A stretch of 64,000 bases of DNA from Candidatus Uhrbacteria bacterium (GTDB taxonomy: Bacteria; Patescibacteriota; Patescibacteriia; UBA9934; GWF2-40-263). The DNA lies in assembly GCA_016205975.1 (NCBI GenBank), contig JACQSK010000007.1, positions 5,328-69,327 on the forward strand, given 5' to 3'. The notes below the pieces were generated by a model, which had not been told where the DNA came from, searched no databases, and was given only the letters and a program-made list of their open reading frames with translations. The number at the start of each line of letters is the position of its first letter. Position 1 is the stretch's first letter. Position numbers and translations under genes: made by a program. Below are positions 1 to 64,000 of the stretch, one piece after another.

Positions 1-25
1 AGGATGTTCATGAGGCGCGGCCAAC

Positions 26-349
26 TCATACCTCGGGTTGTTTCAAAGCGGCCTCGATACGATCCAGCGCTTCCATGGCGCTTTGCTCTGAGGCGGCTTT
101 CGCCGTTTCGTACTTCGCCTGCGCTTTTTGGATCGCCTCGCCCAGCATCTGATTCTCGCGCGCGACCGTCTCGTGGACGTTGGTTTCCAAGATGTGCATG
201 AGTCGATCAAGCTGTTCGGGCGTCATCTCCGGCATCATCGCCACAAAGCCAGCCTTCACGTCTTCGGGCATATCGGCCGCGGTTAAAAGGAGAGCGAAAC
301 GCTCGCCGAGTTTTTTTGCTTCTTGCTCGATGTCTGGTTGTGGATCCAT
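26..349 (-). CDS. Hypothetical helical protein (~107 aa)
   Basis: ORF 26..382; internal ATG at 349 (MDPQPDIEQEAKK); acidic, coiled-coil-like; divergent from the next gene. Confidence 0.65.
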   Translation of the reverse strand: MDPQPDIEQEAKKLGERFALLLTAADMPEDVKAGFVAMMPEMTPEQLDRLMHILETNVHETVARENQMLGEAIQKAQAKYETAKAASEQSAMEALDRIEAALKQPEV

Positions 350-383
350 AAGGTATGATAGTTTACAACGAGTATACCCCATT

Positions 384-1301
384 ATGGCACCAAATATCGA
401 ATACCCCTACATGCCGCCTGGGCGGTTTCTGAAGTACGCCTCGCCGGACGATCCGTTTATGGTCGCCGCGGCGCGTGCCAGGGCGGAGCAGGCGAGCGAT
501 GCCTTGTATCCGGTTGGGGCCGCGATGGTCGTGGGCGGCGCGATGGTCGCGCGCGCGGGGAACGGGTTTAACCGCGGGGCCGGGAAGGTGCATGTGTGCC
601 CGCGGATCGTTCTGGACGTTCCCAGCGGGACCGGGTATGAGCTGTGCGATCTCCACGATCCGACGGGTCATGCGGAGCGGATGCTCTTGCAGGTCGCTCG
701 GGAGGCTGGGATCGATCCAGCCGGCAGCGACGTCTATCTGTACGGCCACTGGTGGGCGTGCGAGCCCTGCTGGAGCGCGCTCATCGAAGCGGGCGTGCGG
801 GATCTCTATGTGACCGATGACGCGCACGAGCGGTTTGCGCGAGAGAAGGTGTATGGAGAGACACTCACGCCCGGCGTGAAAAGCGTCTACATCGCCGGAC
901 CGATCACCAACGTGGAAGACTTTGAGAGCCAGAAGCGTTTTTATGAAGCGCTCGGGGAGGCCGCAGAGCAGGTGGGATGTCGAAGCTGTATCCCGCATCG
1001 GGATAGCGGTGAAACCCAGTGGGCGCACGATGAGAATAAAGCGGCGGACGTGTTTGCCTGGGCGACGGGGGCGGTGCGTGACTGCGATGTCGTGGCGGCT
1101 GATGTGAGCGTGCCTTCGCTTGGGACCGGCGGGGAACTCGTCGAAGCCACGAGGGAAGGGAAGCACATCGTTCTTCTGTCCAAGAGAGGCTCGCGCGTCT
1201 CCGCATTCGTCCGAGGCAATCCCTCCGTGGTCTATCACATCGAGTATATTGACGAAGCTGATGCCGCGCGACAGCTTCGAAATGTCCTGAGGCAGCTCTA
1301 G
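384..1301 (+). CDS. Zn-dependent CMP/dCMP-type deaminase fused to a nucleoside 2-deoxyribosyltransferase-like domain
   Basis: HAE...CEPC zinc motif in the N-half; C-half VYIAGPI...DVVAAD...SLGTGGEL...GKHIVLL typical of the NDT/Rcl fold. Confidence 0.8.
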   Translation: MAPNIEYPYMPPGRFLKYASPDDPFMVAAARARAEQASDALYPVGAAMVVGGAMVARAGNGFNRGAGKVHVCPRIVLDVPSGTGYELCDLHDPTGHAERMLLQVAREAGIDPAGSDVYLYGHWWACEPCWSALIEAGVRDLYVTDDAHERFAREKVYGETLTPGVKSVYIAGPITNVEDFESQKRFYEALGEAAEQVGCRSCIPHRDSGETQWAHDENKAADVFAWATGAVRDCDVVAADVSVPSLGTGGELVEATREGKHIVLLSKRGSRVSAFVRGNPSVVYHIEYIDEADAARQLRNVLRQL

Positions 1302-1430
1302 CCAGGAGCGTGTACATTATTTTTCGATCGAAAAGAAATGGAGACGTTCGGAGTGGGAGCGTCTCCCGTGGAACAGAGCGAGTCTTGCAGAGGTTGTCGA
1401 AGAAAAAACGGCTTGAGGAAGCCGTTTCGA

Positions 1431-2135
1431 TCAGTCAGTCTGTGAGGCCGCGGAGATTTCGTGGACGATGCGCAGGGTGCGCGTCGTCTTTTCGTATTCC
1501 CATCGGACGATGTCGCAGCTGCCCCAGTGCATCCTCTCGACCGCCTGGATGACGACGAGCTGAAGACGTCCTTTCACCTGTCGAACGCGCACGAGGCCAC
1601 GCGCTTGTGTGGGCGCCCGCAGATACACGAGCAACGCGGGGTGTTTGCTCGCATGGCGCAAGATCATCCGATGCACGGTGCTGCGACTCGTCTTGAGTCT
1701 CTGGGCCGTGGCTCTGATCGACACCCCCTGGACGCGATGGAGGTAATAGGCGACAGAGTCTGGATCCGTCGGATCGTAGAAAACGTCCTTGGCACTGGGC
1801 GGCTTGTAGCGCTTGAGCGTGATCGTGTCTGCCCCTGCGCGCCATTCCACGACCGTCCCGTCCTTCCATCCGCAGCAGTTGAGCGCGCGAGCGCCCAGAA
1901 TGAGACGGACGCTGTTGGGCGGCAGTCGGTAGAGTTTGAGCCAGCCGCGCTCCACCTTGATGTTGTTGACAAGACGGTACCGGCGGACGGATTGGCGCAG
2001 AGCGTGGATCGTGAGGTAGCCGAGTTCGCGCGCCACGCGTCGTTCGTGCAAGCCTTCTCGCAGACGCCGGTCCGCCTGCGCGGCGCGTTCACGCACCGCT
2101 GTGCGGGACAATCGGCAGCCATGGATCGGTTCCAT
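1431..2135 (-). CDS. HTH / AbrB-like repeat DNA-binding protein, paralog 2
   Basis: MEPIHGCRL aligns with paralog start MDPINARRL; GGGAG upstream; HTH VSIRATAQRLKTSRSTVHR; GWKDGTVVEW and WGSCDIVRWEY AbrB-like motifs. Confidence 0.7.
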   Translation of the reverse strand: MEPIHGCRLSRTAVRERAAQADRRLREGLHERRVARELGYLTIHALRQSVRRYRLVNNIKVERGWLKLYRLPPNSVRLILGARALNCCGWKDGTVVEWRAGADTITLKRYKPPSAKDVFYDPTDPDSVAYYLHRVQGVSIRATAQRLKTSRSTVHRMILRHASKHPALLVYLRAPTQARGLVRVRQVKGRLQLVVIQAVERMHWGSCDIVRWEYEKTTRTLRIVHEISAASQTD

Positions 2136-2149
2136 GTTCTCTCCCGTTC

Positions 2150-2854
2150 TCACGGAGTTTCCTGAAGCTGTGCCGAGTGTTCCAGGTTCACGCGCAGCAC
2201 GCGCGCCTCCTCGTCATACTCCCACCGAACGATGTCGCCGCCTTTCCATTTCAACCGCTTGATCGGCGTTATGAGCGTGAGCGATAGGCTGACGCCGCCC
2301 TTATGCACCGAGACGATGCCGTCGTCTTCGATCGGGGAGCGCGTGAAGGCCGGGAGCTTTGGGTGCTTCATGGCGTGCCTGAGGGCCATACGCCGCGCCG
2401 CGCTGCGGGAGACGCCGAGTTCTGTCGCGACGTCCGTGAGAGTCTTGCCCATGACGCGGTGCAGGTAGTAGGCAACAGAATTCGGATCGTCGTCGCGCAC
2501 ATGCGCGTTTCTGCGGTTGAGTCGGACAGCTCGCAAGAGGATCGTCGCACCTTTGATACGCCAGTGGATGCCCTGGCCGTCTTTCCAACCGCACCGTCTG
2601 AGCGGACGGGTCGTCAGTAAGAGGAAGGATGTGCCGTTCTTGCGCAGAGGGAGTTTGAGCCACCCCTTGTCACGCCGGTATCCATGGCGCTTGCGATGAT
2701 ACTGGACGGACGCCAGTAAGGCCTTCACAGACACATAGCCGAGTTCCTTGATGACCCGGCGCTGCGACACGCCGTCGAGCAGCATCTGCGAGGCTTGCGC
2801 GGCGCGTTCGCGTTGCTTGGCGCGCGGGAGCCGGCGGGCGTTGATGGGATCCAT
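2150..2854 (-). CDS. HTH / AbrB-like repeat DNA-binding protein, paralog 1
   Basis: GGAGG SD; HTH KTLTDVATELGVSRSAARR; GWKDGQGIHW and WKGGDIVRWEY motifs; collinear with 1431-2135. Confidence 0.7.
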   Translation of the reverse strand: MDPINARRLPRAKQRERAAQASQMLLDGVSQRRVIKELGYVSVKALLASVQYHRKRHGYRRDKGWLKLPLRKNGTSFLLLTTRPLRRCGWKDGQGIHWRIKGATILLRAVRLNRRNAHVRDDDPNSVAYYLHRVMGKTLTDVATELGVSRSAARRMALRHAMKHPKLPAFTRSPIEDDGIVSVHKGGVSLSLTLITPIKRLKWKGGDIVRWEYDEEARVLRVNLEHSAQLQETP

Positions 2855-2869
2855 GGAACCTCCATTGCG

Positions 2870-2898
2870 GTTATAGCGAAAAGGAGCCGGGTGGTCAA
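2870..2898 (-). promoter_or_regulatory. Sigma70-type promoter for the paralog pair
   Basis: TTGACC-17-TATAAC on the minus strand. Confidence 0.65.
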
Positions 2899-2944
2899 GG
2901 GATTTGAAAAGCGCGCCTCTTGGGGAAGCGCGCCGTGAGTCTGG

Positions 2945-3742
2945 TCAGGCCGCGGTGGCCTTCTTCTGGTACGCGTCGGTGCCAGGCCAGCCGAGCTCCT
3001 CGAGCGCCAGGACGCTCCGCGCCCAGGACGAGCGCACCCAGATGTGCTCGCTCATCGTGGGAACCTCTCGACCCACGTAGAGGTCGAGGCGGTCGAGCTC
3101 GAGGCCACGCAGCTCCTCGGGTCGGTCCTGCCTCTGGAGGTGGTTCACCGCGACGAGTCGCTCGTTGTTGGTCACCAGGCAGAACATGATCTCACCCTCA
3201 TGCAGGCACTGGTACTTGTCCCAGACCTGCTGAGGCGTGAGGTTCACCATTTTGGCGATGGTGGCGAGACGACACCAGCGGCGGCGCGTGCTGCGCCCGG
3301 TCGTCTCCTTGACCATGTAGGGCGTGCGACCCACGAGGCGTTCGAGAACGCCGTTCTTGATCTGGCGGGCGCCCTGGAAGAGGCTCGTGTCGGGCCACTC
3401 GTCGTAGCCATCCGTCATGCCGGAGATCGTCATGAGACCGAAGGGCTTGGTCGCCCAGCGGACGAAGATGGTCGGGTTGTGCTGGTCGCCCTGGACGGCC
3501 GTGAGGAGGTGGATCTCGTTGCCCGCCTCGCGGATGGCCTGCCGGCGCTCGAACGAGTACGGCTCGGGGTTGCCGTCCTCGTCGTAGGCGTGCGACTGAC
3601 GGTGGGGCACGGGCCAGATGTAGGTGATCAGCGCCCAGGCTCCCTCGGGGACCTCCTCGCACGCGAGCGTGGTGTCCTCGTAGATCGGCTCACGCTCGTC
3701 TTCGTAGGTGCCGCTGTGCCGGCTGATCTTGATGCGGAGCAT
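2945..3742 (-). CDS. Hypothetical protein (accessory)
   Basis: AGGAGG SD before ATG 3742; strongly GC3-biased codons; no recognised motif. Confidence 0.7.
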   Translation of the reverse strand: MLRIKISRHSGTYEDEREPIYEDTTLACEEVPEGAWALITYIWPVPHRQSHAYDEDGNPEPYSFERRQAIREAGNEIHLLTAVQGDQHNPTIFVRWATKPFGLMTISGMTDGYDEWPDTSLFQGARQIKNGVLERLVGRTPYMVKETTGRSTRRRWCRLATIAKMVNLTPQQVWDKYQCLHEGEIMFCLVTNNERLVAVNHLQRQDRPEELRGLELDRLDLYVGREVPTMSEHIWVRSSWARSVLALEELGWPGTDAYQKKATAA

Positions 3743-3796
3743 CGTTCCTCCTTGTCCCGAGTGCCCATGTTGGGCTCTCATTCAATGGACTAAGCG

Positions 3797-3825
3797 AGGA
3801 TAGTCGAAAATCCTCCAACTGTCAA
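3797..3825 (-). promoter_or_regulatory. Sigma70-type promoter
   Basis: TTGACA-17-TATCCT. Confidence 0.65.
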
Positions 3826-3836
3826 CCTTGGGTATC

Positions 3837-3863
3837 AAAAATCAGCCAGTTTTGACTGGCTGA
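3837..3863 (-). terminator. Intrinsic terminator after dcd
   Basis: TCAGCCAGT/ACTGGCTGA stem followed by a T-run on the minus strand. Confidence 0.65.
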
Positions 3864-3871
3864 CGTTTGAC

Positions 3872-3974
3872 TCTGTGTGTCATCCCGAACAACGTGAGGG
3901 ATCCCATGACGAATCATTCGAACGAAAAATGGGATCCTTCCTCCTCGATGACTCGTCGTCAGGATGACACAGAG
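3872..3974. repeat. REP-like palindromic element (GTCATCC...GGATGAC); partial inverted copy at 54048-54090
   Basis: TGTGTCATCC..GAGGGATCCCAT / ATGGGATCCTTC..GGATGACACA arms; right arm recurs almost exactly at 54048. Confidence 0.75.
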
Positions 3975-3997
3975 GATGACACTCGCAATGAGTTCAT

Positions 3998-4687
3998 TTA
4001 TAAACTGAATTGATTCTTGATCTCATCAAGCTTACCCTCGACGAGCATCTGCCGTTCGTCGTCTTTGTCGAGCTTGAACCCCTGTGAGCCGGCCTGCTGT
4101 GAGCCTGTCGAACCCATCGAACCAGATTCCGTATACTTGGCCGCCGTCATGCCGTGAAGGTTGGCTTCTTCTGGCGTGAGCGGCCGATTCAGTTCTTGGA
4201 AGATCACCTGGCACACGCGCTCACCTGGATACAGACGGATCACTTGGTCGCCGGCTTCGTTTTTCATGGGGAATATGAGATGACCCTTGTAGCCCGTATC
4301 GATGATGCCCGAGAGCGATAGGTCAATGCCGCGGCGGTTGGTCGAAGTACGCGGGAACAAGACGGCCATGAGGTGCAGCGCGTTCAACTCGATGCGTTCC
4401 AGGCTCGTGCCGATCACAAACTCGTTTGGGAGCAGTTCAAAGTATTGCCCGGGCTGAAGCTGGACTTCATCGAATTGCTCGCGATGCGCGTCCACATCGT
4501 CAATGGCGACCTTGATAGCGCGTCGGCCTTTCTCATCAACCGTCCAGTTGCGCGGGATCAGGAACTTGTATCCAAGGCGCAGGTCAATGGCGTGCGGTTG
4601 GATTTGGAACTGGTCGAGCGCGGGGGTGAATCGGAGGGCGCTTGTGGTGATGGCGGAGAGGATTTCTGGGCGTGTGAGGATGGACAT
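3998..4687 (-). CDS. dcd: dCTP deaminase
   Basis: QPHAIDLRLG, RTSTNRRG, IDTGYKG, LYPGERVCQ motifs. Confidence 0.9.
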   Translation of the reverse strand: MSILTRPEILSAITTSALRFTPALDQFQIQPHAIDLRLGYKFLIPRNWTVDEKGRRAIKVAIDDVDAHREQFDEVQLQPGQYFELLPNEFVIGTSLERIELNALHLMAVLFPRTSTNRRGIDLSLSGIIDTGYKGHLIFPMKNEAGDQVIRLYPGERVCQVIFQELNRPLTPEEANLHGMTAAKYTESGSMGSTGSQQAGSQGFKLDKDDERQMLVEGKLDEIKNQFSL

Positions 4688-4738
4688 AGGGAGGGGGACA
4701 GAGGGGGCAAAAGAAAAGAGCGCGGAGCGCTCTTGACT

Positions 4739-5449
4739 TTAGGAGTTTGCATCCATTTTTATGCCGGGACCGATCGTTGAGGAGAGGCTCGCATTTTTGA
4801 TGTAGATGCCCTTGGAGGCCGAGGGTTTCATTTTTTTGATCTGATCCAGGAGCGCACGCAGGTTCACCTCGAGGTTCGCCTCGGAGAATGAACGGCGGCC
4901 GAAGACCTGGTGGATGTTGCCGGTGTTGTCGTTTTTGAAACTTTCCTTTCCGGCCTTTTGTTCCTGGATCATTTTCACGACGTTGGGACTCACGGTGTCG
5001 GTCTTGGGGTTTGGCATGAGGCCGCGGGGTCCGAGCAGGCGCGCGAGTTTGGCGAGCTTGGGCATCATGACCGGCGTGGCCACGGCTACGTCGAAGTTGA
5101 TGACTTGGCTCTGCGCGATCTGTGAGATCAGCTCGTCTCCTCCCACGATGTCCGCGCCGGCCGCCTTGGCCTCAGCTTCCTTGTCACCCTCCACGAACGC
5201 GGCGACTTTTTTGATCTTGCCTGTGCCGTGTGGCAGGGCGATGGTGCCGCGCACTTGCTGGTCCGATTTGCCCGCGTCGATGCCCAGGCGCACATGCAGC
5301 TCGATGGCTTCATCGTACTTGGCGGTTGCAGTTTTCTTTGCAAGCGCGAGCGCTTCGGAGATCGTGTATATTTTGTTTTTGTCGACGAGCGCCTTGGCTT
5401 GAACGAATCGTTTGCCTGGCTTGGCCTCCTTGTGTTTTCCGGTTGACAT
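4739..5449 (-). CDS. rplA: 50S ribosomal protein L1
   Basis: DQQVRGTIALPHGTGK, LGPRGLMPNPK; follows rplK. Confidence 0.97.
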   Translation of the reverse strand: MSTGKHKEAKPGKRFVQAKALVDKNKIYTISEALALAKKTATAKYDEAIELHVRLGIDAGKSDQQVRGTIALPHGTGKIKKVAAFVEGDKEAEAKAAGADIVGGDELISQIAQSQVINFDVAVATPVMMPKLAKLARLLGPRGLMPNPKTDTVSPNVVKMIQEQKAGKESFKNDNTGNIHQVFGRRSFSEANLEVNLRALLDQIKKMKPSASKGIYIKNASLSSTIGPGIKMDANS

Positions 5450-5455
5450 AGAGAT

Positions 5456-5535
5456 GGTGGTTTTAGCGCCCTGAGCTTGTGGTTCGATGGAACTTACCAC
5501 GGTGAGCATGTCGAACACGTCGAAGGGCTCCCACG
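5456..5535 (-). promoter_or_regulatory. Putative L1-binding leader of rplA with nested REP-like inserts
   Basis: Minus strand GTGGGAGCCC...GGGCGCTAAAACCAC between rplK and rplA. Confidence 0.55.
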
Positions 5536-5538
5536 GTT

Positions 5539-5961
5539 TTATTTAACGTCGACTCCCATTTGTCGGCATGTCCCAGCGATAATCTTCATCGCCGCATCGA
5601 CGTCCTGGGTGTTTAAGTCTGGAAGTTTTTTGATGGCGATCTCGCGCAGTTGATCCTTCGTAATCGAACCGACCTTGGTCGTGAGGGGATTGCCGGAGCC
5701 TTTTTCGATCTTCGCGGCTTTCTTAATCATGTCGGAAGCCGGCGCGGTCTTCGTGATGAAATCGAAGGTGCGATCCTTATAGACGTTGATGATAACCGGA
5801 ACGATTTCTCCGCGGCGGTCCTGCGTGGCCGCGTTAAACTTTGCGACGAAATCTCCAATCGGCAGTCCGTGCTGACCAAGGGCTGGACCGACGGGAGGAG
5901 CTGGCGTTGCGGCTCCTCCTGGAATCTGAAGCTTCACCTGAGTAACGAGTTCTTTTGCCAT
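5539..5961 (-). CDS. rplK: 50S ribosomal protein L11
   Basis: [23 protein letters not shown]. Confidence 0.98.
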
Positions 5962-6025
5962 AGCGATTTTTTACTGGATTCCCAATAAGGGCGACCAGGC
6001 TATGAATTAGTGGCGAGAATGTACC

Positions 6026-6571
6026 TTAGGCTTTCTTAATTTGCAAGAAGTCGAGCTCAACCGGGGTTTCACGGCCGAACAGGTTCACGAGCACCTTGAC
6101 CTTTCCGCGTTCCTCGTCGATCTCCGAGACCTTGCCCTCCTGGTTCTTGAACGGGCCGTCGGTGATGATGATGGACGAACCTTTCTCGATATCAAACGTG
6201 TACTCAGGCTCGTTCACGCCCATGCGCTTCTGAAGCGCTTCCATTTCTTTTTCCGCGATCGGCGTAGGCGTCGTGCCCGTGCCGATGAAGCCGGTGACGT
6301 TGGGCGTGTTGCGCACCACGTACCATGAGTCGTCCGTCACGATCATCTCGACCAAGACGTAGCCGGGGAAGATTTTTTCCTCGATCGTCTTGCGCTTGCC
6401 GTTTTTGATTTTGATTTTTTTCTCCTTGGGCACGAGGACATGAAAAATCTTTTCCTCCATGTCCATCGTCTCGATGCGCTGGTTCAGGTTCTCCTCGACG
6501 TTTTCCTCGTAACCGGAGTAGGTGTGAATCGCGTACCAGCGGCGACCCAGGTTGGCTATTTGCTTTGGCAT
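6026..6571 (-). CDS. nusG: Transcription factor NusG
   Basis: WYAIHTYSGYE, FPGYVLVEM, KOW, FGRETPVEL. Confidence 0.98.
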   Translation of the reverse strand: MPKQIANLGRRWYAIHTYSGYEENVEENLNQRIETMDMEEKIFHVLVPKEKKIKIKNGKRKTIEEKIFPGYVLVEMIVTDDSWYVVRNTPNVTGFIGTGTTPTPIAEKEMEALQKRMGVNEPEYTFDIEKGSSIIITDGPFKNQEGKVSEIDEERGKVKVLVNLFGRETPVELDFLQIKKA

Positions 6572-6572
6572 A

Positions 6573-6797
6573 TTAGCTGGTGATCACGATGAGCCAGGCC
6601 AGCCCCTTGTTGAGAAGCCAGTCGAGCCCGCCGAAGAACGCGGCGAGAATAACGCACAGGACGATGACCAGGACCGAGTACTTGGTGGTCTCCTGGCGGC
6701 TGGGCCAGGCGACCTTGCGCAGCTCCTCGCGCGCCTCCTTCACGTAGCGCAGGAGCCAGACGAGAGGGTTGGCTCTCTTTTGGGCTTGGGTGTTCAT
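6573..6797 (-). CDS. secE: Preprotein translocase SecE
   Basis: ELRKVAWPSRQE plus a TM helix; upstream of nusG. Confidence 0.95.
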   Translation of the reverse strand: MNTQAQKRANPLVWLLRYVKEAREELRKVAWPSRQETTKYSVLVIVLCVILAAFFGGLDWLLNKGLAWLIVITS

Positions 6798-6897
6798 AAA
6801 ATCGGTATCTTAAAAGGCCCGTCGCGGGCCATTGATCGGCATCATAGCTGAGAGCCTTGGGTTTGGCAAGAGGACTGGGGACAGAAGGTTCTCTGGG

Positions 6898-6930
6898 AAA
6901 AGAAAAATCCCGCTGGGAGGTGAGCGGGAT
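6898..6930 (-). terminator. Intrinsic terminator after the Tas-like gene
   Basis: ATCCCGCT/AGCGGGAT stem then TTTTCTTTT on the minus strand. Confidence 0.75.
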
Positions 6931-6937
6931 CGTTGGT

Positions 6938-8445
6938 CTAGGCCATGCGCCTGCGGGCGGCCTCGAGCTTCTGGCGGCGAGCGAGCTCGCTCCACTGGTC
7001 GGCGAGCCACTCGACGAACTTCGTCACCGTGCGCCACAGGGCCATCTTGTGGATGTGTCCGTCGGTGTAGCGCTTCTTGCCTTCCACCTCGATCACCTCG
7101 GGGTGGGCGACGTGGAGCTTCGCCTTGTACTCGAGCAGGAGGCGGCCCCAGTGTGTGCGGTCGCTCTGCCGGTTGAACTGGTCCGCGAGCAGATACAGCG
7201 CCTGCCTCGCGTCCGGGTGCCAGTTGGCGGGCTGGCCTGCACGGCGGCGGGGGAACTCCCATCCTCCATGACGGCTACGCCACAGAACATCTTGAGCTTG
7301 GCCTGGGTGGCCTTGCGCGCGCGGTGCCGGAGCTTGGAGCGCTCCTCATGGCACGCGACGGCACGCTCGAGCAGGGCGGCCTGCTCCGGTCGCCTGTTCT
7401 TCGCGCACCAGGAGGCGACGCGTTGCAGGGTCTGGAACTCGCTGTTCCCCAGCTGGACGAAGCGCTTGAGTTCCTGGAACCTCGCCTCGCGCTCCAGCCG
7501 GGTGGACTCCTCGTAGAGGCTGTCCATCCGCGCCTGGTTGGGTTCGACCATGAACCGCTCGATCCCGCCGATCGCGGAGATGAGCCTTCCCGCGAGCGCG
7601 GGGCCGATGCCCGAGACATCCTCCAAGATGTGCTGCCACACCTGGGTGTTCTTCACGGCGCGGTCGAGCTCCTTGAACCGCGCGGCCTCCTCTTCCTGGA
7701 GCGCCAGGTAGATGCGGTCGTTGGCCTTGAACTCGTTGAACGCGCGTTCGATGTCGAGCTCGGCGAAGTCCTGCTCGGCGCACAGCACCTGGCCCACGAG
7801 GGCTCGGTGCAGGCGCTGTTCGCAGGCGATACGACCCTTCATGGCGTCGATGCGCAGAGCCTGGCACTCGCGCACCCAGATGATGCGCCGTGTGTTCACC
7901 GTCACCTCGTGGAAGAGGCTGGGCTTGTCGCGCGCGAGCTGCGCCAACAGCTTGGCGTCCTCGTCCTTCTCGCCGTGGCGTTCCCGCTTGAGCTCGAAGG
8001 GCGGAAGGCGCAGGACCTTGGCACTCACGCGCTCACCCTGCTTGGACAGGGCGAAGGCGAGCCGGTCTCCCGAGCCGCCGAGCGACATCCCGACGACGTC
8101 ACCGCGCTGGAGGCCGTCGAAGGTGATGGGAACCTTGGTGGCGACCTGGGTCTTGCCGTCCTGCTCGCGCAGGTGCACCTGGTTGAGCTTCTCGACGTCC
8201 TCGGTCTTCTTCACCGTACGCCACTTCACGTGACGTGGGTTGAAGTCTGCGAGGCTGTCTTCGGGCGCGATGTCACGCCAGGCGATGGGGAAGCGACCGC
8301 GCACCCAGTCGAGCTCGGCGTTGTCGTCCTCCAGCTCGTAGGTGTCCTCACGCCCGCCGTCGATGACGGTCATCTGGGTGGGACGCGCTTCTCCTTCCTT
8401 GGTCTTCTTGACCCGGTGTCGGACACCGATGAACCTCTTGTTCAC
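6938..8445 (-). pseudogene. IS110/Nop-domain TIGR-associated (Tas-like) protein, ~502 aa if a 1-nt frameshift near 7258 is corrected
   Basis: GTG start with AGAGGGAG SD; RuvC-like FIGVRH..VGMSLGG..KDEDAKLLAQL; coiled coil; VSGIGPALAGRLISAIGGIERF..KLKMFCGV; -1 frame continues FPRRRAGQPANWHPDARQALYLLADQF..HIHKMALWRTVTKFVEWL to TAG 6938, then a terminator. Confidence 0.8.
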
Positions 8446-8500
8446 TTCTCCCTCTGGTGAATGTCACCCAACGGGGAAACCCTGTTTCGGGCAACGCGCC

Positions 8501-8528
8501 ACCCTAGCAGTTTGGTCGACTATGTCAA
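8501..8528 (-). promoter_or_regulatory. Promoter of the Tas-like gene
   Basis: TTGACA-16-TAGGGT with TG extension. Confidence 0.5.
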
Positions 8529-8575
8529 TGGGCAAAGTAAAACCCCCGTTACTCTCGCAAGCTTCGGGAGCAGGA

Positions 8576-8992
8576 GCCATGCAACTGCTCCGACGTCGTT
8601 GACATCGTCATGTGCGCACAGCGGGAATCGGGCAGCCACACGGTCGTCTCTCGACAGCGTATTGTTCGCCCGATGGGGGAGAGTGACATTCGTCCATTCG
8701 TCTTTCGACAAGGCCGACAGAGTCACTCGGGGAGTCGTGCACGCTGGTCCTGGTCTCTCGACAGTATCAATATCGCACGACGATGGCTCGACATTCATCT
8801 GATCGTCTTTCGACGGGTGGCGAGTCGTCGAGCTGAGAATCGGGCACTCCATAGTCCGTCTTTCGACAGCCGACCATGCGCCCGATGGGGAGGGTGACAC
8901 GCGAGCAATCATCTTTCGACAATCTCCCATTCGTCACTCGGGGAGCCGAGCAGACCCTCGGTCGTCTCTCAACACGACCTCCTGTGCTCGGC
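8576..8992 (-). ncRNA. Stem-loop TIGR-like guide array, 8 units with paired 9-nt spacers
   Basis: Units start (plus) at 8576, 8627, 8681, 8734, 8786, 8839, 8892, 8945: 7-bp stem, A, 9 nt, TCGTCT(T/C)TCGACA, 9 nt, 2 nt, complementary 7-bp stem; 4-6-nt linkers. Confidence 0.9.
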
Positions 8993-8998
8993 GAATCT

Positions 8999-9027
8999 TT
9001 ACTACCCCAAATCAAAGACGGGGTCAA
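8999..9027 (-). promoter_or_regulatory. Candidate promoter for the array
   Basis: TTGACC-17-TAGTAA; predicted start (~8992) coincides with the first base of the first stem. Confidence 0.5.
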
Positions 9028-9084
9028 GCCCCGCCTTGTGTGAACTACGCGGGGGCAAGCCCTCGCGGTTTACGCTTCGCTTGC

Positions 9085-11109
9085 CTAAACATCCAAGTTC
9101 TTCACTGTCTTGGCATGTGTCTGGATGAACCGTTTACGTGGGGCGACGTCGGCGCCCATGAGGACATCGAACACGTCGTCGGCGCGCTCAGCGTCTTCGA
9201 TCGTGACCTGTTTCATCACGCGCGTTGTTGGATCCATCGTGGTGGTCCACAGCTGGTCTGGATTCATTTCTCCCAAACCTTTGTAGCGCTGGATGTTCAC
9301 CTTGACGCCCGAGACCTCCATTTCCTCGGTCTCACTGGCGCCCTCCGTTGTCTCGGGCACTTCCTCCTTGAGTTCTTTTTTATTTTTGCCCGCGTCCTTC
9401 AGGAGTTCCTCCACGACGGTCAGTTTTTCCTCGTCCGAATACGCATAGCGGAAATTCTTTCCGACGTTCACGCGGAAGAGCGGTGGCTGGGCAATGTAGA
9501 TATGGCCTTGGTGGATCAGCTCGGGGAAGTAGCGGAAGAACAGCGTGAGCAGAAGCGTGCGGATGTGCGCGCCGTCCACGTCCGCGTCCGTCATGATGAC
9601 GATTTTGTGGTAACGCAACGTCGTCAGGTCGAAGCCCTCGCCGATGTTGGTCCCCAGCGCGATCACGAGCGACTTAATCTCGTTATTGGAGAGCATCTTA
9701 TCCAGACGCGCGCGCTCCACGTTTAAGATCTTGCCTTTCAGCGGGAGGATCGCCTGATGTTCCCGGTCGCGGCCTTGTTTGGCGCTGCCGCCAGCTGACT
9801 CGCCCTCGACGATGAAGATCTCCGAGTCGCCAGGATTTTTACTTGAGCAGTCGGCGAGCTTGCCAGGCAGAGTCAAGCCTTCCATGGCGCCTTTGCGCAG
9901 CACGGTGTCGCGAGCGGCTCGAGCGGCGCTTCGGGCTTGCGCGGCCAGCAAGCACTTGCCGATGATGGCCTCGGCGTCGGCCGGGTGTTCTTCCAAATAG
10001 ATTTTGAACGCCTCGCCGAACACGGACTCCACGGCCGTGCGTGCCTCGGGGTTGCCGAGCTTGGCCTTGGTCTGTCCCTCAAACTGTGGTTCCTTGATCT
10101 TCACGCTGATGACGGCCGTGAGTCCCTCGCGCACGTCGTCGCCGGTCAGGTTCTGATCTTTTTCCTTCAAGAGTCCCTTGCCGCGCGCGTAGTTGTTGAG
10201 CTCGCGCGTCACGGCCGTGCGGAAACCGGAGAGATGCGTGCCGCCTTCGGGGTTGGTGATGTTGTTGGCAAAGCAGTGGACCGACTCGTAATACTCGCCC
10301 GTGTACTGGAGCCCCACCTCGACCTCGACGTCCGTGGCCTCGTCGAGCTTGTGCACGTAGAAAACGTTTTTGTGCTTGGCTTCCTTGCCGTGGTTGATGT
10401 GGCGCACATAGCTCGCCACGCCGCCTTCAAAATAAAAAGCGTACACGCTAGGGAGGGCTTCGTCGCGCGCGTCCTGGACGATCAGTTTGATTCCCTTGGT
10501 GAGGTAGGCCTGCTGGCGCAAGTGGTCGAGGATCGTCTTGAGGCTGAACTCGGTTGTCTCAAAAATGGTTTCGTCCGGATGAAACGTGATGATCGTGCCG
10601 GTGCCCGTGGCTTTCCCAACGGGTTTGACGCGGCCCTTGGGGATGCCGCGCGCATATTCTTGCATCCACAGTTTCCCCTCGCGCTTCACTTCGGCCTTGA
10701 GATACGTGGAGAGTGCGTTCACCACCGATACGCCCACGCCGTGCAAGCCACCGGAGACTTTGTAGCCGCCGTCGCCGAACTTTCCTCCGGCATGCAACTT
10801 GGTGAGCACGAGCTCGAGCGCCGAGACTTTGTGCTGGGGATGGATGTCCACCGGGATGCCGCGGCCGTGGTCTTCCACGCTCACGAGGTTGCCAGGCAAC
10901 AGGCGCAGCGTGATTTCTTTCCCGTGTCCGGCCATAGCCTCGTCAAACGAGTTGTCCATGACCTCCCAGATGAGGTGATGGAGTCCCTGCGGGCCGGTGG
11001 TGCCGATGTACATGCCCGGCCGCCGGCGCACGGGGTCCAGTCCTTCCAGGACCGTGATCTGTTTGGCGCCGTAGGCACTCTCGGCCTTCTTTGTTTTTTT
11101 GGATGCCAT
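9085..11109 (-). CDS. gyrB: DNA gyrase subunit B
   Basis: VRRRPGMYIG, LHAGGKF, SGGLHGVG, VEGESAGG, PLKGKILN, MTDADVDG, QRYKGLGEM. Confidence 0.95.
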   Translation of the reverse strand: MASKKTKKAESAYGAKQITVLEGLDPVRRRPGMYIGTTGPQGLHHLIWEVMDNSFDEAMAGHGKEITLRLLPGNLVSVEDHGRGIPVDIHPQHKVSALELVLTKLHAGGKFGDGGYKVSGGLHGVGVSVVNALSTYLKAEVKREGKLWMQEYARGIPKGRVKPVGKATGTGTIITFHPDETIFETTEFSLKTILDHLRQQAYLTKGIKLIVQDARDEALPSVYAFYFEGGVASYVRHINHGKEAKHKNVFYVHKLDEATDVEVEVGLQYTGEYYESVHCFANNITNPEGGTHLSGFRTAVTRELNNYARGKGLLKEKDQNLTGDDVREGLTAVISVKIKEPQFEGQTKAKLGNPEARTAVESVFGEAFKIYLEEHPADAEAIIGKCLLAAQARSAARAARDTVLRKGAMEGLTLPGKLADCSSKNPGDSEIFIVEGESAGGSAKQGRDREHQAILPLKGKILNVERARLDKMLSNNEIKSLVIALGTNIGEGFDLTTLRYHKIVIMTDADVDGAHIRTLLLTLFFRYFPELIHQGHIYIAQPPLFRVNVGKNFRYAYSDEEKLTVVEELLKDAGKNKKELKEEVPETTEGASETEEMEVSGVKVNIQRYKGLGEMNPDQLWTTTMDPTTRVMKQVTIEDAERADDVFDVLMGADVAPRKRFIQTHAKTVKNLDV

Positions 11110-11284
11110 ATCGAAGACCAGTGTACCTGAGAGGCAGGATTTCTGGAAGACTCGCCAAGGGACAGGGAGGGTGACAAAATTTCGTATATACGAAAAAAAG
11201 TGACCACGGCTCTCCGGCCATTCGTGTGCTGGATGTGGGGCGGACGCAGCGCGGGTGGCGCATCGTGTGGTATACTTTTTTATT

Positions 11285-12208
11285 ATGGAGAATGGAGGTC
11301 TGCTTTTGGAAGAAGAAAAGAAGGCCCGCCGATTGTATCGGTTGAGTTTGTGGTGGGTGGAGCATCGCGCTGTGCTGCGGCGCATCGGCTACGGGGCGTT
11401 CATGGCTGTGGACGCGCTCGTCCTTGCGTTCGCTCTTTTTCATCTGTTGGACGCGTTTGCGTTTAGTTACGATCGCGAGCAGCGCGCGATTTTCGCGATG
11501 GTCACGCAGGGGCAGTCAGATTTGCGCGCGTACACGGAGGCGAACAAGGCGAGCGACCTTGAGAGCACGCCCGCGCGGATCATTTCCATCGGGAGCGATC
11601 GCTATGACCTGTACGCGACGCTCGTGAATCCCAACGACGACTGGTGGGCTGAGTTCACCTACGCGTTCACCACGGACGCAGGAGCCACGGAAACGGCCAC
11701 GGGGTTCATCTTGCCCGGGGAAGAAAAACCGATCGTGGAGTTTGCCTATGCGTCCAGCGTCCCCATGAGCGCCGCCGAGCTTGTCGTCGATGGCATCACC
11801 TGGCATCGTGTGGATCATCAGATGATCGACGACTGGGGAGTGTTTGCGCAAGAGCACCTGAATCTCGTCATCGAAGACGCGCAGTTCACCAAGCAGACCG
11901 ACGGCAACGGCGAGGCGTACGGGCGCTCGAGTTTCACCGTCATGAACAAGACCGCGTTCAGTTATTACGAGCCGACATTCTATGTGCTCTTGAAACGCGG
12001 TTCCTCTGTGGTGGGCGTCAACCGCGCCACGCTCTCCGAGCTTGAGAGCGGCGAGCAAGCCTCGGTCGCGCTCAACTGGTTTGGCACGCTGCCCTCGGTG
12101 AGCGAGGTTGCCGTGGTGCCGGAAATCAACCTGTTCGATCTGTCTGTTTACAAACCGTTAGAGGGGGAGAACACGCGTGACACTCGTACGCGCGTCTTTC
12201 GCCGATGA
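11285..12208 (+). CDS. Hypothetical membrane-anchored protein
   Basis: N-terminal TM segment, beta-rich domains; overlaps the rodA start. Confidence 0.75.
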   Translation: MENGGLLLEEEKKARRLYRLSLWWVEHRAVLRRIGYGAFMAVDALVLAFALFHLLDAFAFSYDREQRAIFAMVTQGQSDLRAYTEANKASDLESTPARIISIGSDRYDLYATLVNPNDDWWAEFTYAFTTDAGATETATGFILPGEEKPIVEFAYASSVPMSAAELVVDGITWHRVDHQMIDDWGVFAQEHLNLVIEDAQFTKQTDGNGEAYGRSSFTVMNKTAFSYYEPTFYVLLKRGSSVVGVNRATLSELESGEQASVALNWFGTLPSVSEVAVVPEINLFDLSVYKPLEGENTRDTRTRVFRR

Positions 12209-13353
12209 TTCTCCACCGCCCTTCACGCCTATTCCAGACGATCGGTCAGCTTCGGTCAGCTGATTGGTTGTTGTTGCTCGCCGTGTTCACGCTGCTCCTG
12301 CTCGGACTCTCGGCGATCTACTCGGTGGAGCTCTCCCAGGAAGCCAGTACGTTTCTGCACATGAAAAAACAAGTGGTCGCGGCCCTCGTGGGCGTGGCCA
12401 TCTTTTTATCTCTCGCGCTTTCCAACTACAAACTCCTGCAAAATTATTCCCTGGCGCTGTACTGCCTGTGCACGGGTCTGTTGGTGCTCGTGCTCATCGT
12501 GGGCGAGACGATCCGAGGCTCGACCGGCTGGTTCGTCTTAGGCGGTGTGAGCTTCCAGCCCGTGGAGATCATGAAGGTGAGCCTCGTCATCACACTCTCC
12601 ACCTACTTTGCGCGCCGCGCCGTCAGACCGCTCTCCGTAAGAAGTTTGTGGCAGAGCGGACTCATGACGCTCCTGCCCGTGGGGCTGGTGCTGCTGCAAC
12701 CCGACTTCGGTTCTGCATCCGTCCTCTTGGGCACCTGGTTTATTTTTCTTCTGTTCGTGGGCATGCCCTGGCGCGCCATTGTTTCCATGGTGCTTCTGAT
12801 GGCGGTCCTCTTTGGCGCGAGCTGGCTGTTTTTGTTTGCCGACTACCAGCGCTCCCGCATCCTGACGTTCTTCGATCCAAGCGTGGACCCGCTGGGCCAA
12901 GGGTACAACGTGGCCCAAGCGATTATCGCCATCGGCTCGGGAGGCTGGCTGGGGAGCGGGTTAGGGTTTGGGACGCAGAGCCAGTTGAAGTTTTTGCCCG
13001 AGTCTCAGACGGATTTTATTTTTGCGGTGATTGCCGAGGAGCTTGGGTTCTTGGGGGTCATGCTTGTCTTGGTGTCGTTCGCATTCGTGTTCTACCGTCT
13101 CATCCGCCACGCCGCCCACGCGCACGACGACTTTACGAGCTACCTGGTTTTGGGGTGCGGCACGATATTTTTCCTGCAGTTTTTTGTGAACATCGGGATG
13201 AACCTCGGCGTCTTTCCCGTGACAGGCATCGGCTTGCCCTGGGTGAGCTACGGAGGCAGCTCACTCATGGTCATGCTGGCCTTGGTGGGCATTGTGGAGA
13301 GCATCGCGATGCGTCGTCCTGGTGGGCAGGTAGGGAGGGATATGGTATCGTGA
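12205..13353 (+). CDS. rodA: Rod shape-determining protein RodA (SEDS)
   Basis: FQPVEIMK, QPDFGSA, AIGSGG, LPESQTDFIF, LPWVSYGGSS. Confidence 0.93.
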   Translation: MILHRPSRLFQTIGQLRSADWLLLLAVFTLLLLGLSAIYSVELSQEASTFLHMKKQVVAALVGVAIFLSLALSNYKLLQNYSLALYCLCTGLLVLVLIVGETIRGSTGWFVLGGVSFQPVEIMKVSLVITLSTYFARRAVRPLSVRSLWQSGLMTLLPVGLVLLQPDFGSASVLLGTWFIFLLFVGMPWRAIVSMVLLMAVLFGASWLFLFADYQRSRILTFFDPSVDPLGQGYNVAQAIIAIGSGGWLGSGLGFGTQSQLKFLPESQTDFIFAVIAEELGFLGVMLVLVSFAFVFYRLIRHAAHAHDDFTSYLVLGCGTIFFLQFFVNIGMNLGVFPVTGIGLPWVSYGGSSLMVMLALVGIVESIAMRRPGGQVGRDMVS

Positions 13354-13382
13354 GCTTAAGGATTCCTAATCGTTTTTCTCCT

Positions 13383-13784
13383 ATGTCTACCAACGACCTG
13401 TGGAACGAAGGATTGAAACTTGTTTCTTTCTGTCCCGTGTGCGAGACGCGCTACAACCCGATGGAGGCGCGCGCACTTTCAGGGGCAGGGGAGACGCAGC
13501 TCTTGCACGTGCAATGCCGCAAGTGTCAGAACTCCATTCTGGCGCTCGTGCATGTGAATCAGACAGGCGCCAGCTCCGTGGGGCTGTTGACGGACTTGGG
13601 GTTTGACGATGTCGTTCGTTTCCGCGCGCAACGCGTGGTGAGCATTGACGACGTGATCGAGGCACACCAATTTTTGGAAGAGGCGCACTGGGAGGAAGCG
13701 CTGGGCGTCGCGTATCGAGATCAGGTGACGCAGGTCATGAGGAAGCGGGAAAAACATTTTCAAGAACAGCGGGCAGCGCGGTAA
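13383..13784 (+). CDS. Zinc-ribbon hypothetical protein
   Basis: CPVC...CRKC; pyrimidine-rich leader before ATG 13383. Confidence 0.75.
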   Translation: MSTNDLWNEGLKLVSFCPVCETRYNPMEARALSGAGETQLLHVQCRKCQNSILALVHVNQTGASSVGLLTDLGFDDVVRFRAQRVVSIDDVIEAHQFLEEAHWEEALGVAYRDQVTQVMRKREKHFQEQRAAR

Positions 13785-13846
13785 TCGTCCTCGCCTTGAC
13801 TATTTTGTAGCGGTCTTGCACAATGGGGCCGCTATTCTATTTTTCT

Positions 13847-14536
13847 ATGAATACTCTCACTCTGGAAGCCCAAGCTCGAACGCAGAAAGGCCGTAAAACG
13901 AACACGCTGCGCGCCCAAGGGCTCGTCCCGGCGGTTGTCTACGGTTCTGGAACGGAGCCTCAGTCGATCGTGATCGATCGCAATCAGTTTGCCAAAATGT
14001 ACAAAGCCGCCGGAGAGTCTTCCCTTGTGGAATTGGTGATCGACGGCCATGATGCTTTGCACGTGCTCATCCATGACTATCAGATCGAGCCGCTGCGCGA
14101 CGAGGTGACGCACGTTGATTTTCAGTCTGTGGACATGAAGAAAGAAATCGAAGCCGAGATTCAGTTGAAGCTCGTGGGTGAGTCGCCGGCTGTGAAAGCC
14201 TTGGGCGGAACGCTCATGACGTCCGTGAACGAAGTGCGGGTGAAGTGTTTGCCTTCCAAGCTTGTGCGCGACATCGAAGTCGACATCAGCGCGCTCTCCA
14301 CCTTTGACGATGTGATCCGTCTGAAGGATCTCGTGATTCCGGAGGGTGTCGTCATCCTGGACGATTTGAACCTGTCCGTGGCCAGCGTTTCCGCGCCACG
14401 CTCTGAGGAAGAGCTGAAGGCCTTGGATGAAGCCGTTGTGGAAGACGTGGCTGCCGTGGCCGTGGAGAAGAAAGAAGAAGCACCGGCGGAAGGCGAAGAG
14501 GCCGCTGCTCCTGCTCAGAAGAATGAGAAAGAATAA
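13847..14536 (+). CDS. rplY: 50S ribosomal protein L25/CTC
   Basis: LRAQGLVPAVVYG, HVDFQSV, acidic tail. Confidence 0.95.
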   Translation: MNTLTLEAQARTQKGRKTNTLRAQGLVPAVVYGSGTEPQSIVIDRNQFAKMYKAAGESSLVELVIDGHDALHVLIHDYQIEPLRDEVTHVDFQSVDMKKEIEAEIQLKLVGESPAVKALGGTLMTSVNEVRVKCLPSKLVRDIEVDISALSTFDDVIRLKDLVIPEGVVILDDLNLSVASVSAPRSEEELKALDEAVVEDVAAVAVEKKEEAPAEGEEAAAPAQKNEKE

Positions 14537-14537
14537 C

Positions 14538-15608
14538 ATGCGCATCAAGGAGGTCATAAGGCGTTTGAAGAAAACCGACCGGCTTACGTTGGTCGGTCTT
14601 CTTATTGTGGCGGCCCTGTGCGTCTTGGTCGCCCTCGTGCTGCCGAAGTTCGTTTATCGATCTTTTTTCCAAGCGGATGAAGCGCAGGAGGCGGCGAGTA
14701 CGGCACTCTTTCGACATCCGCTCACGGGGGAGGCGCTCTTGGAACCGCTGACAGAGTTGCCGCAGGTGGCGGGCGTCATGATCGACAACCACGAGGATGC
14801 GTGGCCACCGACAGGGATCGATCAAGCGTTTCTGGTGATCGAAGCGCCAGTCGAGGCGGGGATTCCTCGCATGCTGGCGTTTTTCAGCGAGGAGCAAACC
14901 GTGGAGCAGATCGGTCCTGTTCGATCAGCTCGTCCGTATTATTTGGATTGGGCAAACGAACTTGATGCGCTGTATTCCCACGTGGGTGGCTCTAACGCGG
15001 CACTTGACCTGATTGCCTCGGGAGGGACATTCGACATGAATCAATACTGGTGGGGTGAGTATTTTTGGCGAGCGAATGGAAATCGGTTTGCCCCCCATAA
15101 CGTGTTTACGTCGACGGAATCATTGCGAGCGTTTTATTTGTTGCGCGAGGAGGCCGGTGTGGCGCCGACAAGACTGTATGATGTTTGGTCGTGGAAAGAT
15201 CCAGAACCTACAGGCAAGGATGGTGTGGGTCTCTATGTCGACTTCTGGGCGCCGGTGTATACCGTTGATTGGGAGTATGATGGGGAGTCTGGGCAGTACT
15301 TGAGATCGCAATTTGGGAGGCCTCATGAGGTCGAGTCTGGTGATCGGATTGTTGCCGATAACGTGGCGGTCGTGGTAACAGAGATTGAAGTCATCGATAA
15401 CGTCGGACGACGAGAGATTCGTACACTGGGAGAAGGGGAGGGGTATGTGCTTCAGGATGGGATCGTGATCGAGGCGACGTGGAAGAAACCGTCCAAATCA
15501 GAACGACTCAAATTTTACAACCGCGCGACCGGTGAGGAGATCGCCATGAACGCCGGGATTACGTGGATCGAGGTGGTGGGGGATGAGGAAGATATTCGAA
15601 TCGAGTAA
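14538..15608 (+). CDS. DUF3048 family protein
   Basis: HPLTGE, VMIDNH, IGPVRSARPYY, HVGGS, APHNVFT, G.TWIEVV. Confidence 0.85.
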   Translation: MRIKEVIRRLKKTDRLTLVGLLIVAALCVLVALVLPKFVYRSFFQADEAQEAASTALFRHPLTGEALLEPLTELPQVAGVMIDNHEDAWPPTGIDQAFLVIEAPVEAGIPRMLAFFSEEQTVEQIGPVRSARPYYLDWANELDALYSHVGGSNAALDLIASGGTFDMNQYWWGEYFWRANGNRFAPHNVFTSTESLRAFYLLREEAGVAPTRLYDVWSWKDPEPTGKDGVGLYVDFWAPVYTVDWEYDGESGQYLRSQFGRPHEVESGDRIVADNVAVVVTEIEVIDNVGRREIRTLGEGEGYVLQDGIVIEATWKKPSKSERLKFYNRATGEEIAMNAGITWIEVVGDEEDIRIE

Positions 15609-15623
15609 GAAATCAAAGGACAC

Positions 15624-15645
15624 AAAAGTCACATATGTGACTTTT
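15624..15645. repeat. Perfect 22-bp palindrome AAAAGTCACATATGTGACTTTT; further hairpins to 15714
   Basis: Read directly between convergent genes. Confidence 0.8.
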
Positions 15646-15771
15646 TGGTTGATGACAACATTTTTTCGTAGGTACGAAATTTTGTCGTCAAAAAGAAATG
15701 ACCCAGGTTGGGTCAGTTGGAGGAAGCGAAGCGACGCTTGCGTGCCTCGCGTGAGAGGTAAGGTGACGTTC

Positions 15772-16194
15772 CTACTTGACCATGAGCCAGGTGCCGGCGA
15801 CGGCCAGGCACAGACCCAGGAGCTTGGTGGCGGGGAACGGTTCACGGAAGATGAGCGCACCGACGATCGTCACGAAGACGACCATGAGGGTGAGCGCCGC
15901 GGGGGCGTAGCTCGACATCCCGAACTGCTGGTCGGTTATGAGCCGGGTGTAGGCGATCATGCCGATCCCGTTGGCGATGCCGGCGAGTGCGAGCAGGCCC
16001 AGGGTGTGGCTCGAAGGGACGGCGCTCAACTCCTGGCGATAGAAGATCGCACAGAGAAATGCGGTGCCGCCCATGACCAGGAACCCGGTCCAGGCGTTGT
16101 TCGTGCCCGCGAATCGGGCGATCATCGGCCAGGAGCCAAAGCCCACGGCGGTCATGAGGCACAGGATCAGGCCGTTGTTCATGAGTGCGTTCAT
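15772..16194 (-). CDS. Small EamA/DMT-like membrane transporter
   Basis: About five hydrophobic helices; GALIFREPFPATKLLGLCLAVAG; GGAGG SD; own TTGACA-17-CATACT promoter (16285-16257). Confidence 0.75.
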   Translation of the reverse strand: MNALMNNGLILCLMTAVGFGSWPMIARFAGTNNAWTGFLVMGGTAFLCAIFYRQELSAVPSSHTLGLLALAGIANGIGMIAYTRLITDQQFGMSSYAPAALTLMVVFVTIVGALIFREPFPATKLLGLCLAVAGTWLMVK

Positions 16195-16315
16195 TTCGGA
16201 GTCCTCCGTGCCAGCTCCTGGTGAGCCAGCCGATCACGTTGAATCGTGAACGCACGAGTATGCGTCAAAACGGGAAGGATGTCAATCAAAACACCCGTCA
16301 TTGTGAGGCGGGGTT

Positions 16316-17224
16316 TTATATGTGCACCTCGATCACTCGGTCATCCCCATGCAGATCTTTATGCGTCTCGAGTTTGGCGCTGGGGAAATTATGGAGGATG
16401 AGTTTTTCTGCCGCTTGGCGTTGCTCGGGGTCGATCTCGATCAACACGATGAGATCGCGGGGGAGGATCTTGCGGTGGTCACGCAGTTGGCGAAACAGTT
16501 CCCAGTACGCATCAAGTCCATCGGCACCGGCACGCAGAGCGATTTCTGGCTCGTGGCGCACCTCAGCTTGGAGATTGTCCATGCGAGCTTGCGATAGGTA
16601 AGGGAGGTTGGCTGTGAGTAAGAGCGTCTTAAATGGATAGACGGACGAGGTCTGCACATTTGTCTGACCTCGGATTGTCTTGAAAATGCGCACGATCGGC
16701 TCGGCAAGGTTGCCCGTCTGGAAGTCGACGGTTGTCTGAGGGACGAGGATATCGGCATTTTTTTTGGCGACTGCCAGGGCGTTTTCGTCGATGTCGACCG
16801 CGATGACAGGAAGATTCGTCTCCGAGGCAAGCGTGATAGCGATCGCGCCTGATCCCGTACCGAGATCCGCGATAAGGGTGCGCTCAGGATCCTTGTCCGC
16901 GAGAACTTTGATCGCCAGCTCAATCATCGTCTCGGTTTCTGGTCGTGGAATGAGGACGTGTTTATCTACAATGAAGTCACGTCCATAGAAGGCCTTCTTT
17001 CCGACCAGGTACGCCACAGGCTCCCGATCCTCACGCCGATCCACAAGTTCGAAGAATTTTTCTTCTTGGTGCGACTTGAGCTTGTCGGCGAAGTGCGCGA
17101 ACAGCCAGGCCTTGGAGGTGTCCAGACTGAAGGCAAGCAAAATTTCTGCGTCGAGCATGGGGGAGTCGACGCTGGCTTTGCGTAGTTTATTGTTGGCCCA
17201 TTGGAGGGCTTCCATGATGGTCAT
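16316..17224 (-). CDS. prmC: Release factor glutamine methyltransferase
   Basis: EPVAYLVG, VLIPRPETE, DLGTGSGAIA, ANLPY. Confidence 0.93.
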   Translation of the reverse strand: MTIMEALQWANNKLRKASVDSPMLDAEILLAFSLDTSKAWLFAHFADKLKSHQEEKFFELVDRREDREPVAYLVGKKAFYGRDFIVDKHVLIPRPETETMIELAIKVLADKDPERTLIADLGTGSGAIAITLASETNLPVIAVDIDENALAVAKKNADILVPQTTVDFQTGNLAEPIVRIFKTIRGQTNVQTSSVYPFKTLLLTANLPYLSQARMDNLQAEVRHEPEIALRAGADGLDAYWELFRQLRDHRKILPRDLIVLIEIDPEQRQAAEKLILHNFPSAKLETHKDLHGDDRVIEVHI

Positions 17225-17264
17225 AGGGAGGAGGGGGACAGAGGGCGGCAAAGGGGAGTATAGC

Positions 17265-17296
17265 AAAAAAAAGGACTCAGGCCTTAGCATGAGTCC
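17265..17296 (-). terminator. Intrinsic terminator of the candidate large RNA
   Basis: GGACTCA/TGAGTCC stem plus 8 T on the minus strand. Confidence 0.8.
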
Positions 17297-17986
17297 GAGT
17301 TTCCAACGGCGGAGGGGGTGGAAGGTGGAAACCTTGGCCTGGGAGATTGAGGCGCAAGCGTCTCGTTCAGATCCAGGTTTTTGGTCATGCGCCTTCCATC
17401 CCTCCGTCGCTCTCGGGGACGGCTTGGGTCGTCAGCTTTTGGTTATTACTGAAGACGTTTGCCCTCGTGATCTTCCTGTTGCGTTTAGCATCGCCATCCT
17501 TCCGAAGAAGAACCCTGTTGCGTTCAGGACTACCCGAAGGTAATCGAGAGACGCGACAGACGCTGCTTTTATAGCTGGCCCGACATTGCTGCCAAGCCCA
17601 GGGGTGTTCAGGAGTTTATCCTCGAGCCCTCATATGGTTCACCCGGAGTCGGCCTAGGCATTGCTGCGAGGCTTTCTCAGCGAGTTCCTTTTGAGGGGGT
17701 TGATCAACGTTACGAGTGGAGGTCCAGGATTTGGCGGCTGATGTTGTTCCCGTTCGTCCGGGGGAGAAAGTCACCTCTCAACCCTTTCCTTCAGGACACC
17801 AGCGGTGCCATGACTCTTAGCCACGGCCGTAGCCAGAGTGTCTGTCCCTTTGTCGATCGGCTGATCGAGAGTCGTTTCAGGCGAGTGCCAGCCGAAGCTG
17901 ATTCACGCCGTTCACGGCTCCAGGTTCGCGTCCTTGCGGACGCTAGGCCGGGGGTTTCAGCTTTCGCTTATCGCCATCCGACGGTA
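17265..17986 (-). ncRNA. Candidate large structured non-coding RNA (~720 nt), family unassigned
   Basis: No minus-strand ORF of 60 aa or more inside it; promoter and terminator; eight GNRA/UUCG/UACG hairpins all on the minus strand; long 3' rod. Confidence 0.7.
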
Positions 17987-17992
17987 ACGACC

Positions 17993-18021
17993 ATGTTATA
18001 GGATCAGAGAAAATGCGTCAA
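17993..18021 (-). promoter_or_regulatory. Sigma70-type promoter for the candidate RNA
   Basis: TTGACG-17-TAACAT; perfect DnaA box TTATCCACA at 18039-18047. Confidence 0.6.
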
Positions 18022-18038
18022 GGGCAGATACCCATAGG

Positions 18039-18704
18039 TTATCCACAGAGGCGCTTACGAGCGGCTTCCAGCTCTTGCGCGGTTCCCACTGGCAACCAGA
18101 AGTTCGCTTGAACGCCAGCGATCTGGCTGGTTTTTGCGAGCACGGCAAGCGTTTGTGGAAGTCCGAACTCGGTAAACTCGCTTACATGGATTTCAACAGG
18201 CGACACTTGAAAGAAAGAATCGTTGAGCAGGTAGGCGCCGCACACGGCATTGCGGCCAGGCGCGAGCTCTCTGAAGTGTCCTTGCTCGATCACGGCGGCG
18301 GCTTTGAGGTCATGATCCGACAGGTGATAGAGAAGAGCCAGGTCATGGGCACAGAGCCGTTCGAGGTCTTCTTTCCGATACAGGTCGTCGCCGTTGACCA
18401 CCAGGAACGGACGTCGGAGATGGCTGCGCAGCAAGTGAACCGCGCCGGCGGTTCCTGAGAGCGGTTCTTGGATCACGTAGCGGATGGGCGTGTTGCGCCA
18501 GGCCGTGCCCAGATATGCCATAAGGTCTTCACGCAGATGGTTCACAACCACAAACAACTCGTCGACATTCTCCGGCAGCGCTGAAAGCACATGCGCGATG
18601 AGTGGTTTCCCGCAGATGTCGATGAGCGGTTTGGGGGTTTCGTGCGTGAGAGGCCGCAGGCGCGCGCCTTTGCCGGCCGCGAGGATGACCGCTTGCATAC
18701 TCAA
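18039..18704 (-). CDS. Sugar-phosphate nucleotidyltransferase
   Basis: AVILAAGKGARLRPLT..PKPL, SGTAGA, VNGDD. Confidence 0.9.
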   Translation of the reverse strand: MSMQAVILAAGKGARLRPLTHETPKPLIDICGKPLIAHVLSALPENVDELFVVVNHLREDLMAYLGTAWRNTPIRYVIQEPLSGTAGAVHLLRSHLRRPFLVVNGDDLYRKEDLERLCAHDLALLYHLSDHDLKAAAVIEQGHFRELAPGRNAVCGAYLLNDSFFQVSPVEIHVSEFTEFGLPQTLAVLAKTSQIAGVQANFWLPVGTAQELEAARKRLCG

Positions 18705-19771
18705 GATTGTTCCAAACGCGCGGCCACCTCGGCTTTTTTCAGCGCGAGGATGATCGGTTCCAGCCCTCCGTTCATGATGGCCGTGATGTTGTGGAAGTTT
18801 TCCTGGATGCGATGGTCGGTCACGCGGTCCTGGGGGAAGTTGTATGTGCGGATTTTTTCCGAGCGGTCGCCGGTGCCGATCTGTCCGCGCCGCGCCTCCA
18901 CGCGTTCTTTCTGGATCCGCTCTTGTTCGCCGGCGTAGACGCGGGCGCGGATGATCGACAGCGCGCGTTCTTTATTTTGTTTGAAGCTGCGTTCTTCCTG
19001 GCAGTACACCATGATGCCGGTAGGCAGGTGCGTGACGCGCACGGCCGAGTAGGTCGTGTTCACGCTCTGGCCTCCCGCGCCTTGCGAGGTTGTGGCTTCG
19101 ATCTTCAAGTCCTCTGGACGGATTTTGATGTCGAGCTCCTCCACCTCCGGTAGGATCGCCACGGTGACAGTGGAGGTATGCACGCGGCCAGCCTTTTCCG
19201 TTTCCGGCACGCGCTGCACGCGATGCACGCCGCTTTCATATTTCAGCTGGCTGTACGCGTTCTCGCCCTTGATTTCAAAAATGACTTCTTTGTAGCCGCC
19301 CACGTCGTTTCGGTTGGTTGAGATAAGTTCCGTTTTCCACTTGTGCGCCTCGGCAAAAAGCGTGTAGCCGCGCATGAGCTCGGCGGCAAACAGCGAGGAC
19401 TCGTCGCCGCCCGCGCCCGCGCGGATTTCGACGATGATGCTTTTCTTGTCCATGGGGTCGGGCGGGATGAGTGCGACGGTCAGCTCCTGTTCCAGCGCGA
19501 GGATGCGCGGCTCCAAGAGAGTGAGTTCCTCCTGCATGAGCTCCAAGAGCTCGGTGTCTTTGGACTGTGCGAGCGCTGACTTGGCTTCTTCCCGGTCTGC
19601 GAGCGCACGCTCGTAGCGCGAGCCGATCTCGACGATTTCTTTTTCGTCTTGGTAGAGGGAGTTCACTTCGCGCAGTTTGCGCGGATCAGAAAGCGTCTCC
19701 TGAGCGCTGAGCTTGGATTCGAGTTCGGTCAGGCGCGCGCGGTGCGCGGTGAGTTGGTCGGTGAGAGACAT
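18701..19771 (-). CDS. prfA: Peptide chain release factor 1
   Basis: ESGVHRVQRVPET (PxT), GAGGQSVN, RTYNFPQDRVTDHR. Confidence 0.97.
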   Translation of the reverse strand: MSLTDQLTAHRARLTELESKLSAQETLSDPRKLREVNSLYQDEKEIVEIGSRYERALADREEAKSALAQSKDTELLELMQEELTLLEPRILALEQELTVALIPPDPMDKKSIIVEIRAGAGGDESSLFAAELMRGYTLFAEAHKWKTELISTNRNDVGGYKEVIFEIKGENAYSQLKYESGVHRVQRVPETEKAGRVHTSTVTVAILPEVEELDIKIRPEDLKIEATTSQGAGGQSVNTTYSAVRVTHLPTGIMVYCQEERSFKQNKERALSIIRARVYAGEQERIQKERVEARRGQIGTGDRSEKIRTYNFPQDRVTDHRIQENFHNITAIMNGGLEPIILALKKAEVAARLEQS

Positions 19772-19817
19772 AATCGAAAAGCGTCCAAAGGAAAGGACGC
19801 TTTTGATTGTACCATTT

Positions 19818-20111
19818 TTACGCGGCGGATTTTTCTTTCTCCTCGCGCTTGGCGACTTTCCGGGCCGTGCGTTTGATCTTCTTGGCTTTTTTGCCAGTGA
19901 CCTCTACGACTTTTCTGGTCGCGCGTTCCTGGAACTTCTCCACGCGGCGGGCCGTGTCGATGATCTTCTGCTTGCCCGTGTAGAACGGGTGGCAGGCGGC
20001 GCACAGCTCTACTTGAATATCCTCGCGCGTTGAGCCGATTTCGTAGACCGTCCCGCAGGCGCAAGTGATCTTGGCGTTGGGGAAGTACTCTGGGTGGATG
20101 TCTTTTTTCAT
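19818..20111 (-). CDS. rpmE: 50S ribosomal protein L31
   Basis: [25 protein letters not shown]. Confidence 0.97.
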
Positions 20112-20206
20112 AGTGGGCGCACACGGGAATATGTGCTTAACGGCCAGAGAATAACAGGGCGCTCTGAGGTTGTCAATTACCCGTTCGTGCCTCATGATGC
20201 GGCCGT

Positions 20207-21271
20207 ATGGCGACGCCGACAAGTCATTTTGATTATGTGCTTCCTCCAGAGCTCATCGCCCAGCATTCCGTCGTGCCCCGCGATCACTCGCGGTTGATGC
20301 GGTTGGATCGCGAGTCAGGCGCGTGGGAGCACAAGCGGTTTTACGAGATTCTGGGTGAGCTCCATGCGGGAGACGTTTTGGTCATGAACAACACAAAGGT
20401 GTTTCGCGCGCGGCTCGTGGCGCACGTGCATGGTCGAGCAATCGAGTTGTTTTTGCTGCGACCGCGCGGGGAGACCTGGGACGTGCTCGTGAGACCCGGG
20501 CGACACATGGCCGCTGGCGATACGATCACGGTTGGGGCCATGACTGGGCGCGTCGTGGCAAAGTCAGACGTCCTCTCCGTCCGATTTGACCGATCGGCGC
20601 AAGCGCTCATCGACTACGCCAACCTGCACGGCGAGATCCCCGTACCGCCGTACGTTCATGAGACTCCGGCGGATCTTCGCGACTATCAAACCGTGTACGC
20701 CCGAGAGACGGGGTCCGTGGCCGCGCCCACGGCTGGGTTCCATTTTACGCAAGAGCTTCTCAAAAAGATTCGCGAGAAGGGGGTCGAGATCCGTGAGGTC
20801 ACGCTGCATGTGGGGTTAGGGACGTTTCGTCCGATGAAGACGGCGACGATCGAGGAGCACGAGATGCACGCGGAGTTCGTCACGATTCTGCCCGAGGCCG
20901 CGCGAGCGATCAACGCGGCTAAGCGTGAAGGCCGCCGTGTGATCGCCGTGGGCACGACAAGCGTGAGGACGCTGGAAGGCGTCGCCGCTCAAACGTCTCC
21001 ACTTTTTTCCGATCGTGAAAAAGTGTCGACACAGCTTTTGGGTCCTTTGCGTCAGGAGGGTTACACGGGCGACGTGAATCTCTTTATCACTCCAGGCTTT
21101 TCGTTCAAGGTCGTCGACGCCCTCATCACCAACTTCCACTTGCCCAGGTCCACACTCCTTGTCCTCGTAGCCGCCTTTGCGGGACGAGAGCGTGTCTTGG
21201 CCGCCTACGAGGAGGCGGTCCGCGAACGCTATCGCTTTTTCTCCTTCGGCGACGCGATGTTTATCCGGTGA
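20207..21271 (+). CDS. queA: SAM:tRNA ribosyltransferase-isomerase
   Basis: [51 protein letters not shown]. Confidence 0.96.
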
Positions 21272-21273
21272 CA

Positions 21274-21302
21274 TTGACGCGGTTCTCCTTCTTCTCTATA
21301 CT
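21274..21302 (+). promoter_or_regulatory. rpsB promoter followed by a ~100-nt leader
   Basis: TTGACG-17-TATACT. Confidence 0.7.
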
Positions 21303-21404
21303 CTCGCCATAATTCATCCCACAGGCGGAACCACGCGTTCTGGCTCCTCCCTCGATTCAATCGTGGGTCCAGTCGCGCCGTCGAAGCAAAAAGGAAAAAA
21401 GCCT

Positions 21405-22136
21405 ATGCCCACGATCCCATCCCTTACCGACATGCTGAAAACCGGTATGCACTTCGGCCACCAGACGTCCCGTTGGCATCCCAAGATGAAAAAGTACATC
21501 TTCGGAGAGCGCGCGGGCGTCCATATTATTAATCTGGAGGAAACCCAGACGCAGCTGCAGGGCGCGCTCGAGACCCTGAAAGGCCTGGCTTCCCGCGGCG
21601 GGGTTATCCTCTTTGTCGGCACCAAACCTCAGGCCCAGGAAGCCGTGAAGACGTACGCGGGCGCGTGCGAGATGCCCTACGTCGTCAACCGATGGCTTGG
21701 AGGAACGCTCACCAACTTTGGACAGATCAAGCAAACCTTGAAGCGCATGAAGACGCTCAAGGATCAGCGTGATAAGGGCGAGCTCAAAAAGTATACGAAG
21801 ATGGAACAGCTCATGATCAGCCGCGAGATCGAAGACATGGAACACAAGTTCGGTGGCATCCAGCATCTCGTGAAGGCTCCTGACGCCCTGTTCATCATTG
21901 ACACCAAGACGGAAAAGACGGCTGTGAAGGAAGCCGAGGTCACGGGCATCCCCATCGTTGCCCTGTGCGACACCAATGTGAATCCCGCCGCGATCACGAA
22001 AGTCATTCCGGGAAATGACGATGCGGTGAAGGCTATTGAGCTCGTTTGTAAACTCGCCTGCGAGGCGATTAAGGAGGGAAGGGCTGAGGCCGTAAAGGTC
22101 GCGGCGACACCCAAGCAGACTCCAACCGAAGTATGA
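21405..22136 (+). CDS. rpsB: 30S ribosomal protein S2
   Basis: GMHFGHQTSRWHPKM, RWLGGTLTNF, PGNDDA. Confidence 0.98.
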   Translation: MPTIPSLTDMLKTGMHFGHQTSRWHPKMKKYIFGERAGVHIINLEETQTQLQGALETLKGLASRGGVILFVGTKPQAQEAVKTYAGACEMPYVVNRWLGGTLTNFGQIKQTLKRMKTLKDQRDKGELKKYTKMEQLMISREIEDMEHKFGGIQHLVKAPDALFIIDTKTEKTAVKEAEVTGIPIVALCDTNVNPAAITKVIPGNDDAVKAIELVCKLACEAIKEGRAEAVKVAATPKQTPTEV

Positions 22137-22720
22137 GCATCGACGCAAAGCTCGTTTCAGACCTGCGCGCGCAAACGGGCGCGGGCATGATGGACGCCAA
22201 GAAGGCGCTGGAGGAAACGCAAGGCGACCTCGAGCGCGCGATCACGCTTCTGCGCGAGCGCGGCGTGGCCAAAGCGGCCAAGAAAGCCGACCGCGAGACG
22301 CATGAGGGTCGCGTGCACAGCTATATCCACTCCAACGGGAAACTTGGCGCCATGGTCGAGGTTCTGTGCGAGACGGATTTCGTCGCGCGCAACGAAGCCT
22401 TTATTGCTTTCTGCAATGACCTTGCCATGCACGTGAGCGCGGCCGAGCCTCTGTACCTCTCGCGTCAGGACGTGCCTGAGGACATCGTCGCAAAGGAAAA
22501 AGAAATCTACACCGCCGAGATGGCAGGCCAGGGCAAGCCCGCCGAGGTGATCACGAAAATTATCGAGGGGAAACTCAACAAGTGGTATTCGGAGGTGGTG
22601 CTTCTGGAGCAGCCATTCATCAAGGACGAGGATGTGACCATCGAGGAGTTTTTGAAGGGGAAAATCGTGAGCCTGGGAGAGAACATGCAGATCCGCCGAT
22701 TCGCGAGATTCAATATTTAA
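22133..22720 (+). CDS. tsf: Elongation factor Ts (short form)
   Basis: LRAQTGAGMMDAKKAL, CETDFVA, GENMQIRRF. Confidence 0.97.
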   Translation: MSIDAKLVSDLRAQTGAGMMDAKKALEETQGDLERAITLLRERGVAKAAKKADRETHEGRVHSYIHSNGKLGAMVEVLCETDFVARNEAFIAFCNDLAMHVSAAEPLYLSRQDVPEDIVAKEKEIYTAEMAGQGKPAEVITKIIEGKLNKWYSEVVLLEQPFIKDEDVTIEEFLKGKIVSLGENMQIRRFARFNI

Positions 22721-22843
22721 GAGAATTGGGAGACCGGCCGTTGACGAAACGGTCGGTTTTTGATTAGATGGCGCTGTCGTTTGGCTGGGTGATTCTACCC
22801 CGTGACGACAGTCATCCTTTGCGTTTGGCGATAGACGGAGCGG

Positions 22844-23827
22844 TTGTTTACTCAGCCGCAAAGTCAATGTAACCAAATTGCGGAGAACATCATGGGTACC
22901 ATCCCTGTCTGGCTCAAGGACCTGATCGACAAGTTCAACGTACACGGCGACGACGCTGGTGTGGCGGGAGTGCTCAACAACTTCCCGCTCGTGATGCGTG
23001 CTGGCCGTCTGCTCATGGGCACCTCCGTCTTCCTCTCCGACCTCACCGCGCTCATCGACCGCTACGAAGCGAGCGAGCGTGAGGGTCAGACCAAGGTCGA
23101 GCGCCTGAAGGGTCTCAAGTATCCCAGCCTCACCGGGAAGAACTGGAGGGCCGACCTGCACACCTGGATGCAGGAGGTCTTGGATGCATTCCTGGGCTTC
23201 CACGTGGACGTGCCCGAACCGCCGAGCTTGAACCGCGCCCAGCGCCGGCTCATGATGAAGTACAAGCTCTGGCTCTTCTTCGTCCCTGCGATCGGCGAGG
23301 ACAAGTATCCGGAGCACTTCGTGAAGTTCGACTGGAACCGCTTCCTGTCGGGTGTCCCGGCCACCGCTCTCCCGCTCCCGGGTCGCTGGATCGCCTTGGA
23401 GGTGATCCAGAAGCCCAACTACCAGGATGGTCGCTACCCCAACGACCAGCTCATGGCCGACATCGGGATCACCACCCGTTTCGCCCACCCGCACTCCGGC
23501 AAGGGCGAGGGTGACGACCTCATGGAAGACATCCTCCCCAAGGTCGCCGAGGTGCTCCAGTCTCTGGGTGGAACCGTGAAGATTCAGTCCGCCCGGATCT
23601 TCAACTTCCTTGGGCACCTCTTCAACTGGTTGCGCCTCCACACCAGCGAGCACCGCCTTCCGAACCTGGGATCCACCAACTCGGTAGAGTGGTGCGAGGA
23701 GCGCTACGACTCGCACATTGCGCTCTTCGTGGGCCACTCCGACGACGGTGGCCTCGCCTTCGTTAGCGGCTACTGGCGCGGCTTCCGGGGCGATAATATC
23801 GGCTTCCGCTTCCTGGTGCAGTTCTAG
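22844..23827 (+). CDS. Hypothetical protein with a C-terminal CLec/FGE-like tail (possible DGR target)
   Basis: EW...GHSDDGGLAFV...DNIGFRF C-terminus; start uncertain. Confidence 0.65.
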   Translation: MFTQPQSQCNQIAENIMGTIPVWLKDLIDKFNVHGDDAGVAGVLNNFPLVMRAGRLLMGTSVFLSDLTALIDRYEASEREGQTKVERLKGLKYPSLTGKNWRADLHTWMQEVLDAFLGFHVDVPEPPSLNRAQRRLMMKYKLWLFFVPAIGEDKYPEHFVKFDWNRFLSGVPATALPLPGRWIALEVIQKPNYQDGRYPNDQLMADIGITTRFAHPHSGKGEGDDLMEDILPKVAEVLQSLGGTVKIQSARIFNFLGHLFNWLRLHTSEHRLPNLGSTNSVEWCEERYDSHIALFVGHSDDGGLAFVSGYWRGFRGDNIGFRFLVQF

Positions 23828-23886
23828 TCCCCTGGATCCCTGCCACGTCGCTCGCGAGTGACGTCCTCCAGCACACATCATCAACA

Positions 23887-23917
23887 GCGGTCACTGACGC
23901 ACAGTGGCCGCTTTTTT
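23887..23917 (+). terminator. Intrinsic terminator
   Basis: GCGGTCACTG/CAGTGGCCGC plus T-run. Confidence 0.7.
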
Positions 23918-23967
23918 GTTTCGTGCGATAAGTGCTAAAATCAGTCCATCATTTATATCCATCCTTT

Positions 23968-24972
23968 ATGCTTCGAATCGCGATCAATGGTTTTGGCAGA
24001 ATTGGCCGGACAACGCTACGCGCGGCCTGTGAGCGCAAGGGCGTCCAGGTCGTCGCCATCAACGACCTCACCGATCCCGCAACGCTTTCGTATCTTTTGA
24101 AACATGATTCCGTGTTTCGTACCTGGAACAAGTCCGTGAAGGCTGGCAAGGACTTCATCGAAGTCGATGGGGTGAAGATTCCGGTCTACGCACAGAAAGA
24201 TCCCACACAGCTTCCCTGGAAGGCGCTGAAGGTGGATGTCGTCATTGAGTCCACTGGCTTCTTCCGCAAGAAGACCGATGCGCAAAAGCACATCCAAGCT
24301 GGCACCAAGAAAGTCGTGATCTCAGCTCCGTCGGACGACGCGCCGACATTCCTCATGGGCGTGAACCACCAGCTGTGCAAGAAGTCCCACGCCGTCATCA
24401 ACAACGCATCCTGCACGACCAACTCTGCCGCACCGGTTGCGCAAGTTCTGGCCGAGGAGATCGGGGTGAAGAAGGCGATGCTCACCACGATCCATTCGGT
24501 GACGGCGAGTGAGAACTTGGTCGATGGACTCCCTAGCAAGAAAGACGACCTGCGCATCGGACGCAGTGCCATGATCAACATGATCCCGACCTCGACGGGT
24601 GCCGCCAAAGCCACGACCAAAGTCGTCACTGCGCTCAAGGACAAGTTCGATGGCATCTCGGTTCGAGTCCCTTCGCTGGATGTGTCTTTGACAGACTTCA
24701 CGTTTTTGATGAAACGAAACACCACCGTCGAAGAGATCAACAAGGTTCTCAAAGCTGCGGCGAAATCTGCTCGATGGAAAGGAATTTTGGGAGTGACCGA
24801 CGAACCGCTCGTGTCCACCGATTTTATTGGTTCGTCCTACGGCGCGGTCGTCGACCTCGACCTCACCCGTGTGGTGGACGGTGACCTCGTGAAGGTGCTT
24901 GCTTGGTACGATAACGAATGGGGATATACCCAGCGTCTTCTCGACCTCGTTCAGTACGTGGGCAAGCTATGA
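23968..24972 (+). CDS. gap: Glyceraldehyde-3-phosphate dehydrogenase
   Basis: INGFGRIGR, NASCTTN, WYDNEWGY. Confidence 0.97.
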   Translation: MLRIAINGFGRIGRTTLRAACERKGVQVVAINDLTDPATLSYLLKHDSVFRTWNKSVKAGKDFIEVDGVKIPVYAQKDPTQLPWKALKVDVVIESTGFFRKKTDAQKHIQAGTKKVVISAPSDDAPTFLMGVNHQLCKKSHAVINNASCTTNSAAPVAQVLAEEIGVKKAMLTTIHSVTASENLVDGLPSKKDDLRIGRSAMINMIPTSTGAAKATTKVVTALKDKFDGISVRVPSLDVSLTDFTFLMKRNTTVEEINKVLKAAAKSARWKGILGVTDEPLVSTDFIGSSYGAVVDLDLTRVVDGDLVKVLAWYDNEWGYTQRLLDLVQYVGKL

Positions 24973-26153
24973 AGATGCGCCGGCTCACCAATGCCATGAA
25001 TCTGCGCGGCAAGCGTGTTCTCGTGCGTATCGACGGGAACGTGCCCGTCAAAAATGGACGAGCGGTTGACGGGCCCCATGGGCGCATCGCGCGCTCGGCC
25101 GTGGGTATCAACTGGCTCTTGCAGCGTGGTGCGCGCGTGATTGTGATGACGCACCTGGGCTCGCCGCGCGGCAAGCGCGTGGCGGCCTACTCGATCAAGC
25201 CGATCGCCAAGCGCCTTTCCAGTTTGCTGGGGACGCGCGTGAAAGTGACGCGTTCGGTGGTGGGTGGCGATGTGGAAAAGGCGGTCAGGGCGATGCAGGA
25301 CGGCGAGGTGCTGATCTTGGAAAACGTGCGGTTCGATGCACGCGAGGAACAAAACGCGCCGTCGTTCGCCGAGGCGCTCGCGAAATTGGGCGACTTGTAT
25401 GTGAACGACGCGTTTGCCGTGTCCCACCGCGCGCATGCGTCCGTGGACGCGATTACCTCTGAGCTTCCCTCCTACGCAGGTCCACTTCTTGCCGATGAGC
25501 TTTCGGTGTTGAGCCGGTTGGGCGAGCGTAGCAAACGTCCATTCGTGCTCGTCTTGGGCGGTCTCAAAATGTCGACCAAACTTCCGCTCTTGCTTCGTCT
25601 GCTCCCCACGCTGGACCGCGTGTTGTTGGGCGGAGCGATCGCGAGCGCTTTTCTCGTCGCGCAGGGGCAAGAGGTCGGAAAATCGGCGTACGAAAAAGAG
25701 TCTGTGGCGCTGTGCGCGAAACTGCTAAAGGCGAACAAGGACAAGCTGCTGTTGCCCATCGACGTCGTGGTGGCGCGGTCGTTGCGCAAAGACGCGCACC
25801 GCCGGGTCGTCTCGGTGAGTGAGATCGGGCAGAGCGATCGGATCGTAGACATCGGCTCCAAGACCGTGAGCGCGTTTGTCCAGACGCTCAAGGGTGCCAG
25901 GACGATTTTGTGGAACGGCCCGCTTGGGTACTGTGAGCTTCAAGCGTTCTGCGCCGGTACGCGCGAGATCGCTCGAGCCGTCGGCGCGCAGACCGGGACA
26001 GCCACGACGATTGTGGGAGGAGGGGACACGCTCCCCGTGATTGAATCCTTAAAACTTGCCGAGACGTTTACTCTGCTGTCTACGGGCGGCGGTGCGCTGC
26101 TGCAATTTTTGTCAGGCGAGCCGTTGCCGGGCGTGGAGGCTCTGAAAAACTAA
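24969..26153 (+). CDS. pgk: Phosphoglycerate kinase
   Basis: [33 protein letters not shown]. Confidence 0.95.
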
Positions 26154-26167
26154 GACCCCTAGGACCT

Positions 26168-27421
26168 ATGAAAATTGAAAGCCTCCATGCGCATGAAATC
26201 CTCGACTCCCGCGGGAACCCGACGCTCTCTGTGACGGTGATGTTGCGTAGCGGCGTGACCGGAACCGCGAGCGTTCCCAGCGGCGCGTCCACGGGCACGC
26301 ATGAGGCGCTTGAGTTGCGCGATGGCGATCCCAAGCGCTATCACGGCAAGGGCGTTCTGAGAGCGGCGGCGAACGTCCACCGCATCATCACTCCCGCGCT
26401 TGTGGGCATGAACGTGACCCGCCAGCGTGAGATCGACGCGACCCTGATCGCTCTGGACGGCACGGCAAATAAATCCGCGCTTGGCGCCAATGCGATCCTG
26501 GGAGTTTCTCTTGCTTGTGCACATGCTGCAGCTCGGGCAAAAAAGCTGCCGCTCTACGCCTACCTCCGTCGGACATACCAGCTACCAGCTACCAACTACC
26601 ACCTACCGATTCCAACCATGAACGTCCTCAACGGCGGCGCCCATGCCGGTTGGATTCTCGACTTCCAGGAGTTCATGATCGTGCCGCGCCAGAGGAAGTT
26701 CCGCGAGCGCGTGCGTTGCGGCGCGGAGGTTTTTTATGAGCTGGGGGAGCTGCTCAAGCAAAAAGGGTTTTCAACGCTCAAAGGCGATGAGGGTGGATAT
26801 GCCGTTCCTCTCAAGACAAACGAGGACGCATTCAAGCTCATCCTGCTTGCCATCAAGGCGGCGGGATACAAGCCCGGCAAGGAGGTGTCCCTCGCCATGG
26901 ATCCTGCGCTCTCGGAGTTGTACAACAAGAAAACCAAACGGTATGAACTCAAGCGCGAAGGCAAGACGCTCACGGCAGGCCAGATGATCGCGATGTGGGA
27001 ACGCTGGGTCAAGACGTACCCGATCGTGAGTCTGGAAGATGGACTCGATCAGGACGATTGGGACGGATGGGTCGCGCTCACCAAGCGTCTGGGAAAGAAG
27101 GTGGCGCTCGTGGGGGACGACTTTTTGGTGACCAACGCCGGACGGCTGGCCAAGGCGATCGAGTTGGGCGCGGCAAATACGATCCTCATCAAAGTGAATC
27201 AGATCGGCACGCTCTCGGAGACGATCGATGCGATTTTGCTCGCCAAGCAATTTGGCTACAAGGTGAGTGTCTCCCATCGCTCCGGCGAAACGGAAGACAC
27301 CACCATCGCCGACCTTGCCGTGGCCGTGAATGCCGACTTTATCAAAACCGGCTCTCTGTCGCGCTCCGAGCGTCTGGCAAAATATAACAGGCTTATGGAA
27401 ATTGAGGAGGAAGTTACTTAG
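26168..27421 (+). CDS. eno: Enolase
   Basis: [40 protein letters not shown]. Confidence 0.97.
26575..26609 (+). repeat. 7-bp tandem repeat (CTACCAN x5) inside eno
   Basis: ATACCAG CTACCAG CTACCAA CTACCAC CTACCGA. Confidence 0.8.
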
Positions 27422-27424
27422 CGT

Positions 27425-29005
27425 ATGTCCGATGCCATAAAAAAACCGACGCTGCTGGTCGTGCTGGACGGATTCGGCGTGGCGCCGGACTCAGACGGGA
27501 ACGCGATTACCAGGGCCAAGACGCCTACCTTCGACCGTCTCATCCGCGCCTATCCCACCATGACCCTGCGCGCCTCGGGCGAGGAAGTCGGGCTCTCTTG
27601 GGGAGAGATGGGGAACTCAGAGGTCGGCCACTTGGCGATCGGCGCTGGTCGCGTGTATTACCAGACGCTGCCGCGCATCAACCGCGCCATAGACGCCGGA
27701 ACGTTTTTGATGAACGCGGCATTTCTGCACGCGATCGAGCACGCGAAGGCGCACAAGAGCCGACTACATCTGGTGGGCCTGGTAAGCCAAGGGCGCGTGC
27801 ATTCACTGGACGCCCATGCCCATGTGCTGCTCGCGCTCGCCAAAAAGAAAGGCGTGAAGGACGTGTTCGTGCAGGCGATTCTGGACGGCCGCGACACGCT
27901 TCCCAGCGTGGCGGTGGATTTTATCGGGACGCTGCAGGAGAAAATGAAAGAGCTTGGCGTGGGCAAGATCGCCTCGCTTTCAGGTCGTTTCTTTGCCATG
28001 GATCGCGATAACCGATGGGACCGGATCGAGAAAGCGTACAACGCGATGGTGCTTGGCGCGGGCGCGCAAGCAGAGAATCCTCTCTCTGCCATCAAAGCCT
28101 CGTATCAAAAAGAAGTGTACGACGAAGAGTTTGAACCAACCGTGATCGTCGAGCAGGGAGCACCCGTGGGGCTCATACAGGAGAATGATGCTGTGATTTT
28201 TTTTAACTACCGTCCCGACCGTATGCGCGAGCTGACGCGCGCGTTCTCTTTGCCGAGTTTTGAAGCCTTTGCGCGCAAGCGCGTCGAGAATCTGTTTGCC
28301 GTAACGATGACCGAGTATGAGGCCGGCCTTCCCGTGGAGGTCGCGTTTCCGCCTGAGGCCATTGAGCAGACGCTCGCTGAGGTTATCTCGCGCGCCGGTC
28401 TCAAGCAGCTCCACATCGCCGAGACCGAGAAGTACGCGCATGTCACGTTCTTCTTGAACGGTACCAAAGAGGAACCGTTCCCTGGCGAGACGCGCATCAT
28501 CATCCCTTCTCCCCAGGTCGCGAGCTATGACGAAGCACCCGAGATGAGCGCCCGCGCGATCACAGAGCGCGTCATCAAAGAGATGCGGGAGAACTCGTTT
28601 GATTTCATCGTCATCAATTTTGCCAACCCGGACATGGTGGCGCATACGGGGAACATGGAGGCAAGCGTGAAGAGCGTGGAGGTCGTGGATGAATGTCTTG
28701 GACGCCTGGTGGAGGAGACGCTCGCGCGCGATGGCGTCTTGTGCCTTACGGCCGATCACGGCAACGCCGAGGAGATGAAAAACTTGCGCACCGGAGAGAT
28801 GGACAAGGAACACGCGACCAACCCTGTGCCGTTTGTGATCGTGAGTCAACGCCTCGAAGGCCAGCCGTCTGTGGCCGGGGAAGTGCCCGAAGGGGATCTC
28901 TCGCTCCTGTCGCCGGTGGGGATTCTGGCGGACGTGGCACCGACCGTGCTGGCGCTCATGGGGATAACTGAGCCGCCGGAGATGACGGGACAACCACTGT
29001 TATAG
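27425..29005 (+). CDS. gpmI: 2,3-BPG-independent phosphoglycerate mutase
   Basis: LDGFG, MGNSEVGH, AETEKYAHVTFF, NPDMVAH, TADHGNAE. Confidence 0.96.
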   Translation: MSDAIKKPTLLVVLDGFGVAPDSDGNAITRAKTPTFDRLIRAYPTMTLRASGEEVGLSWGEMGNSEVGHLAIGAGRVYYQTLPRINRAIDAGTFLMNAAFLHAIEHAKAHKSRLHLVGLVSQGRVHSLDAHAHVLLALAKKKGVKDVFVQAILDGRDTLPSVAVDFIGTLQEKMKELGVGKIASLSGRFFAMDRDNRWDRIEKAYNAMVLGAGAQAENPLSAIKASYQKEVYDEEFEPTVIVEQGAPVGLIQENDAVIFFNYRPDRMRELTRAFSLPSFEAFARKRVENLFAVTMTEYEAGLPVEVAFPPEAIEQTLAEVISRAGLKQLHIAETEKYAHVTFFLNGTKEEPFPGETRIIIPSPQVASYDEAPEMSARAITERVIKEMRENSFDFIVINFANPDMVAHTGNMEASVKSVEVVDECLGRLVEETLARDGVLCLTADHGNAEEMKNLRTGEMDKEHATNPVPFVIVSQRLEGQPSVAGEVPEGDLSLLSPVGILADVAPTVLALMGITEPPEMTGQPLL

Positions 29006-29028
29006 GTCTTATTGGTCCTCTACGACCT

Positions 29029-29730
29029 ATGCGCATTGTTACCGTCTTGAAAAAATTAAGCAGGCGCTGGAAAAATCCCGGCGCCATGGAAGTGGGAAAC
29101 CCGTATCAGAATCTGGTTGCGGTGATGCTGTCTGCGCGCACGCGCGACGAGCAGGTGCTTCGATTGCTGCCAGCATTTTGGAGGGCATTCCCAACGCCAC
29201 GCGCCTTGTCGCGGGCGGCGACCAAACAGATTGAATCGAGAATCAACACGATCGGAATGTATCGACAGAAGGCGAAGAACCTGAAACGGATGGCGACGGA
29301 AGTCGTGGAAAAGTTTCATGGGGAGATCCCATCGACCATGGACGAGCTCGTCTCTCTTGTGGGCGTTGGGAGGAAGACCGCGAGCGTTGTGCTCGTCGCG
29401 AGCTTCGACACGCCAGCCATTGCCGTGGACACCCATGTACATCGCATGACAAATCGATTAGGCTGGGTGAAGACGACGACGCCGAAGCAGACGGAAGCCG
29501 CGCTCCTGAAACTCGTGCCGCGAGCTTGGTACAAAACGGTGAATCGCGTGTTCGTTAAGCACGGACGTTACATCTGTATCGGATCTCCGCGCTGCTGGGC
29601 GTGTCCGGTGCGGGAGCGGTGCACGTTTAAACAAAAAAACCTAACGGCTCCGAAGAATGCTCAAGAGATTCTCGCGGACATCGAGCGCCGAGAAAGAAAT
29701 CTTGAACGGCTCAGGGAGCAAGCGGTTTAA
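29029..29730 (+). CDS. nth: Endonuclease III
   Basis: HhH LVGVGRKTA, VDTHV, C...PRC..CP....C Fe-S motif. Confidence 0.92.
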   Translation: MRIVTVLKKLSRRWKNPGAMEVGNPYQNLVAVMLSARTRDEQVLRLLPAFWRAFPTPRALSRAATKQIESRINTIGMYRQKAKNLKRMATEVVEKFHGEIPSTMDELVSLVGVGRKTASVVLVASFDTPAIAVDTHVHRMTNRLGWVKTTTPKQTEAALLKLVPRAWYKTVNRVFVKHGRYICIGSPRCWACPVRERCTFKQKNLTAPKNAQEILADIERRERNLERLREQAV

Positions 29731-29732
29731 CT

Positions 29733-30287
29733 ATGTTCATTGATCAACATTGGAGCGCGCGCGTGCATCAGATGACCAAACCGTCGTGGCTCTTGCGGCC
29801 CGTCGCGATTTTTTGCGCGACGTCGCTTTTGTTCATCATGATGACGGCTCTCTTGTTTGCCTGTTCTCCTGTCGATTGCGACGTGAACCTGTGGGAGCGC
29901 GTATGGGGTTCGGCCATCACTCTGGGTGTGCCGCTGTTCATGACATGGCTTGTGACCTTCGGCTTGCAAAAGCTGGTCAAGCGCGAAAGACCGTTTGAAA
30001 ACGGACGAGGCGCGCCGCTGATCCAAATGGTATGGATAGAACCATCGTTTCCCTCCGCACACGCGGCCCTCGCGTTTGCTACCGCCGCCGTCGGTCTGTT
30101 TCGTTACGCTGACGTATTCGGTCCTTGGCTTTTTGTGGCGGCGGCGCTGGTCGCGCTCAGCCGCGTGGCCGTGGGAGTCCATTATCTCTCTGACGTTGTT
30201 GTCGGCGCCATGGTGGGTCTGGTCGTTGGTAGCACAACGTGGTACGGGCTCATGTGGCTTTTCTTTATGTCGCCGTGGTTTCACTAG
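29733..30287 (+). CDS. PAP2-family phosphatase
   Basis: K..VKRERP, SFPSAH, SRVAVGVHYLSD. Confidence 0.9.
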   Translation: MFIDQHWSARVHQMTKPSWLLRPVAIFCATSLLFIMMTALLFACSPVDCDVNLWERVWGSAITLGVPLFMTWLVTFGLQKLVKRERPFENGRGAPLIQMVWIEPSFPSAHAALAFATAAVGLFRYADVFGPWLFVAAALVALSRVAVGVHYLSDVVVGAMVGLVVGSTTWYGLMWLFFMSPWFH

Positions 30288-30290
30288 AGT

Positions 30291-30776
30291 ATGACGAAAA
30301 AAATCGTGTGCGTTTCAGGAGGCTTCGATCCGATCCATGTGGGTCATGTACGGATGATCCTCGAAGCCAAAAAACTCGGGGATGAGCTTGTGGTGATTTT
30401 GAATAACGATAACTGGCTGAAAAAAAAGAAGGGGCACGCGTTTATGCCCGAGGAGCAGCGGCGTGAAATTATTGAGGCGATCAAAGGAGTCGATCGCGTC
30501 GTCCTCACTCAGCACGCTCCCGATGACAACGATCGAAGCGTCTGCGAGTCCCTGCGTGAAATTCACCCTGACATTTTTGTCAATGGCGGCGATCGTTTTT
30601 CCGACAACATCCCCGAAGCTATCCTCTGCCGCGAGCTTGGCATTGAAACGGTGTTCAACGTGGGTGTCGGCGGCAAAATGCAATCCAGCTCATGGCTCAC
30701 TGCACAAGACCGCGACGATCGCGCGTGTTTCTGCGCGTCCGGAAAAAAATATATGGAATGCTGCTATCGGAAATAA
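30291..30776 (+). CDS. Cytidylyltransferase-like protein with a C-terminal SEC-C motif
   Basis: SGGFDPIHVGH (HxGH), NGGDR, KMQSSS; tail CFCASGKKYMECC. Confidence 0.88.
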   Translation: MTKKIVCVSGGFDPIHVGHVRMILEAKKLGDELVVILNNDNWLKKKKGHAFMPEEQRREIIEAIKGVDRVVLTQHAPDDNDRSVCESLREIHPDIFVNGGDRFSDNIPEAILCRELGIETVFNVGVGGKMQSSSWLTAQDRDDRACFCASGKKYMECCYRK

Positions 30777-30834
30777 AGATTTTTTGGTCAGTGTATCGTG
30801 GAGAAGATGAGAGGTGTCAGACGCTTATACATGA

Positions 30835-31872
30835 ATGGAAACTATGCTTCGAACCTTCGGCATTTTTTTGGGGCTCGTAATCGTGCTTTTTGTGGTGCTC
30901 GCAGGAGGATTTGTGTTCGACGCGTTCCTCGTGGATCCACAAGCGAATGCCGAGTCGGTGATCTTTGAGGTCGAGCGTGGGGACTCGGTGAGTGACATCG
31001 CCCTGGGTCTCAATGAGGCGGGCATTATCACCAGTGAACTGTTTTTCAAAATCTATGTGAAGCTCACCGGCAACGCCAGCCATCTTCAGGCAGGCTCCTT
31101 TGAGCTGACGCCGGGAATGAACTTCCGCTCTTTGGTCGCCGAGCTGATTGACGCGCAGGCGCAAGAAGTTGAAGTCACGATCCCCGAAGGCTACACGATC
31201 GAACAAATCGGCGAGGCAGTGATGAAGGCGCTTCCGGGCATCTCGGAGGAAGATTGGGAGGACGCCACTGGCACGAATGGAAAGTCGATGATCGAGGAGG
31301 GTGAGCTCCTTTCAGGGATTCCTGACGATCAGGGAATGGAAGGCTATCTGTTTCCAGACACGTATCGTTTTCGCGTGGATGCGTCCGCACGAACGGTTGC
31401 AGAGACTATGGTCTTGACGCTCAAGCGTCGGTTGGCAGAACAGGGGATCGGCGTCCCAGAGAACCTTCGGTTTGCAAATGGCCTGACGTTCCACGAACTC
31501 CTCACACTCGCCTCGATCGTTGAGCGCGAGGTGCGCTCACCAGAGGACATGAAGCGCGTGGCCGGCATCTTCTTCACACGTCTCAAGATCGGCATGGCGC
31601 TGCAAGCAGACTCCACCGTCAACTATCTCACGGGCAAGCAGGACGCCTCCGTGACTCTGGAGGACAGCCGGATCAACTCGCCCTACAACACGTATCGCGT
31701 TCTTGGTTTGCCGCCAGGCCCTATTTCCAACCCCGGCATGAATGCCCTCACCGCCGTGCTTGAACCCCTCGACTCCGACGACTTGTACTTCTTGACGACG
31801 CCCGAGGGTGAGGTGATTTACGCCAGGTCATTCGATGAGCATGTGGCGAACAAGTATCAGTATTTGAAGTGA
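30835..31872 (+). CDS. mltG: Endolytic transglycosylase MltG
   Basis: TIPEG, EGYLFPDTY, LASIVERE, SPYNTY, GLPPGPISNPG. Confidence 0.95.
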   Translation: METMLRTFGIFLGLVIVLFVVLAGGFVFDAFLVDPQANAESVIFEVERGDSVSDIALGLNEAGIITSELFFKIYVKLTGNASHLQAGSFELTPGMNFRSLVAELIDAQAQEVEVTIPEGYTIEQIGEAVMKALPGISEEDWEDATGTNGKSMIEEGELLSGIPDDQGMEGYLFPDTYRFRVDASARTVAETMVLTLKRRLAEQGIGVPENLRFANGLTFHELLTLASIVEREVRSPEDMKRVAGIFFTRLKIGMALQADSTVNYLTGKQDASVTLEDSRINSPYNTYRVLGLPPGPISNPGMNALTAVLEPLDSDDLYFLTTPEGEVIYARSFDEHVANKYQYLK

Positions 31873-31945
31873 CATATTTGAAGTGAGGATTGACGGAAAC
31901 GAATCTTTGCGGTAGCCTCGCCTGAGCGATGAAAGGAGGAACCCA

Positions 31946-33232
31946 GTGGCTCCATTTCAGTTTTGTTGGCCGGATCCGTGGAAGCCGGTCATGGTTGCGC
32001 GGGATTTCACGCTCCTGAGAGACAGGGAAGGCCCGCTTGCGGTGGAAGGTATGCGGCTCATCGAACTCATTGCCGGATGCCTGTACGAGATTCCCCCGCA
32101 GAGGGCAGGGGCAGGACTCGAGCAGATCAAGGAATTGCGCGCAGGCAAAATCCTCTCGCGCAACCTCAAGGTATCCAAGCGGATGAACGGGGGAACGCTG
32201 GAGGAGGAAGGCCAGCAGTGCTTCATCTCCTACGACGGCGTGTACAAGGCGCGTCGGGGGCTTGGGCGCGCGGATCGCCGCGGCCAGGGCAGCGAGATTC
32301 CGGATCTTCAGCGATGGGACGGAACTTTCGAAACCCTGATGAGGACATCCTGGGAGCTGCGTCGTTCCGGGGAGGACGAGCGGGCGCAGTTCGTCCTGGT
32401 CGCCGTCCAGTCTGCCCAGGCGCACGAGCGCGTCTTGGACGAGGATAAACGTCGGGCGCTCAGCCGTACGCTCCAGACGGTTTCTTTGAAAGACCGTCCC
32501 GAGTGTATCCCGCTGGTGTGCTTTGCCGGCCACAATCGTCTGATCGCGCGCATCCAAGCCGTGCGCGGCATCGGCCGGCGCATGAGCCTGCGTGAGCTCG
32601 TGCTTGAACACACGATTGATCGCCTGCGCGAGATTTGCCGCGAGGTGAGCATCTCTCAGGAGTACCGGCTGCGCAAGCCGTGGATGGCTCCTGGCCCCAA
32701 GCGCACGCCGAGACTTGTGCGCCAGGAGGCCGAGCGGTTGGAAGATGCCGCGCGGCGCCTGCGCCTCATCGGTCTGCGGCCGCTCAATCGGTCATTCGTC
32801 CGAGCGGCGAACGATCTGGCCGAGGCGGCTCGGCTTCTGCGCGAAGCGGCGGCAGGTCGCAACGGCGACACGATCGATTGCGCGCGCGAAGTCATCGGCC
32901 GCGTGTACCGATCCATGCGCCAGCTCGAGTGCCATTGGCAGCTGGAGGAGATCTTGTCCCTGTTGGCCAGCTTGCGGGACCGCGGGGAGACGCTGTCGCC
33001 TTCCCAGCAGCTGGCTTGGCACGAGGAGCTGCGTCTCGTGCATCGGCGTCTGACCACGGTGGATCGACTCACGGGCAAGCGGCTGGAAGACGGTTTTGTC
33101 CATCCCGTGCTCCACCGCGTGGTGCCCCATGTCCACTTGGCCGACGTCCACCTGATGCGCTCGTTGCGCGACGGCGGGCCGAATCTGGAAAAAGTGTACG
33201 AAGAACTGCGGACCGCTTGCGAGCCGCTATGA
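31946..33232 (+). CDS. Hypothetical Arg-rich helical protein (accessory)
   Basis: 428-aa ORF, AGGAGG SD, own TTGACG-17-TAGCCT promoter (31890-31918). Confidence 0.7.
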   Translation: MAPFQFCWPDPWKPVMVARDFTLLRDREGPLAVEGMRLIELIAGCLYEIPPQRAGAGLEQIKELRAGKILSRNLKVSKRMNGGTLEEEGQQCFISYDGVYKARRGLGRADRRGQGSEIPDLQRWDGTFETLMRTSWELRRSGEDERAQFVLVAVQSAQAHERVLDEDKRRALSRTLQTVSLKDRPECIPLVCFAGHNRLIARIQAVRGIGRRMSLRELVLEHTIDRLREICREVSISQEYRLRKPWMAPGPKRTPRLVRQEAERLEDAARRLRLIGLRPLNRSFVRAANDLAEAARLLREAAAGRNGDTIDCAREVIGRVYRSMRQLECHWQLEEILSLLASLRDRGETLSPSQQLAWHEELRLVHRRLTTVDRLTGKRLEDGFVHPVLHRVVPHVHLADVHLMRSLRDGGPNLEKVYEELRTACEPL

Positions 33233-33284
33233 ACGCACCGACCTTTTACGGGTCGGTTTTCTGATATGTTAGAATGTCCTGGCT

Positions 33285-35366
33285 ATGAAAGAGTTTGTGC
33301 TTCAGGACGAGGGAAATCAGAACCGTCTCAAGATCAACTATCAGGAGGAATTGAATCCTGAGCAGCTCGACGTCGTGCTTCATGGCGACGGCCCGTGTTT
33401 GGTGTTGGCGGGCGCCGGTTCGGGGAAGACCAGGACGATCACGTATCGTGTGGCCTATTTGCTTGAGCGCGGCGTGGCGCCTGGGGCTATTTTGCTGGTG
33501 ACCTTCACGAACAAGGCGTCCAAAGAAATGCTCGCGCGGGTAGAGAGTTTGCTGGGGAGTTACCCAACAGGTCTGTGGGGTGGAACGTTTCACTCGGTTG
33601 CCAATCGTCTGCTCAGGATCTATGCGTCTGAGATTGGCTACACAAAAAATTTTACGATTCTGGACGAGGAGGACGCCAAGGCGCTCGTCAAGGCGTGCGT
33701 GCAGACGCTCGACATCGACACAAGCGCCCGTCGCTTTCCGTCCCCGGGCGTTGTGCACGCGATGGCGAGCTACGCCAGAAACTCAGGACAGACCCTGCGA
33801 GCCGTTGTGGAAAACAAGTATCAAAACTTTTACGAGTTGATTTCAACGATCGAGCGCGTCGTGGACCTGTATGAGGCCCGCAAGAAAGACGCGGACTCGA
33901 TGGACTTTGATGATCTTCTCCTGAAGCTGCGCGAGCTTCTTTTCACGCGGGATGACATCCGACGACGTCTGGCGGCGCAGTTCCGGTATGTGCTCGTGGA
34001 CGAGTATCAGGATACCAATGTTGTTCAGTCAGAAATCGTGAGGCAGCTTTCAAGCGAGCATGGCCATGTGCTGGTGGTGGGTGACGATGCGCAGTCGATC
34101 TATTCGTTCCGCGCGGCGCAGATTCGAAACATCCTCGGGTTTCCAGAAACGCATCCGGGCACGAAGACGTTTCGGCTTACGACGAACTACCGTTCCACGC
34201 CGGAGATTTTGGCCGTGGCCAACGCCACCATCCAAAAGAATCAGGAACAGTTTGAAAAGAATCTTTCGTCCGTACGCGGATCGGCTGAGCGGCCCAATCT
34301 TGTGCCGGCACAGAGCAGCGCACAGGAGGCGCAATTCATCGCGCAGCGCGTCTTAGCGCTCAGGTCAGAAGGGACGCCCTTGTCTGAGATGGCCGTTCTG
34401 TTTCGAGCAGCTTTCCATTCCCAGACGCTCGAGTTCGAGCTCATGAAGCGCGACATTCCCTATGAGTATCGCGGCGGCATGAAATTTTTTGAACGCGCGC
34501 ACGTGAAAGATGTGATTGCGCACTTGCGTCTGCGTCTCAATACGCACGACGAGGTGGCATGGATGCGCGTGCTCTCCCTCATGAACGGGATCGGTCTTGC
34601 CACGGCCCAGAGGATCGTGTCCCAGATTCGTGATGCCTCGTCTCTGGACGAGGTGTTGACGCGCTCACTCGCGATTCCGTCCCGTGCACAGGCGAGTTGG
34701 GGGACGCTCTGTAAGTTGCTCTTGAAGCTGAGCCGCGAGGACCTGCCCAGCGATTTGATTCGCATGGTGACAGGCGGGGACTATCAGGATTATCTGCGCG
34801 CCGAGTATCCGGACTTCATGGATCGCCTGGAGGATCTGGAACAGTTTGCCATTTTTGCGGAAGGATATGCGGACCTACGGTCGCTCCTTGATGAGGTGTC
34901 CTTGAGCGCCGACTTTGGTTCCGTGCGTGAGCAGGGTTCGTCTGAGGATGAGGAGAAGATTGTTCTCTCCACCATTCATCAGGCCAAGGGGCTTGAGTGG
35001 GACGCGGTGTTTGTGATGCACCTGTGCAACGACAAGTTTCCCAATCCGCGCGCGCTCACAGAGGCCGGGGGACTTGAGGAAGAGCGGCGCCTGTTTTACG
35101 TGGCGACCACGCGCGCAAGGAAGCACTTGTTTTTCACGTACCCCATCACCAGCGGCTATGATACGATGATGCTCAGCCAACCGTCGCTGTTTCTTGAAGA
35201 GCTGCCAGGCGGCCTGCTCGAAGAAGTGAGGCTGAAACGTTCTTTCATGGCAGGAGCCGCGCTGGAAAATAGCGACGCGACGATCGTGCTGGACGCACTC
35301 GGTGAGCGGACGCCGAGCAAGGACGTGAGCAAGATGAGTTTTTTAAGAGGAGTCGATGAGTTATGA
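33285..35366 (+). CDS. UvrD/PcrA-family DNA helicase
   Basis: AGAGSGKT, VDEYQD, GDDAQSIY, NYRS, STIHQAKGLEW, EEERRLFYVA. Confidence 0.94.
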   Translation: MKEFVLQDEGNQNRLKINYQEELNPEQLDVVLHGDGPCLVLAGAGSGKTRTITYRVAYLLERGVAPGAILLVTFTNKASKEMLARVESLLGSYPTGLWGGTFHSVANRLLRIYASEIGYTKNFTILDEEDAKALVKACVQTLDIDTSARRFPSPGVVHAMASYARNSGQTLRAVVENKYQNFYELISTIERVVDLYEARKKDADSMDFDDLLLKLRELLFTRDDIRRRLAAQFRYVLVDEYQDTNVVQSEIVRQLSSEHGHVLVVGDDAQSIYSFRAAQIRNILGFPETHPGTKTFRLTTNYRSTPEILAVANATIQKNQEQFEKNLSSVRGSAERPNLVPAQSSAQEAQFIAQRVLALRSEGTPLSEMAVLFRAAFHSQTLEFELMKRDIPYEYRGGMKFFERAHVKDVIAHLRLRLNTHDEVAWMRVLSLMNGIGLATAQRIVSQIRDASSLDEVLTRSLAIPSRAQASWGTLCKLLLKLSREDLPSDLIRMVTGGDYQDYLRAEYPDFMDRLEDLEQFAIFAEGYADLRSLLDEVSLSADFGSVREQGSSEDEEKIVLSTIHQAKGLEWDAVFVMHLCNDKFPNPRALTEAGGLEEERRLFYVATTRARKHLFFTYPITSGYDTMMLSQPSLFLEELPGGLLEEVRLKRSFMAGAALENSDATIVLDALGERTPSKDVSKMSFLRGVDEL

Positions 35367-36505
35367 ACTACAACGAACGCTCACTTGAGTTGCACAAACA
35401 AAAAAGGGGAAAGCTGGTTATTCAGTCGAGCTTTCCGCTTGAGACGCGGGAGGATTTATCTGTGGCCTATACGCCAGGAGTTGCGCAGCCGTGTTTGGAA
35501 ATTGCCAAGGACAAGAATCTTGCGTGGGAGCTGACGATCAAGGGTCACTCGGTGGCGGTGGTATCAGATGGGTCGGCGGTGCTGGGGCTCGGAAACATTG
35601 GGCCCGAGGCTGGCTTGCCGGTCATGGAGGGTAAGGCGATTTTGTTTAAGCACTTTGCCGGGATCGATGCGTATCCGATTTGTTTGGACGTGCATGACGT
35701 GGACGGAATCGTGGCGGCGGTGAAGGCGATCGCGCCAGGGTTTGGGGGAATCAACTTGGAAGATATTGCCGCGCCGGTCTGTTTTGAAGTGGAGCGACGG
35801 CTTGTGGAAGAGCTCGACATTCCCGTGATGCATGACGATCAGCATGGCACGGCCGTGGTGGTGCTCGCGGGACTATTGAACGCGCTCAAGGTCGTCGGAA
35901 AGAAACTCGAGGACGTGTCGGTTGTCATCTCGGGCGCCGGCGCCGGTGGCATGGGGATTACGCACTTACTTTTTGAGGCAGGACTGACAAAGCTCGCCAT
36001 GTTGGATTCAAAAGGCCTCATTGCTCCTGGGCGCGAGGGGATGAACACATACAAAGAAACGCTCGCGGCGCGCATCAATCCGGAAGGACGCACAGGCCGT
36101 CTCGCGGAGGCGCTCGTGGGAGCGGATGTCTTTATCGGTGTGAGTCAGCCAGGACTCGTGAACGCGGACATGGTACGCAGCATGACGGACAAGGCGATCG
36201 TGTTTGCGATGGCTAATCCCGTTCCGGAGGTCATGCCTGACGAAGCACGTGCAGGCAGAGCCGCCGTTGTTGCCACAGGACGGTCAGATTATCCAAATCA
36301 GGTGAACAACGTGCTGGCTTTCCCCGGGATTTTTAAGGGAGCTCTCGATGGAAAACTCCGTCGCATCACACCAGCGATGCTCGTCGCCGCCGCGCACGCG
36401 CTCGCGAAGCTCGTGCCAGAACCGACCAGCGAGAAAATCATGCCGTCGCCGTTTGAGCCTGGACTGGCGGACGTGGTGGCAGAGGCGGTGAAGCGCGTTG
36501 CGTAG
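35363..36505 (+). CDS. NAD(P)-dependent malic enzyme
   Basis: AYTPGVA, GLPVMEGK, INLEDI, HDDQHGTA, NQVNNVLAFPG. Confidence 0.94.
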   Translation: MNYNERSLELHKQKRGKLVIQSSFPLETREDLSVAYTPGVAQPCLEIAKDKNLAWELTIKGHSVAVVSDGSAVLGLGNIGPEAGLPVMEGKAILFKHFAGIDAYPICLDVHDVDGIVAAVKAIAPGFGGINLEDIAAPVCFEVERRLVEELDIPVMHDDQHGTAVVVLAGLLNALKVVGKKLEDVSVVISGAGAGGMGITHLLFEAGLTKLAMLDSKGLIAPGREGMNTYKETLAARINPEGRTGRLAEALVGADVFIGVSQPGLVNADMVRSMTDKAIVFAMANPVPEVMPDEARAGRAAVVATGRSDYPNQVNNVLAFPGIFKGALDGKLRRITPAMLVAAAHALAKLVPEPTSEKIMPSPFEPGLADVVAEAVKRVA

Positions 36506-36506
36506 T

Positions 36507-37061
36507 ATGCTCCAGGATCGAAACAATCGTGTTCGCCGATGGGGATCGACCTCCGTGACTGCCATCGTAGTTCTTGTCTTGTTTATTTTGTTTATTTTTG
36601 CCGTGCGGTGGTTTCGATCTGAGCCTGTCGTGGAAGAGTCGGTTGTCTCCTCGATTGCGAATGTCCTCAAGCCTGATCCCATCTCGCAAGCCGTGATCGA
36701 CGGGGCGATTGACACAAAAAGCCGCGAGGCGACGCTCAACTGGGTGGCGACCGGTGAACGTGTAGGCGCGGCAACGCGTGGTGAGAAAGATGATCGGTAC
36801 TATTTTGAGATGAGAGCATCTCTTTCCGAGATCGATCGAGAAGTCTCGTACTACCAGGTCTGGCTTTTGAGCCTGTTGCCGTACGACTTCTTTTCGCTTG
36901 GCGAGATGGTGACGGATGAAGAAGGATATTTCGTGCTTGAGTGGGAAGCGCCCAACGATGAAGATTACTCGAGCTACACGCAGGTGATTGTCACCGTGAA
37001 TCAGTATGAGGGGAGTTCAGATCCAGGGACGCACTTAGTTGAAGGTGAGTTTGGAAATTAA
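36507..37061 (+). CDS. Hypothetical membrane-anchored protein
   Basis: N-terminal TM helix, acidic beta-rich domain. Confidence 0.7.
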   Translation: MLQDRNNRVRRWGSTSVTAIVVLVLFILFIFAVRWFRSEPVVEESVVSSIANVLKPDPISQAVIDGAIDTKSREATLNWVATGERVGAATRGEKDDRYYFEMRASLSEIDREVSYYQVWLLSLLPYDFFSLGEMVTDEEGYFVLEWEAPNDEDYSSYTQVIVTVNQYEGSSDPGTHLVEGEFGN

Positions 37062-37086
37062 ATACAGAAGACGGTTGTTTGTTCGC

Positions 37087-38310
37087 TCACGGCACATCGT
37101 GATCGAAGTGGAAGCCGCTTGAGCGAGATTTGAACTCGGCCTGGAGTGTGCCAGCACGTTTCCAGATACCCGCGCCGTAACGGTGCTGGAGTTGATCAAG
37201 AGAAGAGAGGACGGAACGCATGCGTCGTTCTTTTTTGAATAAGGAGATGCGTTTTGGGTCCGGACAGACCATAGAGGCTGTGATGCCCAACAGGCGCACA
37301 AGCCTTGAAGGAGCGACTTGAAAAAACGGTCGCAGGATGCGCCAGACAATTTCAAATAGAGCAAGTCCGTCAGTGAGAGGTTCCTGGCTCGTCCTTTGTT
37401 CTCCATGACCAGAGAAGTCTGCAAATCGAACATACGCGGACACGCGACAGGCCGCAACGCCATCGCGGCGCATGCGCCAAGCGACTTTGTCGGCAAGGCC
37501 CAAGAGGTAGCGTTTGAGTATGGTTAGGTCGTTGGTATTTTCGGGGAGCGTGTAAGAGTGGCCGTAGGATTTAGGTGAGTCAGGAGTGGAGGTGGTGACG
37601 TGTTCGATTTCCCGGCCCCAGGCGGCTTCGTGGAGCCAGACTCCGTAGCTGTCAAATGCTTCGACGAGCCGGTCAACAGGAAACTCCCGCAGCTGGGCAA
37701 AGGTTTCGATCCCAAGGTCACTGAGCCGTTCACGAATACGTCCACCAATGCCGCAGAGGTCTTCTAAGTTGGACCGGTCTAATAACTCGAGTACCTCGTG
37801 TGCCTGAACGACCGTGAGGCCGTTTGGTTTTACAGACTCGGATGCAAGTTTCGCCATGAGACGATTGGGCGCGACGCCAATCGATGCGGTGATGCGTTCG
37901 CCGCACTCTTCGCGGACGCGCTCTCGGATGGCTTGGGCCATGAACGCGGCCCCAAGGTAATCCGTTGCTTCTTCTGTGAGGTCTAAAAAACTTTCGTCGA
38001 CGCTGAATGCTTCTACACGATCCGTGAACGACCGGTAGATCGCGTTGAAGCGGCGCGTGATGTCTGAGTATTTTTCTGGGTCGCCCGGGTACAAAATAAT
38101 CGAAGGGCAAATTTTTTTTGCCTCCCACGTCGACATGGCTGTTTTCACTCCCAGCCGTTTGGCCTCGATGGAAGCCGTTGCCACAATGGATCGCTTTTGA
38201 TTTTTGCCCGTGATGCCAATGGGCTTTCCGCGCAAAAACGGATTTGCTTGCTGCTCAACAGACGCAAAGTAGGAATTCATGTCGATGTGAAGAATGATAC
38301 GACTATCCAT
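37087..38310 (-). CDS. dinB: DNA polymerase IV (Y-family)
   Basis: HIDMNSYFASVE, SVDESFLD, AKLASESVKPNG; start overlaps the upstream stop. Confidence 0.93.
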   Translation of the reverse strand: MDSRIILHIDMNSYFASVEQQANPFLRGKPIGITGKNQKRSIVATASIEAKRLGVKTAMSTWEAKKICPSIILYPGDPEKYSDITRRFNAIYRSFTDRVEAFSVDESFLDLTEEATDYLGAAFMAQAIRERVREECGERITASIGVAPNRLMAKLASESVKPNGLTVVQAHEVLELLDRSNLEDLCGIGGRIRERLSDLGIETFAQLREFPVDRLVEAFDSYGVWLHEAAWGREIEHVTTSTPDSPKSYGHSYTLPENTNDLTILKRYLLGLADKVAWRMRRDGVAACRVSAYVRFADFSGHGEQRTSQEPLTDGLALFEIVWRILRPFFQVAPSRLVRLLGITASMVCPDPKRISLFKKERRMRSVLSSLDQLQHRYGAGIWKRAGTLQAEFKSRSSGFHFDHDVP

Positions 38311-38551
38311 CCGCATAGAGCTCGACGAGCCGCCACTCGAGTATTTCTGGATCGAGCTTGAGCTTAAAATAATTGGTGGCATCAGAGACCGAGAAATAGA
38401 AGACGCGTTTGGTTCCCTCACGCGCCGTATGGACGAGGTTGACCTTCTCGAGTTTGTAATCGCGCTCATTCCACCGCATCGCGTGGGGAACCACGCGGTT
38501 GTTTTTGAAGGAGACGATCACGTCGATAGGATCGTTGAGAAGCTCATGCAT
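38303..38551 (-). CDS. Small beta-rich protein coupled to dinB (possible DUF6504-like accessory)
   Basis: 82 aa, PHAMRW...FSV...LEWRL; GGAGG SD; overlaps dinB. Confidence 0.75.
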   Translation of the reverse strand: MHELLNDPIDVIVSFKNNRVVPHAMRWNERDYKLEKVNLVHTAREGTKRVFYFSVSDATNYFKLKLDPEILEWRLVELYADG

Positions 38552-38720
38552 AGAGACCTCCTTTTGTGACGCGCGACATCATGTATCGGATGATTTGTTT
38601 CGTGCGGCGACGGCTTGTGCGAAGCCTGAGCGTGCGCAGGCTTTTGAGGACGCGTTCTTCACGGCGGCTGGGAAGAAAGGAAAGAGTGATCGCGTGATAA
38701 CGAAGGGTAGCGATGGACAT
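38544..38720 (-). CDS. Candidate 58-aa basic small ORF
   Basis: Hand-translated MSIATLRYH...VTKGGLYA*; stop overlaps the next ATG (ATGCATGA); below the ORF-track cutoff. Confidence 0.4.
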   Translation of the reverse strand: MSIATLRYHAITLSFLPSRREERVLKSLRTLRLRTSRRRTKQIIRYMMSRVTKGGLYA

Positions 38721-38857
38721 ATGGGGGATGGGATCACTCTTAAGGGTTAGGAATGACGCAGAAGTCTCGCCTTGGCAATTCGAAGTCTACTGGTACAACG
38801 CGTGATCCCAACGCGCTGTATCAGCAGGCCACGAACGGCCAAGGACTCATTGTTTTC

Positions 38858-39472
38858 TTACACAGGCTGAAACTTACGGATCACGGCACGGACGACTCCT
38901 TGGATGATGCAGTCTTGGACATAGAGTGGGTCCATGGAGCTGTTGGCGGGTTGTAGGCGGATCCGATTCCGCTCGCGGTAAAACCGTTTGAGCGTGGCAA
39001 ACGCGTTGTCGAGCAGAGCCACGACCACCTCGCCGTTGCGAGGGCTTGGATTGCGTTCGATCACGACGAAGTCGCCATCGAGAATCCCATCTTCGATCAT
39101 GGATCGGCCTTTGACGCGCAAGACGTATGAGTTCGCGCTATCCATCACGAAGTCCGCTGGCACGGCCATGGCTTCGTTTTCTTGTACGGCTTCAATCGGC
39201 ACGCCTGCCGTGATGAGACCAAGCAGCGGGAGAAGGACCGATGGGCCGCTTGCTGACTCTTCTACCAGCTCGATCGAGCGCGCTTCGCCCTCCTCGCCAA
39301 TATGGATGAGACCTTTTTCAACGAGCGATTGGACATGACCATGGATCGTTGCAGGGGACGAGAGTTCAAAGTGCTCGGCGATTTCCCGATACGACGGTGC
39401 GTAGCCGTTGTCTTCGATCTGCTCGCGGATAAACTCGAGCATCTCAGATTGTTTTTTTGTAAGAGGAGGCAT
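38858..39472 (-). CDS. lexA: LexA repressor
   Basis: LTKKQ..GYAPSYREIA wHTH; TAG cleavage site; VKGRSM Ser; TLKR Lys. Confidence 0.95.
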   Translation of the reverse strand: MPPLTKKQSEMLEFIREQIEDNGYAPSYREIAEHFELSSPATIHGHVQSLVEKGLIHIGEEGEARSIELVEESASGPSVLLPLLGLITAGVPIEAVQENEAMAVPADFVMDSANSYVLRVKGRSMIEDGILDGDFVVIERNPSPRNGEVVVALLDNAFATLKRFYRERNRIRLQPANSSMDPLYVQDCIIQGVVRAVIRKFQPV

Positions 39473-39482
39473 AGGAGGTTGT

Positions 39483-39524
39483 GTTCGTTTTATGTTCGTA
39501 TGGTAGCCCGAACAAAAACCGAAC
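39483..39524. promoter_or_regulatory. Two candidate LexA operators (GTTC-N7-GTTC, GAAC-N7-GAAC)
   Basis: 39483-39497 and 39510-39524, directly upstream of lexA; DnaA box TGTGGATAA at 39537-39545. Confidence 0.6.
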
Positions 39525-39655
39525 GCAATAGATGAGTGTGGATAAGTCGTTTTGTGCACTGCACATCCCCATGTTGTCCGATGACAGGCGGAAAGCGGTT
39601 TGATATTCTGCTGGAGGAATTTGTTCATCCCCTCTGCGCCCTCCCCCTCCTCCCT

Positions 39656-40735
39656 ATGCTTAAAACCGTCGAGTCCGTTACCCAAGGGCACCCCGACAAA
39701 GTTTGCGACCAGATTGCCGACGCCATCGTCGACGAGTATTTGCGCCGAGATACGTTTTCGCGCGTGGATGTGAACGTCATGGGAAGCCACGGCATGATGA
39801 TGATCGGCGGGGAAGTGACGTCGACGGCAGATTTTGACATCGGCGCGCTCGCAAAAAAAGTGTATGAAGAGATCGGCTACCATGACGACCTGGAAGTATT
39901 CGTCAACATCGAGACGCAGTCAGACGAGATGAAACGCATCCATAACGGCGTGACGGACAACGTGGTGGTGAACGGCTATGCGACAGGCGAGACCCGCGAG
40001 CTCATGCCGCGTGCGGTCGTCTACGCGCACAACCTGGCGCGCCGGCTCGATGACCTGCGCCGCACGGACCCCGCGTTCTCCTGGCTCAAGCCCGACGGCA
40101 AGGTCCAGATCACGATGGACGGCTCCCGCGTGAAAGCCGTAACGATCCTTGCCTCGCACCAAGTGAGCATGAAGGACCGCGATGTACAGACCGCTCTTTT
40201 GGAACGTGTGCTCATTCCCGTCGTGGGAGAGGAAGGCGTACAGATCGTAATCAATCCCATCGGTTCCTTCACCGAGGTCGGTTTTCGCGCGGACTCAGGC
40301 GCGAGTGGGCGCAAGGTGAGCGTGGATACCTACGGAGGTCTCATTCCCCATGGCGATTCGTCGCTCTCGGGTAAGGACCCAAACAAAGTGAACCGCGCGG
40401 GAGCGTGCATGGCGAGATTTGCCGCGCGTTCGATCGTCGAGCAAGGTCTGGCGAGCGCCGCGCTTGTGAATCTTGTTTACTCGATGGGGCGCGCAGAGCC
40501 TATCCATGTGCAGGCAACGGCCTCGCCCATAGGCGGTCTACGGCCGAGGGCGATGGGGGAAAAGTCGCAAGGCGCGAAGATGGATCTCACGAACTTGATC
40601 CGACAAGAATTTGATTTCCGTCCTGAGGCGATCGTGGAGAGACTTCAGCTTCTGCAGCCTCTCTATCGCGCCACAGCGTCCTACGGACATTTTGGGCGTA
40701 ATGGTTTCCCGTGGGAGGAATGTCTTGTGTTATAA
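39656..40735 (+). CDS. metK: S-adenosylmethionine synthetase (divergent)
   Basis: ESVTQGHPDKVCDQIAD, PDGKVQ, GRKVSVDTYGG, SGKD, YGHFG. Confidence 0.85.
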   Translation: MLKTVESVTQGHPDKVCDQIADAIVDEYLRRDTFSRVDVNVMGSHGMMMIGGEVTSTADFDIGALAKKVYEEIGYHDDLEVFVNIETQSDEMKRIHNGVTDNVVVNGYATGETRELMPRAVVYAHNLARRLDDLRRTDPAFSWLKPDGKVQITMDGSRVKAVTILASHQVSMKDRDVQTALLERVLIPVVGEEGVQIVINPIGSFTEVGFRADSGASGRKVSVDTYGGLIPHGDSSLSGKDPNKVNRAGACMARFAARSIVEQGLASAALVNLVYSMGRAEPIHVQATASPIGGLRPRAMGEKSQGAKMDLTNLIRQEFDFRPEAIVERLQLLQPLYRATASYGHFGRNGFPWEECLVL

Positions 40736-40745
40736 TTCCTCCCGT

Positions 40746-41195
40746 ATGAAAGGGAGGAACGCAGATCATGCCAACCGGTCAGTCGCGGCGGTCGTCGCGA
40801 TTGTTTTAGTAGCGAGCGCGTTTCTCTTTTTACGAGGAGCGCCGGAGCAAGTCGTGGGGGTCTCGCAAGACGGCTTGGTGCGCGCCTCCGGGCTCACGCG
40901 TTCCGCGGGAAGCCTTGTGGTTGAGCGCATCGACGACGTGGAGACATCCGTGACGGCTGTCAGAAGCCCTGTCTATGAAGTTTCTTTCACGGGAAACGGA
41001 CGCCTGGATCAAGGGGAGCTCGTGATGGAGATCGACGAGGACGAATCGCTCTCCGATAGTGCCTTGTACGCCTTTGATCGCGAGACACTCAACTGGATTG
41101 AGCTCCCAACGCTCTTTGACCTGTCGCACGCAACCCTCTCGACGTCGCTCTCGTTCTCCGGAAGCTTACTCGTGGTGGCTGGCGCGCGAGAATAA
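40746..41195 (+). CDS. Hypothetical exported protein
   Basis: N-terminal signal/TM segment; TATAAT upstream. Confidence 0.65.
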   Translation: MKGRNADHANRSVAAVVAIVLVASAFLFLRGAPEQVVGVSQDGLVRASGLTRSAGSLVVERIDDVETSVTAVRSPVYEVSFTGNGRLDQGELVMEIDEDESLSDSALYAFDRETLNWIELPTLFDLSHATLSTSLSFSGSLLVVAGARE

Positions 41196-41274
41196 ATTTG
41201 ATGTGCATAACTTTGATGTGTTATAATCGAACCAATCTTTTTTCTTAACGTCCTTTTTTTCTACGGAGCATTTT

Positions 41275-41682
41275 ATGCCAACAAAAAAAAAGCCGGCCGC
41301 GGCCGCGCCTGAGAGCGTTCCAGCAAAACCGGTTGCGAAAAAGAAGATCGCGAAAAAATCCAGCAAGCCCACAGCCGCCAAAAAACAAACGCTGGTTCTG
41401 GACAATGCGCCGGTCCTCATGCAAGAGACGGAAGTGCACAAGCCCGACCACACCATCGAGGTGCATCGCAAGTTCGTCCTGGTGGGCACTTGCTCCCAGT
41501 GCGAGCACATGCCCATGCACGCCGGCAGGCTCGTGGCGCTTCTCTCGGTGGTCATCGCCGTCTTGTCCGTCATGCTCATCGCAAAGTCCTCCCCCATCGA
41601 CTTCAGCCAGTTCCAATTCAGCTTTGCCCAGCAGGAGGAATTACCTCAATCCGATTCCGCATTAACAGGAGGCTCTCGCTAA
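41275..41682 (+). CDS. Hypothetical protein with a Lys/Ala-rich N-terminus and TM helix
   Basis: ORF composition; CxxC before the TM segment. Confidence 0.65.
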   Translation: MPTKKKPAAAAPESVPAKPVAKKKIAKKSSKPTAAKKQTLVLDNAPVLMQETEVHKPDHTIEVHRKFVLVGTCSQCEHMPMHAGRLVALLSVVIAVLSVMLIAKSSPIDFSQFQFSFAQQEELPQSDSALTGGSR

Positions 41683-41684
41683 CT

Positions 41685-42290
41685 ATGAAACGTTTCGCTT
41701 TTGCGCTCGCGGGCGCGCTCATGCTCTTGGGAGCAGGCTGTTCCCAGCCGGCTCAGGAGGCATCTGAAATCACCTTTACCTATCCCGACACTGTGGCAGA
41801 AGAAACACCAGAGGTCCTCTGGACATTCCCAGGAACGCTTCCTGATGAGCAGATCGCTGGGAAACAAATCCGCATCACGACCGAGAAAGGCGACATCGTG
41901 TTTGAATTGTTTGAGGACACGGCCCCTATGACCGTTTCTAACTTCGTGTACCTGACCACCGGCGGTTATTACGATGGTCTCGCCTTCCATCGCCGTGAGG
42001 AAGGGTTCGTGATTCAAGGCGGGGATCCCAACGGGGATGGCACAGGCGGGCCTGGATATGATTTTGCCGATGAGCTCGACGATGCGTATGCGTATGAACG
42101 CGGGATCGTCGCGATGGCCAACCGCGGCCCGGACACGAACGGCTCCCAGTTTTTCATCATGCTGGACGACACGCCGCTGCCTAAGGCCTACACGATTTTT
42201 GGCCGCGTGACAGAGGGCCTGGACGTGGTCGATGAGATCGTCGTGGGAGACGTGATGGGGCGCGTGACGGTAGAAGATCGACAGCCATAA
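41685..42290 (+). CDS. Cyclophilin-type PPIase, lipoprotein
   Basis: LLGAGC lipobox; APMTVSNF, FHR, IQGGDP, AMAN.GPDTNGSQFFI. Confidence 0.92.
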   Translation: MKRFAFALAGALMLLGAGCSQPAQEASEITFTYPDTVAEETPEVLWTFPGTLPDEQIAGKQIRITTEKGDIVFELFEDTAPMTVSNFVYLTTGGYYDGLAFHRREEGFVIQGGDPNGDGTGGPGYDFADELDDAYAYERGIVAMANRGPDTNGSQFFIMLDDTPLPKAYTIFGRVTEGLDVVDEIVVGDVMGRVTVEDRQP

Positions 42291-42291
42291 T

Positions 42292-43419
42292 ATGTTCACG
42301 CAACGCAGGGTCGAGATTCTCGTCCCTGCGTTTTTAGTTTGTCTGGTCGCTGTGCCATTTGTGGCGGGGTGGGTGGTTTCTGGGAGAGCTCTTACGGAAT
42401 CGGATAGGACGTATTTGACCGATAGGACCTATGAAGAGGACCGTTCGTCGGACCACACGCCTCTGCCAGAGGAAGTCCGCGGTCTGTATTGGACGGCCGC
42501 CACGGCCCTGTCCTCGCGCGCGGACGAGCTGCTTGCGTACATGAAGGCGTCCGGTCTCAACACGGTCGTGATCGACGCTAAGTACGACAATGGTGTCGTG
42601 GCGGCATTTCCGTCGTCCTTGTTCACGACCCTCTACGACGCAGGCATCTACCGCATCGCGCGCGTTGCGGTCATGCGTGACGGCGCGTTTGCGCTCGCCC
42701 ATCCCGAGGTCGCCCTGCGCACGGCCTCGGGCGCGCTCTGGCAAGACAAGGTCGGCTCGCTCTGGGTGGATCCAGCCGCGCCCGACGTGACACAGGAGGC
42801 CATCGCGCTCGGCCGCGCGCTCTACGCCGCGGGGTTCGACGAGATCCAGTATGACTATGTGCGTTTCGCCTCCGACGGCGAGGTGCGTGCGATCGTGTAT
42901 CCGATCTGGGACGGCACAACGTCCAAGGCCGAAGTCATGCAGCGTTTCTTCAGGACGGTGGGCGGCGCGCTTGGGGTAGACGGCATTCCGGTTTCGTTCG
43001 ATCTTTTCGGCATGACGTTCTGGTCTTTGGGTGACTTCAATATCGGCCAGCGCCTGGTTGACGTGCTGCCGTATGCCGACTGGGTGTCACCTATGGTGTA
43101 TCCGTCGCATTATCCAGACGGCTTCAAGGGATACGAGAATCCGGCTGAGGCGCCCTATCAGATCGTGAAGCAGTCGCTCGATGAGGGCTTGCGGCTGATG
43201 CACGGCGTGTATGCCGGCTCGGATGAAGCACTCGCCTCGCACTTCCGTCCCTGGCTGCAAGATTTCGATATCGGCGCCGTGTACACGAGCGACTACATCG
43301 AAGCACAAATCGCCGCCGCCCGCGACACCGGCGCTTCCGGCTGGCTCTTGTGGAACGCGCGCAACGTGTACGAGGCGGCGGATTACAGAGAAAGTCGCGT
43401 CAGTTCCGAGACTTTTTGA
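42292..43419 (+). CDS. Putative glycoside hydrolase (DUF4015-like)
   Basis: VRGLYW, NTVVIDAK, WVDP, GFDEIQYDYVRF, SPMVYPSHY, RPWLQDF. Confidence 0.8.
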   Translation: MFTQRRVEILVPAFLVCLVAVPFVAGWVVSGRALTESDRTYLTDRTYEEDRSSDHTPLPEEVRGLYWTAATALSSRADELLAYMKASGLNTVVIDAKYDNGVVAAFPSSLFTTLYDAGIYRIARVAVMRDGAFALAHPEVALRTASGALWQDKVGSLWVDPAAPDVTQEAIALGRALYAAGFDEIQYDYVRFASDGEVRAIVYPIWDGTTSKAEVMQRFFRTVGGALGVDGIPVSFDLFGMTFWSLGDFNIGQRLVDVLPYADWVSPMVYPSHYPDGFKGYENPAEAPYQIVKQSLDEGLRLMHGVYAGSDEALASHFRPWLQDFDIGAVYTSDYIEAQIAAARDTGASGWLLWNARNVYEAADYRESRVSSETF

Positions 43420-43451
43420 AAAGGACTCACACCCACGTGCCTTCTCCTCTC

Positions 43452-43522
43452 ATAGGCGGCAGCCACTGCTGCCGCGTTCGAGTGCGCGTACGCTTCGGAA
43501 GCGGGAGCAGTGGCTCCCGCCT
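43452..43522. repeat. Imperfect palindromic element, copy 1
   Basis: 67-bp core, 61/67 identical to 45185-45251. Confidence 0.85.
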
Positions 43523-43593
43523 CTCATGAATTAAAAATAAAAGCGGCCGGGGAGTCCAGCCGCGCGTTGAACACGTTTTTGTTTCAGTCCTCT

Positions 43594-45042
43594 CTACCCG
43601 AGGTAGGACCGGCACTCGGTGATCATCCGGCCCGTGCGCGCGTACCAGCGCAGGAGGGAGCCTTCCAGACGCAACCGGTAGATCGCGTGGCTGCCCTTGC
43701 CCAGTGAGGACGACGTCGGGTCACTGGTGAACACGCCCCAACAGCGGGGATGATCGAAGCCGCTCGCCACGGCATACACGTGCTTGCCGTGGGTCACGAC
43801 CTGGCGGAGGTCGAACACGCATCCTGCTGCGCCTTCGATTTCACTCCAGGTGAACGACCCGTTCTCCTCTCGACGTCCGACCACGAGGAGTTGGCCGCCG
43901 CCCATCAGAGAGACCGAGGCGCGGAAGCCGTCTTGCATGAGGAGGAAGTCGTTGATGTGCGTTGCCAGGACGTGCTGCCAGCGCACACGCGTGTCACCCA
44001 AGTCGTCGTATTCCAGGATCTGGAGGTTCGTGGTCGTGTCCTTGCAGATGAGGAACGAGCCGATCTCCTTCACGGGAGTCGTGGGGAGCTTGAAGGACAG
44101 TTGGCTACTGTCTGGCAGGACGACCAGGGTGCGATCGCCGCACCGCGTGCGGACGCTCCCATTGCCCGTGAGGACCGGATCCCCGCTGACCTCGCCCAAG
44201 TCCTCCCAGGCACTTGCGTGCAGGGGGAGCTTCAGGAGCTTCCCGTCGACGCGAGCGAACACCGAGCCGTTCCACGTGATGACCGGCGCGGAGATGGACG
44301 CGGCCTGGAGCTCCTGGTCATTGTTCACGATCAGCCAGCGTCCCTCGCCACGGGAGATGACCACCGCGATGATGACGTGACCGAAGTCTTCGGCCGTGTA
44401 CCCGTGCACGGCGGCCTGGACGCGACAGTCGGGCTCCCACCAGGGGATGGACAGCTCCTCCCAATCGGTCGTGACGTGAGGCCTGGCATCGAGGCAGCGG
44501 ATCAATCCGCTGCCGCTCCACACGCACAGCGTGTTGCCCGTGAGGACGGCACCGATCGGATCGGAGAATCGACGTGACCAAGGGTAATCGTAACCCTCAC
44601 TCAGGATCGATTGATCGAGGTGCCAGATGAACGGATCGCGAGAGAGGATGGTTCTCTCAAGTGCATATCCGTCCGTGTCGAACACCTGTCCCTCGTTGGT
44701 CGTGACCAGAGGGACTCCATCGACGCAGGAGAACGCGCCTCCCACGACTCGATCCGCCTTCTGCTCCCACGGGTTGAGTCCAGTCCACACGTGGCCGTCC
44801 TTGGTGAGGCCCGCGCAGACATCCTCTCCGCGCTTGTTCATGACGCACACGGTCGTGAGGTCGAGGCTCTTGGGCAGAAGGTTGCCCCACTGCGTCTCGA
44901 ACACCTCGCCCGGCGTGAGCATCCGGAAAGGATCCTCCATGAACCGTTCCAGCAGTTCGACGGGGAGAGTACCCTCCTCGATCGCCTCCCAGACTTCCCT
45001 GCCTACACCGGCCAGACGCCGTGCTTCCTTGGTGAGTACCAT
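43594..45042 (-). CDS. Hypothetical beta-rich (propeller-like) protein
   Basis: 482-aa ORF, AGGAG SD, terminator at 43533-43563. Confidence 0.7.
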   Translation of the reverse strand: MVLTKEARRLAGVGREVWEAIEEGTLPVELLERFMEDPFRMLTPGEVFETQWGNLLPKSLDLTTVCVMNKRGEDVCAGLTKDGHVWTGLNPWEQKADRVVGGAFSCVDGVPLVTTNEGQVFDTDGYALERTILSRDPFIWHLDQSILSEGYDYPWSRRFSDPIGAVLTGNTLCVWSGSGLIRCLDARPHVTTDWEELSIPWWEPDCRVQAAVHGYTAEDFGHVIIAVVISRGEGRWLIVNNDQELQAASISAPVITWNGSVFARVDGKLLKLPLHASAWEDLGEVSGDPVLTGNGSVRTRCGDRTLVVLPDSSQLSFKLPTTPVKEIGSFLICKDTTTNLQILEYDDLGDTRVRWQHVLATHINDFLLMQDGFRASVSLMGGGQLLVVGRREENGSFTWSEIEGAAGCVFDLRQVVTHGKHVYAVASGFDHPRCWGVFTSDPTSSSLGKGSHAIYRLRLEGSLLRWYARTGRMITECRSYLG

Positions 45043-45184
45043 TGCTTCTCCTGTTCACCACTGTGTCAGGCGGTATGCCTGACAGCTTCGGGTGAACCTG
45101 GGCTTGTGCCCAGTGGATGGAGCCTAACAGATATTGTTTGTATTGAAAAGGGCTTACGTCCCATGTCCTTCCTATACCGTCCGT

Positions 45185-45296
45185 ATAGGCGGCAGCCCCT
45201 GCTGCCGCGTTTGGATGCGCGTCCGCATCGGAAGCGGGAGCAGTGGCTCCCTCGGCCGTGCCCGTCCTACGGGCGAGGCGGGCGAGGCCCGCCTAT
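45185..45296. repeat. Imperfect palindromic element, copy 2, with an extra inserted hairpin
   Basis: ATAGGCGG...CCCGCCTAT ends; extra GC-rich hairpin ~45250-45287. Confidence 0.85.
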
Positions 45297-45334
45297 GAAT
45301 AAAAAACCCACCGTCGCTAAAGCTTCGGTGGGCG
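45293..45334 (-). terminator. Terminator, repeated at 46187-46229
   Basis: CCCACC/GGTGGG stem around GTCGCTAAAGCT, A-run; near-identical copies. Confidence 0.8.
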
Positions 45335-45354
45335 CGTCAGGCAGTATGGATTCT

Positions 45355-45969
45355 TCAGGCCACGAGCCTGAAGTCGTTGTATCCACTCCCGCCGTCGAAG
45401 CACAGGGAGTGGAACCCATCCGGCGCGTACGAGTCGCGAGTGTTCTGGAGGTACCGCGCCGCGATGCGCTGAAGCGCCGGAAGACGTTCGTGCGGTACGA
45501 GTCGGTTCATGTCCTCGACGAACAACGCGACCTCATCCTGATCCCACCCGATGAACGACAGGAGCGACACGAACGCGTACTCGGGTCGGTACACATTCGC
45601 TCCGTAGCGATAGCCGTACTTGGTCAGCACCCCGTCGCGCTTCGCGAACTGGCGCCCTTCCGGCCAGCGGCGGATGTAGGTCATGAAGCCGTAGTACTCC
45701 ATGGCCCACAGGTAGCTGTGGACGCTGAAGTTCGCGTCGATGTCACCCGTCTTCATGGGGTCCATGTGGTTGTACGCGCGGATTCCGAGCCGCCACATGA
45801 GGTGGTACGGAGTAACCGCCTGCGGCGTGTCGAGCACCCCGTCACGGATGACCGATGCCACCGTGACCGTCGGCGATGCGGTGGTGCGCTCGATCACGGC
45901 CTCGGAAAGGTTGGGACAGGTCGGCTGGGCGTGACGCACGCCGAGCTTCTTTTTGAAGGCAGAGTCCAT
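45355..45969 (-). CDS. Hypothetical protein (accessory)
   Basis: ATG 45969 after GGAAGGAAG; TTGACA-17-TAGAGT promoter ~46182-46154. Confidence 0.65.
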   Translation of the reverse strand: MDSAFKKKLGVRHAQPTCPNLSEAVIERTTASPTVTVASVIRDGVLDTPQAVTPYHLMWRLGIRAYNHMDPMKTGDIDANFSVHSYLWAMEYYGFMTYIRRWPEGRQFAKRDGVLTKYGYRYGANVYRPEYAFVSLLSFIGWDQDEVALFVEDMNRLVPHERLPALQRIAARYLQNTRDSYAPDGFHSLCFDGGSGYNDFRLVA

Positions 45970-46186
45970 TGTTCTTCCTTCCCCGCGTCGCGCGGGGCGT
46001 TGGTGGTGTTGGTCGCGAACCTGTTGTCTCGCCGTTTTTGTGAACGGCGCGAAATCGTTTGGAAGAATAGAAACGATTCCGATCCCATAGATATCTTCAC
46101 CTGCTCTTTGAATTCGTTGAATCCCAAGAAAACAGCATGCAAGATAACGGCTCACTCTAGCCGTTTTTTGTGATTTTGTCAAACGT

Positions 46187-46229
46187 CTATGAATGAAAAA
46201 ACCCACCGTCGCTAAAGCTGAGGTGGGCG
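46187..46229 (-). terminator. Terminator, copy of 45293-45334
   Basis: Same stem-loop and A-run. Confidence 0.8.
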
Positions 46230-46247
46230 TGGCCTGACCGGTGAGGG

Positions 46248-46661
46248 TCAAGCAGATTCGGCGTCGATGACTCGCAGGGTTGCCTTGCCCGTGATCTGGC
46301 ACAGGAGCTCCCAGGTCTGGCACGCGTTATCGGGGCACGAGTAGATGGTCGTGTCGGTCTTGGCGCCTTGCGTTTGCACCGCGACGGGTTTGCCGCAGTG
46401 CGTGCAATTGAAGTGGCCGCGGGCGTTCCGACGCCGACGGTTCCACTCCAGCCACCAGGCCGTGAGCTCGAGCGTCGCCTGTGCGTCATCGGGCGCGCCC
46501 GTAAGATCCGCCCCCAAAGGGAGCTCATGCAGGCCCCGAGCAACGATCCACGAGAGGATCGGCAGGAGGCTCTCACGCAATGGCTCTGGCAGCTCATCGG
46601 GCAGGAGCGTGTGATGGAGCTCACCCACGAGATGCGTCCAGTCGATGCCGTCGGGGTCCAT
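46248..46661 (-). CDS. Hypothetical zinc-ribbon protein
   Basis: CTHC...CPDNAC; start uncertain. Confidence 0.6.
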   Translation of the reverse strand: MDPDGIDWTHLVGELHHTLLPDELPEPLRESLLPILSWIVARGLHELPLGADLTGAPDDAQATLELTAWWLEWNRRRRNARGHFNCTHCGKPVAVQTQGAKTDTTIYSCPDNACQTWELLCQITGKATLRVIDAESA

Positions 46662-46747
46662 CTGGATCACGAGGGAAAAAGAGGGTTGAGGGGCGCGGTC
46701 AGACAAGGAACTCCTCCAAGACAAGAGACCTCTGCTATAATAGCACC

Positions 46748-48148
46748 ATGCATCCCGCTATTACAGAGAAGACCTTTTACCAATACCTCAAGTGCCCCAA
46801 CTGGGTGTATTTAGATTTACACGCGTTTGAACCCAGACCGCACGAAGCACTTCTCTCTCGTCTGCAAGACGACGGCCTGCTGCCGGAGAAAGAACGCGAG
46901 CTGCTCACCGACCGTCAGGACACAGCCGAGGTGACGGCCGAGGACCCGGACGAGGCTTTCACTCAGACGCTCGCTTTCATGCGCGAGGGGCGCCACACCA
47001 TTTATCACGGCGTCCTCGTCGACAAGCACTGGGTGGGACATCCGGACATCTTGGAGCGCGTGGAGGGCCAGTCGCGCCTGGGGCATTATTATTATGTGGC
47101 GGCGGATTTGAAGCGCACGCGGTTCGTGCGCGACGATCATAAGTTCCAGGGTTGTTTTTACGCTGAGCTTCTCGAGCGCGTGCAGGGCGTGAAGCCGGTG
47201 CAAGGCTATGTCATGACGCCGGACAGGGAAGTCATCCCGTATCTCATTGAGGAGTTTGAAGCCCAGTACGAGATCACGCTCACCGAGATTGAAAAAATCG
47301 TCGCCGGCAAACGGCCCGCGCATTTTGTGACCTCTGGCTGCAAGCAGTCACCATGGTTTGCTGAGTGTCGCAGCGAGTCGGAAGCGTGCGACGACCTCTC
47401 GCTCTTGAACCGCGTGTGGCGCGAGGAAGTGCATCGGCTTGAGGAGGCTGGCGTCACGACCATCGGCGCGCTCGCGCTCAGGAGCGTGCCAGACCTTGAA
47501 CGGCTGTGCCCGGAGGTGAGCTCCACGCGTTTGGAAATTATGCGCGACCAGGCGATCGCCATCAAAGAAGGCCGTCACCTCATTCGGGGGCACGTGCAGA
47601 TGCCGGAAGCGCGCGTGGAATTATTTTTCGACATTGAGAGCGACCCGCTGCGCGACTTTGATTATCTCCTGGGTGTCCTGGAGGTGACGAGCCATGGCGA
47701 GCAGTACCATTCCTTTTTTGCCGCCGCGCCGGAGCAAGAGGCGCAGATGTGGAAAGAGTTCGTGGCGTTCATCGAGGGTCATATGGACGCGCCCATCTAT
47801 CACTATGGCTGGTTTGAGCGCGAGGTGGTGGAGCGGTTTGCCGCCCGCTACGGCATTTCCGAAATCGCGCGCCAGGCGCTGCAGGAGAATATGCTCGACC
47901 TGCTCGATCTCATCCGGCCCGCCGTGATTTTTCCGCTCTCGTTTTATTCGCTTAAAGACTTGGGCGCCTACATCGGGTTCCAGTGGAGGAGCGAGGACGC
48001 CTCGGGCGCCAACTCGGTCCTGTGGTTTGAGGAGTGGCTCAAAAAGAAAACCCCCAAGCTCCTGCAGAAGATCCTTGAGTATAATGAAGATGACGTGCGC
48101 GCCACGCATCGCCTGCAGCGGTGGGTGAGGGAACACGCCAGTTTATGA
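46748..48148 (+). CDS. TM0106-family RecB-like nuclease with RNase H-like C-terminus
   Basis: GHPDIL..ADLK, CKQSPWFAEC, FFDIESDP, YSLK, YNEDDVRAT. Confidence 0.85.
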   Translation: MHPAITEKTFYQYLKCPNWVYLDLHAFEPRPHEALLSRLQDDGLLPEKERELLTDRQDTAEVTAEDPDEAFTQTLAFMREGRHTIYHGVLVDKHWVGHPDILERVEGQSRLGHYYYVAADLKRTRFVRDDHKFQGCFYAELLERVQGVKPVQGYVMTPDREVIPYLIEEFEAQYEITLTEIEKIVAGKRPAHFVTSGCKQSPWFAECRSESEACDDLSLLNRVWREEVHRLEEAGVTTIGALALRSVPDLERLCPEVSSTRLEIMRDQAIAIKEGRHLIRGHVQMPEARVELFFDIESDPLRDFDYLLGVLEVTSHGEQYHSFFAAAPEQEAQMWKEFVAFIEGHMDAPIYHYGWFEREVVERFAARYGISEIARQALQENMLDLLDLIRPAVIFPLSFYSLKDLGAYIGFQWRSEDASGANSVLWFEEWLKKKTPKLLQKILEYNEDDVRATHRLQRWVREHASL

Positions 48149-48471
48149 AATCGCCGCGCCTCATCCTCCTGCTTGCAGCCCTCGTGGTCATCGGGGCCGT
48201 CCTCGTGAACGTCGCGAGTAACTCCGACGACAGAGCGTCTTCGGTTCGTCCAGACGCGCCTCAGGGTGACGGCGCGCGCGCGGTCCTCACGGAGAGTTCC
48301 TGTACAACCGCGGGCGGTATCTGGAACGCCTGCGGTTCTGCCTGCCGCACCACGCCCGACGCGCCGTGTATCGAGGTGTGCGTGGAGTACTGTCAGTGCG
48401 CTTCAGATACGCAATGTCCTACCGGCCTTACCTGCGGCGACTTCGTTGACGGAGTCGGCGTCTGCCTATGA
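48145..48471 (+). CDS. Small exported Cys-rich protein
   Basis: Signal/TM segment plus 10 Cys. Confidence 0.7.
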   Translation: MKSPRLILLLAALVVIGAVLVNVASNSDDRASSVRPDAPQGDGARAVLTESSCTTAGGIWNACGSACRTTPDAPCIEVCVEYCQCASDTQCPTGLTCGDFVDGVGVCL

Positions 48472-49334
48472 AAGCCATTCGACTTTTTGTCACAAGCATG
48501 ATCCTCCTCATCGCCCTGGGCGCGGCGTTGTATTCGTCTCGCGTGGACGTGATGGAGTGGATTCGGGAGGCAACGGCGCCTGTGTTGCCGGAGGCGGTGG
48601 AGTATGAGGCGGTAGAAGAGACTCGTGATGATTCGGTAGACCCAAACTTTAGCCTGGATGAAGCTGCGGAAGTGATCGATGAAACTCCATCCGTCCCATC
48701 CGTACCATCCGTACCATCCGACCCATCGCCCACACAGGACGCCTCAGACCAAACAGCACCGACCGCCATCAACCTCGCCGTTCCCTTCACGCCCCAAGCG
48801 CCGCATGCCGACTGGGGAGAGCCGTACAAAGAAGCGTGCGAGGAGGCGAGCGTGTACATGGTGCGTCGGTTCTACGAAGGCACGCCCGAGGGTCTCATGA
48901 ATGCCGATCAGGCAGATGCCGACCTCTTGCAGATCGTGGCGTTTGAGCGCGAGCTGTTCGGCTTCTATGAAGACACCACCGCCGAACAGACAGCCACGCT
49001 CGCCGAGCTCATGTTCGGGTACGCAGGTGAGCTCATCGAGAACCCAACCGTAGACGACATCAAGACCCACTTGATCTTGGGCCATCCCGTGATCGTCCCG
49101 GCCGCCGGACGCGAGCTCGGCAATCCGTACTTCACTGCGCCCGGGCCGCTCTACCACATGCTCGTCATCCGCGGTTACACGCAAGAGAATCAGTTCATCG
49201 TAAACGATCCTGGCACCTCCCGCGGCGAGGCGTACCTCTACGACTTTGACACGCTCATGAATGCGATGCACGATTGGAACAACGGCGGCGAGATCACGGA
49301 AGGAAGGAAGGTCGTGCTCGTACTTACGCCGTAA
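48468..49334 (+). CDS. C39-like peptidase
   Basis: VPFTPQAP, ACEEAS, YHMLVIRGY, VNDPG. Confidence 0.85.
   Translation: MKAIRLFVTSMILLIALGAALYSSRVDVMEWIREATAPVLPEAVEYEAVEETRDDSVDPNFSLDEAAEVIDETPSVPSVPSVPSDPSPTQDASDQTAPTAINLAVPFTPQAPHADWGEPYKEACEEASVYMVRRFYEGTPEGLMNADQADADLLQIVAFERELFGFYEDTTAEQTATLAELMFGYAGELIENPTVDDIKTHLILGHPVIVPAAGRELGNPYFTAPGPLYHMLVIRGYTQENQFIVNDPGTSRGEAYLYDFDTLMNAMHDWNNGGEITEGRKVVLVLTP
48687..48728 (+). repeat. 9-bp tandem repeat CCATCCGT(A/C) encoding a PSV linker
   Basis: Four full units plus a partial one. Confidence 0.85.
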
Positions 49335-49338
49335 CCCT

Positions 49339-49809
49339 ATGGACTATTTTCTCGGTGGTTCTCTTGGAGGCTTAGTCGCATTCGTGTTTGCGATTCCCGC
49401 GATTCTCTTGGAGGTCACGCAAAAAGGCGGGGTGAGCGAGGCGCCGCTCGTCATCGACGTGAAGACGATTTTTGGATTCAAGATTCGTGACAAGCATGAG
49501 GTCTTTTTGATCGGCCTTTTGCTCCACATCGTAATCGGTTTTCTCTTTGGTCTCATCTACATCATCTTCGTGAAGCGCGGCTGGCTGTTCGTGACGCACG
49601 CGCCGTACACGTTTTTGTCGCTGCTGGTCTACGCGATCCTGAGCTGGATCGTCGCCAACCTGGTCGTATACCCGGCGCTGGGTCTGGGAGCCTTCGGCCT
49701 CAAGGAAGGCCGTCACGTCTGGATGGAAACGATTGTGTCGCACCTGATCTTGGGCGTGAGCCTGTGGCTTTTGGTGCAGTATTATCAACCTCTCTTTTTT
49801 GGCACATGA
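49339..49809 (+). CDS. Hypothetical membrane protein
   Basis: Four hydrophobic segments. Confidence 0.75.
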   Translation: MDYFLGGSLGGLVAFVFAIPAILLEVTQKGGVSEAPLVIDVKTIFGFKIRDKHEVFLIGLLLHIVIGFLFGLIYIIFVKRGWLFVTHAPYTFLSLLVYAILSWIVANLVVYPALGLGAFGLKEGRHVWMETIVSHLILGVSLWLLVQYYQPLFFGT

Positions 49810-50999
49810 CTCCGTCGCTTTCCGTTTCCCAATATCTCGAGCTCGTAAACGTTTCCCTCGGGCAGATGCCAAGGGATTTTGTGATCGAGGGTGAGGTGTC
49901 GGATTTTCGCGTGGCGCAAGGCAAGTGGGTCAGTTTTGATTTGAAGGATGAAAAAGATCAGGCGCTCTTAAAGTGTTTCATGACTGCCTGGCAGTTGAAG
50001 ACGGCGATCGAAGACGGCATGCGCGTGCAAGTCAAAGGCGCTCCGAAGATTTATGAACGCTTTGGGACGTTTAAGCTCAACGTGACGGACGTCGAGCCGG
50101 TGGGAGAAGGAGCGCTGAAGCGCGCCTACGAACTCTTGAAGAAAAAACTGGAGAGCGAGGGACTGTTCGATCTGTCACGCAAGCGCTCGCTGCCAAGGTT
50201 CCCAGAGCGCATCGGGCTCATCACCTCGCGCGACGCAGCCGCGTACGGCGACTTTTTGCGCATCTTGAACAACCGCTGGAGCGGCGTGGAGATCCTCTTT
50301 CATCAGGTCCATGTCCAAGGCCGCGAAGCCGTGCCGGACATCCTCGAAGCCTTTGCCGCTCTTGGCTCCCTCCATCGTCCTGATGTCATCGTGCTGACCC
50401 GAGGCGGCGGGGGACTCGAAGACCTGCAAGCGTTCAACGACGAGCGCATCGCCCGCGCCATCTACGCCTCGCCGATTCCCGTCGTCTGCGCCGTGGGCCA
50501 TGAGCGCGATGAGTCTCTGTGCGATCTCGTCGCCGACGTCCGCGCCTCCACGCCCAGCAACGCGGCCGAGCGAGTTGTCCCCTCGCGCGAGGACGTGCGC
50601 TACGAGGTGCAGACGCTGTGCGATCATCTCTTCACAAAGATGGAGGACGCCCTGCGCGAGCGCGTAACGGTGATCGATGAGGCGACGCGCCGCGTGAGTT
50701 TCCTGTTAGAGAGACAGAAGGAACGACTGGCGCGCGTGTCTGAAGATCTGGTCTCCGGCCCGGAGTTCTGGTTCTCGCGGCTCCGAGAGCGGCTTGCTTC
50801 CCACGAGCGCGTCCTCAAAGAACTCAACCCAAAACGGGTTCTCGCCCGCGGCTATAGCATCGTACGTTCTGGAGGCCGCGTGCTCACAAGCGTGTCGACC
50901 CTTGAAGTGGGGAGCCTGATCCAGGTACAATTTGCGGCAGGTTCAGCGCAGGCGCAGGTGCGTCGCGTAAATGAGAAAGGCCAGCAGACGCTCGTATGA
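49806..50999 (+). CDS. xseA: Exodeoxyribonuclease VII large subunit
   Basis: EGEVSDF, RGGGGLEDL, AVGHERD, ADVRASTPS, VLARGYS. Confidence 0.95.
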   Translation: MTPSLSVSQYLELVNVSLGQMPRDFVIEGEVSDFRVAQGKWVSFDLKDEKDQALLKCFMTAWQLKTAIEDGMRVQVKGAPKIYERFGTFKLNVTDVEPVGEGALKRAYELLKKKLESEGLFDLSRKRSLPRFPERIGLITSRDAAAYGDFLRILNNRWSGVEILFHQVHVQGREAVPDILEAFAALGSLHRPDVIVLTRGGGGLEDLQAFNDERIARAIYASPIPVVCAVGHERDESLCDLVADVRASTPSNAAERVVPSREDVRYEVQTLCDHLFTKMEDALRERVTVIDEATRRVSFLLERQKERLARVSEDLVSGPEFWFSRLRERLASHERVLKELNPKRVLARGYSIVRSGGRVLTSVSTLEVGSLIQVQFAAGSAQAQVRRVNEKGQQTLV

Positions 51000-51211
51000 C
51001 ATCGAAAAAAACCGTTCTCAATTTTTCAAAGGCGTTTGAGGAGCTTGAGGGAATCACGCGTTGGTTTGATTCTCAAGAGCAGCTCGATCTGGACAAAGGT
51101 TTGAAACAGTTTGAGCGCGGGCTTGAACTCGCCAGCGAGCTCAAGAAAAAACTCTCAGAAGTCGAAAACAAGGTTGAAGAGATCAAAAAGAAATTTGCCG
51201 ACCCCCTATGA
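50996..51211 (+). CDS. xseB: Exodeoxyribonuclease VII small subunit
   Basis: FSKAFEELE..LDKGLKQFERG; follows xseA. Confidence 0.92.
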   Translation: MTSKKTVLNFSKAFEELEGITRWFDSQEQLDLDKGLKQFERGLELASELKKKLSEVENKVEEIKKKFADPL

Positions 51212-51561
51212 CGTACATCCTCTTTCGTTGGATCGTGAACGCTCTCGCCCTGCTCCTGGTCGCCAACGTCGTCCCGGGCTTCGGCGTCGCCTCGCTGTAC
51301 ACCGCGCTCATCGCCGCTCTCGTCTTGGGGCTCGTGAACGCGCTCGTGCGCCCGCTGTTTTTTATCCTGACGCTTCCCATCACGATCCTGACCCTCGGCC
51401 TGTTTACCTTCGTTGTGAACGCCTTCATGATCTGGCTCGTCTCCACGATCGTGAAAGGTTTTGTCGTGGAAGGGTTCACCCCCGCCCTCCTCGCCGCTCT
51501 CTTGCTCTGGATGATCTCCCTCACAACCAACTGGCTTATTAAACAAGCAAAGGAATCGTAA
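51208..51561 (+). CDS. 4-TM holin-like membrane protein (DUF360)
   Basis: LGLVNALVRP..LTLPITILTLGLF..VVNA. Confidence 0.88.
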   Translation: MTYILFRWIVNALALLLVANVVPGFGVASLYTALIAALVLGLVNALVRPLFFILTLPITILTLGLFTFVVNAFMIWLVSTIVKGFVVEGFTPALLAALLLWMISLTTNWLIKQAKES

Positions 51562-51585
51562 AATCGCCGCTGGGCGATTTTTCTT

Positions 51586-52293
51586 ATGCCCCATGCCAAC
51601 GCTCTGCAACCTTCCACGCTCGTCATCTCCGTCGGCGGTTCGCTCGTGGTTCCCAATGGCGGGATCGACGTTGAGTTTCTCAAAGACTTCCAGGGGCTGA
51701 TTCACGCGCACTTCAAGCGCGGTTGGCGGTTCGTCGTGGTGGTCGGCGGCGGAGGGACGGCGCGCCACTATCAAGAAGCCGCGCGAGGCGTGGGCAAGCT
51801 CACGCGCGACGACCTCGACTGGCTGGGGATCCACTCCACGCGGTTGAACGGCCACCTCATGAGGACCGTGTTGCGCGACGTGGCGCACCCCATCATGATC
51901 AAAGACCCGACCGGCTCGCTGCGCCAGTGGACCAAGCCCGTCTTGGTCGCGGCCGGATGGAAGCCGGGATGGTCTACCGACTACGTGGCCGCGCGTCTGG
52001 CCAAGCGTCTCAAAAGCAAGCTGGTCGTGAACCTCTCCAACGTCGATTACGTCTATGACAAAGATCCGCGCAAGCACAAAGACGCCGAGGCCATCTGCAC
52101 CATTTCGTGGAAGGCGTTTCGCCGCCTCGTCGGCAACACGTGGGACCCGGGCATGAATGTCCCGTTTGATCCGGTCGCTTCACGCCTGGCGCACCACTCA
52201 GGAATCCGCGTGGCGATTTTGAATGGGAAGAATATCTCGAATCTTGAAGGGCTTCTGACTGGCGAACGGTTTATTGGAACCGTCATCGGTTGA
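51586..52293 (+). CDS. pyrH: UMP kinase (archaeal-type)
   Basis: ISVGGS, VVGGGGTAR, PGWSTD, NVDYVYDKDP, PFDPVA. Confidence 0.9.
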   Translation: MPHANALQPSTLVISVGGSLVVPNGGIDVEFLKDFQGLIHAHFKRGWRFVVVVGGGGTARHYQEAARGVGKLTRDDLDWLGIHSTRLNGHLMRTVLRDVAHPIMIKDPTGSLRQWTKPVLVAAGWKPGWSTDYVAARLAKRLKSKLVVNLSNVDYVYDKDPRKHKDAEAICTISWKAFRRLVGNTWDPGMNVPFDPVASRLAHHSGIRVAILNGKNISNLEGLLTGERFIGTVIG

Positions 52294-52363
52294 CGAAAAT
52301 GGAAAACAGGTTCATGATGGCCGGTCCCGAATCGTCGGGAGTTCCATCCGTCAGGAGGACGCC

Positions 52364-53242
52364 ATGCAGGTAGACTATGTCATCGTGAGTGCTCCCTCTG
52401 TACGGGGCACGCCGAGTGAAGATGCCTATACGATCGAGGGGGGAGGCGGAGGTATTCCGTTTTTTCTGGCGATCGCGGACGGACACGGAAACGAGGTGGA
52501 CGAAGAGGGGACGCTCGTCAAGAAGTCGCCGACCGTCGCGAGGTTTGCCCGGCGTGTCGCCGAAGGGTTGCGCGAGCAGTTTGCACGCTTTCCCGATCCG
52601 GCGTTGTTTACAGACACCTTTGACGCCGTGGCCGAGCAGGTAGACGCAGAGTTTCTTCCGCTGACACAGCACCTTCGCCCGCCAGGGTCGTTGGATGTGG
52701 GAGCGGTTGCGATCTGCCTCACGGTGGTGGACGGCAAGATCCACCTCGCGCAGACAGGGGACAGTCGCCTCTACGCGGGGTGCACGCGCGGCAGCGGGTT
52801 CACGCTTCTCACGCGCGACCACGACGGACGCAACCTGGGGGAGAGGCGGCGCCTGTATCCTCTCATCGAGGAACAGCGTTTTGCCATCCTCCCTTTTTCC
52901 GACGTCCTGTCGCCGGTTCCTCCGCGGCTGTTTCGACAGACGGAGCGGGGCTGGTATGGGGGGCTGATCCCCACGCGCACGTTCGGCGATTGGGAGTACC
53001 AACCGGCCGTGATCCATACCCCTGAGGTTCAGACCGTTGAGCTCGCCTCTGTGCCTGCGGGAACGCTGTTTGCTCTGTGCTCGGATGGAGGCAATCGCAC
53101 CGTCGAGGAGGTTCTGGGACGGTTGCGCGGACGCACGGATCAGGGCGCGCTCCTGGAAGCGGCAGAGCTGACGCGAGCGCGCGTGAACGGCCCTTCGGAC
53201 GACGTGACCATCATCTACTTCCGCGCGCAGCCGTCTTTCTAA
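52364..53242 (+). CDS. PP2C-family phosphatase
   Basis: SEDA, AIADGHG, GDSRLY, TRTFGD, LCSDG, DDVTII; AGGAGG SD. Confidence 0.85.
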   Translation: MQVDYVIVSAPSVRGTPSEDAYTIEGGGGGIPFFLAIADGHGNEVDEEGTLVKKSPTVARFARRVAEGLREQFARFPDPALFTDTFDAVAEQVDAEFLPLTQHLRPPGSLDVGAVAICLTVVDGKIHLAQTGDSRLYAGCTRGSGFTLLTRDHDGRNLGERRRLYPLIEEQRFAILPFSDVLSPVPPRLFRQTERGWYGGLIPTRTFGDWEYQPAVIHTPEVQTVELASVPAGTLFALCSDGGNRTVEEVLGRLRGRTDQGALLEAAELTRARVNGPSDDVTIIYFRAQPSF

Positions 53243-53329
53243 GGCGGCTGTTTTTTTCACGGGATCTTCTACGTTTGTTAGTGTCTCCTGGCTGGAGGTC
53301 TCACGCCCGACCCAAACCAGAAGTTCCTG

Positions 53330-53866
53330 ATGCCATTCCTACAGCGTCCGCCGTCCCTCACGTTCACGGTTGTTCCCTTGGACGATGGTCAGCCATCGTT
53401 TAAAGCCGGTTGCGGACACACCATCTGGAGGATGGAGCGTCTGGTGCTTCACGGCAAGACGGTATGCAAGAGCAATCCGAATTTTTCGGCGCTACCCACC
53501 GGCCCTGACGGGTACCGTGCCATCATCGCACCCAAGCAGTGCATACTCTGCCAGTTCGCGGAACCATTCGCGGCCGCGATCGAATGTGCCTGCTGCCATC
53601 ACGTCATCTTTCGCGGTGACCCCGTGAGCGCCTACTTTTTCACAGGCGAGACTCCCCCCAAGGGATTCGACGAAGCGCGCGCCACGCGCACGCGCAACGG
53701 CTTCGTCGGCTGCATGGGATGGGAGTGCTGCCCTACGAGTGGATTCTTCGCAGGTCACTGGACCACGGAGGGAATCCTCACTCCCTTCTCAACCGGTTCC
53801 CTCGCCGCGCAAGCGCTCGTCGAGGGGAACATAGTCGTCTCTGACATAGAGGCCTTGAAGGGTTAA
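53330..53866 (+). CDS. Hypothetical Cys-rich protein
   Basis: CGH, CILC, CACC, C...CC. Confidence 0.65.
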   Translation: MPFLQRPPSLTFTVVPLDDGQPSFKAGCGHTIWRMERLVLHGKTVCKSNPNFSALPTGPDGYRAIIAPKQCILCQFAEPFAAAIECACCHHVIFRGDPVSAYFFTGETPPKGFDEARATRTRNGFVGCMGWECCPTSGFFAGHWTTEGILTPFSTGSLAAQALVEGNIVVSDIEALKG

Positions 53867-53982
53867 CCCGCACGCGACAGTCGCTCCTCCGCGGCTGTTT
53901 TTCTTTTTGCATTGGACAGGCACACCGGTTTGATTGATAATCTTCACAGAATCCATAGCGAATATTTCATCTCTCTGGTAGA

Positions 53983-54030
53983 CCCAGGCTTCTCCTCCGA
54001 AGGCGGATCCGCCTCTCTCGGAAGCCTGGG
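53983..54030. repeat. Hairpin with AGGCGGATCCGCCT palindromic core
   Basis: CCCAGGCTTC / GAAGCCTGGG arms. Confidence 0.7.
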
Positions 54031-54047
54031 CCGTATCAACGCCCTCC

Positions 54048-54090
54048 GTCATCCTGACGACGAGTCCTCGAGGAGGAAGGATCCCATTTC
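54048..54090. repeat. Partial inverted copy of the 3872-3974 element
   Basis: GTCATCCTGACGACGAGTC(C/A)TCGAGGAGGAAGGATCCCATTT. Confidence 0.8.
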
Positions 54091-54174
54091 CTTCGAGCGA
54101 ATGCTCTACAACGGAACCACTCAACTCCGTACGGAATGAACAACGCACCCTAACCGTCTAACCCTCCTCTGCAT

Positions 54175-54267
54175 TTGACAGAAAAACCTCGGCTGGTTAT
54201 CCTGGGGCTCGAACTAAAGATTTACCGTAGACAACGAGCTGGCATGAGCCATAAGTCTCGTCGAGGT
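54175..54267 (+). promoter_or_regulatory. rplJ promoter and L10 leader
   Basis: TTGACA-17-TATCCT; ACCGTAGAC..CGAG..TAAG..CTCG..CGAGGT at 54224-54267. Confidence 0.7.
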
Positions 54268-54362
54268 GAACAACGAAAGAGCTCCGCTTTTTCGACCTTG
54301 TTCTACGGCGTAAGTCCGTAGTTCATTTATTTAAAGGTCGAACTTTCAATACACTCTCTCTT

Positions 54363-54881
54363 ATGCCCAAAACACGTGCACAAAAGGCAGAGATCGTTGA
54401 CGAGCTTGCTCAGAAGCTTGGGAAGATGAAGTCCGTCGTGTTCACGAACATTTCGGGATACACCATGGACGATGCCAACGGCCTGCGTCAGAAAGGACGC
54501 GCGGTCGGCGTAGAAGTCATGATCGCTAAGAAGACGCTCCTCAACCGAGCGCTTCAGGCAAACGGCTTCACCATCGCCCCGCAAGAGCTCGAGGGCAGCA
54601 TCCTCACCACCATCGGTTTCGATGATGAGGTCGCCGCCGCCAAGCTCATGGCGGAGTTTGGGAAGGATCGCGAGGCGATCAAGATCGTCGGCGGTATCCT
54701 GGAAGGAGCGTTTGTCGGCGCCGCTGCCATCAAACAACTCGCCACTCTGCCAAGCCGCGAGGCACTTCTCGCCAAGCTGGTCGGCTCCCTCAACGCGCCT
54801 ATCTCCGGCTTCGTCAATGTCCTTGCCGGGAATCTCCGTTCATTGGTTTGCGTCCTTAATGCTATTAAAGCCACAAAATAA
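54363..54881 (+). CDS. rplJ: 50S ribosomal protein L10
   Basis: KKTLLNRAL, LATLPSREALLAKL. Confidence 0.96.
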   Translation: MPKTRAQKAEIVDELAQKLGKMKSVVFTNISGYTMDDANGLRQKGRAVGVEVMIAKKTLLNRALQANGFTIAPQELEGSILTTIGFDDEVAAAKLMAEFGKDREAIKIVGGILEGAFVGAAAIKQLATLPSREALLAKLVGSLNAPISGFVNVLAGNLRSLVCVLNAIKATK

Positions 54882-54887
54882 ATGCTT

Positions 54888-55292
54888 ATGTCAGACGAAA
54901 CAAAAACCGTCGAGGTTCCTGAGAAGTTTAAGAGCCTCGTTGCGTCGATCGAGTCCATGTCCGTCTTGGACCTCGCCGATCTCGTGAAAGTCCTCGAAGA
55001 GAAGTTCGGCGTGAGTGCCGCGGCTCCTGCCATGATGATGGCCGCCGGTCCGGCCGCTGGCGCCGCCGCCCCTGAAGAGAAGACGAGCTTCGATGTGGAG
55101 CTCACCGCCGCCGGCGAGAACAAGATCAATGCCATCAAGGCCGTTCGTGCCATCACGGGCCTTGGTCTCAAAGAGGCGAAGGACCTCGTGGACGGTGCGC
55201 CCAAGATGGTGAAAGAAGGCGTGGACAAGGCCACGGCCGACAGCATCCAGAAGCAGTTGGAAGAAGCGGGTGCCAAGGTGACCGTCAAGTAA
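54888..55292 (+). CDS. rplL: 50S ribosomal protein L7/L12
   Basis: [30 protein letters not shown]. Confidence 0.98.
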
Positions 55293-55300
55293 GAGATACA

Positions 55301-55331
55301 AAATCCGCGAGGCTGGCTCGCGGATTTTTTT
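55301..55331. terminator. Bidirectional terminator
   Basis: AAATCCGCGAG/CTCGCGGATTT flanked by A and T runs. Confidence 0.75.
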
Positions 55332-55707
55332 ATTCAGAGACGCGGTTGAGGACCGCGCCGTCGATCGTGATCATGTTCGGATCATCGGTGGTGACGACCG
55401 TCATGTTATACTCCTTGCTTCCATCTTTGTAGATTTTTTTGACGAGCAGGGATCCATCCAGAAAGCGCTCCGTGATCGCGTAGGTACCTTCTTCTTTATA
55501 AGAGGAGTCGGTCGTGAGCGTGTAGCGCGTATCCTGAAACTCATATTCCATCCACCAGGGATACTCGTCTTCGTTGACGCCTTCCGCGCGCCAGGTGCCG
55601 GTGAGCTCGTCAACAGAGACGTCGTTGTTTTGGAATCGGGGCCAGAGCAGGAAGCCGCCTACGAGCAGGACAGCGAGGATGAGCGTGAGCCAGTGGTGGA
55701 GTTTCAT
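55330..55707 (-). CDS. Hypothetical exported (lipocalin-like) protein
   Basis: Signal/TM segment; LTGTW, EEGTY motifs. Confidence 0.7.
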   Translation of the reverse strand: MKLHHWLTLILAVLLVGGFLLWPRFQNNDVSVDELTGTWRAEGVNEDEYPWWMEYEFQDTRYTLTTDSSYKEEGTYAITERFLDGSLLVKKIYKDGSKEYNMTVVTTDDPNMITIDGAVLNRVSE

Positions 55708-55711
55708 AGGA

Positions 55712-57922
55712 TTAACGGAGGTGACTTGCCGCGATCGAATAAAGTTTCGATCCGGCTAAAAGATAAATGGTGTAGCCCGCTTCGTCAACCGCAAAGTCGG
55801 TCAGGCCTTCGAACGCGCCGGAGCGATATTGCACGACGAACTCGCCGCTCTCTTTTTCAAATACGATCAGACGGTGGGTGGCGGGTTCAAGGGCATAGAG
55901 GTACCGGCTTTCGGGATTGGTCCACAACCGGATCGCGCTGGTGAGAGGCGGATCCACCACGCCGGCATCCCAGCCGTCCTCGCTGCCGCTGGTAAACCGC
56001 GAGATCCTGCCGTTTTTCATGAGCACATACACGCTGCCGTCGATGGCCAAGGACGCGGCATTATCGAAGGAGACGGTGCGGGAGGTGATCCAGTTGGATT
56101 CGTCGTTGAACGTCGAACCGCTGCGGGAGAAGCGCAGCACCTGGCCCTCGAGTGCGGCAGAGGTCGGACGCAACACGTACAGACGGTTGGCGTAAGCCTC
56201 CAGGTCCACCCAAGAGGCGTGGCTCGCTCCCGTGGCGGTGAGCGTTCCGTCGTCTTGAGAGACAAGCGACACGGCGCCGTCATCGCCTAGAACATAGACG
56301 CGCCCTTCTTCCTCGGAGGCGGCGCGCGCGGGAGTGCCCTTGGCGTCATCTCCTACGACGACCTCGAATCGTTTCGTCTCGCGGTTGAACACATAGACGC
56401 GGCCGTCGGAACCGAACACATACAGCGCGCCCGCGCTTGAGAGCAGACTGTTGCCGAACACGCCGTCCACCACGCTCGCGAGGTCGCCCAGGAGCGGGGG
56501 ATTGGGAATGGTGACGAGGTGGCGGATTTCGTCCAGCGCGCTCTCCAGGCTGCTTTGCAGCTCTTGGGATTTGGCCTCGCGCTCAGGCGTGTCTGTGCTG
56601 AGGTTTTCGATGAGCGTCTGGGCATTCAGGTAGAGGCTTCTCGCTTGGTCTTCGTCTTTGTAGATCACGGCGCCGCCCGCGCGCTCCATGAGGTCCTCAA
56701 TGGTGACGAGACTTTCCTGGTAGGTTGTTTCCTCGGCGGTGCGCGCTTGGGAACGCGAGAGGAAGATAATGCCTACGATCAGGACGAGGACCGCCACGGC
56801 AATGCCCAGGATCAGAAACTGCGTGCCGCGCGGGACGCGTTGCGTTTGGCGGATGAGCGAGCGCAGCTGGGTCAGGCCGTGTTCCTTGCTGAATCGGATC
56901 CGTTTTTTCAGGCGTGTGCGTTCTTGTTCGCTGGCCAGGGTCTTGATGGCCGTGCGGGCGTGGTGAAAGGCGCGCTTGCCAAGGAACAGGAGGACATGCA
57001 GCAGCAGGCGGGCGATGCGTTTGAAGGTGGCAGCCGTTGAGTCGCGGGCATTCAGGTCTTGGAGGATGCGTGATTTCGAACGCGTTCGGTTTTTGGCCCA
57101 CAAGAGGACACGCTGAACCAAGGAAGAAAGTTTCGGACGCTGGTCTTCCAAGAGGTCATGGGTGGAGGACTCCATGCGTTGAAACTCTCCCACGGAGACG
57201 TCCGCCCGGAGCACGGCCGTTCGTTCGTCGTTGCCGAGCGCGTGTGCATCGGCGTCGGAAACTTTGAGTACCACGAGCAGCAGGCCGTCCTTGTGTGAGA
57301 AGTACTGACGCACTTTTTCAACCGCGCTCACCGGGGGAAGGGTGGAGAGGATCTGGTTCAGCTCGTCTGGGACGATGGCGCGCTGGAGGTCCTTGTCGCA
57401 GACGCAGAACACGTCACCCGGATGCAGGTCGCCGTCCAACACGACCGCAAAGGTTTTTTCCCAGGTGGGAAGGGACTGTTCGGTTTGGATGCCGCGGAAG
57501 AGGTTGAAGATTTGGTAGCGCTGGGAAGGTTTTTTGTGCAGGAACAGCGCCGTGAGCTCGCCGGTTCCCGACAGGAACATCTGGCGCGCGGAGGCCACGC
57601 CCACCAGCGCGTGGACGTGCTCGATAGGAAGGACGAAGCGGCCCTCGCGCACGGAGGCGGACAAGGTCTCGTTGAGCGCACCAAGGAATTGTTCAAAACG
57701 GTGTTGGGGGTTTGCCTCCTTGCCGAAGGAGTCGGCCAGGCGGTGCATTTGGTCGTTCAGGATTTGCAAGAACGCCTCTGCGTCCGCGTTGTCCTTTTTC
57801 GTGTAGCTCAACATGAACACAAAACCTCCTCGGTCTTGGACGGGGAGGAGCAGCGAAACACCCCGAATGTGTTCATCCGGAGATTGCGGTTGATAGTGTG
57901 CAGCTTTCAGCTCGGTGGCCAT
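55712..57922 (-). CDS. Membrane protein with a degenerate PP2C-like N-domain, TM helix and beta-propeller
   Basis: GDLHPGDVFCVCD; TM ILGIAVAVLVLIVGIIFL; repeated YVL/YVF blades. Confidence 0.7.
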   Translation of the reverse strand: MATELKAAHYQPQSPDEHIRGVSLLLPVQDRGGFVFMLSYTKKDNADAEAFLQILNDQMHRLADSFGKEANPQHRFEQFLGALNETLSASVREGRFVLPIEHVHALVGVASARQMFLSGTGELTALFLHKKPSQRYQIFNLFRGIQTEQSLPTWEKTFAVVLDGDLHPGDVFCVCDKDLQRAIVPDELNQILSTLPPVSAVEKVRQYFSHKDGLLLVVLKVSDADAHALGNDERTAVLRADVSVGEFQRMESSTHDLLEDQRPKLSSLVQRVLLWAKNRTRSKSRILQDLNARDSTAATFKRIARLLLHVLLFLGKRAFHHARTAIKTLASEQERTRLKKRIRFSKEHGLTQLRSLIRQTQRVPRGTQFLILGIAVAVLVLIVGIIFLSRSQARTAEETTYQESLVTIEDLMERAGGAVIYKDEDQARSLYLNAQTLIENLSTDTPEREAKSQELQSSLESALDEIRHLVTIPNPPLLGDLASVVDGVFGNSLLSSAGALYVFGSDGRVYVFNRETKRFEVVVGDDAKGTPARAASEEEGRVYVLGDDGAVSLVSQDDGTLTATGASHASWVDLEAYANRLYVLRPTSAALEGQVLRFSRSGSTFNDESNWITSRTVSFDNAASLAIDGSVYVLMKNGRISRFTSGSEDGWDAGVVDPPLTSAIRLWTNPESRYLYALEPATHRLIVFEKESGEFVVQYRSGAFEGLTDFAVDEAGYTIYLLAGSKLYSIAASHLR

Positions 57923-57993
57923 ACCCATTTGCTCTCAACGGCTCGTTTGTGTACATTATACTCGAGTTGTTTCAAGGCGCAAATGAAGCCATT

Positions 57994-58599
57994 ATGAGTA
58001 AAAAACCGTTCAAGCTTGAACAGATGTTTGGTTCAAAGACGCGCGCGCATCTGTTGGCGCTTTTTCTTCAGCATCCCGACGAAGCCTTCTTTGTCCGCGA
58101 GCTGACGCGTCGAATCAACGCCCAGCTGAACTCCGTGCGCCGCGAGCTGAAGAACTTGGTTGACCTGAACCTCATCACAGAAAAAGTCGGGACAGACAAG
58201 CACGCCAAAAAACTTTCCGAGAAAAAAAAATACTACTGCGTGAACACGGATTTTATTCTCTACGAAGATCTGCGCTCTTTTTTTCAAAAGGTGCAGATTC
58301 TTTTGAAGCAGAATCTTGTCCAAGAGATTGAAGAGAAGGGCCGCGTCGACTACTTTGCTTTTACCGGCAGGTTCGTGGACGCACCGGATATTCCGACGGA
58401 CATTTTGATCGTGGGCGCGATCAAGCAGACGGATCTGGAAAAGATGATTGGGAAGTTCGAGGCGGAGATCCCCTATGAGATCAACTACACGCTTATGCCC
58501 AAGGATGAGTTTTTAGATCGCCGCCAGGTGGCGGACCGCTTCCTTTTTTCCGTGTTGAACGGCGAGAAGGTCGTCATGATCGATCGGCTCCATCCCTAG
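57994..58599 (+). CDS. Winged-HTH plus nucleotidyltransferase-like protein
   Basis: FGSKTRAHLL, FVRELTR..NSVRRELKNL; TDILIVG. Confidence 0.8.
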   Translation: MSKKPFKLEQMFGSKTRAHLLALFLQHPDEAFFVRELTRRINAQLNSVRRELKNLVDLNLITEKVGTDKHAKKLSEKKKYYCVNTDFILYEDLRSFFQKVQILLKQNLVQEIEEKGRVDYFAFTGRFVDAPDIPTDILIVGAIKQTDLEKMIGKFEAEIPYEINYTLMPKDEFLDRRQVADRFLFSVLNGEKVVMIDRLHP

Positions 58600-58602
58600 C
58601 GT

Positions 58603-59010
58603 ATGGAACTCGCTTTGAGCGCACAGACGGTTGGGAGCGTGTCGATTGCCTTGATGGATGGCGCGCGCGTTCAAAAAAAAAGCGACGTGGACGCCGCTCC
58701 TGACCAATTCCTGAAGGCCATTGCCGAAACGCTCGGTGCCTGGGGCGTCCCCCTCTCTTCGTTCACGCGAATCGTCGTGGTGGTGGGCCCAGGTTCATTC
58801 ACCTCGTGCCGCGTCATCACAACCATCGCCAACGCGATCGGCTTTACCCAGACGATACCGGTTGTGGGTGTGGAGAATCCCGACCATCGCCCCTTGGATG
58901 AGCTTTCGATTCCGGAGGATGCCTCCGCGTTCGCCGTTCCCTCCTACGACCGTCCACCGAACATTACCAAGCCGCATTCCACCCGCATGGGGATAAATAG
59001 AGTGGAATGA
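58603..59010 (+). CDS. tsaB: Short TsaB-like protein
   Basis: VVVGPGSFTSCR..ANAIG..IPVVGV; P.Y..PPNIT. Confidence 0.8.
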   Translation: MELALSAQTVGSVSIALMDGARVQKKSDVDAAPDQFLKAIAETLGAWGVPLSSFTRIVVVVGPGSFTSCRVITTIANAIGFTQTIPVVGVENPDHRPLDELSIPEDASAFAVPSYDRPPNITKPHSTRMGINRVE

Positions 59011-59072
59011 GTTGTCTTCAGGTGATACATTAAACCCAATCGTTAATTCATTTTTTTAATCAAATCCTCTCT

Positions 59073-59753
59073 ATGCCTTTTTCCTATGCCGTGCTTCAAG
59101 AGCCACTCTTAGAGCTCTGGAACACGATCGTCGCTTATCTCCCCAACGTGATCGGGGCGGTTCTCGTTTTCCTCATCGGCGTCATCGTTGCCCTGATTTT
59201 GCGCAGCGTGATTGTCAAAGTCGTCGCCGTCTTGCGCATTGACGAGCTGGCTCGCAAGCTCGAGCTCACGCATCAGTTTGAGCGCGTTGGTCTGCGCCTG
59301 CACATCGGCGGGCTGTTGGGATGGATCGTGAAGTGGTTCTTCGTCATCATCGGCCTCATTGCCGCCACGGACATCTTGGGATGGGAACAGGTGACGGATT
59401 ACTTGCAGCAGGTGGTGCTGTTCGTGCCAAACGTGATCATTGCCGTGATCATCCTGTTGGCTGGAATCTTGTTGGGCAACTTCGTGCAGAACGTCGTCAA
59501 GTCGGCCGTGGAAGCCGCGTCGCTTGCGAGCGCCGATTTCCTCTCAGGCATCGCCAAGTGGTCGATCCTCATCTTCAGCTTCATGGCGGCGTTGGTTCAG
59601 CTCCAGATTGCCCCCGAGCTCATCCGCGTGCTCTTCACGGGGCTTGTGGCTCTGTTGGCGCTGGCCGGCGGCCTGGCCTTTGGTCTGGGCGGCAAGGAAC
59701 ACGCGCATCAATTCTTGAACCGTCTGAAGAAAGATATTTCTTCCGAGCGATAA
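59073..59753 (+). CDS. TM-helix repeat / MscS-related membrane protein
   Basis: YLPNVIGA, FVPNVIIA repeats; AFGLGGKE. Confidence 0.8.
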   Translation: MPFSYAVLQEPLLELWNTIVAYLPNVIGAVLVFLIGVIVALILRSVIVKVVAVLRIDELARKLELTHQFERVGLRLHIGGLLGWIVKWFFVIIGLIAATDILGWEQVTDYLQQVVLFVPNVIIAVIILLAGILLGNFVQNVVKSAVEAASLASADFLSGIAKWSILIFSFMAALVQLQIAPELIRVLFTGLVALLALAGGLAFGLGGKEHAHQFLNRLKKDISSER

Positions 59754-61238
59754 ATGGACGACCGCTACACGTACGGAAATTTGCGTTTTTGGGAAGAGTT
59801 CCCCGGCCTCTTGGTTTGGGGGACTTTTGCTCTTGCACTCAGCTTGTCTTTCTTGCGGCCCTTATGGGTGATCGTGTTCATCCTCGTGTTTGATCTGCTC
59901 TGGCTCTACCGCGTGCTCTACTTCAATATTTTCGTTGTCATCTCTTGGAGGCGTTACCACGCCGCTGCGCGCACGGACTGGCAGAGCAAGCTTGCGGAGG
60001 TCCCTTCCTGCGCGCGCGTGCATCACCTCGTTTTTTTGCCGACCTATCAAGAGACGTATGCCATCATTCGCGAGACGCTCAAGTCGTTGAAGGAAAATCC
60101 CTTTCCCAACGATCGGATCATCGTGGTGTTGGGAGGAGAAGAAGCGGACGGGGAGGCGTTTGGCAAGCACGCACAGCGCGCCAAAAAAGAATTCGGGTCC
60201 GTGTTCAAGGAGCTGATCGTGACCGTGCACCCCAAAGGGCTCTCGGGGGAGATCCCCGGCAAGGGGTCGAACTTGAACTGGATGGGTCATCAGGTGGAAA
60301 AGGTTTTGAGTGAGACGTATCCCCACATAGCCGATGAGGATATCGTCGTTTCCGCTTTCGACGTGGATACGATCGCGCATCCGCAGTATTTTTCCTACCT
60401 TGCGTATCTCTATTGTACGGTTCCCGAACCGACGCGCAGCTCCTACCAACCCATCGCCATGTTCTCCAACAACATCTGGAGCGCCTCGGCGCCTGTCAGG
60501 ATCGCCGCGTTTGGAACGACGTTCTGGCTCTTCGGTGAGCTCACGCGCGCCGATCGGCTGTGGACGTTCTCCTCGCACTCTATGCCCTGGAAGATGTTGA
60601 AGGACGTGCGCTTCTGGCAGAAGGACATCGTGAGCGAGGACTCGCGCATCTTCATGCAGGCGTTCCTTCACTATCATGGCGACTACCGCGTGACGCCGAT
60701 GTTCCTGCCTGTCTCCATGGACGCCGTGACCGGCAAGACGTACCTGGAGTCCTTGAAGGGCCTGTATGTGCAGATGCGGCGCTGGGCGTGGGGTGTGGAG
60801 CATCTGCCGTACTTGGTGCATGGGTTCAAACGGGACAAGCAGATTTCAGGCTGGAAAAAATTCCGTTATTTTTTCAACCACGTGGAGGGGATGTACACGT
60901 GGGCCACGGCGCCTATCACGATGTTCGTCTTGGGCTGGCTGCCTCTGTGGGTCGCCAAAGGGGAAACCAATGCGCTCATCCAGGCAGCCCCGTTTACCCT
61001 GGAACAGCTCATGCAGTTTGCCATGGTCGGTATTTTGATCTCGGCCGTGATGTCCTTGACGCTTCTCCCTCGCCGTCCTCAGGAAGTGCGCAAGCATGCC
61101 TGGGTGGTGATGGGCCTGCAGTGGATCCTCTTGCCCGTGACGTTTATTTTGTTCGGTTCCTTTCCAGCGATCGACGCCCAGACGCGGCTGATGCTTGGGA
61201 AGTACTTGGGGTTTCATGTAACCAAAAAGACGAGGTAG
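59754..61238 (+). CDS. Membrane GT2 glycosyltransferase
   Basis: PTYQE, GKGSN, DVD, SEDS, QMRRW (QxxRW). Confidence 0.87.
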   Translation: MDDRYTYGNLRFWEEFPGLLVWGTFALALSLSFLRPLWVIVFILVFDLLWLYRVLYFNIFVVISWRRYHAAARTDWQSKLAEVPSCARVHHLVFLPTYQETYAIIRETLKSLKENPFPNDRIIVVLGGEEADGEAFGKHAQRAKKEFGSVFKELIVTVHPKGLSGEIPGKGSNLNWMGHQVEKVLSETYPHIADEDIVVSAFDVDTIAHPQYFSYLAYLYCTVPEPTRSSYQPIAMFSNNIWSASAPVRIAAFGTTFWLFGELTRADRLWTFSSHSMPWKMLKDVRFWQKDIVSEDSRIFMQAFLHYHGDYRVTPMFLPVSMDAVTGKTYLESLKGLYVQMRRWAWGVEHLPYLVHGFKRDKQISGWKKFRYFFNHVEGMYTWATAPITMFVLGWLPLWVAKGETNALIQAAPFTLEQLMQFAMVGILISAVMSLTLLPRRPQEVRKHAWVVMGLQWILLPVTFILFGSFPAIDAQTRLMLGKYLGFHVTKKTR

Positions 61239-61239
61239 C

Positions 61240-61953
61240 CTACCTCGTCTTTTTTAAGACGGTTCTCGTTTCGAACCCTCCGCGATCGGCGCGTTTTTTT
61301 GTTTGGATGAGCTGGAGCTGTTCGCGCGGTGTGCCCGTGATTGCGGTGAGGCTGTGGATGACCTCAAGTATGTCGGCGAGCTCCTCCGTATCTTCGCTTT
61401 CGAGATACTCGAGAACTTCCTCGCAGAGCTTCGCACGTAGGCGTTCTTTATATTCTTGTTCGTCTGCCGCGTAGAAGTCTGCCGTCTGGCCCTGCGCCTG
61501 GACGATCTCGACGATTTTGTCGCGTACGAGTTTGTCGTGGCAGACGTACAGCGGGTGATAACCTTGGCGCAGAAGCAAGTCCACGGGGGAGAACCGTGGA
61601 GAGGGAAGCGCCTCCCACGCAAACCACTCCCAGCCTGAACACTTATCGGGTTCACAGACGCGCGGCTCTCCCGAGGCCCAGTCGGCTCGCATGAAGATCG
61701 TGATGTAGTGCGTGCCCCATGCGGGGATCGGATCGTTGACCACGGCGGCAAAACGGACATTCTGGATTTCGATACCGACTTCCTCGCGCGTCTCCCGCCT
61801 GGCACAGTCCTCCCAGCTCTCCCCAAACTCAAGGTGCCCGCCAGACGGGCTCCATGTTCCCGCGCCGTGTGCGCCTTGCCGCATTCCCATAAGTACCTTG
61901 CCGTCTTTGACGACCAGGACGCCGATTCCTACTCTCGGTCGTTCAGCGTTCAT
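61240..61953 (-). CDS. NUDIX hydrolase fused to a MazG-like / PRA-PH domain
   Basis: [23 protein letters not shown] Nudix box; [33 protein letters not shown]. Confidence 0.85.
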
Positions 61954-61993
61954 ACGTTGTTTTCCTTCAGGTGTTTGTTATCATACAGCCTGT

Positions 61994-63040
61994 ATGGCCT
62001 CAACCGTGAGCATCAATATCGTGGCGTGGAACTCGATGTCCTTTATCCCGGACCTTATGAAGTCCATTATGGCCCAGACCTATCGGGACTTCAATGTGCT
62101 CGTGATTGATAACGGATCCACCGATGGCGTGGGCGCTTTTCTGCGCGAGCACTACCCGGACGCGATGACGATCAGGAACGCGCGCAACCTCGGCTTCAGC
62201 GCGGCACACAACCAAGGCATCCGCTATGCGCTTGAACACTGGGATGCGTCAGAAGCGAACGCGCGATTCATCCTGGTCACCAATCCAGACATTCTTTTGA
62301 CGCCTACCTTTTTGGAGGAGCTCATGGCCGCGGCGCGTGCGCATCCTGAGGCCGGGAGCTTCGGCGGCAAGCTCTTGCGCGCCTTTGGCGAGAACCTGTC
62401 CGATGAAGTGATGAAAGAAACGATCCACTCAGACCGGATCGACTCCACGGGCCTGCGCCCTCACCGTAATCTCACTGTTACGGATCGTGGGGCAGGGGAA
62501 TTGGATCAGGGACACTACGATGCGCTGGAACCTGTCTTTGGCGTGAGCGGCGCGCTTGCGCTCTACCGCGGCGGAGCCTTGCAGGAGGCGCGACAGGACG
62601 ACGAGATTTTTGATCAAGATTTTTTTGCGTACAAGGAAGACGTGGATCTGGCCTGGCGGTTACAGCAGCTGGGCTGGGACGCCATCTATGTCCCGCAGGC
62701 CAAAGCATATCACTATCGTGGCATGTACGGCCCGGAGAAAACCGGGATGTTCCAAAAGCTCAAAAACTGGCGCAGCAAGCCCGCTATCCGCAATTATCTT
62801 TCTACCCGCAACCACTGGCTCATGCTCATAAAAAACATCCAGCCTATCCACGCACTTCTCGCGCTCCCATGGGCGCTTCCCCATGAGGTCGCCCGCTTCC
62901 TGTATGTCGCCGTGTTCGACCAGGGTATCAAGGCATCCTTCAGCGTTCTGCGTCTTCTTCCTTCCCTGTTCAAAAAACGGAGCCTCATGCGCGCCAAGCG
63001 CAGGCGGCCGGCGCGGGAGCTCCGACGTTGGTTCATTTAG
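61994..63040 (+). CDS. GT2 glycosyltransferase
   Basis: VIDNGSTD, NLGFSAAHN, NPD, YKEDVDL. Confidence 0.9.
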   Translation: MASTVSINIVAWNSMSFIPDLMKSIMAQTYRDFNVLVIDNGSTDGVGAFLREHYPDAMTIRNARNLGFSAAHNQGIRYALEHWDASEANARFILVTNPDILLTPTFLEELMAAARAHPEAGSFGGKLLRAFGENLSDEVMKETIHSDRIDSTGLRPHRNLTVTDRGAGELDQGHYDALEPVFGVSGALALYRGGALQEARQDDEIFDQDFFAYKEDVDLAWRLQQLGWDAIYVPQAKAYHYRGMYGPEKTGMFQKLKNWRSKPAIRNYLSTRNHWLMLIKNIQPIHALLALPWALPHEVARFLYVAVFDQGIKASFSVLRLLPSLFKKRSLMRAKRRRPARELRRWFI

Positions 63041-63054
63041 GGTATAATAGAGCC

Positions 63055-64000
63055 ATGCCTCACTCCCAAGAGTACCTCGAGCGCATCGAACCAGACGCCA
63101 TGCGTCATCATCGTGCCCGCGCGCGGACTACGCGTTTATTTTTCGTGTTCACGGCCGTGGCTGTCGCGTTCTGGATGCTCGCCGTGATCGTGAGCGCGGT
63201 TTGGGTGTTTGACCGCACGCTCACCGCGCGTGATGGTTTGCTTGCGACCCATGAGCAAGCCTTGGCGTTCTCGTTTGATGAAGCGTCAGCGTCGCTCCGT
63301 GACTCGCAGGACTCGCTCGCACAGGCGCAGCGTTTCCTGCCCGTGCTCGTTTCGGCGCGCTGGATGCCGTTTCTGGGGAGTCGCGTCGAGGCGTTTACAC
63401 GCGTCATTCGCTCAGGCCACGATACGATCGCGGCGCTCGCGCCGTTGTTTGATTTAGGCAGCGACCTCATCCAACTTTCCGGGCTCTCGCAGGAGTATTT
63501 GAAACAGATGCAGGATGGCCTTGTCCCAGGGGTCACGTTCGGTGATCTCTCCACACAGACCAAACGCGCCATTCTCCAGCGCTTGAGCGCTTCCGCGGAC
63601 GACCTGGAACTCCTTTCCGCTCAGATGGCGATCATTGAGGACGAGCTCTCCGTGCTTGTGCGGGAGATGCCCTCAGACCTTGTGCGGTCGATCACGCTCC
63701 CGTTACTCTCTGAACTGAACCGGGTCGGGAGCGAGGTGAAGCTCGTCGGTTCCTTTGCGCGGCTGCTTCCCGCCTTTGCCGGACTCGACACGCAAGCGAC
63801 CACGCTTCTCCTCTTTTTGAACAACGAAGAATTGCGTCCAGGCGGGGGGTTTATCGGTTCCTACGGCGTGCTCAAGACGTTTGGGGGAGACATCGCCGAA
63901 CTTGAGACGGAGGACGTGTACGCCCTGGACGACGCCGCCGCGGGAAAAATCACGCCCCTGATCGCCCCCTTGCCCCTGCAACGCTACAACGGTGCCACCA
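63055..64000 (+). CDS. DUF4012-family protein (runs off the window end)
   Basis: TM segment, coiled region, LLLFLNNEELRPGGGFIGSYG. Confidence 0.8.
   Translation, partial: MPHSQEYLERIEPDAMRHHRARARTTRLFFVFTAVAVAFWMLAVIVSAVWVFDRTLTARDGLLATHEQALAFSFDEASASLRDSQDSLAQAQRFLPVLVSARWMPFLGSRVEAFTRVIRSGHDTIAALAPLFDLGSDLIQLSGLSQEYLKQMQDGLVPGVTFGDLSTQTKRAILQRLSASADDLELLSAQMAIIEDELSVLVREMPSDLVRSITLPLLSELNRVGSEVKLVGSFARLLPAFAGLDTQATTLLLFLNNEELRPGGGFIGSYGVLKTFGGDIAELETEDVYALDDAAAGKITPLIAPLPLQRYNGAT

Follow-up and report, generated by a model that had tools for sequence, protein, structure and literature searches.

Between the housekeeping genes gyrB and secE of a groundwater bacterium, the window (the whole 64 000-nucleotide stretch of Candidatus Uhrbacteria contig JACQSK010000007.1 that was analysed) encodes a copy of TasR with eight predicted guide RNAs nearby. 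An initial annotation, made from the sequence alone, had described the protein as a non-cutting RNA-guided binder or repressor that is distinct from nuclease TasR/TasH and from Nop-only TasA and was perhaps domesticated by its host. The locus raises the question of what this protein is, whether it still works and whether its place between two housekeeping genes makes it part of the host's own regulation. With good probability, the locus holds a nuclease-dead stem-loop TasR gene, accompanied by its own eight-unit array, that a frameshift has likely left non-functional; an intact version would be an RNA-guided dimer that binds DNA and, without cleaving it, likely prevents transcription. Directly observed in this work are the fold, the loss of the catalytic acids, the two insertions, the array, the frameshift and the patchiness of the distribution. 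The features are collected in Table 1.

Table 1. Features of the tas locus and its flanks (window coordinates)
Feature	Coordinates	Strand	Remarks
secE, downstream flank; then nusG, rplK, rplA	6573..6797	-	secE presumed from its sequence features
Terminator-like hairpin directly after tasR	6906..6931	-
tasR 3' part (106 aa)	6938..7258	-	Other frame, stop-free: FPRRR...NW loop and terminal Nop helices
Frameshift	7256..7260 (~7258)	-	One base fewer than intact relatives
tasR 5' part (395 aa)	7261..8445	-	Dead RuvC, coiled coil, start of Nop C-terminal domain; 82% identical to intact 502-aa P0002
Helical insertion in Nop C-terminal domain	7300..7551	-	84 aa (aa 299–382), between F298 and K383
RuvC-fold domain (aa 1–180)	7906..8445	-	R9/S121 at catalytic positions 1–2, K160/D163 at 3–4
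Beta-rich RuvC insertion (~65 aa)	8110..8304	-	About aa 48–112, between strand 3/helix and strand 4 of the model
Candidate tasR promoter	8501..8528	-	TTGACA-16-TAGGGT; by eye, not called by promoter scan
Stem-loop TIGR array upstream of tasR	8576..8992	-	Eight units, period 52–54 nt
Candidate array promoter	8999..9027	-	TTGACC-17-TAGTAA, ends 7 nt before first stem; by eye, weak, not called by scan
gyrB, upstream flank	9085..11385	-	Pfam on orthologues

Fold and family of the protein

The tasR reading frame opens at a GTG at 8445 on the minus strand and holds every motif on which the initial annotation was built (FIGVRH, VGMSLGG and GEKDEDA). Structural comparisons were performed with an AlphaFold2 model (pLDDT 92.8) of the intact orthologue P0002 (502 aa, 82% identical). 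The top Foldseek match of this model was TaTasR 9MTY (E = 4.4e-10), on which it superposed with Z = 20.0 and an r.m.s.d. of 4.6 over 284 aligned residues; IS621 was the second-best fold match (Z = 17.9) and TasH gave Z = 15.1. Residues 1–180 of the model were aligned with RuvC 4LD0 (Z = 10.6, r.m.s.d. 2.9, 111 aligned), which places a RuvC fold at the N-terminus, and the Nop domain (coiled coil plus C-terminal domain), supported by the 9MTY match of the model, is encoded in the window split over two frames. As to two further marks of the clade treated below, the lack of a C-terminal Y/H processing loop and a CUU at the stem base, the C-terminus of the model is a single helix (461–501), and the stem bases in the array are CUC/AUU, not CUU.

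The family comprises 352 clusters at 50% identity (E up to 1e-30); its named homologues come mainly from CPR bacteria, the nearest from Candidatus Uhrbacteria. A CPR clade of TasR with a predicted inactive RuvC domain, large Nop insertions and stem arrays is described by Faure et al. (2025; PMC12045711). The window protein is a member of this CPR (Patescibacteria) clade of stem-loop TasR and is catalytically dead, so that the initial annotation's separation of it from TasR has to be given up.

CsTasR from Candidatus Staskawiczbacteria (547 aa; Xu et al., 2026, bioRxiv 10.64898/2026.09.09.750476) was compared by its published description, its sequence and structure being unreleased. Cryo-EM of CsTasR revealed R8/V126 at the catalytic positions, an insert of ~80 residues in RuvC and a C-terminal insert that wraps the stem; the protein does not cleave and represses reversibly. 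Like it, the window protein (R9/S121) combines an arginine at the first catalytic position with a non-acidic residue at the second, has one large insertion after RuvC strand 3 and before strand 4 and another in the C-terminal domain, is accompanied by stem-loop guides whose spacers are separated by a hairpin, and belongs to a CPR host. It differs from CsTasR in being shorter (~502 aa if intact) and frameshifted, in a loop hairpin of about 3 bp instead of 5, in its 6-bp outer stems and in having the array upstream only. Both CsTasR and PateTasR form a 2:1:1 protein:tigRNA:DNA complex with 9+9-nt pairing to opposite strands and without cleavage (Xu et al., 2026). Stem-loop guides and DNA binding without cleavage (predicted for the window system) are also common to the window system, PateTasR and the TasA proteins MbTasA and PlTasA (PlTasA being among the subjects of Guan et al., 2026, 10.64898/2026.08.11.744272), repression having been shown for MbTasA; PateTasR is compact (329 aa), however, and TasA is devoid of a RuvC domain. 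[quoted passage not shown]

By this comparison the gene is to be classed as an ordinary member of the published family of RNA-guided, DNA-binding, non-cutting transcription blockers. The central proposal of a non-cutting RNA-guided binder or repressor stands for the family, where it has been shown for the CPR relative CsTasR, and probably does not hold for this copy, the frameshift of which was overlooked. RNA-guided repression by dead CPR TasR proteins with large inserts is already published; our literature search yielded nothing on the Uhrbacteria locus itself, and the supplementary tables of the family papers may list it or its relatives. P0002, the intact orthologue, might be used as another compact PAM-free repressor.

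Active site and insertions

R9 (in FIGVRH; codon 8419–8421) and S121 (in VGMSLGG; codon 8083–8085) were assigned to catalytic positions by strand order in the P0002 model, not by atom-level overlay; K160–D163 of GEKDEDA is encoded at 7957–7968, again on the minus strand. No D or E was found in the R9 or the S121 column (0/111 and 0/139 homologues, 250 in total), and because of this the loss of the RuvC acids is, judging from the alignments, a family feature and not chance. The R9 column holds R in 86 of the 111 homologues. V, S, I and A alternate in the S121 column of the same 111, V being the commonest; the expected conservation of the R/S pair was borne out in that neither column is ever acidic and R is the majority residue, but not for the serine itself. 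D163 is kept in 107 of the 111 and K160 in 99, and acids persist near the old site, D127 being D in 103/111 and position 161 D or E in 90/111. A weak HMM alignment to TaTasR 9MTY (7.7 bits) pairs D163 with the final Asp of that protein and K160 with an Asp three positions before it, which agrees with the earlier view that only the last D of GEKDEDA is in register.

These persisting acids could be taken for the remains of an active site in which D127, D161 and D163 serve a residual nuclease, a nickase or an IS110-like recombinase. The IS110/IS621 recombinase (8WT6, 8WT9) does have the same overall fold (Z = 17.5–17.9), and PF01548 and PF02371 match weakly, with scores that fall below the Pfam cut-offs. 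Such an activity is nevertheless hardly credible. The window protein is without the DEDD tetrad and the catalytic Ser loop; no conserved Ser-Gly (or Ser) occurs in the loop after FCGV, where we take the IS110 catalytic-serine motif to lie, among 44 aligned sequences, as had been noted for the single protein. The locus carries a guide array instead of one bridge RNA and is present in a single copy in the genome. The strand-1 Asp, the loss of which kills TaTasR (D11A; PMC12045711), is missing in 250 of 250 homologues, and no cleavage is seen with CsTasR and PateTasR.

Both proposed insertions were located. The long insert after the first RuvC strands corresponds to the beta-rich insertion of the model, and the helical insert, put at ~70 aa in the initial annotation, exists as 84 residues (~80 net) that lie in the Nop C-terminal domain, outside the interval 7900..8445 to which it had been assigned. 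The segment matching this helical insert has at most 15 residues in 73 of 111 homologues and at least 60 in 35. The homologue alignment further contains the invariant surface motifs RHRxK and GGSGD, and every domain of tasR has a dN/dS below 1 (0.13–0.71).

Invariant surface motifs and selection on a dead domain would also be expected if the dead RuvC and the insertions recruited a partner, in the way that fibrillarin is brought in by Nop5 through its dead RuvC, and the intact system did more than block; Faure et al. (2025; PMC12045711) propose the CPR clade as a possible step to box C/D snoRNPs. We regard this as very doubtful: the cassette in the window has no partner gene, the inserts of CsTasR contact DNA and tigRNA, and repression by CsTasR needs no other CPR protein. 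The preferred reading of the intact protein remains that of a blocker of transcription.

Frameshift in the window copy

At the frameshift site six relatives carry one base more. After ...KLKMFCGVAVMED the tasR frame enters 55 unrelated residues and stops at 7093 (a 450-aa product), the conserved continuation EFPRRR...NWHPDARQALYLL...GHIHKMALWRT sitting in another frame at 6941–7258; an intact tas reading frame is thus absent from the window locus. Contigs of runs X1, X3, X5 and X6 cross the site with no indel listed; these runs represent two studies and at most three samples, X1/X3 possibly being the source of the window itself and X5/X6 one sample of the other study. Because contigs of two studies span the site without a gap, an assembly error was rejected. 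No second tas gene was found in the genome of the window (G000; 938 kb, 94% complete); L153 and L154, considered as complementing copies, were weak matches inside unrelated genes and were discarded.

The 450-aa product is likely to be unable to load a guide, because in the solved relatives boxes C/D are bound by the terminal helices of Nop, which this product lacks. For TaTIGR, a nonsense mutation ended tigRNA accumulation (PMC12045711). The window's tasR is probably pseudogenised and this copy is most likely inactive. The break looks recent from the sequence, because the 3' frame is stop-free and has a dN/dS of 0.13–0.31 against four relatives.

The same clean frame and low dN/dS could instead mean that ribosomal or transcriptional frameshifting keeps the copy active, or that the break acts as an on/off switch; the break is moreover common to two strain types and the array is largely intact. 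We consider this quite improbable. By eye, no canonical slippery heptamer or long homopolymer occurs at the break, a slip in the five-C run would alter the conserved F of FPRRR, and the relatives are damaged at other places and in other ways; the clean 3' frame is explained by a recent break. The strain differences of X5/X6 include eight substitutions, five of them at third codon positions, clustered in the C-terminal insert (window 7377–7451), a cluster that looks like a recombined patch.

tigRNA array and proposed mechanism

Each unit of the array opens and closes with the two strands of a 6-bp stem. Between them lie two half-guides separated by a hairpin loop, and each half-guide consists of a box C (mostly CGN), a 9-nt spacer (A in the first, B in the second) and a box D (UG). 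The loop between the spacers has 8 nt, which with both boxes makes 13 nt (>12 nt) by our own reading of the counting convention, and a GAAA/GAGA hairpin is present in seven of the eight units. The array is the only cluster of at least three units in the 938-kb genome, and its folding (z = −2.2) beats 99 of 100 shuffles. An Rfam scan of the window gave no match. Comparable arrays were detected in 78 of 136 fetched loci, many of them redundant; loci with the ~80-aa insert have 6-bp stems and a 53-nt period (eight loci, mostly kin), and those without it 8-bp stems and a 64-nt period (38 loci). A site like the candidate tasR promoter is present in G002, the same-genus relative with an intact copy, and is deleted in G001.

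Two minor observations concern array elements. In divergent Tas relatives (L009/L015/L023 of G044 and L048 of G372) box C is CUN, not CGN. After gyrB, a short hairpin region (window 9041–9080) is matched by many unrelated contigs in four runs and is perhaps a common terminator or repeat.

By homology with the solved relatives, an intact system would work as follows. The array would be transcribed and cut into stem-loop guides of ~50 nt; a TasR dimer would hold one guide through boxes C/D, and spacers A and B of the guide would base-pair with one strand each of an 18-bp site. With the DNA gripped by the dead RuvC domain and the insert, the complex would block RNA polymerase. The intact protein may act as a roadblock on foreign DNA and not on host genes.

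Genomic distribution and guide targets

A tas match was found in seven of 36 family genomes and in 37 of 401 class genomes. Besides the window, the cassette lies between gyrB and secE/nusG in G001, G002, G003, G027, L101 and L053/L054 (seven lineages with the window); none of nusG, secE and gyrB occurs in the flanks of 93 of 104 fetched loci. No tas gene was found between gyrB and secE in the five relatives checked (G004, G005, G035, G007 and G021), and the two genes are only ~95–130 bp apart in G004, which belongs to the same genus, G005 and G035. Three of the four same-genus copies at gyrB–secE are damaged independently and only that of G002 is intact: the G003 gene is frameshifted near residue 200 and the G001 gene has lost its candidate promoter and its first ~41 codons. 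In the wider family six of 96 full-length loci were flagged, only G003 and G445 being clearly frameshifted besides the window; single stops were flagged in each of L083–L085, and a TAA reported for G021 was not confirmed as internal and G021 was not counted as broken.

Guide targets were defined as spacer A plus the reverse complement of spacer B, a geometry that fits the C-5 rule and the 8-nt 3' overhang given in PMC12045711. The eight guides of the window, searched against G000 in five geometries, had no site with 0–1 mismatch, and sites with two mismatches occurred at the level of a mis-paired control. With 59 guides (window plus five relatives) against G000, two-mismatch sites numbered 0.14 per guide and 0.09 in the control, and 553 unique guides against G000 and the fetched flanks gave 54 matches at two mismatches versus 62 in the control. 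A guide common to G001–G003 had no site with up to two mismatches in five genomes. No foreign target was found either, one guide having been scanned in viral collections. Three exact and two near matches at the guides' own loci coincided with the unit from which the guide had been called and were discarded as artefacts. Viral matches of the guide common to G001–G003, which is not a guide of the window, comprised five loci with four unrelated sequences, one in a recA-like frame, and were set aside as about chance for an 18-mer, a level that is a rough estimate rather than a control scan and holds for that one guide. Natural targets and spacer acquisition are stated to be unknown by Xu et al. 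(2026). Foreign mobile DNA may be the target, because self-targets were not found and spacers turn over.

A domesticated host regulator, a dead TasR repressing its host's own genes from a fixed chromosomal site, would explain the gyrB–secE position common to seven related lineages, the purifying selection on tasR and the guide that is identical in G001, G002 and G003; in E. coli, moreover, silencing of a chromosomal gene by CsTasR is possible. We consider it unlikely. Neither the guides of the window nor the sets of 59 and 553 guides hit the genome above control level, the conserved guide had no site within two mismatches in five genomes, the cassette is missing from 29 of 36 family genomes and three of the four same-genus copies at this site are damaged. 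The domestication suggested in the initial annotation is not supported, given the patchy presence, the site empty in all five relatives checked, the repeated damage and self-targets that do not exceed chance. Neither the missing IS ends nor the missing SG loop, both of which had been noted with it, is informative on this point, as both are expected of any Tas. A slot between housekeeping genes need not mean domestication when the copies in it are broken differently and close relatives have it unoccupied.

We propose instead that the cassette arrived at the gyrB–secE junction of one Uhrbacteria lineage as an accessory element and is repeatedly being lost. Some evidence runs counter to this: the fixed address and the dN/dS of 0.13–0.71 indicate vertical inheritance under selection, most copies in the family are intact, and selection on a fixed target would equally give one guide identical in three species.

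Guide variation between strains and species

One guide is identical in all 18 spacer bases in G001, G002 and G003 (L018:9383, L016:4753 and L020:7451, respectively), two of these three hosts having a damaged tas gene, and a second agrees in 17 of 18 between G001 and G003. Most other guides differ among the species though the stems recur. The guide at L018:9545 (G001) reappears at L020:7557 (G003) with spacers A and B swapped, one mismatch per spacer and a nearly identical loop; such a guide would have the same target, read on the opposite strand. This was one case in 1,770 pairs (59 guides) and the only swap in 203,760 pairs, where it was seen twice through a duplicate record.

An alternative contig of X5/X6, of depth about 3 and from one sample, has ten differences within 8714–8767, eight in spacers, one in box C and one in box D. 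Spacers make up 19 of these 54 positions (binomial p of about 0.005 if the changes were independent, which they are not); over 8714–8816, nine of 11 array differences are in spacers. The spacer-concentrated strain allele, the recurring stems with different spacers and the A/B-swapped guide lend support to a reading in which the gyrB–secE arrays of Uhrbacteria record guide renewal, spacers being rewritten in place within a fixed stem scaffold and half-guides being able to swap. We offer it tentatively, as having a small chance of being right, and the guide variants give starting points without establishing a mechanism. The orthologous arrays at this single chromosomal position, with guides that are shared, diverged or A/B-swapped, are a resource for asking how TIGR spacers arise and what their targets are.

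Neighbouring and related loci

The tandem paralogues at 1431–2153 and 2150–2854 of the window have weak matches to HTH/sigma-70 region 4 and were not found in the fetched flanks of related loci; the ORF at 2945–3781 (278 aa) matched no Pfam family. G003, the genome with a frameshifted TasR, carries a second, Nop-only TasA-like gene of 216 aa (L151:6426–7076; hhalign 94.7% to the family), accompanied by a short array of the same unit type as in the window and then by a ParE-like toxin–antitoxin pair. In GyrB of G002 (L016:6750–10169) and of G001 (L018:9693–13175) an intein with a weak HNH match occupies the Toprim domain; GyrB of the window has none. G002 also has an extra gene between gyrB and the array (L016:5166–6734), which to judge by its motifs resembles an RtcB RNA ligase.

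What the first reader, a model, noticed from the sequence alone, without database searches (positions are those of the whole stretch)
17265..18021. Unassigned ~720-nt highly structured RNA with its own promoter and terminator
Seen: ~800 bp without a credible gene in a compact genome, bounded by TTGACG-17-TAACAT and a 7-bp stem plus U8. Stable tetraloop hairpins read correctly on the minus strand: AGC-GAAA-GCU (17959-68), GCGUCC-GCAA-GGACGC (17928-43), CAGC-UUCG-GCUG (17889-900), GGC-UACG-GCC (17825-34), GCA-GCAA-UGC (17658-67), GGCA-GCAA-UGUC (17582-93), UACC-UUCG-GGUA (17531-42), UUC-UUCG-GAA (17500-09). GGAUGGCGAU and AACGCAACAGG each occur twice and CUGAA recurs (possible kink-turns). The 3' end forms a long rod (GACGGAGGGAUGGAAGG / CCUUCCACCCCCUCCGCC). 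I do not see RNase P, tmRNA, SRP or group II domain V signatures. Inference: a large ncRNA in the size range of OLE/ROOL/GOLLD, possibly a new class; the 3' rod alone might be 6S-like.
Basis: partly seen in the sequence, partly recalled or inferred. Interest (0 to 1): 0.85.

Follow-up and report, generated by a model that had tools for sequence, protein, structure and literature searches.

The report
Large shape-conserved RNA gene in Uhrbacteria
The gene-free gap holds a stand-alone gene for a roughly 720-base, heavily folded RNA that matches no catalogued RNA family; most related ultra-small bacteria carry a version of it (520 to 1,720 bases) that keeps a small four-armed core and a promoter next to a binding site for the replication initiator DnaA, while its sequence changes almost completely.

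Summary
Window 17986-17265 (minus strand) is a promoter-to-terminator unit between a nucleotidyltransferase gene and prmC. It folds far better than shuffles (z -4.8) and matches no Rfam family. tmRNA and RNase P lie elsewhere in the genome. Sequence homologues occur only in 3 of 4 same-genus genomes, with compensatory changes. The same site holds a comparable unit in 48 of 70 genomes of the family (520-1,720 nt), and is empty in 13. These RNAs are barely alignable, but extra-stable tetraloop hairpins sit on the sense strand (387, against 86 antisense and 86 shuffled). Shared features: a DnaA box upstream of the -35 hexamer at about 10-nt phased distances, a 3' rod, and a tight four-way junction (top-scoring in 19 of 27 anchored tests, 8 genera; not shown in most other genera). 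The rod is not 6S. Best reading: a DnaA-activated, stable RNA that works by shape, docking a structure-specific protein on its junction and rod. The RNA gene is about 0.93 likely; the mechanism about 0.35. No expression data were available.

The parts
18039..18047 (-). Perfect DnaA box, 17 nt upstream of the -35 hexamer; overlaps the stop codon of the upstream gene
   Evidence: exact box in 42 of 48 family units (the units were partly chosen by a loose box, so this share is inflated); distances phased at about 10 nt, which was not selected for
17993..18021 (-). Sigma-70-type promoter (-35 at 18021-18016, -10 at 17998-17993)
   Evidence: conserved in position in family units
17265..17986 (-). 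Predicted RNA, about 722 nt; start inferred 6-8 nt after the -10 hexamer, not mapped
17871..17982 (-). 5' domain: first helix and tetraloop hairpins; length varies between relatives (large insert in G002)
17702..17866 (-). Second domain, a long irregular stem kept in G001-G003
   Evidence: helices 3-11
17692..17699 (-). Four-way junction strand 1: 5' side of closing helix A (17699-17698) and of helix B (17697-17692)
17618..17632 (-). Junction strand 2: 3' side of helix B (17632-17627), 5' side of helix C (17626-17618)
17421..17617 (-). Variable hairpin-rich insert carried by arm C
   Evidence: arm C spans 33-229 nt in the homologous junctions
17408..17420 (-). Junction strand 3: 3' side of helix C (17420-17412), 5' side of helix D (17411-17408)
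17305..17411 (-). 3' rod (arm D), 107 nt
   Evidence: models R1 and R2
17303..17308 (-). Junction strand 4: 3' side of helix D (17308-17305) and of helix A (17304-17303)
17265..17296 (-). Intrinsic terminator: 7-bp stem and U8
   Evidence: covaries in G001-G003 (helix 28)
17257..17265 (-). Extended -10-like site that would give prmC its own promoter after the terminator (inferred)
   Evidence: similar words after the terminator in many relatives (by eye)
16316..17224 (-). prmC (downstream neighbour, not part of the RNA)
   Evidence: PF17827
18039..18698 (-). Nucleotidyltransferase gene (upstream neighbour), preceded by prfA at 18701-19771
   Evidence: PF00483, PF03462, PF00472

Best explanation
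A stand-alone, DnaA-activated gene for a stable non-coding RNA that works by shape, not sequence. Shown from sequence: own promoter and terminator, one-strand RNA structure, a conserved four-way junction whose fourth arm is a 3' rod, and arms that grow and shrink by gain, loss and duplication of extra-stable hairpins. Inferred: DnaA bound on one face of the helix upstream of the -35 hexamer switches the gene on together with replication and division genes, so the RNA builds up when the cell grows on its host. Inferred, least certain: the junction and rod dock a structure-specific nucleic-acid-binding protein (an HU-type nucleoid protein is my leading candidate), and the hairpin arms add nuclease-resistant bulk and more low-specificity sites, so the RNA acts as a replication-coupled scaffold or sponge. 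Odds by step: real RNA gene 0.93; junction is a true shared core 0.75; DnaA control 0.7; scaffold or sponge mechanism 0.35.
For: Strand-specific tetraloop hairpins 387 sense, 86 antisense, 86 shuffled in 49 sequences. The most enriched words are the three extra-stable loops with their closing pairs: CUUCGG 97 against 8, CGCAAG 90 against 17, GCUUGC 37 against 7 (48 units). Covariation: 19 of 139 pairs change on both sides in 4 genus-level sequences, 0 of 500 shuffles; 25 of 132 pairs in an independent 5-sequence cluster; rod base across 19 sequences, 31 cells changed on both sides against 12 in shuffles. The DNA query finds 3 of 36 family genomes where RNase P finds 68 of 72, so sequence is not what is kept. 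Junction: the homologous one is top-scoring in 19 of 27 anchored tests from 8 genera; 11 of these beat at least 39 of 40 shuffles; it is recovered in held-out G088 (69 against at most 52) and with the same strands in G086 and G091, partly in G087; in the window it costs only 2.5 kcal/mol against the MFE. Box-to-start distances cluster at 42-44, 51-55, 61-64, 71-73 and 82-84 nt (R = 0.85 at 10 nt, 42 units; kin are not independent). DnaA-box promoters also precede lexA in this window and an mraZ-like ORF in G013. Internal duplications in G021 and G095 and G007/G084. Two HU-family genes in the genome.
Against: No expression or binding data. The junction tests are anchored on rods that I chose by eye; an unanchored search does not separate real from shuffled sequences; in the held-out scan most of 30 units scored like shuffles; in the window itself the anchored script ranked a different, probably chance junction first (6 of 40 shuffles as high). 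The structures counted were derived from the same alignments. The site is empty in 13 of 70 genomes, and no copy was found in five close g16 genomes with the promoter pattern, so the RNA is dispensable. The precedent for an HU-bound nucleoid RNA (naRNA4, PMC4550694, abstract) is contested by 10.64898/2026.03.23.713779 (abstract and section titles). HU is nearly universal, so its presence says little. DnaA boxes can also repress.
Confidence: 0.35

Rival explanations
1. Bulk stable RNA: a nucleotide and phosphate reserve, or a decoy for nucleases and toxins, made during growth on the host. Only folding stability matters.
For: Length free to vary threefold; the strongest signal is capping by extra-stable loops; dispensable in some lineages. 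That these bacteria make few nucleotides themselves is my own knowledge.
Against: A conserved junction and rod base with covariation is more than bulk needs; single copy per genome where seen.
Confidence: 0.17
2. An RNA-only multimer or cage like ROOL, GOLLD or OLE, held by GNRA A-minor contacts and kissing loops.
For: Size range and GNRA loops; palindromic 4-mers GAUC and AGCU are enriched, and such 4-mers form OLE bridges (PMC12286853, passages).
Against: Those classes keep one architecture and lie in phages near tRNA islands; here domain number and length vary, UUCG caps dominate, an 11-nt receptor word occurs in 1 of 48 units, and no viral copy was found.
Confidence: 0.14
3. An RNA-polymerase-binding regulator (6S- or Ms1-like) whose active part is the 3' rod.
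For: Long irregular rod near the 3' end: at least 30 pairs in 25 of 48 units, against 7 of 48 at the 5' end and 1 of 48 shuffle means; no RF00013 hit elsewhere in the genome.
Against: No RF00013 hit at E up to 1 in 5 genomes while controls ring in 5 of 14; rod 86-127 nt in the units where it is a simple rod, against 187 model positions; no shared open bubble; a separate 258-nt closed-end candidate follows ndk; a growth-linked promoter is the opposite of typical 6S timing (my knowledge).
Confidence: 0.1
4. A ribozyme or ligand-binding core: arms C and D carry small internal loops next to a perfect four-way junction, the geometry of the hairpin ribozyme (recalled).
For: Internal loops close to the junction on arms C and D recur.
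Against: Loop sequences are not conserved (2 invariant columns in 19 rods); no Rfam ribozyme or riboswitch hit; relocated candidates sit beside unrelated genes.
Confidence: 0.07
5. A relic of a mobile or self-splicing element (group I or II intron, IS guide RNA).
For: Clean presence and absence at one site; candidate units at other loci.
Against: No intron model hit; no domain V word in 48 units; no associated ORF; own promoter and terminator, so no exons; long-term retention at one site across many genera.
Confidence: 0.05
6. Only the act of DnaA-controlled transcription matters (insulating prfA from prmC or changing local supercoiling); the RNA is a by-product.
For: The unit splits an operon that is contiguous elsewhere.
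Against: Strong one-strand selection for RNA-specific loops and compensatory changes.
Confidence: 0.04

Closest known systems
MISL RNA (Rfam RF03079, 751 model positions)
   Same: Large, of unknown function; earlier unchecked AI notes of this scan report DnaA boxes at its promoter (e1-2355832, e1-4911258), which I did not test.
   Different: No RF03079 hit at E up to 10 in 5 genomes. I could not see its description (supplement of PMC5737381 unreadable), so a shared junction core is untested.
GOLLD (RF02032), ROOL (RF03087), OLE (RF01071)
   Same: 500-900 nt, multi-stem, orphan; GOLLD also has a conserved 3' part and a variable 5' part (PMC12286853, passages).
   Different: No model hit; chromosomal housekeeping context rather than phage tRNA islands; far lower sequence conservation; length up to 1,720 nt; DnaA-box promoter.
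6S RNA (RF00013) and Ms1
   Same: A long irregular rod.
   Different: The rod is an arm of a junction inside a much larger RNA, is shorter, and has no shared central bubble; no model hit.
CcnA of Caulobacter (PMC8959179, passages)
   Same: A non-coding RNA tied to the cell cycle, with DnaA boxes in its gene.
   Different: 182 nt, at the origin, CtrA-activated, acts by pairing with mRNAs; here one phased box upstream of the promoter and no conserved pairing sequence.
naRNA4 / REP325 of E. coli (PMC4550694, abstract; disputed in 10.64898/2026.03.23.713779, abstract)
   Same: Hairpin RNA that binds HU by shape; the model for my best mechanism.
   Different: Short repeat-derived RNAs inside an operon; the compaction role is contested; no sequence relation was tested.
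CsrB / RsmY protein-sponge RNAs (recalled)
   Same: Variable length and sequence, many hairpins, terminator.
   Different: GGA words hardly enriched (820 against 724) and CsrA found in 0 of 73 family genomes.

Membership tests
6S RNA | Match to RF00013 | tested here: not met
6S RNA | About 180-200-nt rod closed by its own ends, with an open central bubble | tested here: not met
   Rod of 107 nt closed by a junction; no shared bubble in 20 folds
6S RNA | Binds sigma-70 holoenzyme and templates pRNA | not testable with these tools
   Needs experiment
GOLLD | Match to RF02032 (conserved 3' domain) | tested here: not met
   0 of 5 genomes at E up to 1; no control genome reached the cut-off
ROOL | Match to RF03087 | tested here: not met
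   no control genome holds ROOL, so alone is weak
ROOL / GOLLD | Phage or prophage location near tRNA islands | tested here: not met
ROOL / GOLLD / OLE | Homo-oligomer formation | not testable with these tools
   Needs cryo-EM or mass photometry
OLE | Match to RF01071 | tested here: not met
   Only an 11-bit hit at an unrelated place in G001
MISL | Match to RF03079 | tested here: not met
MISL | Shared secondary-structure core | not tested
   No MISL sequence or diagram could be seen
RNase P RNA / tmRNA | Is the genome's copy | tested here: not met
   RNase P on C23 (108 bits); tmRNA on C13
SRP RNA | Match to RF00169 | tested here: not met
   0 of 5 genomes, controls ring in 13 of 14
Group II intron | Domain V / VI | tested here: not met
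   regex in 0 of 48 units (recalled motif)
Group I intron | Match to the Rfam model, and flanking exons | tested here: not met
   unit has its own promoter and terminator
Csr / Rsm sponge RNAs | Many GGA loops and a CsrA partner | tested here: not met

The most novel reading that the evidence does not exclude
The founding case of a kind of bacterial RNA defined only by a small four-way-junction core with freely expanding hairpin arms, switched on by DnaA to scale with chromosome replication and serving as a structural or protein-buffering part of the nucleoid in ultra-small cells; possibly one of several unrelated DnaA-controlled large RNAs (MISL and others) that share this job across phyla.
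Probability: 0.2. Interest if true: 0.92.

Novelty: new variant of a known kind. Interest (0 to 1): 0.74.

Why it matters
Large structured RNAs are rare in bacteria and the few known classes are ribozymes, core machinery or unexplained cages. This one is kept in genomes of about 1 Mb at up to 1.7 kb, yet changes too fast for sequence or covariance searches, so such RNAs would be missed by standard pipelines. It gives a ready natural series (520-1,720 nt, plus relatives that lost it) to ask what minimal core is needed, and links an orphan RNA to a known regulator, DnaA, which makes its timing directly testable. Nine searches of the paper library listed no paper describing it; most subscription papers and the supplement of the 224-motif paper were not visible.

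Tried and rejected
Public RNA runs: none was listed, so no reads could be laid; this says nothing about expression. Metagenome pattern scan: 1 match, nearly identical to G001. Viral scans: 0, 0, 5 and at least 120 pattern matches; none of the 5 or of the 80 screened passed the models convincingly. GTDB-wide pattern for one rod type: 49 matches, 5 real, all beside prfA or prmC. Rod models: R1 found its training set, and weakly G027 and G032 at the predicted rods; 6 of 151 order genomes, one a weak hit elsewhere. R2 found the held-out G081 rod (E 6e-5) but not most other family units, and only the own genome among 151 class genomes; the models are too narrow to show absence. Other families of the order: no such unit upstream of prmC in 37 measured of 40 sampled genomes, nor behind about 35 sampled DnaA-box promoters, where only shorter units were seen. 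The start word after the -10 hexamer also follows unrelated promoters, so it is a promoter feature, not an RNA motif. Unanchored junction search: not discriminating. Csr sponge, 6S, SRP, introns, GOLLD, ROOL, OLE, MISL: see membership tests. Origin of replication: only one DnaA box, no skew switch at this place; pairs of boxes lie on another contig. Dropped before counts: of 73 family genomes, G079 had no prmC match and G081 and G093 were not fetched at first; 6 genomes with gaps of 400 nt or more lacked the promoter pattern and are not among the 48; ends are uncertain for 5 units without a detected terminator, G068 was over-long, and G018 holds an N gap.

Full report
Observation. The eight hairpins are at the stated places. 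The minus strand folds with z = -4.83 and the plus strand with z = -2.48 against 20 shuffles each. Rfam gives nothing at gathering score over the window and only two unrelated weak eukaryotic hits up to E 10 over the region. The genome (939 kb, 94% complete) has its tmRNA on C13 and RNase P RNA on C23. With 11 extra-stable tetraloop hairpins the region ties for the top of 18,434 700-nt windows, with a 4.2-kb ORF-free stretch of C16 that I take to be rRNA (not verified) and a repeat array elsewhere in this window. The promoter match alone is not above chance. Two records that carry a related rod are titled Candidatus Uhrbacteria.

Close homologues. A DNA search finds the RNA in 3 of 4 same-genus genomes and in no other of 60 relatives, at the same site and at 74-80% identity over aligned columns. 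The four-sequence consensus has 139 pairs, 94.6% of cells paired, 19 pairs changed on both sides, 0 of 500 shuffles as high. This structure was derived from the same alignment and n is 4, so it is support, not proof.

The family picture. I fetched the DNA upstream of prmC in 70 of 73 family genomes. The gap is 400 nt or more in 50, at most 60 nt in 13, 198 nt in one, and unmeasured in 6. In 48 genomes a promoter-to-terminator unit of 520-1,723 nt (median about 740) could be defined. These units align only within genus-level clusters; RNase P RNA by contrast finds 68 of 72 family genomes with the same kind of search. None of the first 20 loci matched a relevant Rfam family. Yet all are built alike: 387 tetraloop hairpins on the sense strand, 86 antisense, 86 in shuffles (49 sequences including one metagenome copy), and the top enriched words are UUCG, GCAA and CUUG loops with their best closing pairs. 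An independent cluster of five shows 25 of 132 pairs changed on both sides, and a duplicated block in two members. Five close relatives have the nucleotidyltransferase stop overlapping the prmC start and no matching promoter elsewhere. Hairpin-rich units behind DnaA-box promoters at other loci occur in G009, G020, G064 and G013, whose prmC site lacks the RNA; only G009 shows the rod-end word, so these are candidates. In 40 genomes sampled from other families of the order the site is empty, short or holds an ORF (37 measured). Searches of the class, GTDB, metagenomes and viruses added nothing outside the family, but the models are narrow.

The promoter. A perfect DnaA box lies at 18047-18039. 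The genome has 13 such boxes against 7 expected, and 6 of 273 promoter-like sites have one upstream. An exact box precedes 42 of 48 units; because a loose box was part of how I picked the promoters, this share is inflated. The spacing was not selected: box-to-start distances fall at 42-44, 51-55, 61-64, 71-73 and 82-84 nt, a 10-nt period (R = 0.85). A site kept on one face of the helix upstream of -35 is what activators show (my knowledge). Box-promoter pairs form a small set across the order, with at most one hit per search for the reversed control pattern, including lexA here and an mraZ-like gene in G013. The word after the -10 hexamer is shared with unrelated promoters and is an initiator feature.

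The core. A long unbranched stem lies near the 3' end in 25 of 48 units. Its base covaries across 19 sequences (31 cells changed on both sides against 12; 80% paired), and a model of it finds the held-out G081. By eye the rod is one arm of a four-way junction with almost no unpaired bases: a short closing helix A, a helix B, a helix C with a small A-rich internal loop, and the rod D. Arms B and C carry the variable inserts. Fixing only the rod base and searching upstream, the homologous junction came first in 19 of 27 units from 8 genera; 12 units beat at least 39 of 40 shuffles, 11 of them with the homologous junction. In the window the script ranked another junction first, but helices B, C and D are already adjacent in the predicted fold, match G001 and G003 with a compensatory change in B, and forcing all four costs 2.5 kcal/mol. 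Against this: an unanchored search cannot tell real from shuffled sequences, and a descriptor scan of 30 units, 29 of them other than the window and mostly not used to derive it, was clear only for G088, gave the same strands in G086 and G091 and partly in G087, and was no better than shuffles for most. The junction is therefore well supported for part of the family and unproven for the rest.

How it most likely works. Shown: an independent transcription unit under selection for one-strand RNA structure, with a small shared core and free arms. Inferred: DnaA turns it on with growth and replication. What tolerates a threefold change in length and near-total sequence turnover, but keeps a junction and a rod, is a binding platform read by shape. 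I put 0.35 on a replication-coupled scaffold or sponge for a structure-specific protein, HU being the leading candidate (two genes; precedent PMC4550694, abstract, disputed by 10.64898/2026.03.23.713779, abstract and section titles). Rivals are a stable reserve or decoy (0.17), an RNA-only multimer (0.14), a polymerase-binding rod (0.10), a catalytic or ligand-binding core (0.07), a mobile relic (0.05) and transcription-only effects (0.04). A Csr-type sponge is excluded.

Comparison with known RNAs. It resembles the orphan large RNAs GOLLD, ROOL, OLE (PMC12286853 and PMC5737381, passages) and MISL in size and independence, but fails each model, and 6S and SRP too. A separate 258-nt RNA with paired ends after ndk is a better 6S-like candidate. 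CcnA (PMC8959179, passages) is a precedent for a cell-cycle RNA but differs in size, place and mode. MISL appears only in two figure legends of 10.1101/2024.02.24.581671; its description may be in the unreadable supplement of PMC5737381, which could also hold a matching motif, although the 224 motifs are largely in Rfam (my knowledge). Two earlier unchecked AI notes describe this same family from other genomes; they are not independent evidence, and I reached the reading before seeing them.

Verdict. A real, previously uncatalogued large RNA gene family, so far limited to one family of Uhrbacteria, notable for shape conservation without sequence conservation and for a phased DnaA box. Expression and function are untested. 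Interest 0.74.

Noticed in passing
window 8620-8975 and 7093-8445 (-): An array of about 53-nt period with repeated hairpin words lies upstream of a 450-aa ORF whose best hits are TIGR-Tas endonuclease (E 1e-14, below cut-off) and IS110: a likely TIGR-type guide array with its protein.
   Followed up: partly
window 16316-17224: PrmC is 91% identical to that of G074 (genus g16) but 66-69% to same-genus copies, while the RNA and the nucleotidyltransferase are closest to the own genus: possible recombination just after the RNA.
   Followed up: no
G000:C18 about 13490-13900 (-): A second structured RNA of about 410 nt behind two DnaA boxes, upstream of a DksA-like ORF; a unit of about 370 nt sits in the same context in G022.
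   Followed up: partly
L151:2030-2300 (G000:C5, after ndk): A 258-nt promoter-to-terminator RNA with paired ends, a 6S-like candidate.
   Followed up: partly
window about 39500-39545 (-): The lexA promoter has an upstream DnaA box and repeated GAAC words that may be LexA sites.
   Followed up: no
L070, L076, L078, L084 (genus g8): Several further promoter-terminator units, some with degenerate tRNA-like ends, stand in tandem with the RNA upstream of prmC.
   Followed up: no
L086 (G064): The prmC gap holds a short reverse-transcriptase-like ORF (my reading by eye) followed by a structured non-coding stretch.
   Followed up: no
L059, L060, L073, L075 region: gaps of G017, G020, G009, G034: 450-600-nt structured gaps upstream of prmC without the DnaA-box promoter in G017, G020, G009 and G034; relation to the large RNA unknown.
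   Followed up: no
L196, L197, L198 (G042, G043, G148): Short structured units (about 190-265 nt or more) behind DnaA-box promoters in other families of the order; G042 and G043 share a 30-nt block.
   Followed up: partly
window 17228-17255 and many places in G000: A dispersed pyrimidine-rich repeat of about 10-nt period sits just before start codons.
   Followed up: no
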